This document shows positions 1 to 64,000 of a stretch of DNA of 64,000 nucleotides, in pieces. Made by a program: the position numbers and the translations under genes. This stretch comes from an uncultured delta proteobacterium. GTDB lineage: Bacteria > Myxococcota_A > Polyangia > Palsa-1104. Positions within the stretch are counted from its first letter, which is position 1; the number at the start of each line of letters is the position of its first letter. The DNA lies in the NCBI GenBank assembly GCA_963785725.1, contig CAWAWS010000019.1, positions 32,001 to 96,000 of the forward strand, read 5' to 3'. Below the pieces are notes generated by a model that was given only the letters and a program-made list of their open reading frames with translations, ran no database searches and was not told where the DNA came from.

Positions 1-721
1 GCGCCATGGTGCCGAAGCCGTGCAAGATGGTGCTCTTGAAGCCGAAGGCGTGCGCCCACGCCGGCACCCAATGGACGGGGTTGAAGTCGCCGGTGAGCTT
101 GGCGAAGTCGAGGCCCGCCTCCGCCGACAGCTTCCAATAGGCCAGCTCGCGCGCGTCGACCGGCACGCGCGCCTTGTCCTTGGGCTTGCCGTTGGGCTTC
201 TTGTCGCCCTGGCCATTGTCGTTTTTGGCGAGCGGAATGAAGACGTACAAGTGCGCGGTGATGGCGTCGGGCGCGCTGCGCGTTCCCGTGATCATCTTTT
301 GATCGAGGATGGCGCGGCTGCCGTTGTCGTCGATGGAGACGAGCTGCCCCGACACTTGCAGCGGCTCGCCGGCGGGCAGCGGCTGATCGATGGTCAGCTT
401 GCAGCCGCCGTTCATCGCCGCCAGCATCGGATACTTCAGCCCCTCGACGAGCTTGCCGGTGAGCGGGAACGTCCACTGCGGAAACAGATGCGCCGGCACG
501 ATCTTGCGATAGGCCGACGGATCGCCGCCGACATGACGCGCGTAAGCGCCGATGAGCTCGGGCGCGCGCGGCGGCACGGTCACGGTGTGCACGGGGCCGG
601 GCACGATGACCTCGCCCGGCGTCGCCCAGCCGGCGCGCTGCTTGAACGCCGCGAACGCCGCCTCGCCCATGCCGCGCAAGACCGGCCCTTGATACCGCAC
701 GTACTTGAGGGGAACGCTCAT
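1..721 (-). CDS. MaoC/hot-dog-fold (R)-specific enoyl-CoA hydratase-like protein, runs off the window edge
   Basis: Not in the ORF track. Translated by hand from ATG at 721 (ATGA overlap with the upstream ACAD stop): MSVPLKYVRYQG...DFAKLTGDFNPVHW...ILHGFGTMA, containing the MaoC hydratase motif D-x-N-P-x-H and HG. Confidence 0.8.
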   Translation of the reverse strand, partial: MSVPLKYVRYQGPVLRGMGEAAFAAFKQRAGWATPGEVIVPGPVHTVTVPPRAPELIGAYARHVGGDPSAYRKIVPAHLFPQWTFPLTGKLVEGLKYPMLAAMNGGCKLTIDQPLPAGEPLQVSGQLVSIDDNGSRAILDQKMITGTRSAPDAITAHLYVFIPLAKNDNGQGDKKPNGKPKDKARVPVDARELAYWKLSAEAGLDFAKLTGDFNPVHWVPAWAHAFGFKSTILHGFGTMA

Positions 722-2646
722 GCGATCTTCTCGACTTTCTCGGCGGTCGCTTGGCCGTGGCCGAGCTTCTTGAGCAGGCGGTCGCCCGTGTTGGTGATTT
801 CGTCGACGAGGAACCGGGCGCGCGGCTCGGCGCGCTCCAAGTGGCGCTCGAGCAGCTCGCGGCGCTCGGGGAACTTCTTGGCCTGCGCCCACAAGAGGTC
901 GGCGATCGCTTCGTCCGCCAAGATGCGGATGAGGCGCTCGGCGTGCAGCATGGCGTAGGCGAAGTCGCGCTTGGGATTCCAGTTCTTGAGGAACCGGCGC
1001 GGCCACTCGCCGAGCGGGAACTCTTGCACCGACTTCAGCTTGTCGCCGGCCGTGCGCATCATGAGGTGCTGCTGCGCTTGGAACGACAGCGTCTGCAGCC
1101 GGGCCACGCCGCGCTCGAGCGGATCGCGCGTCGACACCGTGCGCCAACGCGCCTGCGCCCCTTTGCGCACGAACTTTTGCGGGTTCTTGATGATGCCGCC
1201 GAGCGTGTCCTTCATCGCCATCAGCGCCTGGATTTGCGACGTGCCTTCGTAGATCGGCATGACCATCGCGTCGCGCAAGAGCTTCTCGGCGCCGTAGTCT
1301 TTCGTGTAGCCGACGCCGCCATGGATCTGCACCGCGCGGCGCGACAGCTCGACCGCTTTCTCGGCGCCGAGGTACTTCAAGAGCGGCGTCACGCGACGCG
1401 CCTGGCGCTTGTGCCGCGCCACCTCGCGCTTCAAGAGCGCGCGCGCCTCTTCGGACAGCTCGGCGAACTTGAGCTGCAGCTCCTTCTTTTGCGCCAGCTC
1501 CTCGTGAAACGCGCCGTGCACGGCCAACGCGCGCACGCCGGCGACATCGGTGCGCATCTCTTCGAAGTAGTCGGCGATCATCTCATGCTGATCGATCGAC
1601 TTGCCCATCGAGCGCCGCTCGACGGCATAGGCCTGCGCCAGCCGAATGGCCGCTTCGCCGAGGCCGATGCACTCGAAGCCGACGCCGAGCCGCGCGCCGT
1701 TCATGAGCGTCAGCATGTACTGGAAGCCTTCGCCGCGCTTGCCGACGAGCTGCGCCGGCGCGCGGTCGAACTCCAGCGACGCCGTGACCGATGCGTGATG
1801 CCCGAGCTTCTCTTCGATGCGCCCGATCTTGACGACGCGATCGCGCTTGCCGTTCTCCTCGGAATAGGTGGGCACGAGGAACATCGACAGGCCGCCGAGA
1901 CCGGCGAACGGATCGTTCGGATCCTTGACGCTCTCGGTGCGCGCGATGACGAAGTGGTACTTGCCGTGGCCCGACGTGATGAAGATCTTGGTGCCGGTGA
2001 CGAACCAGTTGCCGTCGGCGTCCTGCTCGCCGCGGGCGCGCAAGGCGGCCATGTCGCTGCCGGCGTCGGGCTCGGTGATGTCCATGCAGCCCCACGCGTC
2101 GCCGCGCGCGATCTCCTCGATGTACGACTGCCAGCGCGTCTCCAAGATCTTGCCGGTGGTCGGGTCGATCTTGGTGGTGCCTTCGCGCGTCGAGAACAGG
2201 ATCATGGCCAGCGCGATGCCGCCGTGGAAGCCGTGGTGCGCCATGACCGAGACGTCGCCGCGCGCGAAGACCTCGGACGCCAAGTAGTAGACGAGCGCGG
2301 GCGCGTTCATGCCGCCCAGCTCGCGCGGCACGCACAGCCCGTGCAACCCTAACGCTTTGATCTGATCGAAGATGCCTTGCAGCCGCTTCGGGAACACCGC
2401 CTCGCCGTCGACGAAGTCGACCGCCTCGCGATCGAGCTGCGCGCCATGCGGCGCGATCTCCTCGGCCACGAAGCCGCCGATGAGGCCGAGCGTCTCCTTG
2501 TAGAACTCGAGCGCCTCGGCGGCCGACTTGGGCGCGCCTTCCGCGCGGCCCTCGGCTTCGGTCAAGCTGTAGAGCGGCTCCCAGTCGATCCATTTCTCGA
2601 CGTAGAAGCGCAGATCGTCATTGTCCTGATAGAAGTCGTTGGCCAT
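718..2646 (-). CDS. Acyl-CoA dehydrogenase
   Basis: Motifs ITEPDAGSD, GTKIFIT, EEKLG, QIHGGVGY, IYEGTSQIQ. Confidence 0.95.
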   Translation of the reverse strand: MANDFYQDNDDLRFYVEKWIDWEPLYSLTEAEGRAEGAPKSAAEALEFYKETLGLIGGFVAEEIAPHGAQLDREAVDFVDGEAVFPKRLQGIFDQIKALGLHGLCVPRELGGMNAPALVYYLASEVFARGDVSVMAHHGFHGGIALAMILFSTREGTTKIDPTTGKILETRWQSYIEEIARGDAWGCMDITEPDAGSDMAALRARGEQDADGNWFVTGTKIFITSGHGKYHFVIARTESVKDPNDPFAGLGGLSMFLVPTYSEENGKRDRVVKIGRIEEKLGHHASVTASLEFDRAPAQLVGKRGEGFQYMLTLMNGARLGVGFECIGLGEAAIRLAQAYAVERRSMGKSIDQHEMIADYFEEMRTDVAGVRALAVHGAFHEELAQKKELQLKFAELSEEARALLKREVARHKRQARRVTPLLKYLGAEKAVELSRRAVQIHGGVGYTKDYGAEKLLRDAMVMPIYEGTSQIQALMAMKDTLGGIIKNPQKFVRKGAQARWRTVSTRDPLERGVARLQTLSFQAQQHLMMRTAGDKLKSVQEFPLGEWPRRFLKNWNPKRDFAYAMLHAERLIRILADEAIADLLWAQAKKFPERRELLERHLERAEPRARFLVDEITNTGDRLLKKLGHGQATAEKVEKIA

Positions 2647-2649
2647 GGT

Positions 2650-3294
2650 TCACCTCGCGCGGGCCGTGCGGGTTCGCGTGCGAACCGGCGCGGTCGGGTT
2701 TAGGAGCGCGGCGCGCGCCACGCGTTTGAGCTCCGCTAAGAGCCGATGATCGAGCGGTTGGTGCGCCTGCGCAGCCGTCGCCGGCGGCAAGAGCACCTGC
2801 AAAATGGGACCGAACGCGAAGGTGCCGATGACGAGCTGGATGACCTGCAGGACGTAGCCGGCGGCGTCGACGTCGACGCGCATCGAGCCGTCCGCCTGTG
2901 CCTTCTGGATCGACTCGGCGACGACACCGAGCCACGGCGAGGCGTGGACGGCCAGCATCTGCCGCATCTGCGCCGGCCGATCGAGCGCTTCGCGCAAGAG
3001 CAGTCGCGCGCGATCGCGATCCTCGGCGAAGAAGCGCAGGGTCTCGTCCAAGATCGCGTCGAAGCGATCTTCACGCGCGGCCGCTTTCAAGAGGCGCGGC
3101 AAGGCCTCGTTCCAGCGCGACAGGAGATGCTCGAGCACGCGATCGTGCAGCGCCTCCTTCGACGGGAAGTGATAGAGCAGCGACGGCTTCTTCACACCCA
3201 CCGCGTCGGCGATGTCCTGCAGCGACGTGCCGTCCGCGCCCTTCTCGGCGAAGAGCCGCGTCGCGTGAGCCAGGATCTTGTCGCGCATCTCCAT
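2650..3294 (-). CDS. TetR/AcrR-family transcriptional regulator
   Basis: N-terminal HTH: ILAHATRLFAEKG..TSLQDIADAVGVKKPSLLYHFPSKE. Confidence 0.95.
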   Translation of the reverse strand: MEMRDKILAHATRLFAEKGADGTSLQDIADAVGVKKPSLLYHFPSKEALHDRVLEHLLSRWNEALPRLLKAAAREDRFDAILDETLRFFAEDRDRARLLLREALDRPAQMRQMLAVHASPWLGVVAESIQKAQADGSMRVDVDAAGYVLQVIQLVIGTFAFGPILQVLLPPATAAQAHQPLDHRLLAELKRVARAALLNPTAPVRTRTRTARAR

Positions 3295-3297
3295 CGT

Positions 3298-3337
3298 GTC
3301 TACCGATCGGTCACCTTTTGTCTACCATTTGGTAGGC
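3298..3337. promoter_or_regulatory. Two tandem palindromic operator-like sites, probable TetR autoregulation
   Basis: gtCTACCgatcGGTca (3298-3313) and gtCTACCatttGGTAGgc (3320-3337), immediately upstream of the tetR start. Confidence 0.6.
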
Positions 3338-3506
3338 AACCGATCAAGCGTCTCGATGCGTCATTGCTGGTCCCGCTCCTGCTTCTAGCTTATCGAACGA
3401 TAAGGCGCTGGATGAGCGCGTACGTGCGGATCACCCGTAATGACATGATGTGCTTGGACTGTTTCATGGGACAGCGGGCTTGGGGAGTGCGCGCCGCCGG
3501 CGTCGC

Positions 3507-4283
3507 TTAGCGGCCGGTAAACTTCGCGGCGCGCCGTTCGAGGAACGACTGCAGGCCCTCTTTGGCGTCCTCGCTGCGCAAGAGCGGCTGCAGATCGGGC
3601 AAGAGGCGACGCGCCGCTTCGGCTTCGTCGGCGAGCGCCAGGCGCGACGAGGCCAAGGTCGCGCGCACGCCGAGCGGCGCCTGCGCGGCGATGCGCTCGG
3701 CGATCTCGATGGCGCGCGCCGTGTCCTGGCCGGCGTCGACGACGTCTTGCACGAGGCCGACGCGCTGCGCCTCTTCGGCGCTGAGCTCGTCGGCGGTCAA
3801 AAGCCAGCGCATGGCGTTGGCCCAGCCGATCTCGCGCGGCATGCGAATCGTGGCGCCACCGACGGGAAAGATGCCGCGCCGGACCTCGATCTGGCCGAAG
3901 CGCGCGTCGCGCGCGGCGACGCGAATGTCGGTCGCCAGCATGAGCTCGATGCCGATCGTGTAGCAGATGCCGTGGATGGCCGAGACCACCGGCTTCGACA
4001 GCGTCGGGCCGCGCAGGCCGAGCGGATCGATGGCGCCCGCCGGCACCGGCATCTCGCCCTCGGCGAACACCGGCGTCCACTGCGCCAGATCGAGCCCGCC
4101 CGTGAAGTGATCGCCGTGCGCGAAGAGGACGGCACAGCGCAGGTCGTCGTCGGCGTCGAGCCGCGCGTAGGCGTGACCGATGGCCTCGTACATGCCGACG
4201 TCGAAGGCGTTGCGTTTTTGCGGGCGATTGATGCCGATCAGCAGCAGCTGCTGCCGTTTTTCGACGCTGATGTGCTCGCTCAT
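3507..4283 (-). CDS. Enoyl-CoA hydratase/isomerase (crotonase family)
   Basis: INRPQKRNA, FTGGLDL, KPVVSAIHG, GIELMLATDIRVA, EGLQSFLERR. Confidence 0.93.
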   Translation of the reverse strand: MSEHISVEKRQQLLLIGINRPQKRNAFDVGMYEAIGHAYARLDADDDLRCAVLFAHGDHFTGGLDLAQWTPVFAEGEMPVPAGAIDPLGLRGPTLSKPVVSAIHGICYTIGIELMLATDIRVAARDARFGQIEVRRGIFPVGGATIRMPREIGWANAMRWLLTADELSAEEAQRVGLVQDVVDAGQDTARAIEIAERIAAQAPLGVRATLASSRLALADEAEAARRLLPDLQPLLRSEDAKEGLQSFLERRAAKFTGR

Positions 4284-4312
4284 GGCCGCATACTACGCGA
4301 GCCGCGCGGAGG

Positions 4313-4735
4313 TCAGAAGGTGACGTCGTCGTCGACGGTCTGCACGATGGTGACGGCCGTCGACGTATACGTCGCCGCCGACACGACCGACGGGCTCACC
4401 GGCTGGCGGCCGGCCGCCGAGCAGGCCACGGTGAGCTTGACCGAAGTGGCCTCGAAGTCGAACTGCGCGGAGCTGGTGACGCCGTCGCTGTCGGTGCCCG
4501 CGGCCTGCGCCCACACGCCGAAGATGGGTAGATCGCTCGTCGCGCCCGGCGACACCAGCGTCAACGCCAAGTCGTTCGGCGCCGTGCCCAGCGTCAGCGT
4601 CGAGCCCGCGACCGTGTAGCTGGAGGTGGCGGCGTTGAGGCCGGCGCCGCAATCGAACATGACCGGCTGCGCGCTGCTGCCGCCGCAACCGGCGACGAGG
4701 ATCGAGGCAAAGAGGCAACCCAGCTTCGTGTTCAT
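4313..4735 (-). CDS. Small beta-rich lipoprotein, paralog 1
   Basis: Signal peptide with lipobox LVAGC; CAGGAG SD; similar to the neighbouring ORF. Confidence 0.7.
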   Translation of the reverse strand: MNTKLGCLFASILVAGCGGSSAQPVMFDCGAGLNAATSSYTVAGSTLTLGTAPNDLALTLVSPGATSDLPIFGVWAQAAGTDSDGVTSSAQFDFEATSVKLTVACSAAGRQPVSPSVVSAATYTSTAVTIVQTVDDDVTF

Positions 4736-4810
4736 GCGAATCTCCTGAACACGCGACTAACACGAGCGGTGGGGCTATTTCGACGAAATAAGCGCGCCCC
4801 GAGCGCGGGC

Positions 4811-5272
4811 TTAGAACGACTCGGTGTCGGACTCGTTCTGCTGGATGACGAGCGTCGTGTCCGTGATCGTGGCCGTCGACGTGGCCGTGGCGGTCGTCGG
4901 ATTGTGGCCGAGCGCGCTGCAGATGGTGCTGACCGTGACCTTGCCGGGCTCGATGTCGAGCGAGCCGACCGCGGTCAGGTCGAGCACGTTGGAGTCAGAC
5001 GACGGCAGCTGCCAGCCGCCGTAGATGGGCTCGGCGGTCGACGAGCCGGCGGACAAGCGCGTCAGCGTCACCGCCTGCCCGCCGGTGGTCAGCGTCAGCG
5101 ACGAGCCGCTGACGACGTACGTGGACGTGCTCGCCGTCAAGTTGGCGTTGCAGGTGTACGTCGCGTTGTTGTTGTTGTTGTTGTTGTTGGAGGTCGTCGT
5201 CGAGCCACCGCCGCAGCCGCCAACGCTGGCGATCATCATCAAACCGAACAGACAACCAAGCTTCGTGTTCAT
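4811..5272 (-). CDS. Small beta-rich lipoprotein, paralog 2, with poly-Asn linker
   Basis: Start MNTKLGCLF at 5272 behind CAGGAG; lipobox VGGC; N8 tract. Confidence 0.7.
   Translation of the reverse strand: MNTKLGCLFGLMMIASVGGCGGGSTTTSNNNNNNNNATYTCNANLTASTSTYVVSGSSLTLTTGGQAVTLTRLSAGSSTAEPIYGGWQLPSSDSNVLDLTAVGSLDIEPGKVTVSTICSALGHNPTTATATSTATITDTTLVIQQNESDTESF
5165..5188 (-). repeat. (AAC)8 trinucleotide microsatellite encoding poly-Asn
   Basis: gtt repeated 8 times on the + strand. Confidence 0.9.
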
Positions 5273-5543
5273 CGGAGTCTCCTGACCGTCGTCAATTCGA
5301 GGTCGGGTCGCGGCCATTGCGAGCGCCGTGCCGAATGCGATCAACGCGGCGCGCGTCGCTTCGCGCTGCAGTCGTGGCTTTTTCGACGACAAAACCGTGT
5401 CCCAGGGCGACAGGAGCTGTCGCCTCGCTGGAACGCGCTAACGTCACCGGGGCGTCGCGTCTGTGACTTCGAGCGGCGCGGCGGCCGCTGCGGACGGGCT
5501 ACCGTTGACCGCGCCCGATGCGGCCGTTAGGCTCGGTTCATTC

Positions 5544-6830
5544 GTGATTTCAGTCGGTAGCATCCTGCACGATACCTATCGCATCGACGAGGAGCTCGGC
5601 CGGGGCGGGATGGGTTGCGTTTTTGCGGCGACCCACATGCGACTGCCGCGCCGAGTGGCCGTCAAGGTATTGATGCAAACGACGGACGGCCAATCGCTGA
5701 AGCGTTTTCGGCGCGAGGCCGAGATCTGCTCGCAGATCGGCCATCGCAACATCGTCGAGGTGTTCGACTTCAACGAGGTCGACGGGCAGCCCTACATCGT
5801 CATGGAGCTGTTGAGCGGCGAGTCGCTGCGCCAGCGGCTCGATCGCGAGCCGGTGTTGGCGCGGGCGACGCTGATTCAGCTGGTGCGCGAAGTGGGCAAG
5901 GCGCTGTCGGCGGCGCACGCGGCCGAGGTCGTGCATCGCGATCTGAAGCCGGCCAACTTGTTCATCAGTCGAGAAGAGGGCGAAGAGCGCTTCAAGGTGC
6001 TCGACTTCGGCATCAGCAAGATCGTGGGCATGCGCTCGTTGCAGACGCGCGATGACTTGCTCTTGGGGACGCCGGGCTATATGTCGCCGGAGCAGGCGCG
6101 CGGCGACGTGCAGAGCGTCAACGCCAAGGCCGATCAGTTCTCGCTGGCGACGATCGTGTACGAGGCGCTGAGCGGCAAGGCGGCGTTCGTGGCCGAGGGC
6201 GATACGCCGTATACGGTGCTGTACAAGATCGTGCACAAGGATCCGCCGCCGCTGTTGGAGCAGCAGCCGGAGGTGCGCGACGTGTTGGCGCGGGCGTTGG
6301 CCAAGGAGCCGGCGGACCGCTTCGTCGACGTGGCCGAGATGGCGGACGCGCTGGTGGCGGCGTTGGCGAAGGTGCCGGACACGCGGCCGTACGTGCCGTT
6401 GCGCGAGGGGCCGCCGCAGCGGCGGCGTTGGCCGCTCGTCGTCGGCGCGATCGTCGTGGCGGCGGCGTTGGGCGCGGGCGCGATCGTGTGGCAGCGCGCG
6501 CGGGCGCAGCGGCCGCCGCAGCCGAGCCTGCCACTGCCGCAAGCGCAGAAGCCGGCGGAGAAGATCGTTCCACCGGCGCCGATTCCGCTGCCGCCGCCGC
6601 CGCAAACGCCGCCGACGACGCTGACGCACGACACGCGCACGCCGGCGAAAGCGGAGCCGGCGAATCTGGACACGCCGGCGCTGCCGAAGACGCAGCCGCC
6701 GCGCACGGCCAAAGATCGCGTGCACGTCAAGACGCCGCCGAAAACGCCGCCGAAGACGCAGCCCAAGACGACGAAGCCCGCGAAGCCTGAAGACGACGAG
6801 CTGTCGAATCCGTACAAGGAGGCGCCGTGA
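5544..6830 (+). CDS. Hanks-type Ser/Thr protein kinase with TM helix and Pro-rich tail
   Basis: LGRGGMG, VAVK, HRDLKPAN, DFG, GTPGYMSPE; TM LVVGAIVVAAALGAGAIVW. Start uncertain (GTG 5544 or upstream). Confidence 0.92.
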   Translation: MISVGSILHDTYRIDEELGRGGMGCVFAATHMRLPRRVAVKVLMQTTDGQSLKRFRREAEICSQIGHRNIVEVFDFNEVDGQPYIVMELLSGESLRQRLDREPVLARATLIQLVREVGKALSAAHAAEVVHRDLKPANLFISREEGEERFKVLDFGISKIVGMRSLQTRDDLLLGTPGYMSPEQARGDVQSVNAKADQFSLATIVYEALSGKAAFVAEGDTPYTVLYKIVHKDPPPLLEQQPEVRDVLARALAKEPADRFVDVAEMADALVAALAKVPDTRPYVPLREGPPQRRRWPLVVGAIVVAAALGAGAIVWQRARAQRPPQPSLPLPQAQKPAEKIVPPAPIPLPPPPQTPPTTLTHDTRTPAKAEPANLDTPALPKTQPPRTAKDRVHVKTPPKTPPKTQPKTTKPAKPEDDELSNPYKEAP

Positions 6831-7705
6831 AGACGCCGGCCTTGGCGCTCGCGCTCGTCCTGCTCGGCAACGGCGCGTTCGCGGCGCCGCAAACGCCGGG
6901 ACAGCAGCTGTATCAGGCGGGCGAGCGCGCGTTTCATCTGCAGCATTGGGAAGAGGCGCGGCGTTCGTTCGCCGCCGCTTACGAGCTCGATCGCAAGCCG
7001 GAGCTGCTCTACGACGTGGCCTTGGCGACGTGGCGTTTGGCGCGCGAGGACGAGACGCTGGCGTCGCTGCAGGCGGCGCGCGCGGCCTATCAGCGCTATC
7101 TCGACGAGGCGACGGTCGGGCGGCGGCGCAAGCCGGCGGAAGAGGCGCTGGCGCAGATCGACGCGCAGCTGCCGAAGCCGAAGCCGGCCAACGTCGGGCC
7201 GCGCGACGACGACGACGATCCGGCGCAGCCGCTCGATCCCTACGCGCCGCCGCGCAAGCTGCCGCCGATTCCGAAGCCGATCATCATCGGTCAGCCGCCG
7301 AAGCCGGTGCAGCAGCAGCAGGCGCCGGTGCAGCCGAAAGCGAACCCGCAGCCGCCCAAGGGCATGATCGAGGTCGACAGCGAGGTGCCGCCGCGGAGCC
7401 CGGCCGAGCTGCGCAAGCAGCAGCAGAAGCAGCCGGAGCAGAAGCAGCCGGCGCTGCCGAAGCACAATCCCAACCTGCCGAAGGGCATGATCGAGGTCGG
7501 CGACTCGGCGGCGCCGTCGCAAACGCCGCATGACGAGCTGACGATGACGAGGCCACGGGCGAAAGACGGCGCGCATCGTCGCTGGGTGACGCCGGTCGTC
7601 GTCGTCGGCGTGCTGTGCGCGGCGGGGCTGGCGATCGGCCTCGGCGTCGGGCTGAGCGAGCATTCGTCGTCGTCGAACATGCTGCAGCCGATCATGGTCA
7701 ATTGA
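6827..7705 (+). CDS. Exported TPR-like protein with Pro-rich linker and C-terminal TM
   Basis: Signal peptide; TPR-like LYQAGERAF..WEEARRSFAAAYEL..PELLYDVA; duplicated PKGMIEV; GTGA overlap with the kinase. Confidence 0.75.
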   Translation: MKTPALALALVLLGNGAFAAPQTPGQQLYQAGERAFHLQHWEEARRSFAAAYELDRKPELLYDVALATWRLAREDETLASLQAARAAYQRYLDEATVGRRRKPAEEALAQIDAQLPKPKPANVGPRDDDDDPAQPLDPYAPPRKLPPIPKPIIIGQPPKPVQQQQAPVQPKANPQPPKGMIEVDSEVPPRSPAELRKQQQKQPEQKQPALPKHNPNLPKGMIEVGDSAAPSQTPHDELTMTRPRAKDGAHRRWVTPVVVVGVLCAAGLAIGLGVGLSEHSSSSNMLQPIMVN

Positions 7706-9459
7706 TGCGTGCGCTCTCGCTCGCGCTCGCGCTCGCGACGGCCAGCTGCGGCGGCAGCTCGTACGACTGCGCGGACGGCTGGGTGAAGGTGACGTTCACC
7801 TATCCGCCCACGGTCCGTCCTGCCGATCAGCTGAAGATCGCCCTGTCGATCGGCAACGGGAGCCCCTACTTCCGAACGCGCACGCCTGGGCAATCGTCGG
7901 ACAGCATCGAGATCGAGGTCCCGAAAGGCACGACCTCCTTTCAGCTCATGGTCCAAGCAATCGAGATCGAGAATGGGATGATCCTCGGTTACGGGGCGCT
8001 GCAGATCACGGCGGGATGCCCGAGCCAGAGCCACGACCTCACGCTCTCGGCCACCGGCGCGAGCGATATGGACGACATGGGCAGCGGATCCTCCAGCTGC
8101 GGCGGCTGCGGCACGGGCACGTGCGCCGGCACCTGCAACACGACGAACGGCGTGTGTGATTACTCGGCCACGGACAACCAGTCGTGCGCCACGTGCGAAG
8201 CCGGGCGGGCCTACACCAACGGCACCTGCAGCGGAGGCGGCTGCGCCAAGATGGGTCTTTCGTTGGCGTGCGCCAACAACATCTGCGGCGACGTCGGCTG
8301 CGCCGCGCCGACGCAGGGGTTCGGCCAGGTCGTCGCCGGCATCGGCTTCAGCTGCGTCAGCCTCGGCCCCAACAACAATGTGCGCTGCTGGGGCTCGAAC
8401 GCCTATGGCGTGCTCGGCCCCGACAACATCGGCGGCATGAGCGCCTTGCCGGTCGCCGTGCCGAACACGAACGGCATCACGTCGCTCGTCGCCGGCGATG
8501 ACCACGTCTGCGGCGTGCGCGTCGGCGGGATGGTCTGCTGGGGCCGCAATCAATCGGGGCAGCTCGGCGTCCTCGCCGACCAACAGCCGCATCCGACGCC
8601 GGTCTCCGTTCCCATGATCGCCACGGCGGTCATGGCCGCGGCGTCCAGCGACCACACGTGCGCGCTGGTGCAAATCCCGGGCATGCAGACGGAGACGGTC
8701 TATTGCTGGGGCATGAACCACGCCGGCGAGCTCGGCGAGGGCTCGGGCGTCATCATCGGCGTCAGCCAGGTCTCGCCGTTTCTGAGCGGCGCCTATCGGA
8801 GCCTGGCGCTCGGCGATGCGCATCTGTGCGTCGCGAGCCAGCCGACGCCGGGCTTGTCGCAGACCTTGGTCAGCTGCATCGGCGACGACACGTTCAGCCA
8901 GCTCGGCGCGAGCGCCCTCAACGGCATCGGCGTCGTCTCGCTGCCGTTCGAGAACGCGCAGCTCGCCGCCGGCGGCAACACGACCTGCGCCTTCGACGGC
9001 ACCGACTCGCCCGCGAGCCTCTATTGTTGGGGCGACAACAGCAGCGGGCAGCTCGGCGTCGGCTCGTCGGCCGCGCAGTCAGGCACGCCGGTCTCGGTGT
9101 GCAACAACGACTTCATCAACATGGTCGACTGCGACACGATCGGCAGCGTCGCCGTCGGCCGCGGTTACGCGTGCGGCGGCTTCTTCAACGGCGTCTCTTG
9201 TTGGGGCTCGAACGCCGACGACCAGCTCGGGTTCGTCGGCAGCGACACGAGCATTCCCGCGCCCACCATCAAGAACGTCGCGCGCACGTACGTCGCGACC
9301 GGCCTCGGTCACGCCTGCGCCATCGGCAGCTTCGACACCGGCACCTCGCCGACGGTCGACTGCTGGGGCGACAATCGCTTGGGACAGACGGGCGATACCA
9401 ACCCCAACCACCTCGTCGACGGCTTGTTGCCGGCGCCGGTGTCGTGGGTCGTCGAGTAG
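7705..9459 (+). CDS. Lipoprotein with Cys-rich region and RCC1/BLIP-II beta-propeller repeats
   Basis: Lipobox ATASC; repeated CWGxNxxGQLG and GxxHxC motifs. Confidence 0.88.
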   Translation: MRALSLALALATASCGGSSYDCADGWVKVTFTYPPTVRPADQLKIALSIGNGSPYFRTRTPGQSSDSIEIEVPKGTTSFQLMVQAIEIENGMILGYGALQITAGCPSQSHDLTLSATGASDMDDMGSGSSSCGGCGTGTCAGTCNTTNGVCDYSATDNQSCATCEAGRAYTNGTCSGGGCAKMGLSLACANNICGDVGCAAPTQGFGQVVAGIGFSCVSLGPNNNVRCWGSNAYGVLGPDNIGGMSALPVAVPNTNGITSLVAGDDHVCGVRVGGMVCWGRNQSGQLGVLADQQPHPTPVSVPMIATAVMAAASSDHTCALVQIPGMQTETVYCWGMNHAGELGEGSGVIIGVSQVSPFLSGAYRSLALGDAHLCVASQPTPGLSQTLVSCIGDDTFSQLGASALNGIGVVSLPFENAQLAAGGNTTCAFDGTDSPASLYCWGDNSSGQLGVGSSAAQSGTPVSVCNNDFINMVDCDTIGSVAVGRGYACGGFFNGVSCWGSNADDQLGFVGSDTSIPAPTIKNVARTYVATGLGHACAIGSFDTGTSPTVDCWGDNRLGQTGDTNPNHLVDGLLPAPVSWVVE

Positions 9460-9498
9460 CTACCGACTGCGCTTATAGTTCGGTATAATAAAGCCGGG

Positions 9499-11842
9499 AT
9501 GGCACGGCTCGACGACGGCGACGCGCTCCAGCTCCTCGAAGCGATGGCCATCCCCACGCTCGCGCTCGACGACGTCGGCCATGTCCGCTGGGCCAATCTC
9601 GCCGCCGAGCAGCTCTTGGCTTGGCCGCGCGAGCTGCTCATCGGTCAGCCGCTGGCGGCGCTGACGCCGGCGCGCATCGCCGAGGTCGACGGACGCTCGC
9701 TGCTCGACCGCTTGCTCGAGCAGGCGCATACGGCGCCCGAGCGCTCGGTGCGCCTGCCGGCCGTGCGCCGCGACGGCGTCGAGATCGAGGTCGACTGTAT
9801 CGTCTCCAGCGTCGGCGACGGCACCGTCATGCTGTCGCTGCAGCGACGGCCGGAGTCGTTCGGCGAAGACGCGCGCGAGGACGCCGACAGCGCCCAGTCG
9901 CGCTATCGCCTCGTCTTCGAGTACGCGCCGCTCGGCATCTGGCACTTCGACAGCCGCGGCGTCATCACCGCCTGCAACGATCAGTTCGTGCGCGTCATCG
10001 GCTCGTCGAAGCGGCGGCTCATCGGGCTCGATCAGACGACCTTGCGCGACTCGTTCGTCGTCGACTGCGTCAAGGTCGCGCTCTCCGGTCGCCACGCGCA
10101 TTACGAAGGCGACTACCGCTCGGCCACCGCCGGCAAAGTCACGCCCGTGCGCGCCGACTTCGCCGCCATCCGCGACGAGCTCGGCCGCGTCGTCGGCGGC
10201 GTCGGCATCCTCGAGGACATCACCGAGCGCAAGCGCGCCGAGGAGGCGCTGCGCGAGAGCAACGCCGCGCTGCAGGCCATATTCGAGGCCTCTCCTTTGC
10301 CCATCGTCTCCCTCGGCCGCGACAGCAACGTGCGCATGTGGAACCCCGCCGCCGAGAGCACCTTCGGCTTCCTGCAAGAGGAGACGCTGGGACGACCAAT
10401 GCCGATGGTTCCCAAGGAGCGCGTCGACGAAGTGGCCGCCAACGTCGAGCGCGTGCTCAACGGCGAGGTGCTGCTCAACTTCGAGACCTGGTATCAGCGA
10501 CGGGATGGCAGCGCCATCGAGGTCAGCTTGTCGGCGGCGCCGCTCGTCAAAGGCGAAGGCGAGGTGACCGGCACCATCTCGTTCATCTCCGACAACACCG
10601 AGCGCAATCGCGCGCAGAGCGAGCGCTCTGGAGCTGCTGCACCACGAGCAGCTGGCGCGACGCGCCGCCGAGGCCGCGCAGGGCCGGCTCGAGATCTTGG
10701 CGACCGCGAGCGCCATCATGGCCAGCTCGCTCGACTACGACGACACGCTGCAGCGGGCGGCGCGCATGGCCACGCCGCGCTTCGCGCAGCGCACGACGGT
10801 CTGGCTCAGCGACGACGAGAGCGTGCCGAGGCGCGTGGCCATGCATCCCGAAGGCCGGCTGCCGGCCGACGCCGCCGACGTCACGGCCGTGCAGCGCGTC
10901 ATGCAGCTCGGGCAGGCGCAGGCGAGCGCGCGCATGATCGTGGTGCCGCTGGTCGTGCTCGGGCGCACCGGCGGCGCCATCTGCTTCGCGCGCGACGAGG
11001 CGCAGCCGCCGTACGACGCGGCCGACGCGCGCTTGGCGGAGGAGATTGGTCGTCGCGCCGGGATCGCCATCGACAACGCGCGCCTCTTTCGCCGCACCGA
11101 AGAGGCGCTGCGCGCGCGCGACGAGTTCTTGTCCATCGCGTCGCACGAGCTGCGCACGCCGGTGACGTCGCTGCGGCTGTCGGTGCAGAACTTGGAGTCG
11201 ATGGCGGAAGAGGGATCGCTGGCGACGGCGCCACGCCAAGTCGTCATTCGCGGCCTGCAAACGTCGGTGCGGCAGAGCCAGCATTTGAGCCGCCTCATCG
11301 ACGAGCTGCTCGACATCTCGCGGATTCGCGCCGGCCGCTTCGACTTGAAGCCGCACGACGTCGACCTGGCGCAGGTGGCGCGCACGACGGCGCAGCGGCT
11401 GGAGCGCGAGCTGCAAATCGCCGGCTGCCCGCTGACGCTCGATCTGCAGCCGGCGCCGGGACGTTGGGACGCCGCGCGGCTCGACCAAGTGGTGACGAAT
11501 TTGCTGACCAACGCCATGAAGTTCGGCGCCGGGCAGCCGCTCGAATTGCGCGTGCGCGCCGACGCCGACACGGCGACGCTGGCGCTGACCGACCACGGCA
11601 TCGGCATCGCGCCCGAGGCGCAGACGCGCATCTTCGACCGCTTCGAGCGCGGCGTGTCGGCGCGCCATTACGGCGGCCTCGGGCTCGGCCTCTTCATCGC
11701 GCGCCAGATCGTCGAGGCGCATCGCGGGCAGCTCACGGTCACGAGCCGCGTCGGTCACGGGGCCACGTTCACCCTCGTTTTACCGCGCGTGCTAACATCT
11801 ACGGATGGAAGTGGCAGTGCTGATGGCGGAGGTGGCCGTTGA
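9499..11842 (+). CDS. PAS/GAF sensor histidine kinase (frameshift near 10625, likely sequencing error)
   Basis: Three PAS domains in the 9499 frame; GAF, ASHELRTP H-box, NLLTNAMKF and GLGLGL in the 10697 frame. Confidence 0.88.
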
Positions 11843-12225
11843 CTGAATCCGACTGCGTGCTCGTCATCGATGACGACGCCGACATTCGCGACTCGATCGG
11901 CGACATCCTCGAGCTGCGCGGCTATCGCGTGGCCCGCGCGGCCAACGGTCGCGAAGCGCTGGAGCGGCTGAGGAGCGGCCCGCCGCCCTGCGTGATCCTG
12001 CTCGATCTGATGATGCCGGTCTTGAACGGCTGGGAATTTCGCGAGCAGCAGAGCCGCGACGCGCGCTTGGCCGACGTGCCCGTCGTCGTCATCTCCGGCG
12101 ACGGCTCCACCGACGAGAAAGCCGCCAAGATCGGCGTCGCCGAGTTCCTGCGCAAGCCGCTCGAATTGTCGGCGATCCTGGAAGTCGTGCGCCGCCACTG
12201 CGCCGGCAACGATCATTCGCGCTAA
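11839..12225 (+). CDS. Single-domain response regulator (REC)
   Basis: VLVIDDD, ILLDLMMP, FLRKP; overlaps the kinase stop. Confidence 0.92.
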   Translation: MTESDCVLVIDDDADIRDSIGDILELRGYRVARAANGREALERLRSGPPPCVILLDLMMPVLNGWEFREQQSRDARLADVPVVVISGDGSTDEKAAKIGVAEFLRKPLELSAILEVVRRHCAGNDHSR

Positions 12226-12283
12226 GCAGCGATATTCGTAACAAAGTTCGGCTCACGTAAGAGCTGCATCGGGGCCGCGAGCC

Positions 12284-15200
12284 GTGCGAGACTGCGGCCG
12301 CTTGGACGCGCCCGCCCCCAAACGTTACCGCCGGCACTGGCGAATCGTGCGCCACACGGTGGGCGTCCTCGTGCTCATCGTGTGCCTGATCGTCATCGGT
12401 CTGTTGTGGGCGCTGCGTAACCTCGACACCGGGCTCGTCAAGCAGCGGCTGCGCAACCTCGTCCGCAGCCAAGGCGGCCTCGAGCTCGACTACGCCTCGG
12501 CCGAGGCGGACCTGTTTACGGGGCTCTCCCTGCACGACATCACGGTCGCGTCGCCGGCCGAGCTCCAGTCGGTGGCGCCGCTGCTGGTCAAGGCGGGCAC
12601 CTTGCGGCTCGGCTGGTCGCTCTTCGGCTCGGGCGCGACGCTCAAGCGGCTGACGGCGCACGACGTCGAGCTCACGATCGTCATGGACGAGCACGGCCGC
12701 ACGTCGCTGGACGCGCTGTCGAGCGGACCCCCGAAGCCGCCGCCGGCGCACGAGCCGACGCCGGGCGACCAGCTGGTGCAGGCGGTGCAGGCACTGCCCG
12801 ACTTCGAGCGCTTGTCGTTTCAGCGCGTCGCGATCAATTTGCTGCAGACCAAAGCGGGTCAGGTGGTGGCCAAGACGCGCGTCTCGGGCATCGACCTGCG
12901 CACCGAGTCGACGGGGCAAGGCGCGGCGCGCCACGTCGACGTCGGGCTCGGCGACAAGGGCCATCCGATCGACGTCGTCGCGCGCCATGACGGCCTCATC
13001 CACGGCGAAGGCGCGGGCAAGCTGTGGCTCGACGCCGACATCGACGCCAAGTCGGCGACGGTGCGCGCCGAGCTGACGCTCGATCGGCAGTCGCTGTCGC
13101 CGGCCTGGCCCGCGCACGGCATGCTGTTCTCGATCGACGCCAAGGCGCAGGCCAACGGCGACAAGCTGGAAGTGGCGCTCAAGAGTTTGGAAGCGGCGGC
13201 GGAAGCGATCGTGTTGAAGGGCGACGTCGTGATGGCGCCGAACAGCCTGCGCGTCGTCGATGCCAAGGGTAAGCTCGATCTGACGCGGCTGGCGCGGATG
13301 GTGCCGTCGGGATTGCCGCTGGCGCTGCGCGAAGGCTCGCTGAAATACGACATCAGCGGGCTCGAGCTCACGCCCGTGCCCAAGCTCGACGAAGGCGGCC
13401 ACCTCGATCTGAGCGGGCGCGCCGCCGACTTCCGCTACGGCGCCGGCCCCGACGACAGAGTCGAATTGGACGAGCTGCGCTTCACCGTCAAAGGCAAGCC
13501 CGTCGCCGGCGGCGGCATCAAGCTGAATGTGGAGCTGCCGGCAGGCGTGTTCTCGCTGGCGCAAGGCAAAGAGCACGTGACGCTGCAGAAGGCGGACACG
13601 ACGCTGGAGGCGACGCTGATGCCGGCGGCGCCCGGTCAGGTAGAGCTGCGCACGCGCTTCGACGCGCTGGCGGCGACGAACGTCGGGCAGAGCGTGCACG
13701 CCAGCCAAGGCGCGATCGATCTCCGGCTCGGCGAGCTGCGCATCGATCCGAAGGCGCCGGCCAAAGCGTCGGCGTCGGTGGCGCTGAGCGTCGGGCTGGG
13801 CGCGCTCGACGGCACGCTGCCGAACCTGACGGCGCACGCCGGCAACGTGGCGTTGACGGCGCACGCGCAAGTCGTCGACGGCGCGCCGACGGGCGTCGAC
13901 GTCGAGCTGCCGATCGGTCGACTCGTCATAGAAGGCGCGCACGGCGCGTCGCTGTTGCCGTCGGGGCCGGCGAACCTGAAGGCGCGCGTCGAGCACATCA
14001 AGCTCGACCGGGACGTGCCCTTGTTCACGACGGCCGACGCGCACGTCGAGCTGGCGGCGGCGGGGATGACCTTCAACGGCGACGTCAAGAAGCTGCGCGA
14101 CGGCGTCGACTTCAAGGTCGCGCTCGACGCGCAGAAGGCGGCGCTGCTGGCGTCGTTCGCGCCGGCGGCGCTGGAGCTGCCGGGCGCACGCATGTCGCTG
14201 CAGCTGGCGGCGAGCGGCAAATTGGAGCGGCTGTTGGCGCCGCGCATAAAAGCGCACACGACGCTGCACGTCGACAAGCCGGGCGTGACCATCGCCGATC
14301 AGGCGCTGGCGGCGACGACGCTCGACGTGACCCTCGATGTCGACGGCGACGCGCAGAAGCAGCAGCTGGCGCTGACGATCGCGCCCAAGACGCTGGCGCT
14401 CGAAGACGAGGCGCTCGGCGACGGCACGCTGGCCGTGCACGCGGCGTGGGATCTGCCGCGCAGCACGCTGTCGCTGACGCTCGACGGCAACGGTCAGGCG
14501 CTGCCGTCGGGTCAGCTGGCGATCGCCGCCAGCTTCGACCATCGCTCGCGCACGATCGACTACAAGATCGACGGCAACTTGGCGCACCTGGCGGCGCTGA
14601 CGCCGCTGTTGCCGGAGTCGCTCACCGACGAGCATTGGCTCGATCTGTCGGACGTGCGCGCGAAGATCGCCAGCCACGGCAAGCTGAGCGGCGTGTTCAC
14701 CGGCGTCGATCGCCGCGGCCTGCCGGTGCTGGCGCCAAAGCCGCTGGAGACGCTGCGTGGCGACGACGAGCTCCTGCTCACCGTCGAGAATTTCCATTAT
14801 GTCGACGCGGCGGGCGTGGAGTTGACGGTGCCGGCGCTGACGCTGAAGACGCACGCCGTCGGCTCCGGCGATTCGCGCAGCGCCGAGGCCGACCTCAGCA
14901 TGACGGCGGCGACGCTCTTGTCGCGCGGCCATCGCGTCGAAGTGGGCGGCATGCACGATCACGTGCAGCTCTCGACCGACGGCGATCCGCTCGTCGACAA
15001 AGTGGAAGTGACGCACGAGCTGGAGCTGGCGAAGGTGGCGCAGGATTGGCTGCCGTTTTACCGCATCGGCAACGTGACCATGACCACGCACGGCCGCCGC
15101 GAAGACGACGGCACGCTGCACCTCGACGAGCTGACGCTGCACAACAAAGACGGCGGCACGACGCTGACGGCCAAAGGCGGCCTCCTCTTGGCGCGCGGCC

Positions 15201-16148
15201 TGACGCACCAGCAGGCCATGAACGCCGCGCCTCCCGTCGGCTTCTCGAGCATCGGTATGAAGATCGGCGTCAGCCAGGAGCTGGCGGCGATCAGCGATGC
15301 GCCCACGCGCTTCGTCGGCAAAGGCACGCTCGATGCCGAGCTCGACCTGGCGTCGGGCGATCTGCGCCGCTATCACGCCACGTCGACGCTGAAGCTGGCG
15401 CACGCGACCATCGAGCTGCCGCAACAGCACATTCGCATCGCCGATCTCGACGGGATGGTGCCGCTCGTCGAGGATTTCGTCATTCGCAAGGGTGAGACGA
15501 CGTTCATCCCCGCCGGCGAGCCCAACGCCTACCCGCAGCTGCGCTTCGCCGATCAACACCCGTTCCAGACGAGCTCGGGCGCGCTGCACATCGTCAGCGT
15601 CAGCGTCGGCGGGCTCGAGGTCGACGACATCGCCGTCAACCTGCGCGTCTCGCGCAACCAACTGGCGATCGATCAGCTCGACGCCGCCGTGCGCAAAGGG
15701 CGCATCGCCGGCTCCAGCCTCATCGACTGGCGCGGGCCCAATTCGACGGCTTCGCTGCGTCTGCGCATGACCGGCATCGAGTCCACGCACGGCGGCGCCA
15801 AGGAGCGCTTCGACGGCAACATGGCGCTCAACCTGTCGCTGGCGGAGCGCTCGGTCGATGGTCGCGTCGAGATCTTGCGCATCGGTCGCCATCACCTGCT
15901 CGATCTGCTCGACGAGTACGATCCGCATCATCAAGACGCGGCCACCAATCGGGTGCGCACGGCGCTTGGGGCTCGGCTATCCCGATCGCGTGCATCTGCT
16001 GTTCGATCACGGCTTCGCCAGCTTCTCGGTCGCGTTCGGCGGCTTGGCGCGGCTGGTCTCCGTCGCCGAGGTCAAAGGCATCGCGACCGGCCCGCTCGTC
16101 GAGCGCTACTTGGGCCCGGTCCTATCGCTGGAGAATTCCAATCCATGA
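12284..16148 (+). CDS. Large AsmA/TamB/YdbH-like repeating beta-groove protein (frameshift in the G-run near 15970)
   Basis: N-terminal TM anchor followed by about 1200 aa of alternating amphipathic beta-strands. The C-terminus continues in the 15858..16148 frame (LGYPDRVHLLFDHG...) and ends in an ATGA overlap with the next gene. Confidence 0.7.
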
Positions 16149-16678
16149 AGCGGCTCGTGCTGGTGGCGCTGGGCTTTACGCTGGGAACGGGCTGCATCAA
16201 GGCGCCCGACATCGTCGTCCTCGATCGCGCGACGGCGCTCGAGCGGGAAGCGGCGGGCAACTTTCCGCACCTCGAGTTCGAGCTGCAGCGCGCGGGCACG
16301 CAGCCGAAGCCGGCGCCGCTGACGCGCGAGCAGCTGGAGGCGGCCGGCCATCCGCGACCGGTCGTCGAGGAGACGGAGACGTCGGACGCCGAGCGCATCG
16401 ATCAGCTGCTCAAGATCAGCTGCCTCGGTGAAGCCAAGGACGGGCTGCTCGTCGAGACGCGCGATCGCTGCACGGTCAAAGAGGTGCCGCACTTGGGCTC
16501 GCTGCTCGAGCGGACCAACCGCGATCGCATGCAGATCTGGGAGTGGCTGCGTCGGCAGCGTCCGCAGCGCTCGATGCTGGAGGTGCGGCAGGCCTGGCGC
16601 GCGGTGCATGCGTACGGCGTCATCTGCGGCGGCCAAGTGCAGCGCGACGACGGCGGCTGGGAAGCGAAAAAGTGCTGA
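16145..16678 (+). CDS. Lipoprotein, DUF1318/YdbL-like
   Basis: MKRLVLVALGFTLGTGC lipobox; C-terminal LGEAKDGLL...N.DR.QI...QVQRDDGGW.KK resembles YdbL. Confidence 0.65.
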   Translation: MKRLVLVALGFTLGTGCIKAPDIVVLDRATALEREAAGNFPHLEFELQRAGTQPKPAPLTREQLEAAGHPRPVVEETETSDAERIDQLLKISCLGEAKDGLLVETRDRCTVKEVPHLGSLLERTNRDRMQIWEWLRRQRPQRSMLEVRQAWRAVHAYGVICGGQVQRDDGGWEAKKC

Positions 16679-19600
16679 ATTCCGGCGCGAAAGGGGCGCT
16701 GGCGCTGTTGGTCGCGCTGTCGGCGCTGCCGGCGGCGGCGGAAGAGCTGCGCCAGCCGCAGAAGCTGACGGTGTCGCTGGCCGATGACTACTTGGGCTCG
16801 CTGTCGCCCGACGGCAAGCGACTCTATTTCGTCTCCAATCGCAACGCCACGAGCCAGATTTGGTACCAGGATGTGACGGCGCCGGCCTCGACGTTGCTCT
16901 TCGACGAGGGCGCCGACACGACGTGGCCGCGCGTCAGCCCCGACGGCAAGCGGCTCTTGTACGTGTCGTTCGCCGACGAAGCCGACGGGCAACTGTGCGT
17001 GCGCGAGCTGCCGAAGCTCGGGCGACGCTGCCTGGCCGGCGGCGGCGCGCTGGAGGCGACGTGGGCGAGCGCGAACGAGCTCCTGCTCTTGGCGCGCGCG
17101 CCCGGCGCCGGCTCGGGCGATCTGGAGCTGTCGCGCGTGCGCGTCGACGGCGGCGCGCTCGTGCGCACGCCCATCGTCACGCGCAACCTCAACGGCCCGG
17201 CCATCGCGCCCGACGGCAAGTGGATGGCCTTCGTGCCGCTGACGCGCGCGGCGACGTCGGTGGGCCCGGCGTTCGCGGCGCAGGCGGCGCGCGCGCTCGT
17301 CTTGCGCCGGCTCGACGGTGGCGGCAGCGACGTCGAGGTGCACTTGCAGCTGCCCGGCGGCACCTCGCAGCCAGCCTTCTCCGCCGACGGCAAGTGGCTC
17401 TATTTCACGCAGTTCCTCAACGACACCGATCAAAACGGCGTGCTCGACGGCGACGATCACGGCGTGCTCTTTCGTGTCGCCTTCGACGAGCGCGATCCGG
17501 CGGCGCTCAACCAGGCCGTGCCCGAGCAGCTGACGACGGCGGCCTGGAATTGCCAATATCCGGCGCCGTCGCCGCAGAAGCTGGTGCTGACCTGCTCGCG
17601 CGGCGACTCGCTCGACCTCTACACGCTGCCGCTCGACGGCATGGTGCCGTCGACGTGGGACGCGGCGCGCATTCGCGACGAGGCGCAAGCGGCGCGCGAT
17701 CGCTGGGAGCGGCTGCTCCTCTTGCATCGCCGCGCGTCGACCGAGCGCGATCCGACGATGCACGCGACCTTGCTGCTCGGCACCGTGCGCCAACACTTGC
17801 TGCTGTCGGAGTACGAGGCGGCGCTCTATCACGTCGAGGCCTTGGAGCAGCTGGGCGTCGCGCAACTGTCGTCGCTGGCGCCGCTCTTGAAGCTGCTCAT
17901 CGCCGAGCGGCGCGGGCTGCGCAGCTTCGATCGCGGCGAGCTCGGCCATCGCTATCTGACCGACGCGCGCAGCCGCCTCGAAGCCGCGCGCGCCATGGCG
18001 CCAACCGAAGCGCCGGCGGTCCTCTTGCGTCACCTCTTGCTCAGCGAGATCGACGATCACTTGGGCGACAAGAGCGGCGCCGTCGACGAGCTGAAGCTGG
18101 CCGTGGTCGAGCCGAAGACGCCCGGCTTTCTGATCGCGCTGCTGGCGGCGCGCATCGAATACGTCTATCGCGAGCTCGACCGCGACGCCGACGAGCTGGC
18201 GGCGCTCGTGCCCATCATCGACCATCCGCTCTTGCCCGAGTCGGAGCGGCTGCGGCTGGCCGGCATTTACACGCGCGCGCTCATGCGTAAGCTGCCGCCG
18301 GACGCCGCCCGAGCCGCCGCCGCGCGCGATCTGACGGCCGCGACGCCCGGCTCGGCGCGCGCCTTCGCCGACGCGCTGTGGCCCTGCCTCGACTTGGTGA
18401 CGAAGCCGACGATCGACCGTGGGCGCGCCTGCGTCAAGCAGCTCTACGACGGCAATCCGACGCTGGCGCGGCGACGCCTGTTGGTCGGCGAAGTCGTGCA
18501 TCGCGCCGAGGACAATGACGTCGACGACCTCGAGTACGAGCTGGTGCGCCGCTGGGTGCGCGACGTGCCCAAGGACGACGCCGAGCGCTATTGGGCCGAG
18601 CGGCTCTTCCGTCACGTCGTGCAGGACTACGCCTACGCCGCGCTGTCCGCCGGCAAAGACGCCGACGCCGCGGCCGAGTTCGACGCCGTCTTGGCCGAGG
18701 CGCTGTCGCTCGAGTCGCACATCGGCTACCTCGAGGCGTCGCTGGCGGCGGGGCGGGACGTCGAGCAGCTCTATCGCGAGCGTTATCAGCCGGCGACGCC
18801 GCTCGGCCACTTCGTGCGCGCCTATCTCGACCTGCGCAAGCTGCCCGAGCTCGACGGCGTGGCCTTCGATCGAGCCTGGCAGACGGCGTCGGCGGACGTG
18901 CAAGCGGCCGAGAAGACCTGGGCGCAAAAGTGTGAAGTGCAAGCGCTGCACGGCGCGCTCTTGCACCTCGGCTTTCTGCGCACCGGCAATCGCGGACAGG
19001 CGGAAGAGGCGAACACGCACTACCTGTTGGCGCTCGATTTGGCCCACGAAAATGCGCGTTATCGGGCGATGGTGCTGGAAGAGCTGGCGCTGTTGCACGC
19101 CGCGGTCGGTAACTTTCGCATCGCGCTCGAGCACTTCGACGAGCGCGACAAGCTGCCCTTCGCCGATCCGCGCGTCGCGCTCGGTCACGACTTGTGGCGC
19201 GCGCGCTCGCTCTTGCACATCGGTCGCGAAGCCGACGCGGCCAAGGCAGCGGCGCGCGGCGTGGCGCTCATCGATGCCACGCCGGCGCTGGCGCGCTTTT
19301 TACCGCTGGCGCTCGATCGCGCGGCCTTGTATGCGCTGGCCGCCGGCGACGGCAAGAGCGGCGTCGCCGCGTACGATCGCGCGCAGAAGACGCCGGCGCC
19401 CACGCCGCCGCCCAACGACAAGCTGCGCAACCCGATCGTGGCGGCGTTGTCACGCGCGGCGTCGGCGCTGGCGGCGGGCGAGCCGGGCAAAGCGATCGTC
19501 GATCTCGATCAGGTCGACGCCGCGTTCGCCGATCCGCTCAAGGCCAAGGCGCTCGACTGGAACGACACGCCGTCGGCGGATGTGCGCGAGACCTACGATC

Positions 19601-20073
19601 TCCTGCGTTACGGCTTGCGCGGTCAGGCCGAGCGCGCGATGGGACGCTACGAAAACGCGCGCAAGACGCTGGCGACGCGCCATGCGCTCTTGCAAGCGCG
19701 CGCCAAACGCCGCGGCTACGACGACGACTTGATCGCGCTGGCGACGGCGGAAGCGCAGATGGCGGAGCTGGCGCGCTTCATCGGCGATACGACGGGCGCG
19801 GCGCAGCTGGCGACGCAGGCGCTCGGCCACGCCGACGACTTCGCGCGCAAGTCGAACACGCCGCTGACCGACGCGCAGCTGGCGACGCTCGGCTTCGCGG
19901 CCGAATTGCACGTCGTGAACCATGTGCCGCGCAAGGCGTTCGGCTTCGACCTCAAGCAGCGACTGCAAGAGACCTACGATCTCTTGGCGAAGAATCGCGA
20001 TCCCAAGCGCCACGACATTCGCTTGCGCATGGGTGTCTACCTGACGTTGCTCGGCCTCGATGGCGAACACTAA
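16672..20073 (+). CDS. Exported TolB/PD40 beta-propeller plus TPR-like helical protein
   Basis: Signal peptide; repeated SPDGKRL / APDGKW / SADGKW motifs; DTDQNGVLDGDD Ca-binding-like loop; long Ala/Leu-rich helical region. Confidence 0.75.
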   Translation: MLNSGAKGALALLVALSALPAAAEELRQPQKLTVSLADDYLGSLSPDGKRLYFVSNRNATSQIWYQDVTAPASTLLFDEGADTTWPRVSPDGKRLLYVSFADEADGQLCVRELPKLGRRCLAGGGALEATWASANELLLLARAPGAGSGDLELSRVRVDGGALVRTPIVTRNLNGPAIAPDGKWMAFVPLTRAATSVGPAFAAQAARALVLRRLDGGGSDVEVHLQLPGGTSQPAFSADGKWLYFTQFLNDTDQNGVLDGDDHGVLFRVAFDERDPAALNQAVPEQLTTAAWNCQYPAPSPQKLVLTCSRGDSLDLYTLPLDGMVPSTWDAARIRDEAQAARDRWERLLLLHRRASTERDPTMHATLLLGTVRQHLLLSEYEAALYHVEALEQLGVAQLSSLAPLLKLLIAERRGLRSFDRGELGHRYLTDARSRLEAARAMAPTEAPAVLLRHLLLSEIDDHLGDKSGAVDELKLAVVEPKTPGFLIALLAARIEYVYRELDRDADELAALVPIIDHPLLPESERLRLAGIYTRALMRKLPPDAARAAAARDLTAATPGSARAFADALWPCLDLVTKPTIDRGRACVKQLYDGNPTLARRRLLVGEVVHRAEDNDVDDLEYELVRRWVRDVPKDDAERYWAERLFRHVVQDYAYAALSAGKDADAAAEFDAVLAEALSLESHIGYLEASLAAGRDVEQLYRERYQPATPLGHFVRAYLDLRKLPELDGVAFDRAWQTASADVQAAEKTWAQKCEVQALHGALLHLGFLRTGNRGQAEEANTHYLLALDLAHENARYRAMVLEELALLHAAVGNFRIALEHFDERDKLPFADPRVALGHDLWRARSLLHIGREADAAKAAARGVALIDATPALARFLPLALDRAALYALAAGDGKSGVAAYDRAQKTPAPTPPPNDKLRNPIVAALSRAASALAAGEPGKAIVDLDQVDAAFADPLKAKALDWNDTPSADVRETYDLLRYGLRGQAERAMGRYENARKTLATRHALLQARAKRRGYDDDLIALATAEAQMAELARFIGDTTGAAQLATQALGHADDFARKSNTPLTDAQLATLGFAAELHVVNHVPRKAFGFDLKQRLQETYDLLAKNRDPKRHDIRLRMGVYLTLLGLDGEH

Positions 20074-20117
20074 AGCCGGCGTTTGCGCGGGTCTCGTTCG
20101 CCGCGCATGATGACGGC

Positions 20118-21497
20118 ATGTCGGCGCGCGGGTGGTGGACGATGGGGGTCGTCGGGCTCGTCGCCGGCACAGCGTCGGCGGCGCCGCCGGCTGCCTGGCG
20201 CTACGACGTGCAAGCCGAGGCCGGCGCGCGCACGCTGACGGTCGACGCGCGCTTCGACGCCGGCGACAGCGGCGAATTCAGCGTCGACGATGGCGCCGAG
20301 CCGTTCGTCGACGACGTCGCGGTGGAGACGCCGGCGGGCTGGCGCACGATCGCGCGCCACGACGACGCCTGGCGCCTCGACTGCGCGCACGGCTGTCACG
20401 TGCGCTATCGCTTTCGGCTGGAGGCGGCGGCCACGGCGCTGGAGTCGGAGACGGCGCAGCATTACGGCGCGGTCATTCAGGCGACGCCGCCGACGTGGCT
20501 CTTGCATCCGCTGCACGCGCGCGGCGGGCGGCGTTACCACTTCGTCGTGCACATGCCGGCCGGGCTCGCCTTCGCCAGCGGCGTCGCGCTCGACGGCGAC
20601 GGCTATGGCGCCGACGTGACGACGCTGTCGGACGCGCCCTATTCGGCGTTCGGCCCGCTGACGCTGCAGACGCTGACCGTGGGCAGCGATCGGCTCGACT
20701 TGGCGTTCGCGCCCGCGCACCGGCAGGTCGATGACGCGACCATCGCCGCCGCCGTCGCCCACGCCGCGCAGGCCGTGCATCGTTATTACGGTCGCTTGCC
20801 GCTGCCGCGTCAGCTGCTGCTGGTCTTGCCCGACGCCGGCGACGGCATGCACGGCCATACGCTCGGCAACGGCGGCGCCACCGTCGAGCTCGTCGTCGGC
20901 GACGGGGTCGGCAAGGCGGAGCTGGAGCATTCGTGGGTGACGGCGCACGAGCTCATCCACGTGGCCTTCCCGACGCTCGAACGCTCGCAGCTGTGGCTCG
21001 AGGAGGGGCTGGCGACCTATGTCGAGCCGCTGGCGCGCGCGCAGCTCGGCGATCTGGACGCGCAGACGATCTGGCGCGATCTCGTCGCCGGCGTGCCGCA
21101 GGGCCTGCCCGAGGCCGGCGATCGCGGGCTCGACCGCACGCACACCTGGGGTCGCACGTACTGGGGCGGCGCGCTCTTTTGCCTCGTCGCCGACGTCGAG
21201 ATCCGCGAGCGCACGCACGGCAAGCACGGCCTCGGCGACGCCCTGCGCGCCATCGTCGACGCCGGCGGCAGCATCGCCGTCGCCTGGCCGCTCGCGCAGG
21301 CGCTGTCGGTCGGCGACGCGGCCATCGGTGTGCCGGTGTTGACGGAGCTGCACGCGCGGCTGGGCACGCAGCCGGGGCGCGTCGATCTGCCGGCGCTGTG
21401 GCGGCGGCTCGGCGTGCAGCGCGTCGGCCGCGACGTGCGCTTCGACGACACGGCGCCGCTGGCCGCCGTGCGCCACGCCATCGTCGAGCATCCGTAA
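20118..21497 (+). CDS. Exported gluzincin metallopeptidase (M61/M1-like)
   Basis: Signal peptide; AHELIH...WLEEGLATY zinc motif; YWGGAL. Confidence 0.8.
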   Translation: MSARGWWTMGVVGLVAGTASAAPPAAWRYDVQAEAGARTLTVDARFDAGDSGEFSVDDGAEPFVDDVAVETPAGWRTIARHDDAWRLDCAHGCHVRYRFRLEAAATALESETAQHYGAVIQATPPTWLLHPLHARGGRRYHFVVHMPAGLAFASGVALDGDGYGADVTTLSDAPYSAFGPLTLQTLTVGSDRLDLAFAPAHRQVDDATIAAAVAHAAQAVHRYYGRLPLPRQLLLVLPDAGDGMHGHTLGNGGATVELVVGDGVGKAELEHSWVTAHELIHVAFPTLERSQLWLEEGLATYVEPLARAQLGDLDAQTIWRDLVAGVPQGLPEAGDRGLDRTHTWGRTYWGGALFCLVADVEIRERTHGKHGLGDALRAIVDAGGSIAVAWPLAQALSVGDAAIGVPVLTELHARLGTQPGRVDLPALWRRLGVQRVGRDVRFDDTAPLAAVRHAIVEHP

Positions 21498-21500
21498 CCG

Positions 21501-21890
21501 ATGGTGGCCGTGAGCGTTCACACGCTGCGACTCGACCTGCGTGGCCTCGTGGTCGCGGCGCTGCTGATCGGGGCGTGCAAGAATTCGGCGCCACCGCTCG
21601 CGACGGCGGCTGCCGTCGTCGATATGGCGCCGGCGCCGCTGGCGTGCGCGGCCATCCAAGGCTGCATCGGCCATTGCCGCGCCGACGATCACGCCTGCCA
21701 AGCCGCGTGCATCGCGCGGCTGACGTCGACGGCGCGGCCGTTCTTCGATCGGCTGCAAGCCTGCGTCGCGCCCGCGTGCGCCGACGGCGACGGCGGCGCC
21801 GCGCCCTGTCGCGATCCGTCGTCGTTCGCGTGCCAGCTGTGCGCCATGAGCCACTGCGCCCAGGTGGGCTCCGCGTGCCTCGCCCACTGA
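21501..21890 (+). CDS. Small Cys-rich lipoprotein
   Basis: LIGAC lipobox; multiple CxxxC motifs. Confidence 0.6.
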   Translation: MVAVSVHTLRLDLRGLVVAALLIGACKNSAPPLATAAAVVDMAPAPLACAAIQGCIGHCRADDHACQAACIARLTSTARPFFDRLQACVAPACADGDGGAAPCRDPSSFACQLCAMSHCAQVGSACLAH

Positions 21891-22079
21891 ACCTGTATTC
21901 GCGGCTGACACCTGTATCGGCCGACGAACAGCGCCTCGACCGTCGCAGCAGCCGATCGCGCTGGCATGATTCTGGCTGAAGGAACTTTTGATGCGCTCGG
22001 CTCGTCGCGTGATTCGGCAAACGCCGCCTGCGCGTGGCGCTTGCCGCGACGACGGAGCCGTAGTAGCGATCAGCCGGAA

Positions 22080-22514
22080 ATGCGCATCATCTGTCTCGGC
22101 GTCGTATTGCTCTTGGCGGCCTGCACGCGACCGCCGCTGCCACCGCCGCCCGGCCAAGACGGCGGCCTCGACGGCGGAACCTTCGATCTGCAAGCGGTCG
22201 CGCCGCCCGATTGCACCAAAGCGCCCGACTGCTACGTCTGCTGCGGCGGCGTCTACCAATCGGGCGCGCTCGACTTCGACTCGAACACCGAGAGCTGCGC
22301 CTGCGACAACGGGTCGCCCTGCGCCAACGCGTGCAACACGACCGTCTGCGGCGACGGCGTGGGCGCGAACGGCCCGTGCTTGGCCTGCATCGACGGCCTG
22401 TCCGTCGACGGCGGCGCCTGCCAGACGCAGGTCACCGGCTGCATCACCGACGACGGCGCGTGCGGCGCGTGGAAAGACTGCGTCGAAAGCTGCGCTGGCC
22501 AAGGAACCATGTGA
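22080..22514 (+). CDS. Small Cys-rich lipoprotein
   Basis: MRIICLGVVLLLAAC lipobox; dense Cys pattern. Confidence 0.7.
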   Translation: MRIICLGVVLLLAACTRPPLPPPPGQDGGLDGGTFDLQAVAPPDCTKAPDCYVCCGGVYQSGALDFDSNTESCACDNGSPCANACNTTVCGDGVGANGPCLACIDGLSVDGGACQTQVTGCITDDGACGAWKDCVESCAGQGTM

Positions 22515-22549
22515 GCTTACTTATTGTGCGACTGCGGAGGTCGAGCCCT

Positions 22550-22889
22550 GTGCGAGCAGCGATCGTGTTGATGTTGTGTCTCTCGTTAGCCGGCTTCGGC
22601 GGCGTCGCGCATGCCGACGACGAGCTGAAGCTGCACGCCATGCCCATCGCGCGCCGCAATCCGCGCCAGCGCGCCGCGTCCATCGGCCTCTTGATCGGCG
22701 GCGGCGTGTGCTTGGCGCTTGGGCACGGTGTTCGTCGGCCTCGCGTATGACGCCAACAAGAACGCGACGTCGAATATGACCTATCACCCGCAGCAGGAGA
22801 ATCGGCGCGTCGACTTCCAAGTGGCCGACGGGATTCTCTTCGGCGTCGGCGCCGGCGCGGTCATCAGCGGGGTCGTGCTCGCATGGTGA
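22550..22889 (+). CDS. Small exported/membrane hypothetical protein (frameshift near 22722)
   Basis: GGAGG SD and GTG start; signal ending VAHA; two hydrophobic Gly-rich helices when the frames are joined. Confidence 0.5.
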
Positions 22890-23125
22890 GCGCGCGCGTG
22901 TGGACGGCGATCGGCTGCGGCCTCGTGCTCGCGCTGACGATGACGGTCATTTCCTGCTTCTCGGTCACCTTCAAGAACGGCACGCTCAAGTGCAACCCCG
23001 ACGACATGGGCCGCCAATGCCCGGTCGGCGCGGTCTGCTTCGAGGGGTACTGCTACGTGTCGCCCGATCTGCTCGGCGGCGGCGTTCAGGACGGCGGTGT
23101 CAGCGACGGGGCGCCGAGCGACTGA
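22883..23125 (+). CDS. Small Cys-rich lipoprotein
   Basis: Hydrophobic N-terminus ending VISC; C-x7-CPxGxVCxxGxC motif. Confidence 0.6.
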   Translation: MVSARVWTAIGCGLVLALTMTVISCFSVTFKNGTLKCNPDDMGRQCPVGAVCFEGYCYVSPDLLGGGVQDGGVSDGAPSD

Positions 23126-23251
23126 GCGGCGGGCCGACGATCGATTCCGGAGGATGGTGGGCTCCCGCTCGACTCCGGCGGAATTTCCCCCGACCGCCCT
23201 CCCCATTATCGCGCTCTGCGCCGAAAAGTTGCTTCACCCGCCGCAGAATTC

Positions 23252-25313
<2,062 letters not shown>

Positions 25314-25417
25314 GCAGCGCGCACGATATCACGCCGCGACGACGGCCGAGAGACGAGGCGTTGTTGGACTGGGAGATCGAGCCAGCGCGGATGCGACGAT
25401 TCAGCCGTGCGGCGGTC

Positions 25418-27067
25418 TCAGCCGCCGATGTGCGAGAACGCCCAGAAGAGGAAGCCGGCGAGCAGGATCGAGACCGGCAGCGTCAGCACCCACGCCATCA
25501 GCAAGTTGCGCACGGTGCCCCACTGCAGGCCGGAGCGGTTGGCGGCCATCGTGCCGGCGACGCCCGACGACAGGACGTGCGTCGTGCTCACCGGCAGCCC
25601 GAAGTCGTCGGCGGCGCCGATGGTGACCATGGCCGTGATCTCGGCGGCGGCGCCCTGCGCGTAGGTCAGGTGGTCCTTGCCGATCTTCTCGCCGACGGTG
25701 ACGACGATGCGCTTCCAGCCGACCATCGTGCCGAGACCGAGCGCCATCGCGACCGCGACCTTGACCCACAGCGGGATGAACTTGGTCGCCTCGTCGAGGT
25801 GCTTCTTGTAGTTCTTGAGGACGGCGTCGTCCTCGGCGCTGATCGTCGGCTGATGCGTCTTCTCCATCAGCCGCAGCGACTTCGACTGACGAGGTACATG
25901 TCGTTGCGGAAGTTGCGCGTGCCCTCGGCCGGGACGTTGCGCAGCGTCTTGTAGCTCGCCATGTGGCGGCCGATGTCGCGCGTCATCTCGCGCAGCGCCG
26001 GCAGCGTCGCCGGCGCCAGCTGACGCGTGCGCACGTACTCGGTGACCGTCTGGCGCGCCTCGTCGATCGGCGTCGGCACCGTCGGCGTCGTGATGTAGTG
26101 GCCGAGGACGTCGGCGGCCTGCGTCGGAGACGGCGACGAAGTCCTGCGAATGCTGCGGCGTGACCGCGTGGTTCAGCGCGTAGGCCGTGGGCACGGTGCC
26201 GATGAGGATGAGCATGATGAGGCCCATGCCCTTCTGTCCGTCGTTGGAGCCGTGCGCGAAGCTGACGCCGGTGCAGGTCAGGAGGAGCAGGCCGCGGATC
26301 CAGAACGGCGGCGGCGTCGGCGCCTTCGGGCGCTTCGTAGAGGCGCTTGTCGCGGCACGAGCTTCTTCATGACGATGAGCGAGCAGGCCGGCGGCAGACG
26401 AAGCCGACGAGCGGCGAGATGAGCAGCGACTTGCCGACGTTGCCGGCCTGCGCCCAGTCGACGCCGCTGAAGCGCCGGTGCGCGGCAACAGCAGCTGGTT
26501 GGCGAGGCCGACGCCGATGATCGAGCCGATGAGCGTGTGCGAGCTCGACGACGGCAGGCCGAACCACCAGGTGCCGAGGTTCCAGATGATGGCGGCGGTG
26601 AGGAGCGCGAAGACCATGGCGAAGCCGGCGCCGGAGCCGACCTGCAAGATGAGCTCGACCGGCAACAGCGAGATGATGCCGAAGGCGACGGCGCCCGACG
26701 AGACGAGCACGCCGATGAAGTTCCACATGCCCGACCACACGACGGCGATGTGCGGATCGAGCGAGTGCGTGTAGATGACGGTGGCGACGGCGTTGGCGGT
26801 GTCGTGGAAGCCGTTGACGAACTCGAAGCCGAGCGCGATGACGAGCGCGATGCCCAAGAAGAGGAAGGGAAAGATCGACGACGTGCGCACGAACGACAGA
26901 TCGTGCACGAGCTGCGACGCGGCGTAGAGCACGCCGATGACGAGCACGACCGAGAAGCCGATCATGGCGTAGCGGCCTGGTCCCTTGGACAGCTTGGCCT
27001 GCAGCGGGGAATGATGCGGCGCGGGCGCTTCGGCGGGCAAATTGGCGGCATTCGAGGCAGTCGACAT
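25418..27067 (-). CDS. pitA: Inorganic phosphate transporter, PiT family (several compensating frameshifts)
   Basis: GFHDTANAVAT, LPSSSSH, HGSNDGQKGMG, PVSTTH signatures. Confidence 0.9.
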   Translation of the reverse strand: MSTASNAANLPAEAPAPHHSPLQAKLSKGPGRYAMIGFSVVLVIGVLYAASQLVHDLSFVRTSSIFPFLFLGIALVIALGFEFVNGFHDTANAVATVIYTHSLDPHIAVVWSGMWNFIGVLVSSGAVAFGIISLLPVELILQVGSGAGFAMVFALLTAAIIWNLGTWWFGLPSSSSHTLIGSIIGVGLANQLLLPRTGASAASTGRRPATSASRCSSRRSSASSAAGLLAHRHEEARAATSASTKRPKAPTPPPFWIRGLLLLTCTGVSFAHGSNDGQKGMGLIMLILIGTVPTAYALNHAVTPQHSQDFVAVSDAGRRRPRPLHHDADGADADRRGAPDGHRVRAHASAGAGDAAGAARDDARHRPPHGELQDAAQRPGRGHAQLPQRHVPRQSKSLRLMEKTHQPTISAEDDAVLKNYKKHLDEATKFIPLWVKVAVAMALGLGTMVGWKRIVVTVGEKIGKDHLTYAQGAAAEITAMVTIGAADDFGLPVSTTHVLSSGVAGTMAANRSGLQWGTVRNLLMAWVLTLPVSILLAGFLFWAFSHIGG

Positions 27068-27225
27068 GTCGGTCCCCAGTTGCAGTGGAGGCCTTGTTGT
27101 CCGATCAGCGCGGCGGACGCAGGACGACCGTTCGGTAACAAGTCTGTGACGTCGCGCGCGGCGGCGACGGTCGTCTTCGCGCGATCACGGGATTTGACGG
27201 CGCTTCGGGCGCGGCGGCGAGTCGG

Positions 27226-29088
27226 TCAGCGCAGCCGTCTATCGGGCTTGCCGACGTCGTCGAGCGGCACGACCATGACCCGCTGGCGCAGCCGCTCGAG
27301 CAGCGCGCGCACGATTCGCCAGCCGAGCCGGTGACGACGGCGCGGAAACACCGCGTCCATGCGGTCCATGAGCGCGAAGAAGGTGTTGGTGAAGCCGTAC
27401 AGCTCCTCGACCGCGTCGACGCCGGTCATGAGCGCGTCGGGCACGTTGACCCAATCGGCGTAAGGCGCGGCGTCGCCGTCGCGAATCGGCGCCGGCGCGC
27501 CGAACGCCTGCACGGCCAATTGCATATAGCGACTGGCCATTGGATTCACGCCCATCAAAGACGCGCCCACCCAATCGACGGCCAATAGATTGGCGCCGGC
27601 GAGGATCGTCTTTGTCGGTTTCGGATGGCGACTGGCGAAGATGCCAAAGGGTCCATCGGCGGAATAAAAGGCGTCGATGAAGCCGAAATGCACGGGAAAT
27701 GCCAAGAGCATATCGATGGTCGGCGCATATATTTCGCGCTTGTTATGGTACTCGAGCAGCTTGTTCTGCTCGGCCAACGCACCATAGATATTCTTAATCG
27801 TCAGCGTATAGACGGCCCAGGTGTGCGTCTTGTTCTTGGCAAACGAAATGCGAAAGTCGGCGTCGCGCCACGTCGGGCCGACCGAGTGCGCGCCGAGCGG
27901 CGGCGCGAACGTGTAAGGCACTTTCTCGGCCGTCAAGTCGACGACGCGATAGTTCGACGCGCGATAGCCGACATACTGCGCGACGTGCTCGACGCCGCGC
28001 TCTTCGAATTCGTTGCCATAGCAGCTCTGGGCTTCGACGACGGTCACGTTGGTGAAGCCGCGGGCGACGATGCGATCGATCAAGTGCTCGACCAATTCCG
28101 GATCGGTGAAGGTGCTGTGATCGGCCTTCGAATACATGAACATGAAGTTGGGCTTGATGACGACTTTGAAGTCGCGCGCGAGCTCGCCGCCGGCGACGCG
28201 CGCGGCTTCGAGGCGCACAAAGAAGCCGCTGTCGTCGATGGCGCTGTCGAGCAAGGCGCGCTTGTCGTCGCTGTTGCGGCGAATGATGACGCGCGAGCTC
28301 TCCGGCCGCGGGACCATCGGATGGTCGGGATGACGCGCGAAGATCGGCCGCTCGGTCGTGCGCAGCATCGGCAAATCGAAGTGCGCGCGCGCGAGCAGCG
28401 CCGAGAGCCCGACATGCAAGAGCGACTCGAGCGGCCACGAGCCGCAGACGAGCCAGAACGGCGGCAGCGCGCCCGCGAAGCGCCACAGCGTCGAATGCGC
28501 GCCCAAGGTCTCGGCGAAGACGCCGAAGGCCGCGCCGGCGATGAGGATGGCGGCGATGGTTTGGGTGCGCGCCAACAGGCTATAGAGGAGCGCGAACAGC
28601 ACTAAGAACGCGTAATAAGCGACATACGATAGGTGACTGACATAGACGCGACCGCCGTAAGCGACGATGGACGCGGGAATGCAAACGAGGAGCGGGCCCA
28701 GCCACGGGAGGTGCAGTTGACGCGGCACGAGCGCGTGCGCGATGAGCGTGGCGATGCCGTAAATCGTCAGGCTGCCGAAGCCGAAGGCGAAGAATACGAA
28801 GCCGTAGCCGCTCGGGTAGCTCCAGGCGCCGACGCGAACGCCGACCGATTGCGTCGCCAGGCCGAAGCCGCCGGCGGTGGCGAAGAGCGCGAGCCAGCGC
28901 CGCGGCGTGACCAGCCGCAGCGACGTGCCGATGGCGCCGACGAGCACGACGAGCGCGAAGGCGGCGAACGCCCGGTCGACGCGACCGAGGTCGTGCTCGG
29001 CGGCCATGGTGGCGACCGCGCCGGCGGCGGCGAGCGCCACGAGCGCCAGATTGCGCGGATAGAGCCGCGTCGTAATGTAGACGGCCAT
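27226..29088 (-). CDS. Multi-TM membrane domain fused to a DUF362-like domain
   Basis: About 8 hydrophobic segments (two similar halves with W-x-Y/F), then VVIKPN, TDPELVE, VVEAQ, KNKTH, TLTIKNIYG, AVDWVGA. Confidence 0.75.
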   Translation of the reverse strand: MAVYITTRLYPRNLALVALAAAGAVATMAAEHDLGRVDRAFAAFALVVLVGAIGTSLRLVTPRRWLALFATAGGFGLATQSVGVRVGAWSYPSGYGFVFFAFGFGSLTIYGIATLIAHALVPRQLHLPWLGPLLVCIPASIVAYGGRVYVSHLSYVAYYAFLVLFALLYSLLARTQTIAAILIAGAAFGVFAETLGAHSTLWRFAGALPPFWLVCGSWPLESLLHVGLSALLARAHFDLPMLRTTERPIFARHPDHPMVPRPESSRVIIRRNSDDKRALLDSAIDDSGFFVRLEAARVAGGELARDFKVVIKPNFMFMYSKADHSTFTDPELVEHLIDRIVARGFTNVTVVEAQSCYGNEFEERGVEHVAQYVGYRASNYRVVDLTAEKVPYTFAPPLGAHSVGPTWRDADFRISFAKNKTHTWAVYTLTIKNIYGALAEQNKLLEYHNKREIYAPTIDMLLAFPVHFGFIDAFYSADGPFGIFASRHPKPTKTILAGANLLAVDWVGASLMGVNPMASRYMQLAVQAFGAPAPIRDGDAAPYADWVNVPDALMTGVDAVEELYGFTNTFFALMDRMDAVFPRRRHRLGWRIVRALLERLRQRVMVVPLDDVGKPDRRLR

Positions 29089-29289
29089 AGCGGATTGAGC
29101 CCCGCGTCACCTTATCAGCTCGCGCGGCCGAACGCGCACTTGCGGTTACGCGGGATCAGCGATCGGACAAAAAGTCGCGGCTCTCGATCGCGTGGCTCGT
29201 GGCGCGTGGCGATCGTTGAAGCGCATTTTCGCGCGAGTTGATACAGTGACCGCAGGACGCGTGTGCGGACGCGTTTAGTGGGACGCGCG

Positions 29290-31599
29290 ATGAAGCCTCG
29301 CTACGAAGCGGTGGTAATCGGCTCGGGGTTCGGCGGCGCCGTCGCGGCTTGTCGGTTGGCGCAGGCGGGCGTCGGCGTGGCCGTGCTCGAGCGCGGCAAG
29401 CGTTACGACGGCGCGAATCAGTTTCCGCGCGATTGGAAGTCGCTGCTCGGCGGCGGCTGGATCTGGCCCGAGCAGCAAGGTCTCGTCGACGCCAAGCCGG
29501 TCAACGAGATGCAGATCGTGCAAGCGTCCGGTTGGGGCGGCGGCTCGCTCGTCTATGCCAACGTGCATTTGCGGCCGGTGCCGGCGGTGTTTGCGAGCGG
29601 CTGGCCGACAGGCTATTCGCGCGCGACGCTCGATCCCTATTACGATCTCGTCGCGCATATGCTCGAGATCAAGCCGATCACCGAAGCGGCCGGCGGATTG
29701 CCGCCGAAGACGATTCGCATGCGCGACGCGGCCAAGCGGCTCGAGCGTCATGAGCAGTTCGTCTATCCCAACCTCGCCGTGCGAATGGAGGCGGCCGGGA
29801 AAGCTGTCGTCAACATTCACGGCGTCATGCAAAAGGGTTGCGATCATTGCGGCGAGTGCATCATTGGCTGCACGAAACGCGCGAAGAATACGCTCGATCT
29901 GAATTATCTCGCCGTCGCCGAAAAGGCTGGCGCCGTGGCCATTACGCAATGCGAAGTATTCAAGATCGAGCCGATCGACGGCAATGGCGGCTATCGCGTC
30001 CACTATTACGATCACGGCACGGGTGGATTGCACGCTTTTGTCGAAGCGCGCCAAGTGTTCGTATGCGCCGGTGCCGTCAATTCGACAGAGCTGTTACTGC
30101 GCTGCCGCGATCAATACGGATCGTTGCCGAAGTTGAGCGAGGCGCTCGGTCAACGCTATTCCGGCAATGGCGACTTATTGGCGTTCGGTTTCAATCTCGG
30201 CGAGGACTGGTCGCCTTCGCAGGGCCCGACCATCACGACGGCGCTCGTGTGGGATCGCGGCGACGGCGATAATAAAGTTTGGTTCAGCATCGAAGAGGGC
30301 GGCTTTCCCAAAGAGCTAGCTACGGTGATGCAACTGCTCAATCCGCGCGGCGGCTTTCTGCGCGAAGCGGCGCTGCTGCTCAAAGACGAGCTGGTACAGG
30401 CGTTCAAAGAGGCCGCGCACGATAAGCTCGGCGCCGTCGTCCATCCCGATCACGAGCGCACCGCGCTGTTCTTGGCGATGGGCCGCGATCGCGCCAACGG
30501 CCGCATCGGCTTACAGCCACATAGCAATCGATTGCACGTCGAATGGGATATCGATCCCAATCGCATTCTGTACGACGCCGAGCAGCAGCTGGCGACCGAC
30601 TTGGCGACGACATTCGGCGGACAGGTCGCGTTCAATCCGTTCTGGCGCCGCTTGAGCTTACCCATTTCCGTACACAACCTCGGCGGCTGCACGATGTCGG
30701 ACGCGCCCGCCGGCGGCGTCGTCGACGGTAACGGCGAAGTGCACGGCTATCCCGACCTATTCGTGTTGGACGGCGCCATATTACCGGGCGCCACCGGCGT
30801 CAATCCGTCGCACACCATCGCCGCGGTCGCCGAGCGCAACATCGAGACGATCATCCGCCGGCGAAAGCCGACGTTCACGGCGCCCGAGCGCGCCGCCGCC
30901 AAGCCTTTGGTCGACCCACTATTTCAGATTAAGATTCCCGAGGGAGGGACCATGCCGTCACCGACTGCTACGATCGGATTGAGCTTCGCCGAGACAATGA
31001 AAGGCTTTCTCGACCTCGATCATTCGCCTCCCGATGACTTCGGCGGCGGTGAAAAGGCGGGGCAGAAGGCCGATCGTTATGTCGAGTTCAACCTCAAGAT
31101 GAACGCGGCCAACGTCGACGAATTCCTCGACGAAAAGACCCACGCCGCCGTCGCCAGCGGTGAAATCCACGTCGACGGCTTCACCGGCCCCGGCAAAGTT
31201 CCGGTCACCAACGGCGTCTTCAATCTCTTCGTGGAGACCGAGAACTTCTACGAGCGCAAAATGCTCTATGCGCTGCCCTTTTATGGTCAAGACGGTAAGC
31301 CCTACATTCTAGACGGGTTCAAAGAGATCAAGGACCACGGCCGCTTCGACGTCTGGAAGTCGACGACGACGCTCTATACGGTCGTGCGCGAAGGTCATAG
31401 CCGCCAAGGCAAAGTGTTGGCGACAGGAATCATGCACATCCATTTCCTCGATGTGCTGAAGCTGATGAGCACGATGACGGTGTCGGGCACGACGAGCCCG
31501 GTCGAGAAGGCGCATACCATCGAGCGCTTTGGCCGCGCGTTCGTGGGGACGTTATGGGATCTGTTCGTCAAGCATAAGCTGACGCAGCCGTCGACTTAG
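29290..31599 (+). CDS. GMC oxidoreductase (cholesterol-oxidase-like) with an extra C-terminal domain
   Basis: GSGFGG FAD loop, GGGSLVYANV, CxxCGxCxxGC, SVHNLGG, GVNPSHTI; additional domain of about 210 aa starting at FAETMKG. Confidence 0.88.
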   Translation: MKPRYEAVVIGSGFGGAVAACRLAQAGVGVAVLERGKRYDGANQFPRDWKSLLGGGWIWPEQQGLVDAKPVNEMQIVQASGWGGGSLVYANVHLRPVPAVFASGWPTGYSRATLDPYYDLVAHMLEIKPITEAAGGLPPKTIRMRDAAKRLERHEQFVYPNLAVRMEAAGKAVVNIHGVMQKGCDHCGECIIGCTKRAKNTLDLNYLAVAEKAGAVAITQCEVFKIEPIDGNGGYRVHYYDHGTGGLHAFVEARQVFVCAGAVNSTELLLRCRDQYGSLPKLSEALGQRYSGNGDLLAFGFNLGEDWSPSQGPTITTALVWDRGDGDNKVWFSIEEGGFPKELATVMQLLNPRGGFLREAALLLKDELVQAFKEAAHDKLGAVVHPDHERTALFLAMGRDRANGRIGLQPHSNRLHVEWDIDPNRILYDAEQQLATDLATTFGGQVAFNPFWRRLSLPISVHNLGGCTMSDAPAGGVVDGNGEVHGYPDLFVLDGAILPGATGVNPSHTIAAVAERNIETIIRRRKPTFTAPERAAAKPLVDPLFQIKIPEGGTMPSPTATIGLSFAETMKGFLDLDHSPPDDFGGGEKAGQKADRYVEFNLKMNAANVDEFLDEKTHAAVASGEIHVDGFTGPGKVPVTNGVFNLFVETENFYERKMLYALPFYGQDGKPYILDGFKEIKDHGRFDVWKSTTTLYTVVREGHSRQGKVLATGIMHIHFLDVLKLMSTMTVSGTTSPVEKAHTIERFGRAFVGTLWDLFVKHKLTQPST

Positions 31600-32431
31600 C
31601 GGGAATGCCGGCCGCGACTGCGCGCCGCAGGAGAATGAAGATCGCCGCACATAAGGCCGCGTCATAGAAAGACGAGACGCCAATGGCGACTTTGAAAGCC
31701 CGGTTGCCTTCGCAGCGCCAAATGATCCAAGCCCAATAGAACAGCGGCCATGAGGCGCGAAAGAGGCCGCTCGTCACGACGGCGGTGCGATAGCGGTTGA
31801 GATCGCGGGCGCCCAGAAATTGAATGAGCCCCATATTGACGAGGAAGATGCCGGTGGCGCGGGTCCAGAACGGATCCAGCGTCGAATGGACGCCGAACAG
31901 GCGCATCCAGAAGTGCGCCAGGAATCCCCAATTGCAGCCGAAGAGGGTCTCGAGGGCGGCGATCGCATAAAGGATTCGACTGAGCCACGGCGAGGGCGCC
32001 GCCGCCGTCAGGAAGCGATCGCCTTGCCATAAGCCGATCTGCAGCCGTCGCATCGCAAAGATGAGGAATGCGCTCGTCAGCAAGTCGCCGGCCGCAGCCA
32101 TCGCCAATAGCGTATGCATCAGCGTCCAAGGCGCGCCCCAAGCGACGAGGGCGGCGACATAACCGACCGGGAACGACAGCCGTATGAACAGCGTAATCGT
32201 TACGCACGTGCCATAGGCGACCGGGTCGCGATAGGCCATGTACTGCACATAGACGTAGAGCAATAAGAATAATGCTACGCAGATCATGAAGAAACGAGGT
32301 GCGGCAAATTGTCCCAGGCCGAGTGTGTCGAGGATCTTGTCGCCGGCGATCAAGAGCGCGCCGCCGAGCGCCAAATCGAAGAGCGCGAGAACGGCGAAGA
32401 CGGCGCGCGTGACGGTCGTGAGCGCGCTCAT
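31568..32431 (-). CDS. Integral membrane protein with two similar 4-TM halves
   Basis: Hydrophobic throughout; halves share VQYMAYRDP / IQFLGARDL and D-containing final helices. Confidence 0.7.
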   Translation of the reverse strand: MSALTTVTRAVFAVLALFDLALGGALLIAGDKILDTLGLGQFAAPRFFMICVALFLLLYVYVQYMAYRDPVAYGTCVTITLFIRLSFPVGYVAALVAWGAPWTLMHTLLAMAAAGDLLTSAFLIFAMRRLQIGLWQGDRFLTAAAPSPWLSRILYAIAALETLFGCNWGFLAHFWMRLFGVHSTLDPFWTRATGIFLVNMGLIQFLGARDLNRYRTAVVTSGLFRASWPLFYWAWIIWRCEGNRAFKVAIGVSSFYDAALCAAIFILLRRAVAAGIPAKSTAASAYA

Positions 32432-32453
32432 GAGCGACCGCCCGAGCCGCGCA

Positions 32454-33614
32454 TTAGGACACCTGGAACGCGGCCATCTTCGGCGCGTTGGCGAGCGGCC
32501 CGGGCTGCGCGATGAGCGCGCGCAGGTCGTGAACGACGACCGAGCTGCCATCGACGCGCAAGAGCGGCAGCGAATAGTCGGGCGCCGCCAACGAGGCCGC
32601 GCTCAAGTCGGGCACGTGGTCGATCCAGGTCCCTAAATTGACGTAGCGGCCGAGCTCGTAATCGAATTCGTGGGTATGGCCGAGCACGACCAGCTTCGTT
32701 TTCTTCGCGGCATAACGCTGATCCTTGCCGGCGAGCAGGCTGGCCACCGACTGCCGAAAGACGTCCTTCATATCGGTGTCATTGGCGAGGCTGTCGCGCA
32801 CGCGCTTGGCCGAGAGCACGCCGGGCAGGAGGTGGAGCGCCGTCCACACCTCTGCGCGCGCGAGGCCGTGAAAGTAACCGTTGTCGTAGAGCAGCTGCAC
32901 GAGCGCGCGCAGACACGCGTCCGACTCCTGCTGCCGCAGCACCGCCTCGATGCCGTCGACGATGTTCTCTTCCGGCCGCACCGCCGGAATCGCCGCCACC
33001 ATCGCCTGCGGCATGCCGAGAATGCGCAGCGCCGGCATCAGCACGTGGTAAAGCGCCGCCGTGATGATCTGCCCGCGATTGACCACCCCGCCGCTCGTCA
33101 TATTCGACGGATCGAAGTCGTGCCCGTGCGCGCCGATCCAAATGCCGTCGACGTAATAGTCGTCTTTGACGGCGAGCTGCGCCTCGGTCACGCCCAGCGC
33201 CGCGGCGAACGCCGCTTTGCCGCCCGCGTCGTAGCCGGCTTCCCAGTCGTGATTTCCCGGCATGAACACCAGCCGTCCGGCCTGCGCCAGCCGTCCGAGC
33301 GCCGCAAACGCCGCCGCAAAGCGCGCGGCGACCGCTCGGACGCGGGTCGCCGCGTCGCGTACGACGCTGGCGGTCGTCGCCGCCTCGTCCACGCGGTCGG
33401 GCGGCAGCGTCTTGGCGAAGAAGTCGCGCACCCCTTTGTCGGGTGGATTCATGCCCGTCAGGTCCAAGAAGTCGCCGGCGAGCACCAGCTGGCTATCGCC
33501 GTCGGCCAGGATCTCCGCGCACATCGCCGCCAAGACGGTCTCTTTGGCGGTAGTGAACAGATAAGGCTGATCGTCGTCGTGCAGGTGCAAATCGCTGACG
33601 CAATAGATGGCCAT
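32454..33614 (-). CDS. Calcineurin-like metallophosphoesterase (LpxH-like motif set)
   Basis: SDLH, GDFLD, GNHD, HGH, GHTH, YVNLGTW. Confidence 0.85.
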   Translation of the reverse strand: MAIYCVSDLHLHDDDQPYLFTTAKETVLAAMCAEILADGDSQLVLAGDFLDLTGMNPPDKGVRDFFAKTLPPDRVDEAATTASVVRDAATRVRAVAARFAAAFAALGRLAQAGRLVFMPGNHDWEAGYDAGGKAAFAAALGVTEAQLAVKDDYYVDGIWIGAHGHDFDPSNMTSGGVVNRGQIITAALYHVLMPALRILGMPQAMVAAIPAVRPEENIVDGIEAVLRQQESDACLRALVQLLYDNGYFHGLARAEVWTALHLLPGVLSAKRVRDSLANDTDMKDVFRQSVASLLAGKDQRYAAKKTKLVVLGHTHEFDYELGRYVNLGTWIDHVPDLSAASLAAPDYSLPLLRVDGSSVVVHDLRALIAQPGPLANAPKMAAFQVS

Positions 33615-33712
33615 TCGCCCTCTCGCCGGCTCGGATCTCACCGATCATACGTGAAAGTGGGTGGCGTGGCGACGGAGATGCGGCATTTCGCCGCAGTGGT
33701 AAGCGGACGGTC

Positions 33713-34252
33713 TTACTGGTTGGCGCTGGACGGCGGAACGAGCTTCTTCAGACGCAAATAGGTGACGATGTTTCCATAGTGCTCGTTGTCGTGCGCGACA
33801 TTGATATCGAGCGCCGCGAAGCGCGTCAGCTTCTGTCCGAACATCTCCACCGGCTGCGTCAAGGTCGCGTCCGTGGTCGACGCATAGACCGCGTCACAGT
33901 AAGCGAAGCCATCCGCGAGCGCCTTCTGCAGCGCCGCCTTCGTCGTCGCCGTCTTCTCGAAGTCCGGCTTCTTCGCGGTCGTGTCGTGCTTCGCCAGGCT
34001 ACAGAACATCATCTGCGCGTCGGCCACGTGGCCGATGAGCTGCCCGAAGCTGCGCACGTCCGGCGTCGGCTTGAAGCCATACTGGTCGGCCGGCATCTCG
34101 GCCGCCGCGCCGATGAGGAACTTCTTCACGCGCTCGTAGCTGTGCGTGACGGTCTGCGACAGCGGATTGGCGGCGTCGGCCGGCTTCGGCGGATCCGCCA
34201 GCGCCGTCGTGCCCGCGAGAAGCAAACCAGCAGTGACCAGGCTCTTGTGCAT
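33713..34252 (-). CDS. Exported DinB-family protein
   Basis: Signal peptide; AAAEMP..Y.FKPTP.VRSFGQLIGH; HDNEHYGN..TYLR. Confidence 0.85.
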   Translation of the reverse strand: MHKSLVTAGLLLAGTTALADPPKPADAANPLSQTVTHSYERVKKFLIGAAAEMPADQYGFKPTPDVRSFGQLIGHVADAQMMFCSLAKHDTTAKKPDFEKTATTKAALQKALADGFAYCDAVYASTTDATLTQPVEMFGQKLTRFAALDINVAHDNEHYGNIVTYLRLKKLVPPSSANQ

Positions 34253-34358
34253 GTCGATTCTCCTAGAAGATGCGCGCGAAATTAACATGAACCGCTCGGC
34301 CCAACGCGACGTCGGGCGAGCGAGACTGAGTATCGGAGTGGAGTGAAAGTGTTACGCG

Positions 34359-34658
34359 CTAACGGGGCGTAAGCGGTTGTAGCTGGATTTCTTTGGCGAG
34401 GCGCTCGGTGGCTTGGTCGATCTTGCGAAAGGCCGCGTGAAGAGCTCTGGCGTAGCGCTTTCCGGCATCGGTGAGAGTTAGCCGGGCCTTGCCGCGCTCG
34501 ACAAGAGCCACCCCGAGGCGCCGTTCCAGCGTCGATATCAGCTGGCTGACGGCGCTCGGAGTGACGTTGAGCTCCTGGGCCGCTGCGGTTAGGCTCTTCT
34601 GGTGGGCGAGCACATCCAACGCTCGCATCGCCGTGAAGGACAGTCGCAGCTGGCCCAT
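34359..34658 (-). CDS. LysR-type HTH domain only (no effector-binding domain)
   Basis: SLTAAAQELNVTPSAVSQLISTLERRLG..L.ER....LTDAG; stops at 99 aa. Confidence 0.75.
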   Translation of the reverse strand: MGQLRLSFTAMRALDVLAHQKSLTAAAQELNVTPSAVSQLISTLERRLGVALVERGKARLTLTDAGKRYARALHAAFRKIDQATERLAKEIQLQPLTPR

Positions 34659-34671
34659 TGCGCCCCTTTGA

Positions 34672-37600
34672 TTAGAACGACAGACGGACGCCGAATCGCA
34701 TCGACAGCGGCGCCTGGTACGACGTCGCGCGACCGTAGTTCGGGTTGAGCGTCACCGCGTTGCCGCTGACCGTCTTCAGGTTCACGAGGTCGGCAATCGT
34801 GCCGCCGATGATCGGGCGAACCGCCGAGGTCGTGTACTGCTCGTCGACCGTGGCAACCGCCTGCTCGTTGAACAAGTTGAAGACGTCCGCGTAGGCCTCG
34901 AAGGTGAAGATCTTCGAGATCTGGCGGCGATACTGCGCATGCAGGTCGAACTGCGTGGTGAAGGGCGTACGACCGCCCGAGCCACGCGGCAGGACGTAGG
35001 TCTCGTCCGGGCCGTAGAAGGCGTGGCTGCCGAGGACCTCGATCGGGCTACCCGACAAGCCGTTGAACGCGAGACCGAGGACGACCGTGTTGTCGCCGAA
35101 CGGAATGAAGTACGAGCCCTGGACCTTGATGTTGTGCGGATGGTCGTTCGGCAGCGGACCATTGCGGTTGATGAGCAGCTCGCGCAAGTCGTACTGCGTC
35201 GAGATGTTCGGGTCGAGCTGGCCGTTCGAGGCCTGGAACAAGCCCGGGTAGTTACCGACCGTGCGCGAGTACGTGTACGACGCCAACAGCAGGAAGTTGT
35301 GCGAGAGGCGCTTCTGGGCCGTGAGGACCATGGCGTCGTAGTTACGAACCGGCTTCGGGAAGCCCGAGCCGACGTTCTTGTACTCGGCGAGCTGCTGCTG
35401 AAGGTTGGCGCGCGGGCAGCCCGGGCCACCGATGCTGCTGCAGGTCGACGGATCCGGCGCCGTGGCGCTGATCTTGTTCTCGAGCTTCTTGACTTCGCCT
35501 TCGTCGACGCCGCTGCCGGGGTTGGCAACGAGGTACGTGTTACCGCCGTCCGGCGAGACGTCCTCGATGATGCGGCCGAGGTCGCGATGGATGTACGTCG
35601 CGCCGAGGACCATGTCGAGACCCACGTCGTACTGCACGCCGGCGACGACTTCTTCCGAGAACTGGCCCTTCAGGTCGGGAGCCACGATGCCGTTGGTGCC
35701 GCCCGAGATGCGGTTGTTGGTGACCATCGGCTGCGGGCAGCTCGCCGGGTTGAGGCGCGCGCCCTGGACGAAGCCGGCGCAGGTGTTGCCGAGCGAGTAG
35801 TTGGCGATGAGGCCTTCCTGGCCGAACTCGCGGTCGTTGATGTCGAGCGGGATCGACTCGTAGAAGCGGCCGTAGCTGGCGAAGATCTTCGACCGGCCCT
35901 TACGCGTCCAGTCGTAGACGACGCCGACGCGCGGCGCCCAGTTGTCGTAGATGCCGATGAACGTCTTGCCCGTCGAGTCCTGCGCCTGCTGACCTTCCCA
36001 GCGGACGCCGGCGTTGACCGTCAAGCCGGGGACGAAGCCGACGTTGTACGAATCGCGGAGGTAGGCGCCGTAGTTGAGCGTGCTCGTCGTCGGGGCGAGG
36101 CCGCCCGGCAACAGCATACCGGGGCCGTTGTCGCCGTTCGCGTTAATCTTGTGCGCGTACTCGCGGTAGATCTCCGGGTCCGGATCGTCGGGCGTGATGG
36201 TGTAAAGCGGACCGCCCGAGTAACCACGCTGGTCCTTGTAGATGTTGTCTTCGAAGTCGGCGCCGATCTTCAACGCGTGCGTACCACCGAGGCGCGCGAA
36301 GTAGGTGGCCGAGGCCGCCGCCGAGACGCGCTGGTTGGTCGTGTGATTGATGTAGCCGTAGCCGTTGTCCTGGTAGTTGAGGACCGGGCAGGGGTTGAAG
36401 TTCGGCGTCGCCGGGTTGATCGCGCAAGGCGTGACGCTCGGCTCGAAGTAGGCGAGCGGCTCGGTGACCTGGTAGATGACGGCCGAGTTCTGACCCGCCG
36501 GCGGCGTCGTCGTGCGCGCGTCTTCATAGTGGTAACCGACGAGGACGTCGACCTGGAGGCGGCGATCGAGGAGCTTCGACACGAAGTGGATCTGCGCGTC
36601 GTGCGTGTTGTCGAACACGTGCGCGAGCGCGGCCGCCGCCGAGCCGTTCAACGTGCCGAGGAGGCCGTCGGTCGTCGCCGGGCTGCCGATGTACTGGATG
36701 CTCAAGCTGTTGTTGGCGTTGAGCTGGAAGTTGAACTTCGCGATCCAGTTGTAGAGGCGCTTGTCGTACGAGTAGTGCGTGTCGTACGCGCTGCCGAGGT
36801 TCTGCATGTTGTAGCCCGGCGACGTGCAGAGGCGCTTGTCGAGGTACTCCGGGCACGTGATCGGCGCGAGGTCACCGCCGTACGGGGTGGTCGAGCCGGC
36901 CGGCATGTCGGCGTCGGTGCGCTCGCGGAGCGAACGAACCGTGTCGTAGCTGGTGAAGGTCGGCGCGAAACCAACGTAGAACCAGACCTTGTCCTTGACG
37001 ATCGGGCCACCCAAGTCGAAGCCGAAGTCGAGGCCGTACTTCTCTTTCGTGCGGCTGTAGATGGCTTCGCCCGAGCGACCGACGATCTTCGGCTCGAGCT
37101 GGAACGGCGTGGCGTACAGCCACAAACCGCCGTGGAACTGGTTCGAGCCCGACTTCGTGATGACGTTGACGACGCCGCCCGTGGCGCGGCCGTACTCGGC
37201 GTTGTAACCGCCGGTGATGAGCTCCGTCTCGCCGACGAACTCGAGGGTCAGCTGCGTACCGACGAGGCCGAAGGCCGGGTTGGTCGAGTTGACGCCGTCG
37301 ATGAGGTAGTTGTTCTCGGGACCGGTCGCGCCCGAGAAGCTGATGCTGGCGCCCTTGCCGATGCCGGCTTCGCCGGTACCCTGGGCGGCGCCCGGCGCCA
37401 TCGCCATGATCGCGTCGTACGTACGACCCTGAACCGGCGTGTTGCGGATCAGCTCGCTCGTGACCGTCGTCTGCTGCTGCGTGTTGCCGACGTCGACGGT
37501 CGGCGCCTTCTCGACGATGCGGTAGGTCTTGACCTCCGCCTTCTGCGTCGGGAACGTGATGTTGACCGGCAGCGTCTTATCGGACTGCAGGAAGATGCCG

Positions 37601-37896
37601 GGGCGCTCGACGTTGATGTCCGAGAAGTAGAAGCGAACGAGGTACTCGCCGGGGGGCAGCTCGGTGATGATGTAGTGGCCGCCCGCGTCGGTGAACTCCG
37701 TCTGCTCGCCCTGCAGTGCCGGCGAGGTGACGGTGACGGTGACGCCGGCGAGCTTCTTGCCGGTCGCTTGATCGGTGACGACGCCCTCGATGTTACCGGT
37801 TACGTCGGCGTGCGCGGTCGCGGGGATGAGCAGAACCCCCAAGAGCGCGGGCAACGCCCAGGCGAGCAGGCGGGTCTTCAGAATGGAGGCTTTCAT
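34672..37896 (-). CDS. TonB-dependent receptor, Oar-like
   Basis: Signal peptide; carboxypeptidase-regulatory-like N domain; plug NNYLIDG..AEYGRATGGVVNVITKSG; C-terminal RFGVRLSF. Confidence 0.92.
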   Translation of the reverse strand: MKASILKTRLLAWALPALLGVLLIPATAHADVTGNIEGVVTDQATGKKLAGVTVTVTSPALQGEQTEFTDAGGHYIITELPPGEYLVRFYFSDINVERPGIFLQSDKTLPVNITFPTQKAEVKTYRIVEKAPTVDVGNTQQQTTVTSELIRNTPVQGRTYDAIMAMAPGAAQGTGEAGIGKGASISFSGATGPENNYLIDGVNSTNPAFGLVGTQLTLEFVGETELITGGYNAEYGRATGGVVNVITKSGSNQFHGGLWLYATPFQLEPKIVGRSGEAIYSRTKEKYGLDFGFDLGGPIVKDKVWFYVGFAPTFTSYDTVRSLRERTDADMPAGSTTPYGGDLAPITCPEYLDKRLCTSPGYNMQNLGSAYDTHYSYDKRLYNWIAKFNFQLNANNSLSIQYIGSPATTDGLLGTLNGSAAAALAHVFDNTHDAQIHFVSKLLDRRLQVDVLVGYHYEDARTTTPPAGQNSAVIYQVTEPLAYFEPSVTPCAINPATPNFNPCPVLNYQDNGYGYINHTTNQRVSAAASATYFARLGGTHALKIGADFEDNIYKDQRGYSGGPLYTITPDDPDPEIYREYAHKINANGDNGPGMLLPGGLAPTTSTLNYGAYLRDSYNVGFVPGLTVNAGVRWEGQQAQDSTGKTFIGIYDNWAPRVGVVYDWTRKGRSKIFASYGRFYESIPLDINDREFGQEGLIANYSLGNTCAGFVQGARLNPASCPQPMVTNNRISGGTNGIVAPDLKGQFSEEVVAGVQYDVGLDMVLGATYIHRDLGRIIEDVSPDGGNTYLVANPGSGVDEGEVKKLENKISATAPDPSTCSSIGGPGCPRANLQQQLAEYKNVGSGFPKPVRNYDAMVLTAQKRLSHNFLLLASYTYSRTVGNYPGLFQASNGQLDPNISTQYDLRELLINRNGPLPNDHPHNIKVQGSYFIPFGDNTVVLGLAFNGLSGSPIEVLGSHAFYGPDETYVLPRGSGGRTPFTTQFDLHAQYRRQISKIFTFEAYADVFNLFNEQAVATVDEQYTTSAVRPIIGGTIADLVNLKTVSGNAVTLNPNYGRATSYQAPLSMRFGVRLSF

Positions 37897-39080
37897 TTGC
37901 ACTGCTCCGGGGTGACGTGGTTCGCGACCGCGATCGGATCCATCGTCGGGTCGGTCGTGTCAGAACCAGCGACCGTGAAGACGATCGGGTCCGAGGTGAA
38001 GACCGGACCAGCGCCGCCCAAACCCTTGGCGTTGATCACGATCGAGTAATCGCCGGCCGGCCAATCGGCCGGCACGCGCGTAGCGCCAGTGCCCGAGGTG
38101 TAAACGAGGTTGAGCGTGAGCGTATCCTGCGCCGCGGCGCACATCGTCGGATCCGCGCCACGATCGTCGTAGGCTTCGATGGCGGCCGGATTGAAGCCGG
38201 CAGCGGTGCTCGTCGACGACGGATCGATCGTCACCGTCGTCTCGTCCACGGACTCCCAGAAGGGATACTGAACGACGTCGTTCGGCGCGATCGTCGCCAT
38301 GCCCGCGGCCGAGTAGTCGCCGTCGCCGCCGAGGTTCGGCGTCAGATCCTCCGTCGTGAACTTGAAATCGGTCGGGTCGCCGAGGGGCGCGCCGCTGGCG
38401 TCCGTGACCGCCTCACCCTGTTCGCTCTTCAACTGCGAGGTATGCAGGCGAATCGTATAGGTCGTGCTGGGATTCAGCGGACCGAGGGGATTGGTCACGA
38501 TCGCCGGGCCGAACGGGATCCAGATGACGTCCGACGTAAACGTCGACGCGCCCTCGTTGTCCCAAAATCCGGTGATCGGGAAGTTGGTGCCATCCGGATT
38601 GAGGAGCTCGAGGATGCCCGGGTTGAGCGACATCTGCTGGCCCGGGAGCTGGGCGCCGTTCGCGTCGACCTTGATCGTCTCGATGTTGGGATTGAGCTGC
38701 TTATTGAAGACGACGCGAATCGCGGTGTTGTCGCCGTTGAGCTGCACGCCAGTGCTCGGTACCTTGAGCGGGTCGACGCAGAAGCCGTCCGAATGGCAGG
38801 TGAGATCCGGAAAGGTCTGCGCGATCAGGAACTGGGTCACGCACGGATTGTTGACGGCGCAAGCCACCTGAGGGGTGTTGTCGAGCAAGTCGGTGATGGC
38901 GGCGCGCTGCGCCGGCGGACCGCCAACGAAGGCGTAGTCCTGGATGGTCAAGCGCGTAAGCTTAGGACCGCCTTTGGGAGGGGGTGTTTGCCCCAACGTC
39001 AGGTCGGAGCAGCCCGACCCCGCTGTCAGCGACGCCGCCAACAGCGCCATTAGTGGGATGTTTCCGAACTGCGTTCGCAT
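37893..39080 (-). CDS. Lipoprotein with Ig-like (Big_5-like) domain, coupled to the Oar-like gene
   Basis: Lipobox GSGC; IRVVFNKQL...LNPSTTYTI...FKFTT; ATGA overlap with the receptor. Confidence 0.75.
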   Translation of the reverse strand: MRTQFGNIPLMALLAASLTAGSGCSDLTLGQTPPPKGGPKLTRLTIQDYAFVGGPPAQRAAITDLLDNTPQVACAVNNPCVTQFLIAQTFPDLTCHSDGFCVDPLKVPSTGVQLNGDNTAIRVVFNKQLNPNIETIKVDANGAQLPGQQMSLNPGILELLNPDGTNFPITGFWDNEGASTFTSDVIWIPFGPAIVTNPLGPLNPSTTYTIRLHTSQLKSEQGEAVTDASGAPLGDPTDFKFTTEDLTPNLGGDGDYSAAGMATIAPNDVVQYPFWESVDETTVTIDPSSTSTAAGFNPAAIEAYDDRGADPTMCAAAQDTLTLNLVYTSGTGATRVPADWPAGDYSIVINAKGLGGAGPVFTSDPIVFTVAGSDTTDPTMDPIAVANHVTPEQCK

Positions 39081-39295
39081 GCTCGCTCCTTAGGCAATCT
39101 AATCCCGTCGCCGTGGCTGCCCCGCCACGGACGCGCGTCGCGCCCCGCTCTCCGATCGACGTCTCGATCGGCCGCGCACTCGCCATTCCAACACCGCGTC
39201 TACTTGCCCCCTGGCTTGCGTTCGCGGCGTTCTTTTTTTCGATCGGCTCCTTTACAAGAGACCGATCATATGCTCGTCATCGGCATAACCCTGAG

Positions 39296-40339
39296 TCAGG
39301 CGCACGGCCATCCTACTGGCGATGCGCCGGTCGTCAACAACTTCTCGCCATGACCGTAATGACAAAAGCGTGTGCCGCACCGCATCGGATCCGGCGTGCA
39401 TAGCTCGTAGACATACGCCGTCCCGTCGCTGTTGCAGGTGAAAGGCACCCCCGGCGGCGGCACGTCGAGCGGGCAATCGTAGCCGCGACAAAACTGGCAG
39501 CCGCCGCCGTCGCAGGTGTTGTCGACCGTGGCGAGCACAGTGTCGGGATAGTCGTAGAGGCCCCAAAAGCTCGCACAGGCATAGTTCTGCAGCTCTTGTT
39601 GCGTCACTGCATCGCTGCTCAACGTCATCGTTACAGCGGTGCTCAAAGGCAGCTCCGCTGCCGGAGTTACCGTCGCTGTGGGAAAGCACAAGTCGGTGAA
39701 GTGACCGACCGAGTCGAAGTGGCCGCAGTCGAAGAAGCTGGGCGCCTTCAGCGTCGGGCGCTGCACGAGACTGAAGCCGGTCGTCGACGGGAAAAGGTCG
39801 AGATAGAGGCTGGGATCGGCCGGATGGCCCGCGGCGAGGAAGAAGAGATCTACATTTGTAATCGCGCCCAACACGCGATCGGGGGAGTTTTCATTGGTGC
39901 TCGGGACGAGGTCGAGCTGACCATTCCCGTTATTGTCGGCGAACGCGAGAATCGTCCCTAATGCGTAACGGGTCGACGGATCGAGCCCGCTCGCCGGAAC
40001 CGCGCCGTTCAATGGCGCCACCGAATGAATGGCCGGCGCCGGCGGCAGCGCATTGAGACCGAGCGTAAATGTCGTCAGATCCTTATCGAGGACGCCGAGC
40101 TGGCCGGCATAGCTGCTGGCGCCGTCGCGATCGTTTTGCCACAAGACCACGATGCTGACCGGCGTCGTCGTGGGATTGGGTGTCGAATAGGCGACGTTGC
40201 CGTCGAGCGTGACGTACGGCGGCGCATAATCTCCCGTCGCCAGCGGATCGCCGCAGCCGGCCACGAACAGGCCGGCGACAGTGACCGCTAAGGGCTGCGG
40301 AAAGAGCTGCTTCATCTTTGTCGGCACACTAGACACCAT
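39296..40339 (-). CDS. Lipoprotein with Cys-rich C-terminus
   Basis: Lipobox VAGC; DNNGNGQLD Ca-loop-like motif; last gene of the ECF/caspase run. Start may be 40315. Confidence 0.7.
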   Translation of the reverse strand: MVSSVPTKMKQLFPQPLAVTVAGLFVAGCGDPLATGDYAPPYVTLDGNVAYSTPNPTTTPVSIVVLWQNDRDGASSYAGQLGVLDKDLTTFTLGLNALPPAPAIHSVAPLNGAVPASGLDPSTRYALGTILAFADNNGNGQLDLVPSTNENSPDRVLGAITNVDLFFLAAGHPADPSLYLDLFPSTTGFSLVQRPTLKAPSFFDCGHFDSVGHFTDLCFPTATVTPAAELPLSTAVTMTLSSDAVTQQELQNYACASFWGLYDYPDTVLATVDNTCDGGGCQFCRGYDCPLDVPPPGVPFTCNSDGTAYVYELCTPDPMRCGTRFCHYGHGEKLLTTGASPVGWPCA

Positions 40340-40367
40340 GTCGCGAAAAAGGCGGCAATCGTTTTTT

Positions 40368-42015
40368 TCAGAAATAGACCCCTAATCCCAGCCCCGTTTG
40401 ATAGGTGGCCGCGGTCGTGGTGGACTGTTTGTTTCCGTCAGTGGTTCGCATGAAATAAGTCAGCCCAGCCACTTCCAGTCGCACATACAAACGGTGTGGG
40501 AGCGGCACTTCGAGCTGCCCGACGACACCCGCGAACGGCGCTGGCGCGCTGCGGCTCGGCGTCGCGGCCATGATCGTCGACGGTGGGTCGTGAAAGGCTT
40601 GCAGGAACGCGGCGACGCCGACCTCGAGCCCGGCGTCGAGCGTGACCGGTCCGAGGTCGAACGCGCGAATGGCATCGACGGCGGCGGAGAGCTCGCGCGT
40701 GTCGATGGTCCAGCGCGTGTTTTGCCGCGTGGAGCTCGAGAAACCGAGGCGAAACTCGAGCGAAATCTGCCGTAAATCGACGCGCGCGCCGAGCTCGGTG
40801 CGCCACGCGGTGCCGAGGCCGGCGATGTCGCCGCGCGCGCCGCCGTCGGCGAACAGCGAGCCCGAGAGGCGGCGCTCGGTGCCGCCTTTGCGGACGACGC
40901 GCGCATAGTCGATTCGCGCCATTACTTTCGGCTCTACTAAGGTGACCTTCTGCGCGCTGACGTCGAAGCGGCCCTGCTCGAGATAGTCGATGTCGCGGCG
41001 CGTAACGAAGTAGCGGCCGGCGTCGAGCGCGATGCGCGCGCCGCCATCGCTGGCGGCGATCTCGGCGACGACCGGGCCGTCGGTGCTGCTCTTGTGGACG
41101 CTATAGACGCCCGCTCGCGCGAACGCCAGCGTGCCGACGTCGCGATGCTCGGCGCCGGGGCGCGTCAGAATCGAATCTTCGCGACCGCCGAGGTCGAGGC
41201 GAAACGTCGGGTGCTGCGGGCCGGCCAGCGTGCGCGACGTCGTGGCCAGCGTGCGCTCTTTGGCGTAGGCGAAGGCTTCGCCGAGCGTCACGGCGCCGTC
41301 ACGATTGGTGTCGCCGGCGCCGAGCAGCGCCGAGACCAACGCGTGCGTGAAGAACGAAGCGCCGAGCGCGTCCGATTCCTGCGAGCTCTCACCGGCGGCG
41401 CTCGACGACAGCATGGCCACGCCGGTGGCGCCGATGGGAAACGACAGATCGATGTCGAAGGCGGCGGCGGGCGTGCCGCCTTTGACGCGCGTCATCGCGC
41501 CCGAGCGGCAGGCGTCGAGCGCGAGCACGCGCGCCGTCGCCGACGAGCCGGTGACGAGGTCGCGCAGCTCGTCGATGCCGAGGTGGGAGCCGTCGAGGTG
41601 CAGCGCGCCGGCGTCGGCGTGGCCCGAATAATAGACGAACATGAGCGAATCGCCGCCCAGCTGACGCACGCGCGCGTTGATGGCGATGAGCGCGCGCCGC
41701 ACCTCCGAGGCGCGCAGAATCGACGAGCGAGATGACGTTTTCGGGCTGGAATCCGCCGAGCGTGCGCAGCACGCCGCCGACGCGGGCCGCGTCCGATTCG
41801 GCGTAGTGCAAGACGACCTCATCGGCGTCGCCGTGGTTGTTGCCGATGACGACGGCGAAGCGGTTGGGCTCGGCGCCGGCGTTCGAAGCGACGGCGACGA
41901 CGCCGGCGAGCACGACGAGCAGCGCGAGCCGGCCCGGCCCGCGCCCTCGCCTGGCGGCGCGACGGAGGGCGAGCCACTGCCGAATGCGCGCCCGCGTCGT
42001 CCGCAAACGCGTCAT
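40368..42015 (-). CDS. Exported caspase-like peptidase (C14) with C-terminal beta-barrel-like region (frameshift near 41725)
   Basis: Signal peptide ending NAGA; RFAVVIGNN; YYSGHA (His); LDACRSG (Cys); ESDALGASFFT; ends GLGLGVYF. Confidence 0.85.
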
Positions 42016-42791
42016 GGTCCGCTCGTCTTCTCCATCATCCAATCGCTCTCGGCGCAGCCGGGCAAGTGTAGCTCGCCGGTGCGATGGGGATCGCGCGCCG
42101 CTTCGGTGAGCCGGGCGCGCGCGGCGTCGACGGCGTCGGCCACCGACTGCTCGCGCGGGCACAACAGCGCGACGACGCGCTCGGCGCCGGGCGTGGCGTC
42201 GAGCACGATGCTGCCCGGCATCGGCTGGCGCACGCCGCTCGGCACGTGTAGCCCGCGACCGCCGTCGGCGACATAGACCGAGACTTTGCCGGCGGCATCG
42301 AGGCCGAGCACGACGACGTCGCCCTCTTGGCCCGTCGAGAGCACGAAGCGCACGGCGTCGCCCGGATGCACGACGCCGCCCGGCGCGAGCTCGACGACGC
42401 GCCCATCCGCCTGCCGCGCCACGACCGACAATTCCAGCGGCAGCGCCTGGCCTTTGGTGCGCTCGTGACCGCCGGGCTTACGCCACATCGGCAGCAGCAC
42501 GACGAGCGCCAACATCGCCGCCGCGGCCGCGAACGTCTGCGTCGTGCGCACAATCGTTCGGCGCCACAAGCGCCGGCGCAGCTTACGCGGTCCGTCGGCC
42601 AGCACCAGCGCGGCGCGCACGTTGAGCCGGCGCAGCTCGGCCAGCCGCTGCGTGCACAGCGCGCACGTCGCCAGGTGCGTCTCGACGGTGGCGCGGGTGG
42701 TCGGCGCGCCGGCGACGATCCGGTCGAGCGTCAGATCGGACAGACAGCTGGGCGGACGACGCCGCCTTCCAAAGCTCATCGGCTCGATCAT
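42012..42791 (-). CDS. Zinc-finger (ZAS) anti-sigma-like membrane protein with a DUF4384/ActD-like outer domain
   Basis: HLATCALC (HxxxCxxC), one TM helix, ERTKG linker, VHPGDAVRF...SIVLDATPGAERV. Confidence 0.8.
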   Translation of the reverse strand: MIEPMSFGRRRRPPSCLSDLTLDRIVAGAPTTRATVETHLATCALCTQRLAELRRLNVRAALVLADGPRKLRRRLWRRTIVRTTQTFAAAAAMLALVVLLPMWRKPGGHERTKGQALPLELSVVARQADGRVVELAPGGVVHPGDAVRFVLSTGQEGDVVVLGLDAAGKVSVYVADGGRGLHVPSGVRQPMPGSIVLDATPGAERVVALLCPREQSVADAVDAARARLTEAARDPHRTGELHLPGCAESDWMMEKTSGP

Positions 42792-42926
42792 CGCGAGCAA
42801 TCTCCTCGGCACAGCCTCGGCGCTGCGGCTCGCTTCACTCCGTTCCGCTCGTCGATTTTCACGAGCAATCTCCTCGGCACAGCCTCGGCGCTGCGGCTCG
42901 CTTCACTCCGTTCCGCTCGTCGATCA
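42784..42926 (-). repeat. Tandem 68-bp-period repeat (two identical 63-bp cores), MIRU-like, each encoding a coupled mini-ORF
   Basis: Cores 42794-42856 and 42862-42924 are identical; TCGATCA occurs at 42784 and 42920, 136 bp apart; mini-ORFs at 42927-42859 and 42862-42788. Confidence 0.92.
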
Positions 42927-43421
42927 CCCAAGGACCTCCTCGGGCACGATGTCGAGCTGATCGCGCGCCGTATCGCGAAACTGCTTCAGTCGGTTGCGCA
43001 CCGTGCGCTCGGAGATGCCGAGCAGCTCGGCGATCTCCTCCTGACCCATTTGATCCACGTAGTAATAGATAGCGACCTCGGCCAGCTCGCGCGGAATGAG
43101 GCTCAAGAGCTGCTCGATGCCGATGCGATCTTCCTGCGAGCTCACGCGTTCCGCTTCGGCGAGGGGCATTTTGCGGGCGAGCGCGCGCCGTCGCCGGGCT
43201 CCGTCGCGAATGCTATTGAGGCAATGGTTGGTCGTCACTTGATAGAGCCAGGTCGTGAGCGCCGATTCGCCACGGAAACCCGGGAAGGCCTGGATCGCCT
43301 TCATGAACACCTCCTGCACCATGTCCTGGGCAGCGTGCTCGTCCCCCAAAAGGGTACACGCTCGCCGCAGCACCATGCCGCCGTAGGTTCGATAGAGAAA
43401 GTCTATCGAGGCCTGATCCAT
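42924..43421 (-). CDS. ECF-type RNA polymerase sigma factor
   Basis: AQDMVQEVFM, F.GES.LTTWLYQVTTNHCLN (region 2); QEEIAELLGISERTVRNRL (region 4). Confidence 0.93.
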   Translation of the reverse strand: MDQASIDFLYRTYGGMVLRRACTLLGDEHAAQDMVQEVFMKAIQAFPGFRGESALTTWLYQVTTNHCLNSIRDGARRRRALARKMPLAEAERVSSQEDRIGIEQLLSLIPRELAEVAIYYYVDQMGQEEIAELLGISERTVRNRLKQFRDTARDQLDIVPEEVLG

Positions 43422-43596
43422 CCCTCAGACCCTTTCGACACCAAGCGCGCAATGGAGCGGCAACACGATCCGCCCGTAACGATCGGCGTGAACATTCGGC
43501 GAACTTTTCGCCAGCAAACGGCTAATAATGTGACAAAACTGCTGTACTGACCAGTACGACCGCGTTAAGGTTCGCACTGGCCAGAGAGGTTGTCTA

Positions 43597-45285
43597 ATGG
43601 TGCAGTCCGCCCTCAGACGACTCGGCGCGCTCGTCGTAGCCGTCTCGTTTGGGCAATGCAGCAAGAGCGACACGCTGCCACTGATCACCGATGGTGATTC
43701 AGTGCGACTTCTCTCCGCCAGCGTTTGTCCCGACGGCGCCGACGCCAGCACCTTCGACGACACCAGCTGGTCGACGGCAAAGCTGCCGCTCGTCGGCGTC
43801 CCGCAGAGCGGCGCCTGTCTGCGCAAAGAGTTCAACATCGGCTCGTCGCTTCCCGACTATCGCTGGCTCGACATTCGGCTGACGAGCGGCTCGCAGGCGC
43901 GGCTCAACGTCGGTCCCGGCAAGGAGCAGATGACGGCCGGCGAGCAGGGCCTGTACTGGACCAGCTCCGACGATCCCGACGATCCGACGGCCAAGACGAC
44001 GACCCCCACCACGGGCACGGTCGTCGAATACACGCTCGATCTGCGACTTTTCCCGACGTTGTTGCAGCCGACGCAGAACGTGCTGGCGCTGGCGGTGCCG
44101 CAGATGCAGCAGTCGCTCGAGCTGGGCGCGATCTTGCGGCGCGATGACGGCTACGACAGCGCCTACGTCAAAGTCGTCAACGGGCCCTACTCGGTGCATC
44201 CGTCGACGACGGGCGTGCAGCTGCAGTGGGAGACCGATCGTTCGGCGCCGTCGTGGGCCGTGGTGGCCGGCGGCGAAAGCTACGACGGCGGCTGGAGCGT
44301 CCACCACGGCGTCGACGTGGAGTCGCTCGTTCCCGGCCGTTTCTACTCGTTTTATGTGTCGACGGCCGAATCGAGCGCGCTGCCGGCCGAGTGCCAGGCG
44401 GTCGGCGTGGACTCGGTGTCCGACACCGGCGACGACGATCAGCTCGGTCGCTACGTGCAGCGGCGCAACGATTGCCAGCAGCTGGCGGCCGCGGTCAAGC
44501 CGGCCGTCGCCGACATGCACACGGCGGCCGCCGGCGGCGTCACGCTCAAGGTCGCCATCGTCGGCGACACGCGCAGCTCGGCCACGTCGACCAACGCCAT
44601 CTTGGGCGCGCTCGCGGCCGAATCGCCCGACCTCATCGTGCACACCGGCGATCTCGTGGCGTCGGGCAGCGAGGCCAACTGGGACGGCTTCTTCACCGTC
44701 GGTGCGCCGGCGCTCTTGCACGCGCCCATCGTGCCCGTCATCGGCGAGCGCGACGTGACGCCGCTGGCCGACCGCTTCTCGCAGCTGTTCGCGCTCGACG
44801 GCACCACGCCGGCGGCGCACGCCTACTCGGTCGATCTCGGCGTCGTCCACCTGGCGCTGCTCGATTCCACCGCCGCGGTCGCCGGTCAGGCCGCGTGGCT
44901 CGACGCCGATCTGACGGCAGCCGAAGCCGCGGGCGCGCAACACATCTACGTCGTGACGCACGTCGGGCCCTGGTCGAGCGGCGCCTCGGGCGGCAACGCG
45001 TCGGTGCTGGCGACGATCGTGCCCATCATTCGCGCCCACAAAGTCGAGGCCATCGTGAGCGGCCACGACAACATCTACGAGCACGGCGTCAGCAACGGGC
45101 TCAACTACTTCGTCTCGGGCGGCGCCGGCGACACCGTCGACACGCTCGGCAGCCCGCAGCCGACGACGGTGCTGGCGCGCGCTGTCCCGCACTACGTCAT
45201 CCTCTCGATCAACGGCACGAGCGCGACGGTCATCGCCAAAGACGCCAGCGGCACAGCCTTCGACGCCGTCGCGCTCACACCGTAA
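43597..45285 (+). CDS. Exported purple-acid-phosphatase-like metallophosphoesterase with N-terminal accessory domains; partly degenerate motifs
   Basis: GDTR, HTGDLV, GERD (in place of GNHD/E), TH, GHDN (in place of GHxH); FN3-like segment. Confidence 0.75.
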   Translation: MVQSALRRLGALVVAVSFGQCSKSDTLPLITDGDSVRLLSASVCPDGADASTFDDTSWSTAKLPLVGVPQSGACLRKEFNIGSSLPDYRWLDIRLTSGSQARLNVGPGKEQMTAGEQGLYWTSSDDPDDPTAKTTTPTTGTVVEYTLDLRLFPTLLQPTQNVLALAVPQMQQSLELGAILRRDDGYDSAYVKVVNGPYSVHPSTTGVQLQWETDRSAPSWAVVAGGESYDGGWSVHHGVDVESLVPGRFYSFYVSTAESSALPAECQAVGVDSVSDTGDDDQLGRYVQRRNDCQQLAAAVKPAVADMHTAAAGGVTLKVAIVGDTRSSATSTNAILGALAAESPDLIVHTGDLVASGSEANWDGFFTVGAPALLHAPIVPVIGERDVTPLADRFSQLFALDGTTPAAHAYSVDLGVVHLALLDSTAAVAGQAAWLDADLTAAEAAGAQHIYVVTHVGPWSSGASGGNASVLATIVPIIRAHKVEAIVSGHDNIYEHGVSNGLNYFVSGGAGDTVDTLGSPQPTTVLARAVPHYVILSINGTSATVIAKDASGTAFDAVALTP

Positions 45286-45305
45286 GAACCGCGGCGCGAC
45301 GCCGT

Positions 45306-46643
45306 TTATTTCTTCGCCGCCTTCATGACCTTCTCGATCTCGTCGGCCGTGCGCGGCAAGGCGCCCGAGAGCAATTTCGCGCCCGCTTTCGTGACCAAGA
45401 TCGTGTCCTCGATGCGAATGCCGAGCTTCTTCTCGGGAATGTAGATGCCCGGCTCGACGGTGATGACGCTGCCCTCGGCGATCGGCTCGAGCTGCGCCCA
45501 GCTGCCGAGATCGTGCACGTAGAGCCCGACGTGATGGCCGACGCCGTGGATGAAGTAGTCGTAATAACCGGCATCGATCATGACTTTTTCGGCCGCGCGC
45601 TGCAGCTCGACCCAGGTGACGCCGGGCCGCACCTTGGCCAGCGCCGCGTTCTGCGCCGCCAACACCGTGTCGTAGATCCTGCGCTGCTCGGCCGTGAAGT
45701 GGCCGTTGGCCGGGAACGTGCGCGTCACGTCGGTGGCGTAGTGATCGTACTCGGCGCCGGCGTCGATGAGCACCAGCTCGCCGTCCTCGATCACGCGATC
45801 GTCGTCGGGATAATGGAGCACGCAGCCGTCGGGGCCACCGCCGACGATCGACGGATACGACAGCGTCCGCGCGCCGCCCTTGCGAAACGTGTCCTCGACG
45901 ATCTGCTTGAGCTCCCACTCGTGCATGCCGGGATGCACGCGCTTCCACGACTCGAGGTGGCCGGCGACGGTGATGTCGGTGGCGCGCTGAATCTTCTCGA
46001 GCTCGCGCGGCTCTTTGACCATGCGCATTTTGCCGAGAAGCAGGTGCATGTCCTCGATCTTCAGGCCGAGCTGACGCGCCGAGGTTTTGCCGTAAATATC
46101 GAGCATCTTCGGCACTTCGCCTTCGTAGCCGACGACGTTGCCGCCCAAATAGTCGAGCTGCTTTCGCTGCTGCGCTTCCATCGCCAAGAAGTAGCCGAAC
46201 GCGCCGAACGGCCGAACGTGACGAAAGCCGATGCGCTGCTCGACGGCGAGGTTGGGCAAGATCGCGCGATAACCGCTCCAGCGGTCGCTTTCCGGCCGCG
46301 CCGGGGGCAGCAGCAGCTGCTCACGCTCGTCCGGCGGGTTCTCCGGAATCAGCATGAGCGCCGCGTCCGGCTCGTCCCACAGGCCGGTCAAATAGAAGAA
46401 ATCGAGGCTCTCCTCTTTTTCTTCCGTGCCTTTTTCGGGCGCCGACAGCACCGCCGCGACGCCCTTCTTCAGGAGCGACATGAGATGGGCACGGCGCGCG
46501 CGATAGACGTCGACCGCAAACGGCGTGGTTCCCGTCGGACGCTCACGCGCAGTCGCGGCGGCGGATGACGCCGGCCCGTTGGGATCGGCGTGACCGATTC
46601 CCGCGAGAGCGACGACGAGCAAAATGCCAAAGATCGTTCTCAT
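45306..46643 (-). CDS. pepP: Xaa-Pro aminopeptidase (M24B) with signal peptide
   Basis: DFFYLTG, LHY, LIDAGAE..Y.TDVTRT, HGVGHHVG, TVEPGIY, GIRIED. Confidence 0.9.
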   Translation of the reverse strand: MRTIFGILLVVALAGIGHADPNGPASSAAATARERPTGTTPFAVDVYRARRAHLMSLLKKGVAAVLSAPEKGTEEKEESLDFFYLTGLWDEPDAALMLIPENPPDEREQLLLPPARPESDRWSGYRAILPNLAVEQRIGFRHVRPFGAFGYFLAMEAQQRKQLDYLGGNVVGYEGEVPKMLDIYGKTSARQLGLKIEDMHLLLGKMRMVKEPRELEKIQRATDITVAGHLESWKRVHPGMHEWELKQIVEDTFRKGGARTLSYPSIVGGGPDGCVLHYPDDDRVIEDGELVLIDAGAEYDHYATDVTRTFPANGHFTAEQRRIYDTVLAAQNAALAKVRPGVTWVELQRAAEKVMIDAGYYDYFIHGVGHHVGLYVHDLGSWAQLEPIAEGSVITVEPGIYIPEKKLGIRIEDTILVTKAGAKLLSGALPRTADEIEKVMKAAKK

Positions 46644-46858
46644 GGCCGACAGCCTCGGCCAGTTTCCGACGTTGCACAAGAACCGCGATCCCGCTCGGCC
46701 AATGAGGGGGGCATCGGCCGAGCGGGCGTGGTCCATCTACTTCCGCGACGCGTTCAGTCGTTGAGGGGCATCAGCGACCGGGCGAGGAGGAGTGTTACGA
46801 CCGCGGCCTTGGTTTCACGGGTGAGGAGCATCACCGCGTGAGACGTGCCGTGGTTTGG

Positions 46859-48796
46859 TTACTTCCAAGTAAACGTCGCAACGGCACCGGCAGGTAACGA
46901 GCTCGTGAAAGTTCTGCCACTGTCGACGACCGTGAACGATTGCGGGCTGCTGGCGCCGTTGAGCACGAGCAGAACGCGCGTTCCATCCGGATTGACGAAC
47001 GCGACGTCTTCTACGTTGCCTGAGCCGAAGCTGTTGGAATCGACGCGATAGGCGCCCGACGCGATGAAGCGACTGGCGTGACCCATGGCGTAGTAGTCGA
47101 CCTCCTTGGTGAAGCTGCCATCGGAATGAATGGTGATGAGACCGGTGCAGGTCGTGCAGCCGCCGCTTCCCGTCGGAAACGGCCCGTGCGCGTCGTTCAA
47201 GGCGAGATTCCAGCGCACGACCGACTTGGCCCAGTTGCGCGCCGAGCCGATGTAGAGCTGATCGAACTGGTTGGCCAAGCTCTGGCCGAACGAGCCGCTC
47301 CACGTGCCGCCCGAGCATTCGGTGACGTAGATATCCTTGTCGGGGTAGGCGTTATGCATCGTGGTCATGGCTGACGGGTCACCGGAATAGCAATGAAACG
47401 CAATTCCCCCCGTATATGTTCCAACCTGCGCGTTATCGGCGAGGATCGACTGCGGGAACGATTCGTTGTCCCAGTTGTGGTCGAACAAAAAGATCTTCGT
47501 GGTGATCCCGGCCGCAGCAAACGCCGGCCCGAGGTGATAGCGGATCAGGTTCGACTGCTCCCACCACTGCATGCTCATCGACGGATAGCCGACCGGCTGA
47601 ATGAGCGGCTCGTTGATCGTCGTGATCGCCCAAATGGGAATGCCGACGGCCGCATATTGTTGGATGAATTTCACGAAATATTGCGCATACGGATCGTAAG
47701 AGCCGGGATCGACGAGGCTGCCGGTATTCTCGAGCGAGCCGTTCGTCTTCATCCACGCCGGCGCCGACCACGGCGTCGCCATCACCTTGAGCGCCGGATT
47801 CGTCGCCAACGCTTGTTGCACCATCGGGATGATGTACGGCTGGTCGCGCGCGATCGAAAACTGCGCCAGCGTCGGATCGGTCGTGCCGGCGGCGATGTCG
47901 TCGTAAGAGTAGAAGCTCCACGCCAGATCGCTCGTGCCCATCGGCTGGCGCAAGATGCTGACGCCGATGCCTTGCGTCGGATCGAAGAGCGCCGTCATCG
48001 CCGCTGAACGCTGCGCCGCCGTCATTTGATCGGCGAACAGCCACGCCGACGAATCGGTCATCGACGCGCCGAAGCCGGTCATTTGTTGATATTGCGTGCC
48101 GGCGTTGACGGTGATGACGTTGCTGCCGCCGCCATTGCCGCTGACGAGCGGAATCGCCGGCTGCGCCGTCAGCGCGAGCGCGCCGTCGGCCGTCGTCTCC
48201 CACTCGGCGACGCTGCCGCCCGTCGGTGCGCCGCCGCCGCCGTTGATGCCGATCGCGAACGCTTCCCAGCCGCTCGCCACCGTCGCCGTCGCCGCCAGCG
48301 TGCTGCCGCCGCCGTTCAACGCCGAGACATAGTCGCCGAGCGTCTTCGTTTGCAGCGAAATTTGCTGGCCGTTGGTGATGGTGCCCGAGCCGCTGATGAG
48401 GCTGATGCGGAAGGTCTCCCAATCGAGCGGCGTCGTGCGGTTGGCGTCGAGCACGCCGCCGCCGCCGTTCTCCGCGGAGACGAACTGCCCGTTCGACGCC
48501 GCGAGATTGACGTAGTCGCCGCTGACGAGCGCGCCGCCGTTGATGTCGTAGAGCGTGAACGTCTCCCACGTGCTGGCGACGGCGCGGTTGGCGTCGACGA
48601 CGCCGCCGCCGCCGTTCTCCGCCGACACGTATTGCCCGGCGAGCGCCGTCTTGAACGTGACCGAATACGTCGCCGTCGACAGCGGCGCGGCTTCGCCGGG
48701 CTCGCCTTGCGAAGCCGCGCCCGCCTGACAGCCGGCGCCGACGAGCGTCGCCAAAAGCAGCGCACAACGAGTGGATACTTGAGCTTCTGCGCGCAT
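46859..48796 (-). CDS. Lipoprotein: fascin-like beta-trefoil plus glycoside hydrolase family 30
   Basis: GAGGAG SD; lipobox GAGC; three VSAxNGGG..WE.F repeats; Q.MTGFGAS.TD, PWSAPAWMKTN, NEP, TECSGG, WNLAL, VAFVNPDG. Confidence 0.9.
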   Translation of the reverse strand: MRAEAQVSTRCALLLATLVGAGCQAGAASQGEPGEAAPLSTATYSVTFKTALAGQYVSAENGGGGVVDANRAVASTWETFTLYDINGGALVSGDYVNLAASNGQFVSAENGGGGVLDANRTTPLDWETFRISLISGSGTITNGQQISLQTKTLGDYVSALNGGGSTLAATATVASGWEAFAIGINGGGGAPTGGSVAEWETTADGALALTAQPAIPLVSGNGGGSNVITVNAGTQYQQMTGFGASMTDSSAWLFADQMTAAQRSAAMTALFDPTQGIGVSILRQPMGTSDLAWSFYSYDDIAAGTTDPTLAQFSIARDQPYIIPMVQQALATNPALKVMATPWSAPAWMKTNGSLENTGSLVDPGSYDPYAQYFVKFIQQYAAVGIPIWAITTINEPLIQPVGYPSMSMQWWEQSNLIRYHLGPAFAAAGITTKIFLFDHNWDNESFPQSILADNAQVGTYTGGIAFHCYSGDPSAMTTMHNAYPDKDIYVTECSGGTWSGSFGQSLANQFDQLYIGSARNWAKSVVRWNLALNDAHGPFPTGSGGCTTCTGLITIHSDGSFTKEVDYYAMGHASRFIASGAYRVDSNSFGSGNVEDVAFVNPDGTRVLLVLNGASSPQSFTVVDSGRTFTSSLPAGAVATFTWK

Positions 48797-49164
48797 GAAG
48801 ACCTCCTCGGCGGCGAACCGCTGCGAGGCGACTTCAGCAAGCGTCATACCGTCATATGAAGCGCTGCGAATCTCGTTAGTTCGCAGATCGAACAAAGTCG
48901 AAGGCGCCTCGAACTGTCTCCTGCAGGTGGACACTCGGGTGATCGACTCCTCAGCCGAAAGCTAGGTTCGACTCCGTTCGAAGTCAATATTCGCTAGTAG
49001 TGGCGCGGCTTTTTCGATCATTAGCCGCGCTGTTTAATTGGTGCTTCAGGCGACACATTCGCGCGCGCTCGAATGACAGCGTGGCGAAATTGCGACGAAT
49101 GCGACGCGCCGTGTCGACGCGAAATCGAACAATCGACGACGGCGAGTCGGCTACATTGCTCGCC

Positions 49165-51303
49165 ATGTTCAGACGGACCTTCCTGCATCTGACGGCGAGC
49201 GCCGCGGCGCTCTACACCTTGCGCGGGCGGCGCGTGTTTGCCGCCGGGAGCCACGCCATGACCGACGATCCGCTGCTCGCACCTTGGACGGGCCCGCACG
49301 GTGGGATCCCGCGCTTCGACCTGATCACGACGGCGAGCTTCAAGCCGGCGATCGAAAAAGGAATGGAGCTCAAGCGGAAAGAGGTCGCGGCGATTGTCGC
49401 CAACACGGAAGCGCCGACGTTCGCCAACACGACGTTGGCGTTCGAGGACGCGGGGCGGCCTTACGGGCGCGTCTTGAGCATCTTCGGCATCTATCGCTCG
49501 ACGATGAACGACAAGCCGATGCAGGCGCTGGAAGCGGAGATGGTGCCGATTTTGGCGGCGTTCGACGACGAGATCACGCAGAACGAGGCGCTCTTCAAGC
49601 GCGTCAAAGCGGTTTACGACGGGCGCGCGAAGGCGAAGCTGAAGCCCGACGAGCTACGGCTCGTCGAAGTGCAGTATCGCGGGTTCCAGCGTTATGGCGC
49701 CGATCTCAACGCGACCGATAAAGCGAAGCTCAAGCAGATCAACGAGCGACTGGCTTCGCTCTATACGAAGTTCTCGCAGAACGAATTGGCCGACGAAGAG
49801 GGCTATTCATTGCCACTTCATAATGAAGCCGATTTGGCGGGATTACCCGACACCTTACGCGCGTCGGCGAAGACGGCGGCCGAGAGCAAAGGGCTGCATG
49901 GTCAATGGTTGATTACCAATACGCGCTCCTCGATGGAGCCATTTCTGACCTATTCGACACGACGCGATTTGCGCGAAAAGGGTTGGCGACTGTGGATCAA
50001 TCGCGGCGACAACGCGGGCGCGCACGACAATAAGCCGGTCATTGCCGAAATTCTGACGTTGCGCGCGCAGCGGGCGAAGCTGCTCGGCTTTGCCAGTCAC
50101 GCGCATTGGGCGCTCGACGATAATATGGCGAAGACGCCGGACGCGGCGATGGCGCTGATGATGAAAGTGTGGCCGGCGGCGACGGCGCGCGTGAAGCAAG
50201 AAGTGGCCGACATGCAGCAGATCGCCGACGCCGAGCACGCGGGCCACAAGATCGAGCCCTGGGACTATCGCTTCTATTCGGAGAAGGTGCGCAAAGCGAA
50301 GTACGATCTCGATCAGAACGAAGTGAAGCCTTATTTGCAGCTCGACAAGATGCGCGAGGCCATGTTTTGGGCCGCCGGTCAGCTTTACGGGTTCGATTTC
50401 AAGTTGCTCAGCGGCGTACCGACTTATCAAGCGGACATGAGCGTCTATGAAGTGACGCGTCACGGTAAGCGGGTCGGTCTTTGGTACTTCGATCCTTATG
50501 CGCGTGACGGTAAGCAGTCGGGCGCGTGGATGAACGAATATCGGACGCAAGAGAAGTTCAAGGCGGGCATTACGCCGGTGGTGTCGAATAACGCCAACTT
50601 CGTCAAAGGCAAACCGGGCGAACCGGTGTTGATCTCGTGGGAGGACGCGGTGACGATGTTCCACGAGTTCGGCCACGCACTGCACGGGCTCAACTCCGAC
50701 GTGCGCTTCCCGACCTTGGCGGGCACGAACACGAAGCGCGACTTCGTCGAGTTCCCCAGTCAATTGAACGAGCATTGGCTGCCGACCAAAGAGGTGTTGA
50801 CGAAGTTCGCGCACCATTTCCAGACCAATGCGCCGATCCCCGATGCATTGGTGGCGAAGATCGAGCATTCGAAACATTTCGCGCAGGGCTTCGGCACCGT
50901 CGAGTATTTGGTGTCCGCGATCTACGACATGAAGATTCATACGGCCAACGCCGATAAGCCGATCGACGCCACGGCGTTCGAGAAGCAGACGATGAAGGAG
51001 ATCGGCTGCCCGTCGGAGATCGTCATGCGCCACCGGCCGACGCAGTTCGGGCACATCTTCTCCGGCGACGGGTATTCGGCCGGTTATTACGCGTATATTT
51101 GGGCCGACACGTTGACGGCGGACGCGGCCGAGGCGTTCGAGGCGGCGGGCAGCTTTTACGACAAGGCGACGGCGAAGCGGCTGCACGACGAGATCATGAG
51201 CGTCGGCAATTCGGTGCCGCCGGAGGATGCATTCCGCCGCTTCCGCGGCCGCGACGTCGACACCAATGCGCTGATGAGAAAGCGCGGATTTCCGGTGGCA
51301 TGA
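49165..51303 (+). CDS. dcp: M3-family peptidyl-dipeptidase with Tat-like signal
   Basis: FRRTFL twin-arginine leader; KQSGAWM, FHEFGHALHG, DFVEFPSQ, GYSAGYY. Confidence 0.92.
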   Translation: MFRRTFLHLTASAAALYTLRGRRVFAAGSHAMTDDPLLAPWTGPHGGIPRFDLITTASFKPAIEKGMELKRKEVAAIVANTEAPTFANTTLAFEDAGRPYGRVLSIFGIYRSTMNDKPMQALEAEMVPILAAFDDEITQNEALFKRVKAVYDGRAKAKLKPDELRLVEVQYRGFQRYGADLNATDKAKLKQINERLASLYTKFSQNELADEEGYSLPLHNEADLAGLPDTLRASAKTAAESKGLHGQWLITNTRSSMEPFLTYSTRRDLREKGWRLWINRGDNAGAHDNKPVIAEILTLRAQRAKLLGFASHAHWALDDNMAKTPDAAMALMMKVWPAATARVKQEVADMQQIADAEHAGHKIEPWDYRFYSEKVRKAKYDLDQNEVKPYLQLDKMREAMFWAAGQLYGFDFKLLSGVPTYQADMSVYEVTRHGKRVGLWYFDPYARDGKQSGAWMNEYRTQEKFKAGITPVVSNNANFVKGKPGEPVLISWEDAVTMFHEFGHALHGLNSDVRFPTLAGTNTKRDFVEFPSQLNEHWLPTKEVLTKFAHHFQTNAPIPDALVAKIEHSKHFAQGFGTVEYLVSAIYDMKIHTANADKPIDATAFEKQTMKEIGCPSEIVMRHRPTQFGHIFSGDGYSAGYYAYIWADTLTADAAEAFEAAGSFYDKATAKRLHDEIMSVGNSVPPEDAFRRFRGRDVDTNALMRKRGFPVA

Positions 51304-51447
51304 CGAATGATCTAATGCGCGTTAGACGTCCCGCCTAAGCACCGACCCACTCCCCGATTTTACACGGATGATGCGGCAACTTGCCGCAGTCAACGTTGTT
51401 TTCGTTCGCACGCGGTCGCACTGAAGCCGTTTTGAATGACTAAAGAA

Positions 51448-51479
51448 GGAGGTGAACGGGATCGAACCGTTGGCCTCTA
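51448..51479 (-). mobile_element. att-like direct repeat: exact copy of the 3' part of tRNA-Ala
   Basis: ggaggtgaacgggatcgaaccgttggcctcta is identical to 51812-51843. Confidence 0.85.
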
Positions 51480-51764
51480 CAATGGGATTTTCCGGAGGTT
51501 CGGGCTGGGCTGAGAGGGCAAGGTAATTCGATCCGCTGCTGACGCGCTCGCCCTATGGCCCGGCCGGGACGGGCCTGCCCTCGTGCTGACCGAATGGCGC
51601 GACTTCATCGTCCCGCGAGAGCGACTGTTCCAGCGGTGGCGAACAGATTCCGTGCAGCTGAAGGAGATCGAGCTCTCGGCCTCTAGACTAGACGGCGAGG
51701 ATGACGCGAGGATCCTGCGGAACATGACGTTGGTACGGGCGGATGTCGTCCGGTACGCCAAGCC

Positions 51765-51800
51765 CAAACACAAAGGGCCCCGCATCTCTGCGGAGCCCTT
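51765..51800 (-). terminator. Rho-independent terminator-like hairpin after the tRNA
   Basis: Minus strand AAGGGC-T-CCGCA gaga TGCGG-G-GCCCTT followed by TGTGTTTG. Confidence 0.7.
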
Positions 51801-51810
51801 CGCGTTTCGG

Positions 51811-51883
<73 letters not shown>

Positions 51884-51949
51884 GACTCGCCGGAATGCTT
51901 AACAAACAGCCCGCCCCACCGCAAGCGAAAAAAGGCTATACCCTGGCGC

Positions 51950-52711
51950 GTGCCAGCCGACGGCAAACCGCGCCGCGAGCGCGCCGACAAGCGCGTCGTC
52001 GACGCCGGCCTCGCCGACAGCCGCAACCGCGCGCAAGCGCTCATCTTGGCCGGCCAGGTCGTCATCGGCGACCATGCCGTCGCCAAGCCCGGCGATCTCG
52101 TCGACGCCGCCGCACCCGTGCGCCTCAAGGGCGACCCCTTGCCCTACGTCTCGCGCGGCGGCCTGAAGCTCGTCCACGCGCTCGACCACTTCGCCCTCGA
52201 CGTGCACGGCCTGCGCGGCCTCGACGTCGGCGCCTCGACCGGCGGCTTCACCGACGTCCTCTTGCAGCGCGGCGCCGTCGCCGTCGTCGCCCTCGACGTC
52301 GGCACCAACCAGCTGGCGCACAAGCTGCGCCAAGATCCGCGCGTCACCTCGATCGAGCAGACCAACGCCCGCAGCTTCGACGTCACCACCCTGCCGTTCG
52401 TGCCCGACATCGTCGTCTGTGACGTCAGCTTCATCTCGCTCACGATCATCCTGCCCAAGCTCGTCGAGGCGGCGGGCCGCGGCGGCAAGCCGATCATCGC
52501 GCTGGTCAAGCCGCAGTTCGAGGTCGGCAAAGGCGAAGTCGGCAAGGGCGGCGTCGTGCGCGAGCCCGAAAAGCGCCAGGCCGCCGTCGACAAATGCGCC
52601 GCCTGCGCCCGCGCGCTCGGCTGCGACGTCATCGGCGTCATCGAATCCCCCATCACCGGTCCCGCCGGCAACGTCGAGTTCCTACTCTTTCTACGCACCG
52701 CGCCCGATTGA
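51950..52711 (+). CDS. tlyA: TlyA-family rRNA 2'-O-methyltransferase
   Basis: S4 domain, YVSRGGLKL, DVGASTGGFTD, DVSFISL, LVKPQFE, GNVEF. Confidence 0.95.
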   Translation: MPADGKPRRERADKRVVDAGLADSRNRAQALILAGQVVIGDHAVAKPGDLVDAAAPVRLKGDPLPYVSRGGLKLVHALDHFALDVHGLRGLDVGASTGGFTDVLLQRGAVAVVALDVGTNQLAHKLRQDPRVTSIEQTNARSFDVTTLPFVPDIVVCDVSFISLTIILPKLVEAAGRGGKPIIALVKPQFEVGKGEVGKGGVVREPEKRQAAVDKCAACARALGCDVIGVIESPITGPAGNVEFLLFLRTAPD

Positions 52712-52744
52712 CGATCCGCCTTCTCCGGCAGACACTTGCCAACG

Positions 52745-53557
52745 ATGGGCACCCTCCGCTTCGGCCTCAGCCGCAGCCATGCCGGCGGCGACCTCGACGA
52801 GAGCGCGGCGCTGTTCGCCACCGCGCTCGGCGAGCGCATCGGCCGTCGCGTCGCCGTCGCCATCACGCCCGACTACGAACGACTGCTCGACGGCGTCCTC
52901 GTCGGCGCCATCAGCGTCGCCTGGATGCCGCCGCTCGTGCACGCGCGCGCCGCCGCCAAAGGCGCGCCGTTGGCCTGTGTCAGCCGTCGCGCCGGCGCCT
53001 TGACCTACCGCGCCGCGCTCCTCGTCCGCGCCGAGAGCGACTACGACAGCGTCGCCGATCTGCGCGGCATTCGCGTCGCCTGGGCCGATCCCTACAGCGC
53101 GTCGGGCTCGCTGTTCCCGCAGCTGCACCTGCACCGCGCCGGCATCGATCCGCGCTATGACTTCGCGACCGAGCAGTATTACGGCTCGGTCGCGCGCGCC
53201 TGCCGGGCCGTCGCCGCCGGCGACGCCGACCTGTGCGCGCACTACATCAGCGACGCCGCCGGCGCCGATCACTTGATGGCCCACCTCGAGCTGCGGCGGA
53301 CGCTCGGCGAGACCACCGCTCGCGCGCTGCGCGTGCTCGACGTCACCGACGCCATTCCGCCCGACGGCATGGTCCTGGCGCCACCGCTCGCCGGCCTCTT
53401 GCAAGCCTCGCTGCGCGACGCGCTCTTGGCCATGCATCAACAGCACGACGGCGCGATGGCGCTGGAAGCCTTGACGCACGCCGAGCGGCTGATGCCCGTG
53501 ACCGGCGACGTCGTGCGCATCATCAACCGCTTGCAAGCGCAAGACATGCAGCGCTAG
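52745..53557 (+). CDS. PhnD/phosphonate-binding-like protein without signal peptide
   Basis: Y.A.LLVRA.S....ADLRG.RVAWADP.SASG.LFP; TDAIPPD. Confidence 0.75.
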   Translation: MGTLRFGLSRSHAGGDLDESAALFATALGERIGRRVAVAITPDYERLLDGVLVGAISVAWMPPLVHARAAAKGAPLACVSRRAGALTYRAALLVRAESDYDSVADLRGIRVAWADPYSASGSLFPQLHLHRAGIDPRYDFATEQYYGSVARACRAVAAGDADLCAHYISDAAGADHLMAHLELRRTLGETTARALRVLDVTDAIPPDGMVLAPPLAGLLQASLRDALLAMHQQHDGAMALEALTHAERLMPVTGDVVRIINRLQAQDMQR

Positions 53558-53566
53558 CGTCGACGC

Positions 53567-54520
53567 ATGCTCGTGCTCATCACCGGCGTCGCTGGCTTCA
53601 TCGGCTCGCACCTCGCGGCGCGGCTGGCGGCGCGCGGTGATCGCGTCATCGGCCTCGATAACTTCGACGAGACGCTCTATCCGGCGTCGCTGCACATGGC
53701 GAATCTGGCGCAAGTGGCCGACGTCGTCGAGTTCACCAAGGGCGACATCCTCGACGTCGAGCTGCTCGAGCGGCTGTTTTCAAGCCATCGCTTCGACGCC
53801 ATCGTGCATTTGGGCGCGCTCGCCGGCGTCCGCCCGTCGCTGCAGCAGCCGAAGCGCTACCAACGCGTCAACATCGAAGGCACGCTCAACCTGCTCGAGG
53901 CTTGCCGCGCGTACGGTGTACGCCGCTTCGCGTTCGCGTCGTCGTCGTCGGTGTACGGCGCGCACAACGAAGTGCCGTTCCGCGAGCGCGATCCGGCGGT
54001 GCGTCCGGCGTCGCCGTACGCAGCGTCCAAGCGCGCCGGCGAGCTCTTCTGCAGCAACTACAGCGATCTTTACGGCATCGCCACGTCGGCCTTGCGCTTC
54101 TTCACCGTCTTCGGCCCGCGCCAACGGCCGGAGATGGCCATCCACAAGTTCGCCCGCCTCATCCAGAGCGGCAGCCCGGTGCCGTTTTACGGCGACGGCT
54201 CCTCGGCGCGCGACTACACGTTCATCGACGACATCATCGACGGCGTCGTCAGCTCCGTCGATCACTGCGGCAACGGCCAGCATCGCGTCTACAACTTGGG
54301 CGGCTCGCGCACGACGACGCTGGCGCGGCTCATCGAGCTCCTGGAAGCGCAGCTCGGCCGCCCCGCGATTCTGGATCGCCAGCCCGATCAGCCGGGCGAC
54401 GTGCCGATCACCTACGCCGACGTCACCGAAGCGGCGCGCGACCTCGGCTACGCGCCGAAAGTGCCGATCGAAGAGGGCATCGCGCGCTTTTGCGCCTGGT
54501 TCAAGGAGCAGCGCCCATGA
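53567..54520 (+). CDS. NAD-dependent nucleotide-sugar epimerase (UDP-glucuronate 4-epimerase-like)
   Basis: GVAGFIG, AGVRPS, ASSSSVYG, YAASK, RFFTVFGP, RDYTFIDD. Confidence 0.92.
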   Translation: MLVLITGVAGFIGSHLAARLAARGDRVIGLDNFDETLYPASLHMANLAQVADVVEFTKGDILDVELLERLFSSHRFDAIVHLGALAGVRPSLQQPKRYQRVNIEGTLNLLEACRAYGVRRFAFASSSSVYGAHNEVPFRERDPAVRPASPYAASKRAGELFCSNYSDLYGIATSALRFFTVFGPRQRPEMAIHKFARLIQSGSPVPFYGDGSSARDYTFIDDIIDGVVSSVDHCGNGQHRVYNLGGSRTTTLARLIELLEAQLGRPAILDRQPDQPGDVPITYADVTEAARDLGYAPKVPIEEGIARFCAWFKEQRP

Positions 54521-54882
54521 GCGATCGCGATCGCCTCCTCGACGACCTCGAGCTGCTGGAAAAGGCGCGCATCGTCGTCAACGACAAGGCGTTTCAAGTG
54601 CGCGGCGCGACGATTCCGTTCGGCGCCATCTTGCACATCGAGCTGTCGACGCCGGAGACGAGCGGCACGACGGAGGTCGCCGCGTGGCACGAGCGGCGCG
54701 CCGTCGCCCGCATCATCACCGACGATCGCATGCACGACCCGGTGCTGATGGAGATGGGCGTGCGCGTGTCGTCGAGCGACGGCGCGCCGCCCGAGTTCGA
54801 CGCGAGCCGGCTGGCGCTGCGCGTGCGCCACATCGCCGAGGCGGCGGCGCGCGTCGCGGGCAAGAAAGTCGTCGCCGCGTAA
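54517..54882 (+). CDS. Hypothetical protein
   Basis: AAGGAG SD, ATGA overlap with the epimerase, host-like codon usage. Confidence 0.6.
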   Translation: MSDRDRLLDDLELLEKARIVVNDKAFQVRGATIPFGAILHIELSTPETSGTTEVAAWHERRAVARIITDDRMHDPVLMEMGVRVSSSDGAPPEFDASRLALRVRHIAEAAARVAGKKVVAA

Positions 54883-54902
54883 CCGCACGCGACCGTAGGC
54901 GT

Positions 54903-55370
54903 TCAGCGCGCCATGTCGGGCGGCGACGCGGCCGGCGCGCCGTCGCCGGCCGCAGCGGCGGCCCCTTCGGGCGCGGCCCACGCAGCCTTGATCTCGTCGG
55001 CGCTGGCGGCGATGACGCGGCCGTGCAGCCCGCGCAGATGCAGCTCGAGCGCCTTCAGCGGATGGCGCTCGTAGCCGGACGGAATCTCCAGCTCGCACGC
55101 CCGCGTCCCCGTCGCTGCCGGCGCATCGCAGTGGATCGACTGCGCGACATAGTGACGATCGCGCTCATCGGTCATCGTGAAATAGTTCGACGGCGGCGCC
55201 TTCGCCAAGCCCGTCACTTCCACCAACAAGAGGCGTCGCGACCGATCGAACGCGCGTAAATGCAGCGTCGTCGGCGCTTTCGCCGTCGCCGACTTCGTCG
55301 TCGGCTTGCCCCACGCCATCGTCGCGGCCCCCACCGCGAGCAGCGCCGCTAAGGTTGTGCGCCCGTCCAT
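54903..55370 (-). CDS. Exported hypothetical protein
   Basis: Signal-like N-terminus; co-directional with ino1. Confidence 0.55.
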   Translation of the reverse strand: MDGRTTLAALLAVGAATMAWGKPTTKSATAKAPTTLHLRAFDRSRRLLLVEVTGLAKAPPSNYFTMTDERDRHYVAQSIHCDAPAATGTRACELEIPSGYERHPLKALELHLRGLHGRVIAASADEIKAAWAAPEGAAAAAGDGAPAASPPDMAR

Positions 55371-55846
55371 GTGAACGACCCCTCGGTCATCGTCGGATCG
55401 TCGACGCGAATCATCGTCGACAGGTCGCCGGCGAGCATACCCTGACCGACGATGGTTCCGCTAAGCGAAATCCGAAGCGGGCCGTCGTCGTCGTTGTCAT
55501 CGTCGGTGACGGGCATGTCGATGGGGACGTTGATGCGCACCTCGCAGCCGAGGACGCCGCCGGTCTTACCGCCGTCGTTGTGCGTCAGCTGCGGGATCGT
55601 CAGGGTGTCGAAGGCGCCTTTGTCGGCCGACGTCAGCGTGCCCCAAAGGAGCGCGCCCAAGCCGCTCGAGCGCTTGACCTGCTGCAGCTGCGCGTCGATG
55701 ACGTCGCCCGTCGTTGCGCCGCCGTCGGCGATGGGCGTGAGCGTGAAGATCCACTGACCGGTGAGGTCCGGATCCAAGCTGCAGGCGGTGAAGGGATTAT
55801 TGCCGCAACCGCCGCCGAGACCGAGCACGGCGGCGACTGCGACCAA
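55349..55846 (-). CDS. Hypothetical lipoprotein (start uncertain)
   Basis: Hydrophobic stretch ending GGGC; beta-rich body; directly follows ino1. Confidence 0.55.
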   Translation of the reverse strand: MVAVAAVLGLGGGCGNNPFTACSLDPDLTGQWIFTLTPIADGGATTGDVIDAQLQQVKRSSGLGALLWGTLTSADKGAFDTLTIPQLTHNDGGKTGGVLGCEVRINVPIDMPVTDDDNDDDGPLRISLSGTIVGQGMLAGDLSTMIRVDDPTMTEGSFTWTGAQP

Positions 55847-55878
55847 GCGAAAAACGTACGGAAACCGAAGCGCTGCGA

Positions 55879-57202
<1,324 letters not shown>

Positions 57203-57600
57203 GGGCGCGAACCTTATGCAAGCAGGCGGCCGCGGTCAAGTAACCGATTTGTCGTGATCGAGGTGTTGAACCTTCACCGAGCTGTCGCGCTTTCCAACGC
57301 CGCCTTACGACGATCTCTGTCGTCGTCATCCAATAATAGGTGGCGAGCGTCGTAGCGTTTGCCCGAGAATGCCGTAGATCTGGTTCTGCAGGCAGGCGAC
57401 GACGACGACCAGCACCTCCGACCGCTCGACCGCTTCCGACTGACTGGAGGCCGAGCCCTCGCCTTTCGGCCAGCGTCACATCCTTGATCTTGGCCTATTT
57501 GCGTGTTAGATCGTCCCGCCGCTAAACAAGCGGCAAAGGCGTCGAAGTTTGGGCGCCGCGGTCTCCGACGCCAAAAGCGAACGCGACCGTTACCAAACGA

Positions 57601-57665
57601 CACAGGCAGCCGGAGGCGATTGCGTCCGCCGTTGAAGGTTGCCGAGGAAGACGCGGGAGAAAACC
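57601..57665 (+). promoter_or_regulatory. Structured rpsB 5' leader (possible S2 autoregulatory element)
   Basis: GGCAGCC (57605-11) can pair with GGTTGCC (57637-43); GCGTC (57622-26) can pair with GACGC (57650-54) next to the SD. Confidence 0.4.
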
Positions 57666-58569
57666 ATGGAAGGCACGCAGCAGCAGTCGGCTCTGAACGA
57701 GCCCCCGATCACGATGCGCCAGCTCCTCGAGGCCGGCGTCCACTTCGGTCACCAGACCAAGCGCTGGAACCCGAAGATGAAGCCGTTCATCTTCGGCGCG
57801 CGCAACGGCATCTACATCATCGACCTGCAGCACACCGTCAAGCTGTTCCGCAAGGCGCTACAACTTCATCGTCGACACGGTCGTCGCAGGGCGAGCTCGG
57901 TGCTGTTCGTCGGCACCAAGAAGCAGGCGCAGGACGTCATCCAGGAAGAGGCGCGCCGCTCGGGTCAGTTCTACGTCACCAACCGCTGGCTGGGCGGCAC
58001 GCTCACCAACTTCAAGACCGTCAAGGGCTCGATCGAGCGCCTGCGCGGCATCGAGAAGATGGCCGAGGACGGCACCTTCGAGCGCCTGACGAAGAAGGAA
58101 GTGCTCGGCCTCGAGCGCGAGCGCGTCAAGCTCGAGAAGACGCTCGGCGGCATCAAGGACATGGGCGGCCTGCCGCGGCGCGATGTTCGTCATCGACCCG
58201 AAGAAGGAGCACATCGCCGTCGACGAGGCGCGCAAGCTCGAGATTCCGATCGTCGCCATCGTCGACACCAACTGCGATCCCGGACCTCATCGACTACGTC
58301 ATCCCCGGCAACGACGACGCCATCCGCGCCATCAAGCTGTTCACGGGCAAGATCGCCGACGCCGCGCATCGACCGGCGGTCGCATCGGCAAGGAGCGCGC
58401 GGCCTCGCGCAACGAGCGCCGCGACCAGGACGAAGAGCAGAAGCCGGAGACGATCCGCGTGTCGTCGGGCGGCGATGGCCCGAAGGTCGAGATCGCGTCG
58501 CGCCGCTCGGGCTCGACGCGTCCGGCGCCCGAAGCGTCGGTTTCGCCGGACGAAGCGGGTAAGGAGTAA
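57666..58569 (+). CDS. rpsB: 30S ribosomal protein S2 (multiple apparent frameshifts)
   Basis: [45 protein letters not shown] distributed across frames. Confidence 0.95.
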
Positions 58570-58574
58570 GCACC

Positions 58575-59267
58575 ATGGCCGAGATCACCGCTACGATGAT
58601 CAAAGAGCTGCGCGAGCGCACCGGCGCCGGCATGTCCGACTGCAAGAAGGCGCTCGACGGAGACCGACGGCGACCTCGAGAAGGCCGCGCGAATACCTGC
58701 GCAAGAAGGGCCTCGCCGCCGCCGCCAAGAAGGCCGGCCGCATCGCGACCGAAGGCGCCGGTCACGTCGTACATCCACAACGGACGCGTCGGCGTGCTGA
58801 TCGAGGTCAACTGCGAGACCGACTTCGTCGCCAAGACCGACGACTTCCAGCGCTTCGTCAAGGACGTCGCGATGCACATCGCGGGCGCGTCGCCGGCGCC
58901 GATGGTCGTCTCCGAAGCGGACATCGATCCGGTCGCCGTCGAGAAGGAGCGCGAGATCCGCTTGGAAGCGGCGCGCAACCCGAAGCAGGTCCCGGGCGAG
59001 AAGCTCAAGGTCATCCCGGAAGCGATGATCCCGAAGATCGTCGACGGCCAGATCGCCAAGTGGAAGAAGGACGTCTGCCTGCTCGATCAGATCTGGGTGC
59101 GCGATCCCGAAGGCAAGAAGACGATCGGCGCGCTCTTGAACGAGCTCGTGGCCAAGATCGGCGAGAACATCAAGATCCGCCGCTTCGTGCGCTGGGAGCT
59201 CGGCGAGGGCCTCGAGAAGAAGAAGGACGACTTCGCCGCCGAAGTCGCCAAGCAGGCCGGCCTGTAA
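58575..59267 (+). CDS. tsf: Elongation factor Ts (short type; local compensating frameshifts)
   Basis: [44 protein letters not shown]. Confidence 0.95.
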
Positions 59268-59343
59268 TTTCGCCTCGTTCTGCTCGCCTCGCACTAATTC
59301 CCGTCTGGAAATTCCCTCGTTGATCCCATACTCTCCCATCCTC

Positions 59344-60084
59344 ATGGGAGAGCCCGCACCGCGCTTCAAGCGAATCCTGCTCAAGCTGTCCGGCGAAGCG
59401 CTCATGGGCGACACCGGCTTCGGCATCGAGCCGGCCGTGCTCGAGCAGATCGCGTCCGAAATCGGCGAGGTGCGCGCGCGCGGCACCGAGATCGCCATCG
59501 TCATCGGCGGCGGCAACATCTTCCGCGGCTTGGCGGCGTCGGCGCATGGCATGGATCGCGCGTCGGCCGACTACATGGGCATGCTGGCGACGGTCATGAA
59601 CTCGCTGGCGCTGCAGGATGCGCTCGAGCGGCGCGAGATCGTCACGCGCGTCATGTCGGCGATCGCGATGCAGGAGCTGTGTGAGCCCTATATTCGCCGG
59701 CGCGCGATGCGGCACCTCGAGAAGGGGCGCGTCGTCATCTTCGCGGCCGGCACCGGCAATCCCTACTTCACGACCGATACGGCGGCGTCGCTGCGCGCGA
59801 TGGAGATTCACGCCGAGGTGCTGCTCAAGGCCACCAAGGTCGACGGCATTTACGACAAAGATCCGGTGAAGCACACCGACGCGAAGCGCTTTCATCGGCT
59901 CACCTACCTCGAAGTCTTGCAGCGCAACCTCAAGGTCATGGACTCGACGGCGATGGCGCTCTGCCGCGACAACAAGCTCGCCATCGTCGTCTTCGACCTG
60001 CATACGCGCGGCAACATCAGCCGCGTCGTCGCCGGCGAGTCCATCGGCACGCTGGTCACAGACGAGGAGAATCGGCCATGGTGA
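59344..60084 (+). CDS. pyrH: UMP kinase
   Basis: [35 protein letters not shown]. Confidence 0.97.
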
Positions 60085-60635
60085 ACGACATTTTGAAGGA
60101 CCTCGAAGCGGGCTTGGCCAAAGCGCAGGATTCGCTCAAGCGCGAGCTCGCCAAAGTGCGCACCGGTCGCGCGAACTTGGCGCTGCTCGACGGCGTGCGC
60201 GTCGACTATTACGGCACGCCGACGCCGCTGAACCAGGTGGCCTCGGTGTCGACGCCGGACGCGCGGCTGATCCAGATCAAGCCGTGGGAGAAGAAGCTCA
60301 TCCCGGCGATCGAGGACGCGATTCGCAAGTCGGAGCTGGGCGTCAATCCGAACAGCGACGGCGAAGTGGTGCGCATTCCGATTCCGTCGCTGACCGAGGA
60401 GCGGCGCCGCGATCTGACCAAGGTCGTCAAGCGCATGGGCGAGGACGCGCGCGTCGCCATTCGCAATCAGCGCCGCGACGCCAACGAGATGCTCAAGGAA
60501 TACCAGTCGGGCGGCGACATCACCGAGGACGAGCAGACGCAAGGCACGAAGAAGGTGCAAGCTGCGATCGACAAAGGAATCGCCGTTGTCGACGAGCTGG
60601 TGAGCAAAAAAGAAGCCGAGATTATGGAAGTCTGA
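60078..60635 (+). CDS. frr: Ribosome recycling factor
   Basis: [33 protein letters not shown]. Confidence 0.97.
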
Positions 60636-60644
60636 CCGGCAGCA

Positions 60645-61979
60645 ATGGCAGCGCCCGCGCGATTCGGCAAGTACGATCTGCTGGCGCTGCTGGCCACGGG
60701 TGGTATGGCCGAGATTTGGCTGGCGCGAATCTCGGGTGAGGCCGGCTTCGAGAAGCTGGTCGTCATCAAACGGCTGCTCGATCAGCTGGCACTCGACGCG
60801 GAGTTCGTCGAGATGTTCCTCGACGAAGCGCGCATCAACGCGCGGCTGCAGCACTCCAACATCGTGCAGGTCATGGAGCTGGGCCAGGTCGAAGGCCGCT
60901 ACTTCATGGCCATGGAGTACGTGCCCGGCCTGTCGGTGGCGCAGCTCGGCAAGCGCGCGACCAAGCTGCTCGGCGACGTGCCGCTGGAGGTGGCGGGCGG
61001 CATCGTCATGCAGGCGTGCGTCGGGCTGCACTACGCGCACGAGAAGACGCTGCCCGACGGCAAGCCGCTCGACATCATCCATCGCGACGTCTCGCCGCAG
61101 AACCTGATCTGCACGTTCGAAGGCTTGGTCAAGGTGCTCGATTTCGGCATCGCCAAGGCGTCGGAGCGCGTGAGCCAGACGCGCACGGGCATGGTCAAGG
61201 GCAAGTTCTCGTATATGTCGCCCGAGCAGTGTCTGGGCGCGCCGCTCGATCGCCGCTCGGACGTGTTCACGCTCGGCATCGTGCTCTTCGAGCTGGCGAC
61301 GTCGCGACGGCTGTTCAAGCGCGCCAGCACCTACGACACCTATTTGGCGATTACGCAGGCGGATGTGCCGTCGCCGAGCGCGGTGAACTACAAGATCGCG
61401 CCGGCGCTGGAGGCGGTCATCGTCAAAGCGCTGCAGCGGAAGCCGCAAGATCGCTTTGCCAGCTGCGACGAGATGCACGAGGCGCTCGACCACGCGCTGC
61501 GCACGCTCGGGCTGCACGCGTCGCCGACCGATCTCGGCAAGTTCATGGAGGCGACGTTCGCCGACGAGCAGGAGGAGCAGCAGCGGCTCGTCGGACAGGC
61601 GCAGCGCGGCGAGCTCGACGTCAGCGACGCCCATGCGCGCGCGGTGTCGCCGGTGGCGGTGGCGGCGGCGCTGGAGTCGCAGGCGAATTACACGGTCGAC
61701 GACTCGCGGACGTCGATCGATCTCTTGCCGGCGCTGGCGGACGAGTCGCACCGCACGATATTGGCGGAGGAGAGCGAGCTCGAGCAGAGCTGGGACTCGG
61801 AGCACGACATCAAGACGCGGGCGATGGTGCCGCAGTCGCACACCGCCGTCACCGAGCCGCGCGGCATACCCGTCGTCGAAGATCCGCCGAACCAAGGGCC
61901 GAAGCCGACGATTTACTACGCCTTCGGTACGGCCGGTCTGCTGCTGCTCGTCCTCATCATCTGGCTCATCGCGCGCTAG
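60645..61979 (+). CDS. Hanks-type Ser/Thr protein kinase with C-terminal TM anchor
   Basis: LATGGMAE, VIKR, HRDVSPQN, DFGIAK, KGKFSYMSPE. Confidence 0.93.
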   Translation: MAAPARFGKYDLLALLATGGMAEIWLARISGEAGFEKLVVIKRLLDQLALDAEFVEMFLDEARINARLQHSNIVQVMELGQVEGRYFMAMEYVPGLSVAQLGKRATKLLGDVPLEVAGGIVMQACVGLHYAHEKTLPDGKPLDIIHRDVSPQNLICTFEGLVKVLDFGIAKASERVSQTRTGMVKGKFSYMSPEQCLGAPLDRRSDVFTLGIVLFELATSRRLFKRASTYDTYLAITQADVPSPSAVNYKIAPALEAVIVKALQRKPQDRFASCDEMHEALDHALRTLGLHASPTDLGKFMEATFADEQEEQQRLVGQAQRGELDVSDAHARAVSPVAVAAALESQANYTVDDSRTSIDLLPALADESHRTILAEESELEQSWDSEHDIKTRAMVPQSHTAVTEPRGIPVVEDPPNQGPKPTIYYAFGTAGLLLLVLIIWLIAR

Positions 61980-61995
61980 CGACGAACGGCGTTCG

Positions 61996-64000
61996 TTAGC
62001 CCCGTTTACGTTCGGATCTCGCCATGGCGGCGAGGGCGCGGCCGGTGTGCGAGGCGCGGCAGGCGGCGACTTCGTCGACGGTGCCGGCGACGACGAGCGT
62101 GCCGCCGGCGGCGCCGCCTTCGGGGCCCATGTCGACCAAGTAGTCGGCGCGGCGGATGAAGTCGAGGTTGTGCTCGATGGCGATGATGGTGTGGCCGGCG
62201 GCGAGCAATTGGCCGAGCGCGCCGAGCAGGACTTCGACGTCGCGGCCGTGCAAGCCGGTCGTCGGCTCGTCGAGCAGGAACAGCGTCGGACCGGCGCCGG
62301 GCACGAGATGCGCCGCCAGCTTCAGGCGCTGCGACTCGCCGCCCGAGAGCGTCGCCGTCGGCTGGCCGAGCTGCAAGTAGCCGAGCCCGACCTCGGCGAA
62401 CGGACGCAGCCGCGCGCACAATTTATCGTCGAGCACGAAGCGCTCCAACGCCTCGTCGACGGTGAGGCTCAAGCATTCGAGGATCGACAGGCCCTGCCAT
62501 TTGACCTGCAAGACTTTGTCGGTGAAGCGATTGCCGCCGCAGGCGTCGCACGAGACCGTCACGTCGGCCAAGAAGTGCATCTCGAGCGTGACGGTGCCGT
62601 GGCCTTGGCAGGTCTCGCAGCGGCCGCCGCCCTTTTCGGCGCTGACGTTGAACGAGAAGGCGCCGGCGGTGAGGCCGAGCCGCTGCGCGTCGGCGGTCTT
62701 GGCGAAGCGCTGGCGCAGCTCGTCCATCGCCTTCAAGTACGTCGCCGGGTTCGAGCGCGACGAGCGGCCGAGCGGCGATTGGTCGACGAGCACGACGTCG
62801 GTGAAGGCGTCGAGGCCATCGAGCTTGCGCACCGGACCCAAGCGGTCGACGGTTTGGCCGCGCGCGCGCTGGGCATTGCCGTGCAAGACATCGACGACGA
62901 GCGACGACTTGCCCGAGCCGCTGACGCCGGTGACGACGCTGAAGCGGCCGACGGGAAAGCGCACGTCGACGTCGCGTAAGTTGTGCGCGGCGGCGCCTTC
63001 GATCGTCAGCCAGCGCGGCTCGTCGGCGATCGCGCGACGCCGTCAGCGGCTGATGCGGCCGCTCGCGCGCGCGTAGGAACTGCGCCGTGGCGCTGCCGCC
63101 GTCGCGATCGCGCACGAGCTCGTCGTAGGTGCCGGCGAACACCACCTCGCCGCCGCGCGCGCCGGCGCCGGGCCCGAGGTCGACGATGTAATCGGCCGCG
63201 CGCATGATCTCGGCGTCGTGCTCGACGACGACGACGCTGTTGCCGCGCTCGACCAGCTGGCCGAGCACCTTGATCAGCCGATGGGTGTCGCGCGGATGCA
63301 AGCCCACCGACGGCTCGTCGAGCACATACAGCGTGCCCGTCAAGCGCGCGCCCAACGCCGACGCCAGCGCGATGCGCTGCGCTTCGCCGCCCGACAACGT
63401 GCGCGCTTGCCGAATGAGCGACAAATAGCCGACGCCGACTTCGATGAGATAGCGCAGCCGCGACTCGAGCTCGCGCAAAATCGGCGCTGCCGTCGCTTTG
63501 GCCTGCTTGTTCAGCTTCAGCTCGTCGAAAAATGCCGGCAATTCGACGACCGGCAGCGACTCCAGCTCGGCGATCGTGCGACCCGCGACGCGCACCGCCA
63601 GCGCCTCTTTCCGCAGCCGCGAGCCGTGGCAATCGGCGACACTCATCGTAGCCGCGATAGCGCGCCAACAACACGCGCACATGCATCTTGTACTTCTTGG
63701 ACTCGAGATAGCGCCACAGCCCGCGCACGCCGTACCACTTGCCTTCGCGCCATTGCCCCGCCTTGTAGCCGGGATCGCCGTCGAGCACCCACTTCTGCTC
63801 GCGCTTCGACAGCGCCTGCCACGGCACGTCGAGCCGCACTTTGTGCTCGGGCGCGAGCTTGGCCAGATCTGCTTGGCACTCGAGGTTCGACTTGGTCTGA
63901 AAGAGCGCGATCGCGCCTTCGGCGAGCGTCTTGCGGCCGTCGGGGATGACCTTGTCGAGGTCGATGCCGATGGCGCGGCCGAAGCCTTGGCACGCCTCGC
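61996..64000 (-). CDS. uvrA: Excinuclease ABC subunit A-like, partial (frameshifts near 63640 and 63040)
   Basis: LSGGEAQRI, LDEPSVGLH, GVSGSGKSS, GRCETCQG zinc finger, LSGGESQRLKLA. Confidence 0.9.

Follow-up and report, generated by a model that had tools for sequence, protein, structure and literature searches.

Mycobacterial interspersed repetitive units (MIRUs), for which the study of Supply et al. in 1997 is said to be the source, are the described repeats that come closest to the element reported here. The excerpts of PMC12548453 and PMC3184786 depict MIRUs as repeats of 40–100 bp that lie at start codons, contain a coupled open reading frame (ORF), are bracketed by direct repeats, and have empty counterparts; in the same excerpts, MIRUs serve as a typing tool and their spread is described only as apparent mobility. 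Other dispersed repeats share some of these traits. The Rickettsia palindromic element (RPE) and the betaproteobacterial repeat element (BRE) are GC-rich, vary in tandem number, and have copies inside coding sequences, according to part of PMC3110155. REP/BIME repeats with their RAYT proteins act as single-stranded DNA hairpin substrates, and some REPs bear GC-GNA-GC tips (excerpts of PMC2817692). The NTS/SRM repeats associated with the GIY-YIG protein Ssn are scattered hairpin repeats for which recognition as single-stranded DNA has been proposed (excerpts of PMC11893778).

Here, we analyzed a tandem repeat within a window of 64,000 nucleotides (contig CAWAWS010000019.1, positions 32,001 to 96,000) from an uncultured delta proteobacterium of the Polyangia. 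Its source genome is designated G000, other G-numbers denote the genomes compared, and L-numbers denote the element loci. A reading of the sequence alone had assigned MIRU architecture to the repeat. The likeness held for the size, since the dispersed unit of 68–72 bp falls within the MIRU range, for the location at start codons with an own ORF coupled at −4 in the same direction, and for the short direct repeats at filled sites, the empty orthologous sites, and the variable tandem number; a significant sequence match to the mycobacterial unit did not accompany it. The hosts are Myxococcota instead of mycobacteria, genomes contain 1–25 copies compared with 40–50, the fold has two arms on a three-way junction instead of one long hairpin, the duplicated word centers on ATCG and not on ATGA, and in-frame intragenic copies on either strand are frequent. 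RPE and BRE were compared by description only, and the consulted part of PMC3110155 describes no stop-start relay for them. Unlike the REP/RAYT system, our repeat forms head-to-tail arrays in a single orientation, has a GTAG foot at only 7 of 78 loci by a loose test, and has no Y1 transposase beside any copy. The published SRM motif matches 1 of the 78 loci, and no single-domain GIY-YIG gene flanks the element. With regard to MITEs, the terminal stem of the consensus is only 3 bp long and the duplication length is variable.

The two-unit array at the sigma factor locus

The array lies on the minus strand between a gene for an ECF-type sigma factor and its downstream partner gene, with the following features.

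42936..42941, minus strand: GAGGAG in the 3' end of the sigma factor gene, 8 nt before GTG
42924..43421, minus strand: ECF-type sigma factor gene, 165 aa (Pfam Sigma70_r2, 4e-17; r4_2, 4e-10; TIGR02937)
42920..42926, minus strand: TGATCGA, left copy (target-site side) of the 7-nt direct repeat on either side of the 136-bp array
42859..42927, minus strand: mini-ORF 1, 22 aa, with its GTG start on the sigma factor stop
42852..42919, minus strand: repeat unit 1, 68 bp; folded core about 42922–42862; GAGGAG at 42875–42870
42788..42862, minus strand: mini-ORF 2, 24 aa, ending in ATGA on the downstream start
42784..42851, minus strand: repeat unit 2, 68 bp; folded core about 42854–42794; GAGGAG at 42807–42802
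42012..42791, minus strand: anti-sigma-like membrane protein gene, 259 aa, with H-x3-C-x2-C, a hydrophobic stretch, and weak DUF4384 similarity
40368..42015, minus strand: caspase-domain gene, ATGA-coupled to the anti-sigma-like gene, with a frame change near 41720–41740

The sigma factor stop overlaps the start of mini-ORF 1 as GTGA, and the order sigma factor, GTGA, 22 aa, GTGA, 24 aa, ATGA, and anti-sigma-like gene, as given by the sequence-only reading, was reproduced with exactly matching translations. The two 68-nt direct repeats that it had reported were likewise recovered at a spacing of 68 and with 96% identity; they agree throughout the inner 63 nt, and the three differences are all located at the inter-unit junction. 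The GAGGAG words stand where they had been placed, 7 nt ahead of the second GTG and 10 nt ahead of the ATG. The claimed boundary word TGATCGA (TCGATCA on the plus strand) occurs at two of the three boundaries, and the middle word is AAATCGA. The right end of unit 1 is the variant GTGAAAATCG, still giving a GTGA overlap, and the A of the downstream ATG comes from unit 2. In contigs of other copies from the sequencing runs X1 and X2, the unit junction at 42857–42858 has the form GTGATGATCGA, which contains both a −4 and a −1 overlap and is intermediate between the usual junction and that of the window.

The sigma factor has both region 2 and region 4.2, and the partner combines HxxxCxxC, which we take to be the motif named for ZAS anti-sigma factors, with a predicted membrane helix, as expected for a pair of an ECF sigma factor and a ZAS anti-sigma factor. 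The H-x3-C-x2-C residues are invariant in all five aligned orthologs of the 259-aa protein, and its matches to Pfam DUF4384 (E 0.01–0.03) and the NCBIfam antisigma model (E 0.014) are below the cut-offs; thus, we call the partner anti-sigma-like, and its anti-sigma role is a prediction from sequence. The GAGGAG in the 3' end of the sigma factor gene is also present in four same-genus orthologs. The frame change in the caspase-domain gene may be an assembly error. A search of the mainly open-access literature returned no paper that deals with an operon of this ECF/DUF4384/caspase type. The mini-ORFs likely pass ribosomes across the gap between the sigma factor gene and its partner.

Distribution of the repeat family

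BLASTN, proposed earlier as the check for further copies, identified five at 86–89% identity at two other gene junctions of G000, so the repeat in the window is not a chance occurrence. Together with a sequence profile, it revealed eight copies at four loci in G000 (seven close units and one diverged), all at gene junctions, and the next-best profile match after the family copies had an E-value of 0.3. Besides the sigma factor locus, three units form a GTGA-ATGA-ATGA-ATGA chain between an MqnC-like gene and an amidohydrolase gene, two units lie between two acyl-CoA dehydrogenase genes, and one diverged unit lies between eutN and the next gene.

A covariance model of the element gave 88 matches in 9 of the 15 genomes of the host family; it also had matches in three of the four genomes of the sister family and in none of the 22 genomes of a third family. 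The most copies in one genome of the host family were 25, counted in incomplete assemblies with 150 candidates per genome scored. Among 150 other genomes sampled from the phylum, four had a single weak match each (E 1e-4 to 7e-4), which we left out of the counts. The class-level DNA match L008 was rejected as a family member because it failed the profile match. All 20 exact-pattern loci in the GTDB collection belong to Polyangia, Polyangium, Myxococcales, or (delta)proteobacterial metagenome-assembled genomes. Rfam gave no match at E-values up to 1 over 42000–43700, and we encountered no description of this repeat family or of a myxobacterial MIRU-like repeat in the mainly open-access literature searched. 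The same-genus genome G003, which is 99% complete, has no model match, and the family is hence patchy within one genus.

Units within one array are more alike than units of different arrays. Longer variants of 85–122 nt also occur (L007, L127, L132, L139, L141, and L334), in which extra hairpins replace the tip of arm 2 of the fold described below; the element is thus modular.

Position and reading frame of the copies

The copies favor gene starts: at 33 of 70 scorable loci, the element stops no more than 25 nt from a start codon in the sense orientation, whereas random positions in G000 fall at sense gene 5' ends in 183 of 4000 cases (4.6%), and only 4 of the 70 loci lie antisense at a gene 5' end; these counts leave out six weak loci (L101, L112, L113, L114, L134, and L135), as do the ATCG counts below, and the loci are not independent because some sites are common to several genomes. 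At 21 loci, the stop codon of the upstream gene is located at the left edge of the element (L117, with an assembly gap, is not included, and the frames of L105 were set by hand). Twelve of them have a strict chain, 11 by −4 overlap and one by a fusion in which the element ORF joins the downstream N-terminus; seven chain with one looser hop, and two have no chain. In a phase-shift test, 54 of 96 variants with one or two added bases kept a strict path, mostly by fusion, and a shuffled null expected 6.5 of 13 relays; both nulls are too permissive to discriminate the relay.

At 14 loci, both flanks match one and the same G000 gene. The reading frame is preserved at 12 of them (eight copies in sense and four in antisense orientation), which provides the RPE/BRE-like trait of in-frame copies inside protein genes; of the other two, L113 looks open by eye, and L123 is in fact a junction between genes. 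In-frame inserts of 23 residues interrupt conserved proteins at L012, L016, L098, L327, and others, with hosts presumably related, by eye, to an epimerase, GyrB, a Ser/Thr kinase, and SucC. The unit length is 3n+2 in 13 of 15 relay loci and 3n in 13 of 16 intragenic loci, and GGAG is kept in 11 of 15 versus 3 of 16; these counts are descriptions and not independent tests because the lists were compiled by hand with the data already known and include orthologous sites. The automatic classes of the 78 loci include misassignments (10 'junction, no relay' and 11 'other'). Seventeen sister-family loci, examined later, use the same relay and in-frame modes, and seven further in-frame copies inside genes were recognized there by eye. 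Three different frames serve as the relay ORF (L001, L026, and L145); therefore, no peptide is conserved.

Some loci depart from these patterns. The 68-nt copy at L018 ends its host protein early. At L017 (about 1489–1503), a micro-ORF of four codons leads from the upstream stop (GTGA) to the ATGA of the first unit. At L025 (G000:C13 about 43835–43910), the eutN frame is open through the diverged copy for about 360 nt from its left edge and overlaps the next gene.

A conserved fold

The alignment of the copies indicates a three-way junction with an outer stem of 3 bp, the inner pair of which is G-C, A-T, or C-G. Arm 1 contains two tandem GA/GA mismatches, and its tip of two pairs is closed by a GNA loop; arm 2 consists of a variable stem, a GA/GA mismatch, and GGC-TGT-GCC. 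Among the 32 copies that defined the fold, 92.6% of the cells are paired with 71 compensatory changes, as opposed to 79.3% and 21 after shuffling. In a sequence-only alignment of 49 further distinct copies, the values are 88.4% and 80, compared with 78.4% and 26, with some remaining bias as these copies had been found with the structured model. The GNA loop is present in 25 of 32 and 40 of 46 copies, and two Watson-Crick pairs replace the third GA/GA in 8 of 45. Standard minimum free energy folding showed little excess stability (z 0.15 for the window; mean z −1.1 as RNA and −0.6 as DNA), and we relied on covariation instead because the energy model contains no terms for sheared GA pairs and DNA triloops.

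GAGGAG forms the 3' strand of arm 2. It is paired by arm 2 in other copies and predicted to be about 0.7 unpaired in the window copies. We considered occlusion of the Shine-Dalgarno (SD) word, relieved by a ribosome on the mini-ORF, but it has no support in the window copies, given their mostly unpaired GAGGAG. The sequence-only reading had missed the fold, the in-frame copies on either strand, and the location of the SD-like word in a stem. The fold is kept in antisense copies inside genes (L003, L012, L028, and L098), and GCGNAGC is an unusually stable DNA mini-hairpin, whereas a related RNA oligomer melts far lower (excerpts of PMC13037366); these two observations led us to infer that selection acts on single-stranded DNA.

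A pattern scan retrieved many mycobacterial RTGA-bounded repeats of 52–53 bp among the 80 loci listed out of 121, which we take to be MIRUs. Those at the loci listed can be folded into one hairpin that has three GA/GA tandems and a GC-GAA-GC tip, the 3' strand of which gives GAGGAG, with seven compensatory cells compared with 1.9 expected and with tip and SD fixed by the search pattern. Our structured model reached at best 20.8 bits on the listed repeats, which were preselected for an 11-nt motif, and the sequence profiles at best E 0.39 and 0.045. The mycobacterial repeats listed thus have the same folding grammar with no significant sequence match.

Empty and filled sites

All four same-genus orthologs of the sigma factor/partner site are devoid of the element, and their stop and start overlap directly as TGATG. 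The element is also missing from 13 other sigma/anti-sigma-like pairs, 11 of which overlap directly. The empty allele that had been predicted by deleting the array was found in run X1, in which a 560-nt contig passes from the sigma factor end GTGATCGA straight into the partner gene. The contig is 97% identical to the sigma factor gene, with 15 differences over 42920–43448; on its short side, 21 of 23 letters match the partner start in this single contig, a stretch shorter than the 31-letter bridging rule demands. A contig of run X2 extends from the sigma factor gene 56 nt into the element.

The comparison of orthologous loci, also suggested earlier, uncovered states of zero, one, two, and three units. 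The acyl-CoA dehydrogenase junction has no unit in G003, G004, and G012, one in G002, and two in G000; the MqnC/amidohydrolase junction has none (bare GTGA) in G003 and three in G000; and L105 and L002 differ by one unit versus at least two. Conversely, G000 is empty at sites filled in its relatives, with length differences of 68 (L011 and L018), 69 (L003, L012, and L016), and 207 (L014); other such comparisons are blurred by divergence, and six have no syntenic pair. In the empty ortholog of L014 (G000:C9 about 132514–132540), two micro-ORFs still bridge the gap through ATGA, ATGA, and TAATG overlaps.

At the MqnC-like/amidohydrolase junction (L146, L147, and L148), different spacers occupy the site in G001 (11 nt), G002 (59 nt), and G004 (38 nt), and every one of them is an open frame from RTGA to RTGA. 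These spacers independently suggest that the hosts may select for a stop-start chain. The 38-nt spacer is itself a short tandem duplication.

Insertion sites and the search for an enzyme

Direct repeats of 6 nt or more flank the element at 16 of 78 loci, compared with 5.9% for swapped flanks, and the other 62 loci have none of this length. ATCG is found at the left edge of 28 of 72 loci and at the right edge of 21 of 72, with a background of 0.8%.

Y1 transposases and GIY-YIG/Ssn proteins were rejected as mobilizing partners because they neither co-occur with the element nor adjoin it. Y1_Tnp is absent from the carriers G000, G002, and G007 and present in four element-free genomes, and no element copy was detected near 30 Y1 loci (best E 0.023) or near 30 GIY-YIG loci (best E 0.006). 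Genomes have 1–3 GIY-YIG genes irrespective of the presence of the element. Separately, G012, G001, G008, and G010 contain 11–27 weakly Y1_Tnp-like genes per genome, placed apart from the element.

Discussion

The array is probably a lineage-restricted folded repeat inserted at the stop/start overlap of the sigma factor and partner genes, likely a non-autonomous mobile element, the mini-ORFs of which would relay translational coupling. The sense orientation, the stop/start overlaps, and the empty orthologous sites support the earlier proposal of a non-autonomous, coupling-preserving, MIRU-like element in a myxobacterial lineage. A host or transposon enzyme would recognize the folded single strand by its three-way junction, GA/GA pairs, and GNA triloop. 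Upon insertion, a few nucleotides of the target would be duplicated, frequently at ATCG, as found in genes starting with RTG-ATC-G, where the right end, as seen in the sequence, restores an ATG behind an SD. A ribosome that stops at the upstream gene might then re-initiate at the overlap and once more at every unit; for re-initiation, the excerpted review PMC12548453 gives −4 coupling as the basis. The direct repeats on both flanks may give rise to tandem arrays through slippage or unequal exchange. Selection would keep copies that leave the host gene readable, RTGA-chained 3n+2 units at junctions and mostly 3n units inside genes. The mini-ORF peptides would be by-products, and insertion might do little harm because coupling is relayed.

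Several alternatives could account for parts of these data. An assembly duplication as the source of the second unit in the window is scarcely credible. The identity of the inner 63 nt, frame breaks elsewhere in the assembly, and the fact that none of the contigs from 4 of 21 sequencing runs spans both units would fit it, but the unit junction differs at three bases and yet keeps the RTGA overlap, it resembles the right ends at L006 and L011, arrays of non-identical units exist at other loci, and 98-nt contigs in three runs would fit tandem 68-nt units. Spread by gene conversion or microhomology-driven repair without any dedicated enzyme has more in its favor: several targets resemble the left end of the element (L018, L011, and L006), the direct repeats vary in length, the searches for Y1 and GIY-YIG enzymes were negative, and the greater likeness of units within arrays would follow. 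Nevertheless, unit boundaries keep their register with the outer stem at unrelated sites and in two families, and the compensatory changes imply that something selects the fold; we regard this explanation as unlikely.

The remaining two alternatives concern what the element does for its host. The sequence-only reading had suggested that copy number tunes the stoichiometry of sigma and anti-sigma factors, and such a selected dial could draw on the filled and empty alleles among close strains and on the possibility that each extra stop-start hop lowers or resets downstream translation. The suggestion found no support in the survey, since only 1 of 14 such pairs carries the element and most targets are unrelated operons: 1 of 78 loci is a sigma factor operon by reading of the flanks, and the others include acyl-CoA dehydrogenase, MqnC, and EutN operons as well as gene interiors. 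A dial is therefore very improbable. It is also unlikely that the fold acts in RNA, as a protein-binding site, stability element, or translation enhancer that was spread and kept by the hosts. Tandem GA pairs form in RNA, too, G-U-compatible changes occur, and the sense bias at 5' ends includes genes without a coupled upstream gene (17 of 78). However, the fold is equally kept in the antisense copies inside genes, Rfam holds no match, the sites are patchy across kin, and a GNA triloop closed by GC pairs is a feature of DNA mini-hairpins that is far less stable in an RNA oligomer (excerpts of PMC13037366).

The preferred reading, a mobile folded repeat that preserves coupling, shows on present evidence no sign of a dedicated regulator or a new regulatory system. 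The relay architecture itself is already known from MIRUs; the novelty lies in the lineage, the fold, the sorting by length, and the grammar common with the mycobacterial repeats. This common grammar allows a broader, speculative reading, which we find doubtful as it stands: MIRU-like repeats of unrelated phyla might be one structure-defined class of single-stranded DNA elements with GA/GA stems and a GC-GNA-GC cap, moved by an enzyme. Because the GA/GA grammar spells GAGGAG on the 3' strand, a ribosome-binding site would be carried as a by-product, pre-adapting the elements to start codons, and the host context would sort 3n+2 units to junctions and 3n units to gene interiors. If so, the present family, for which near-identical strains have either empty or filled alleles, would offer a handle on the movement of MIRUs, and the DNA fold could serve as bait in the search for the mobilizing enzyme.

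For annotation in this lineage, the inserts are a warning, as they add 23-residue loops and false N-termini to proteins. With the natural alleles of zero, one, two, and three hops, it would be possible to measure how well translation persists through a series of stop-start hops. This family differs in sequence from the MIRUs but has their lifestyle, together with a covarying fold and both the relay and the in-frame mode, which indicates that coupling-preserving insertion is a general solution.
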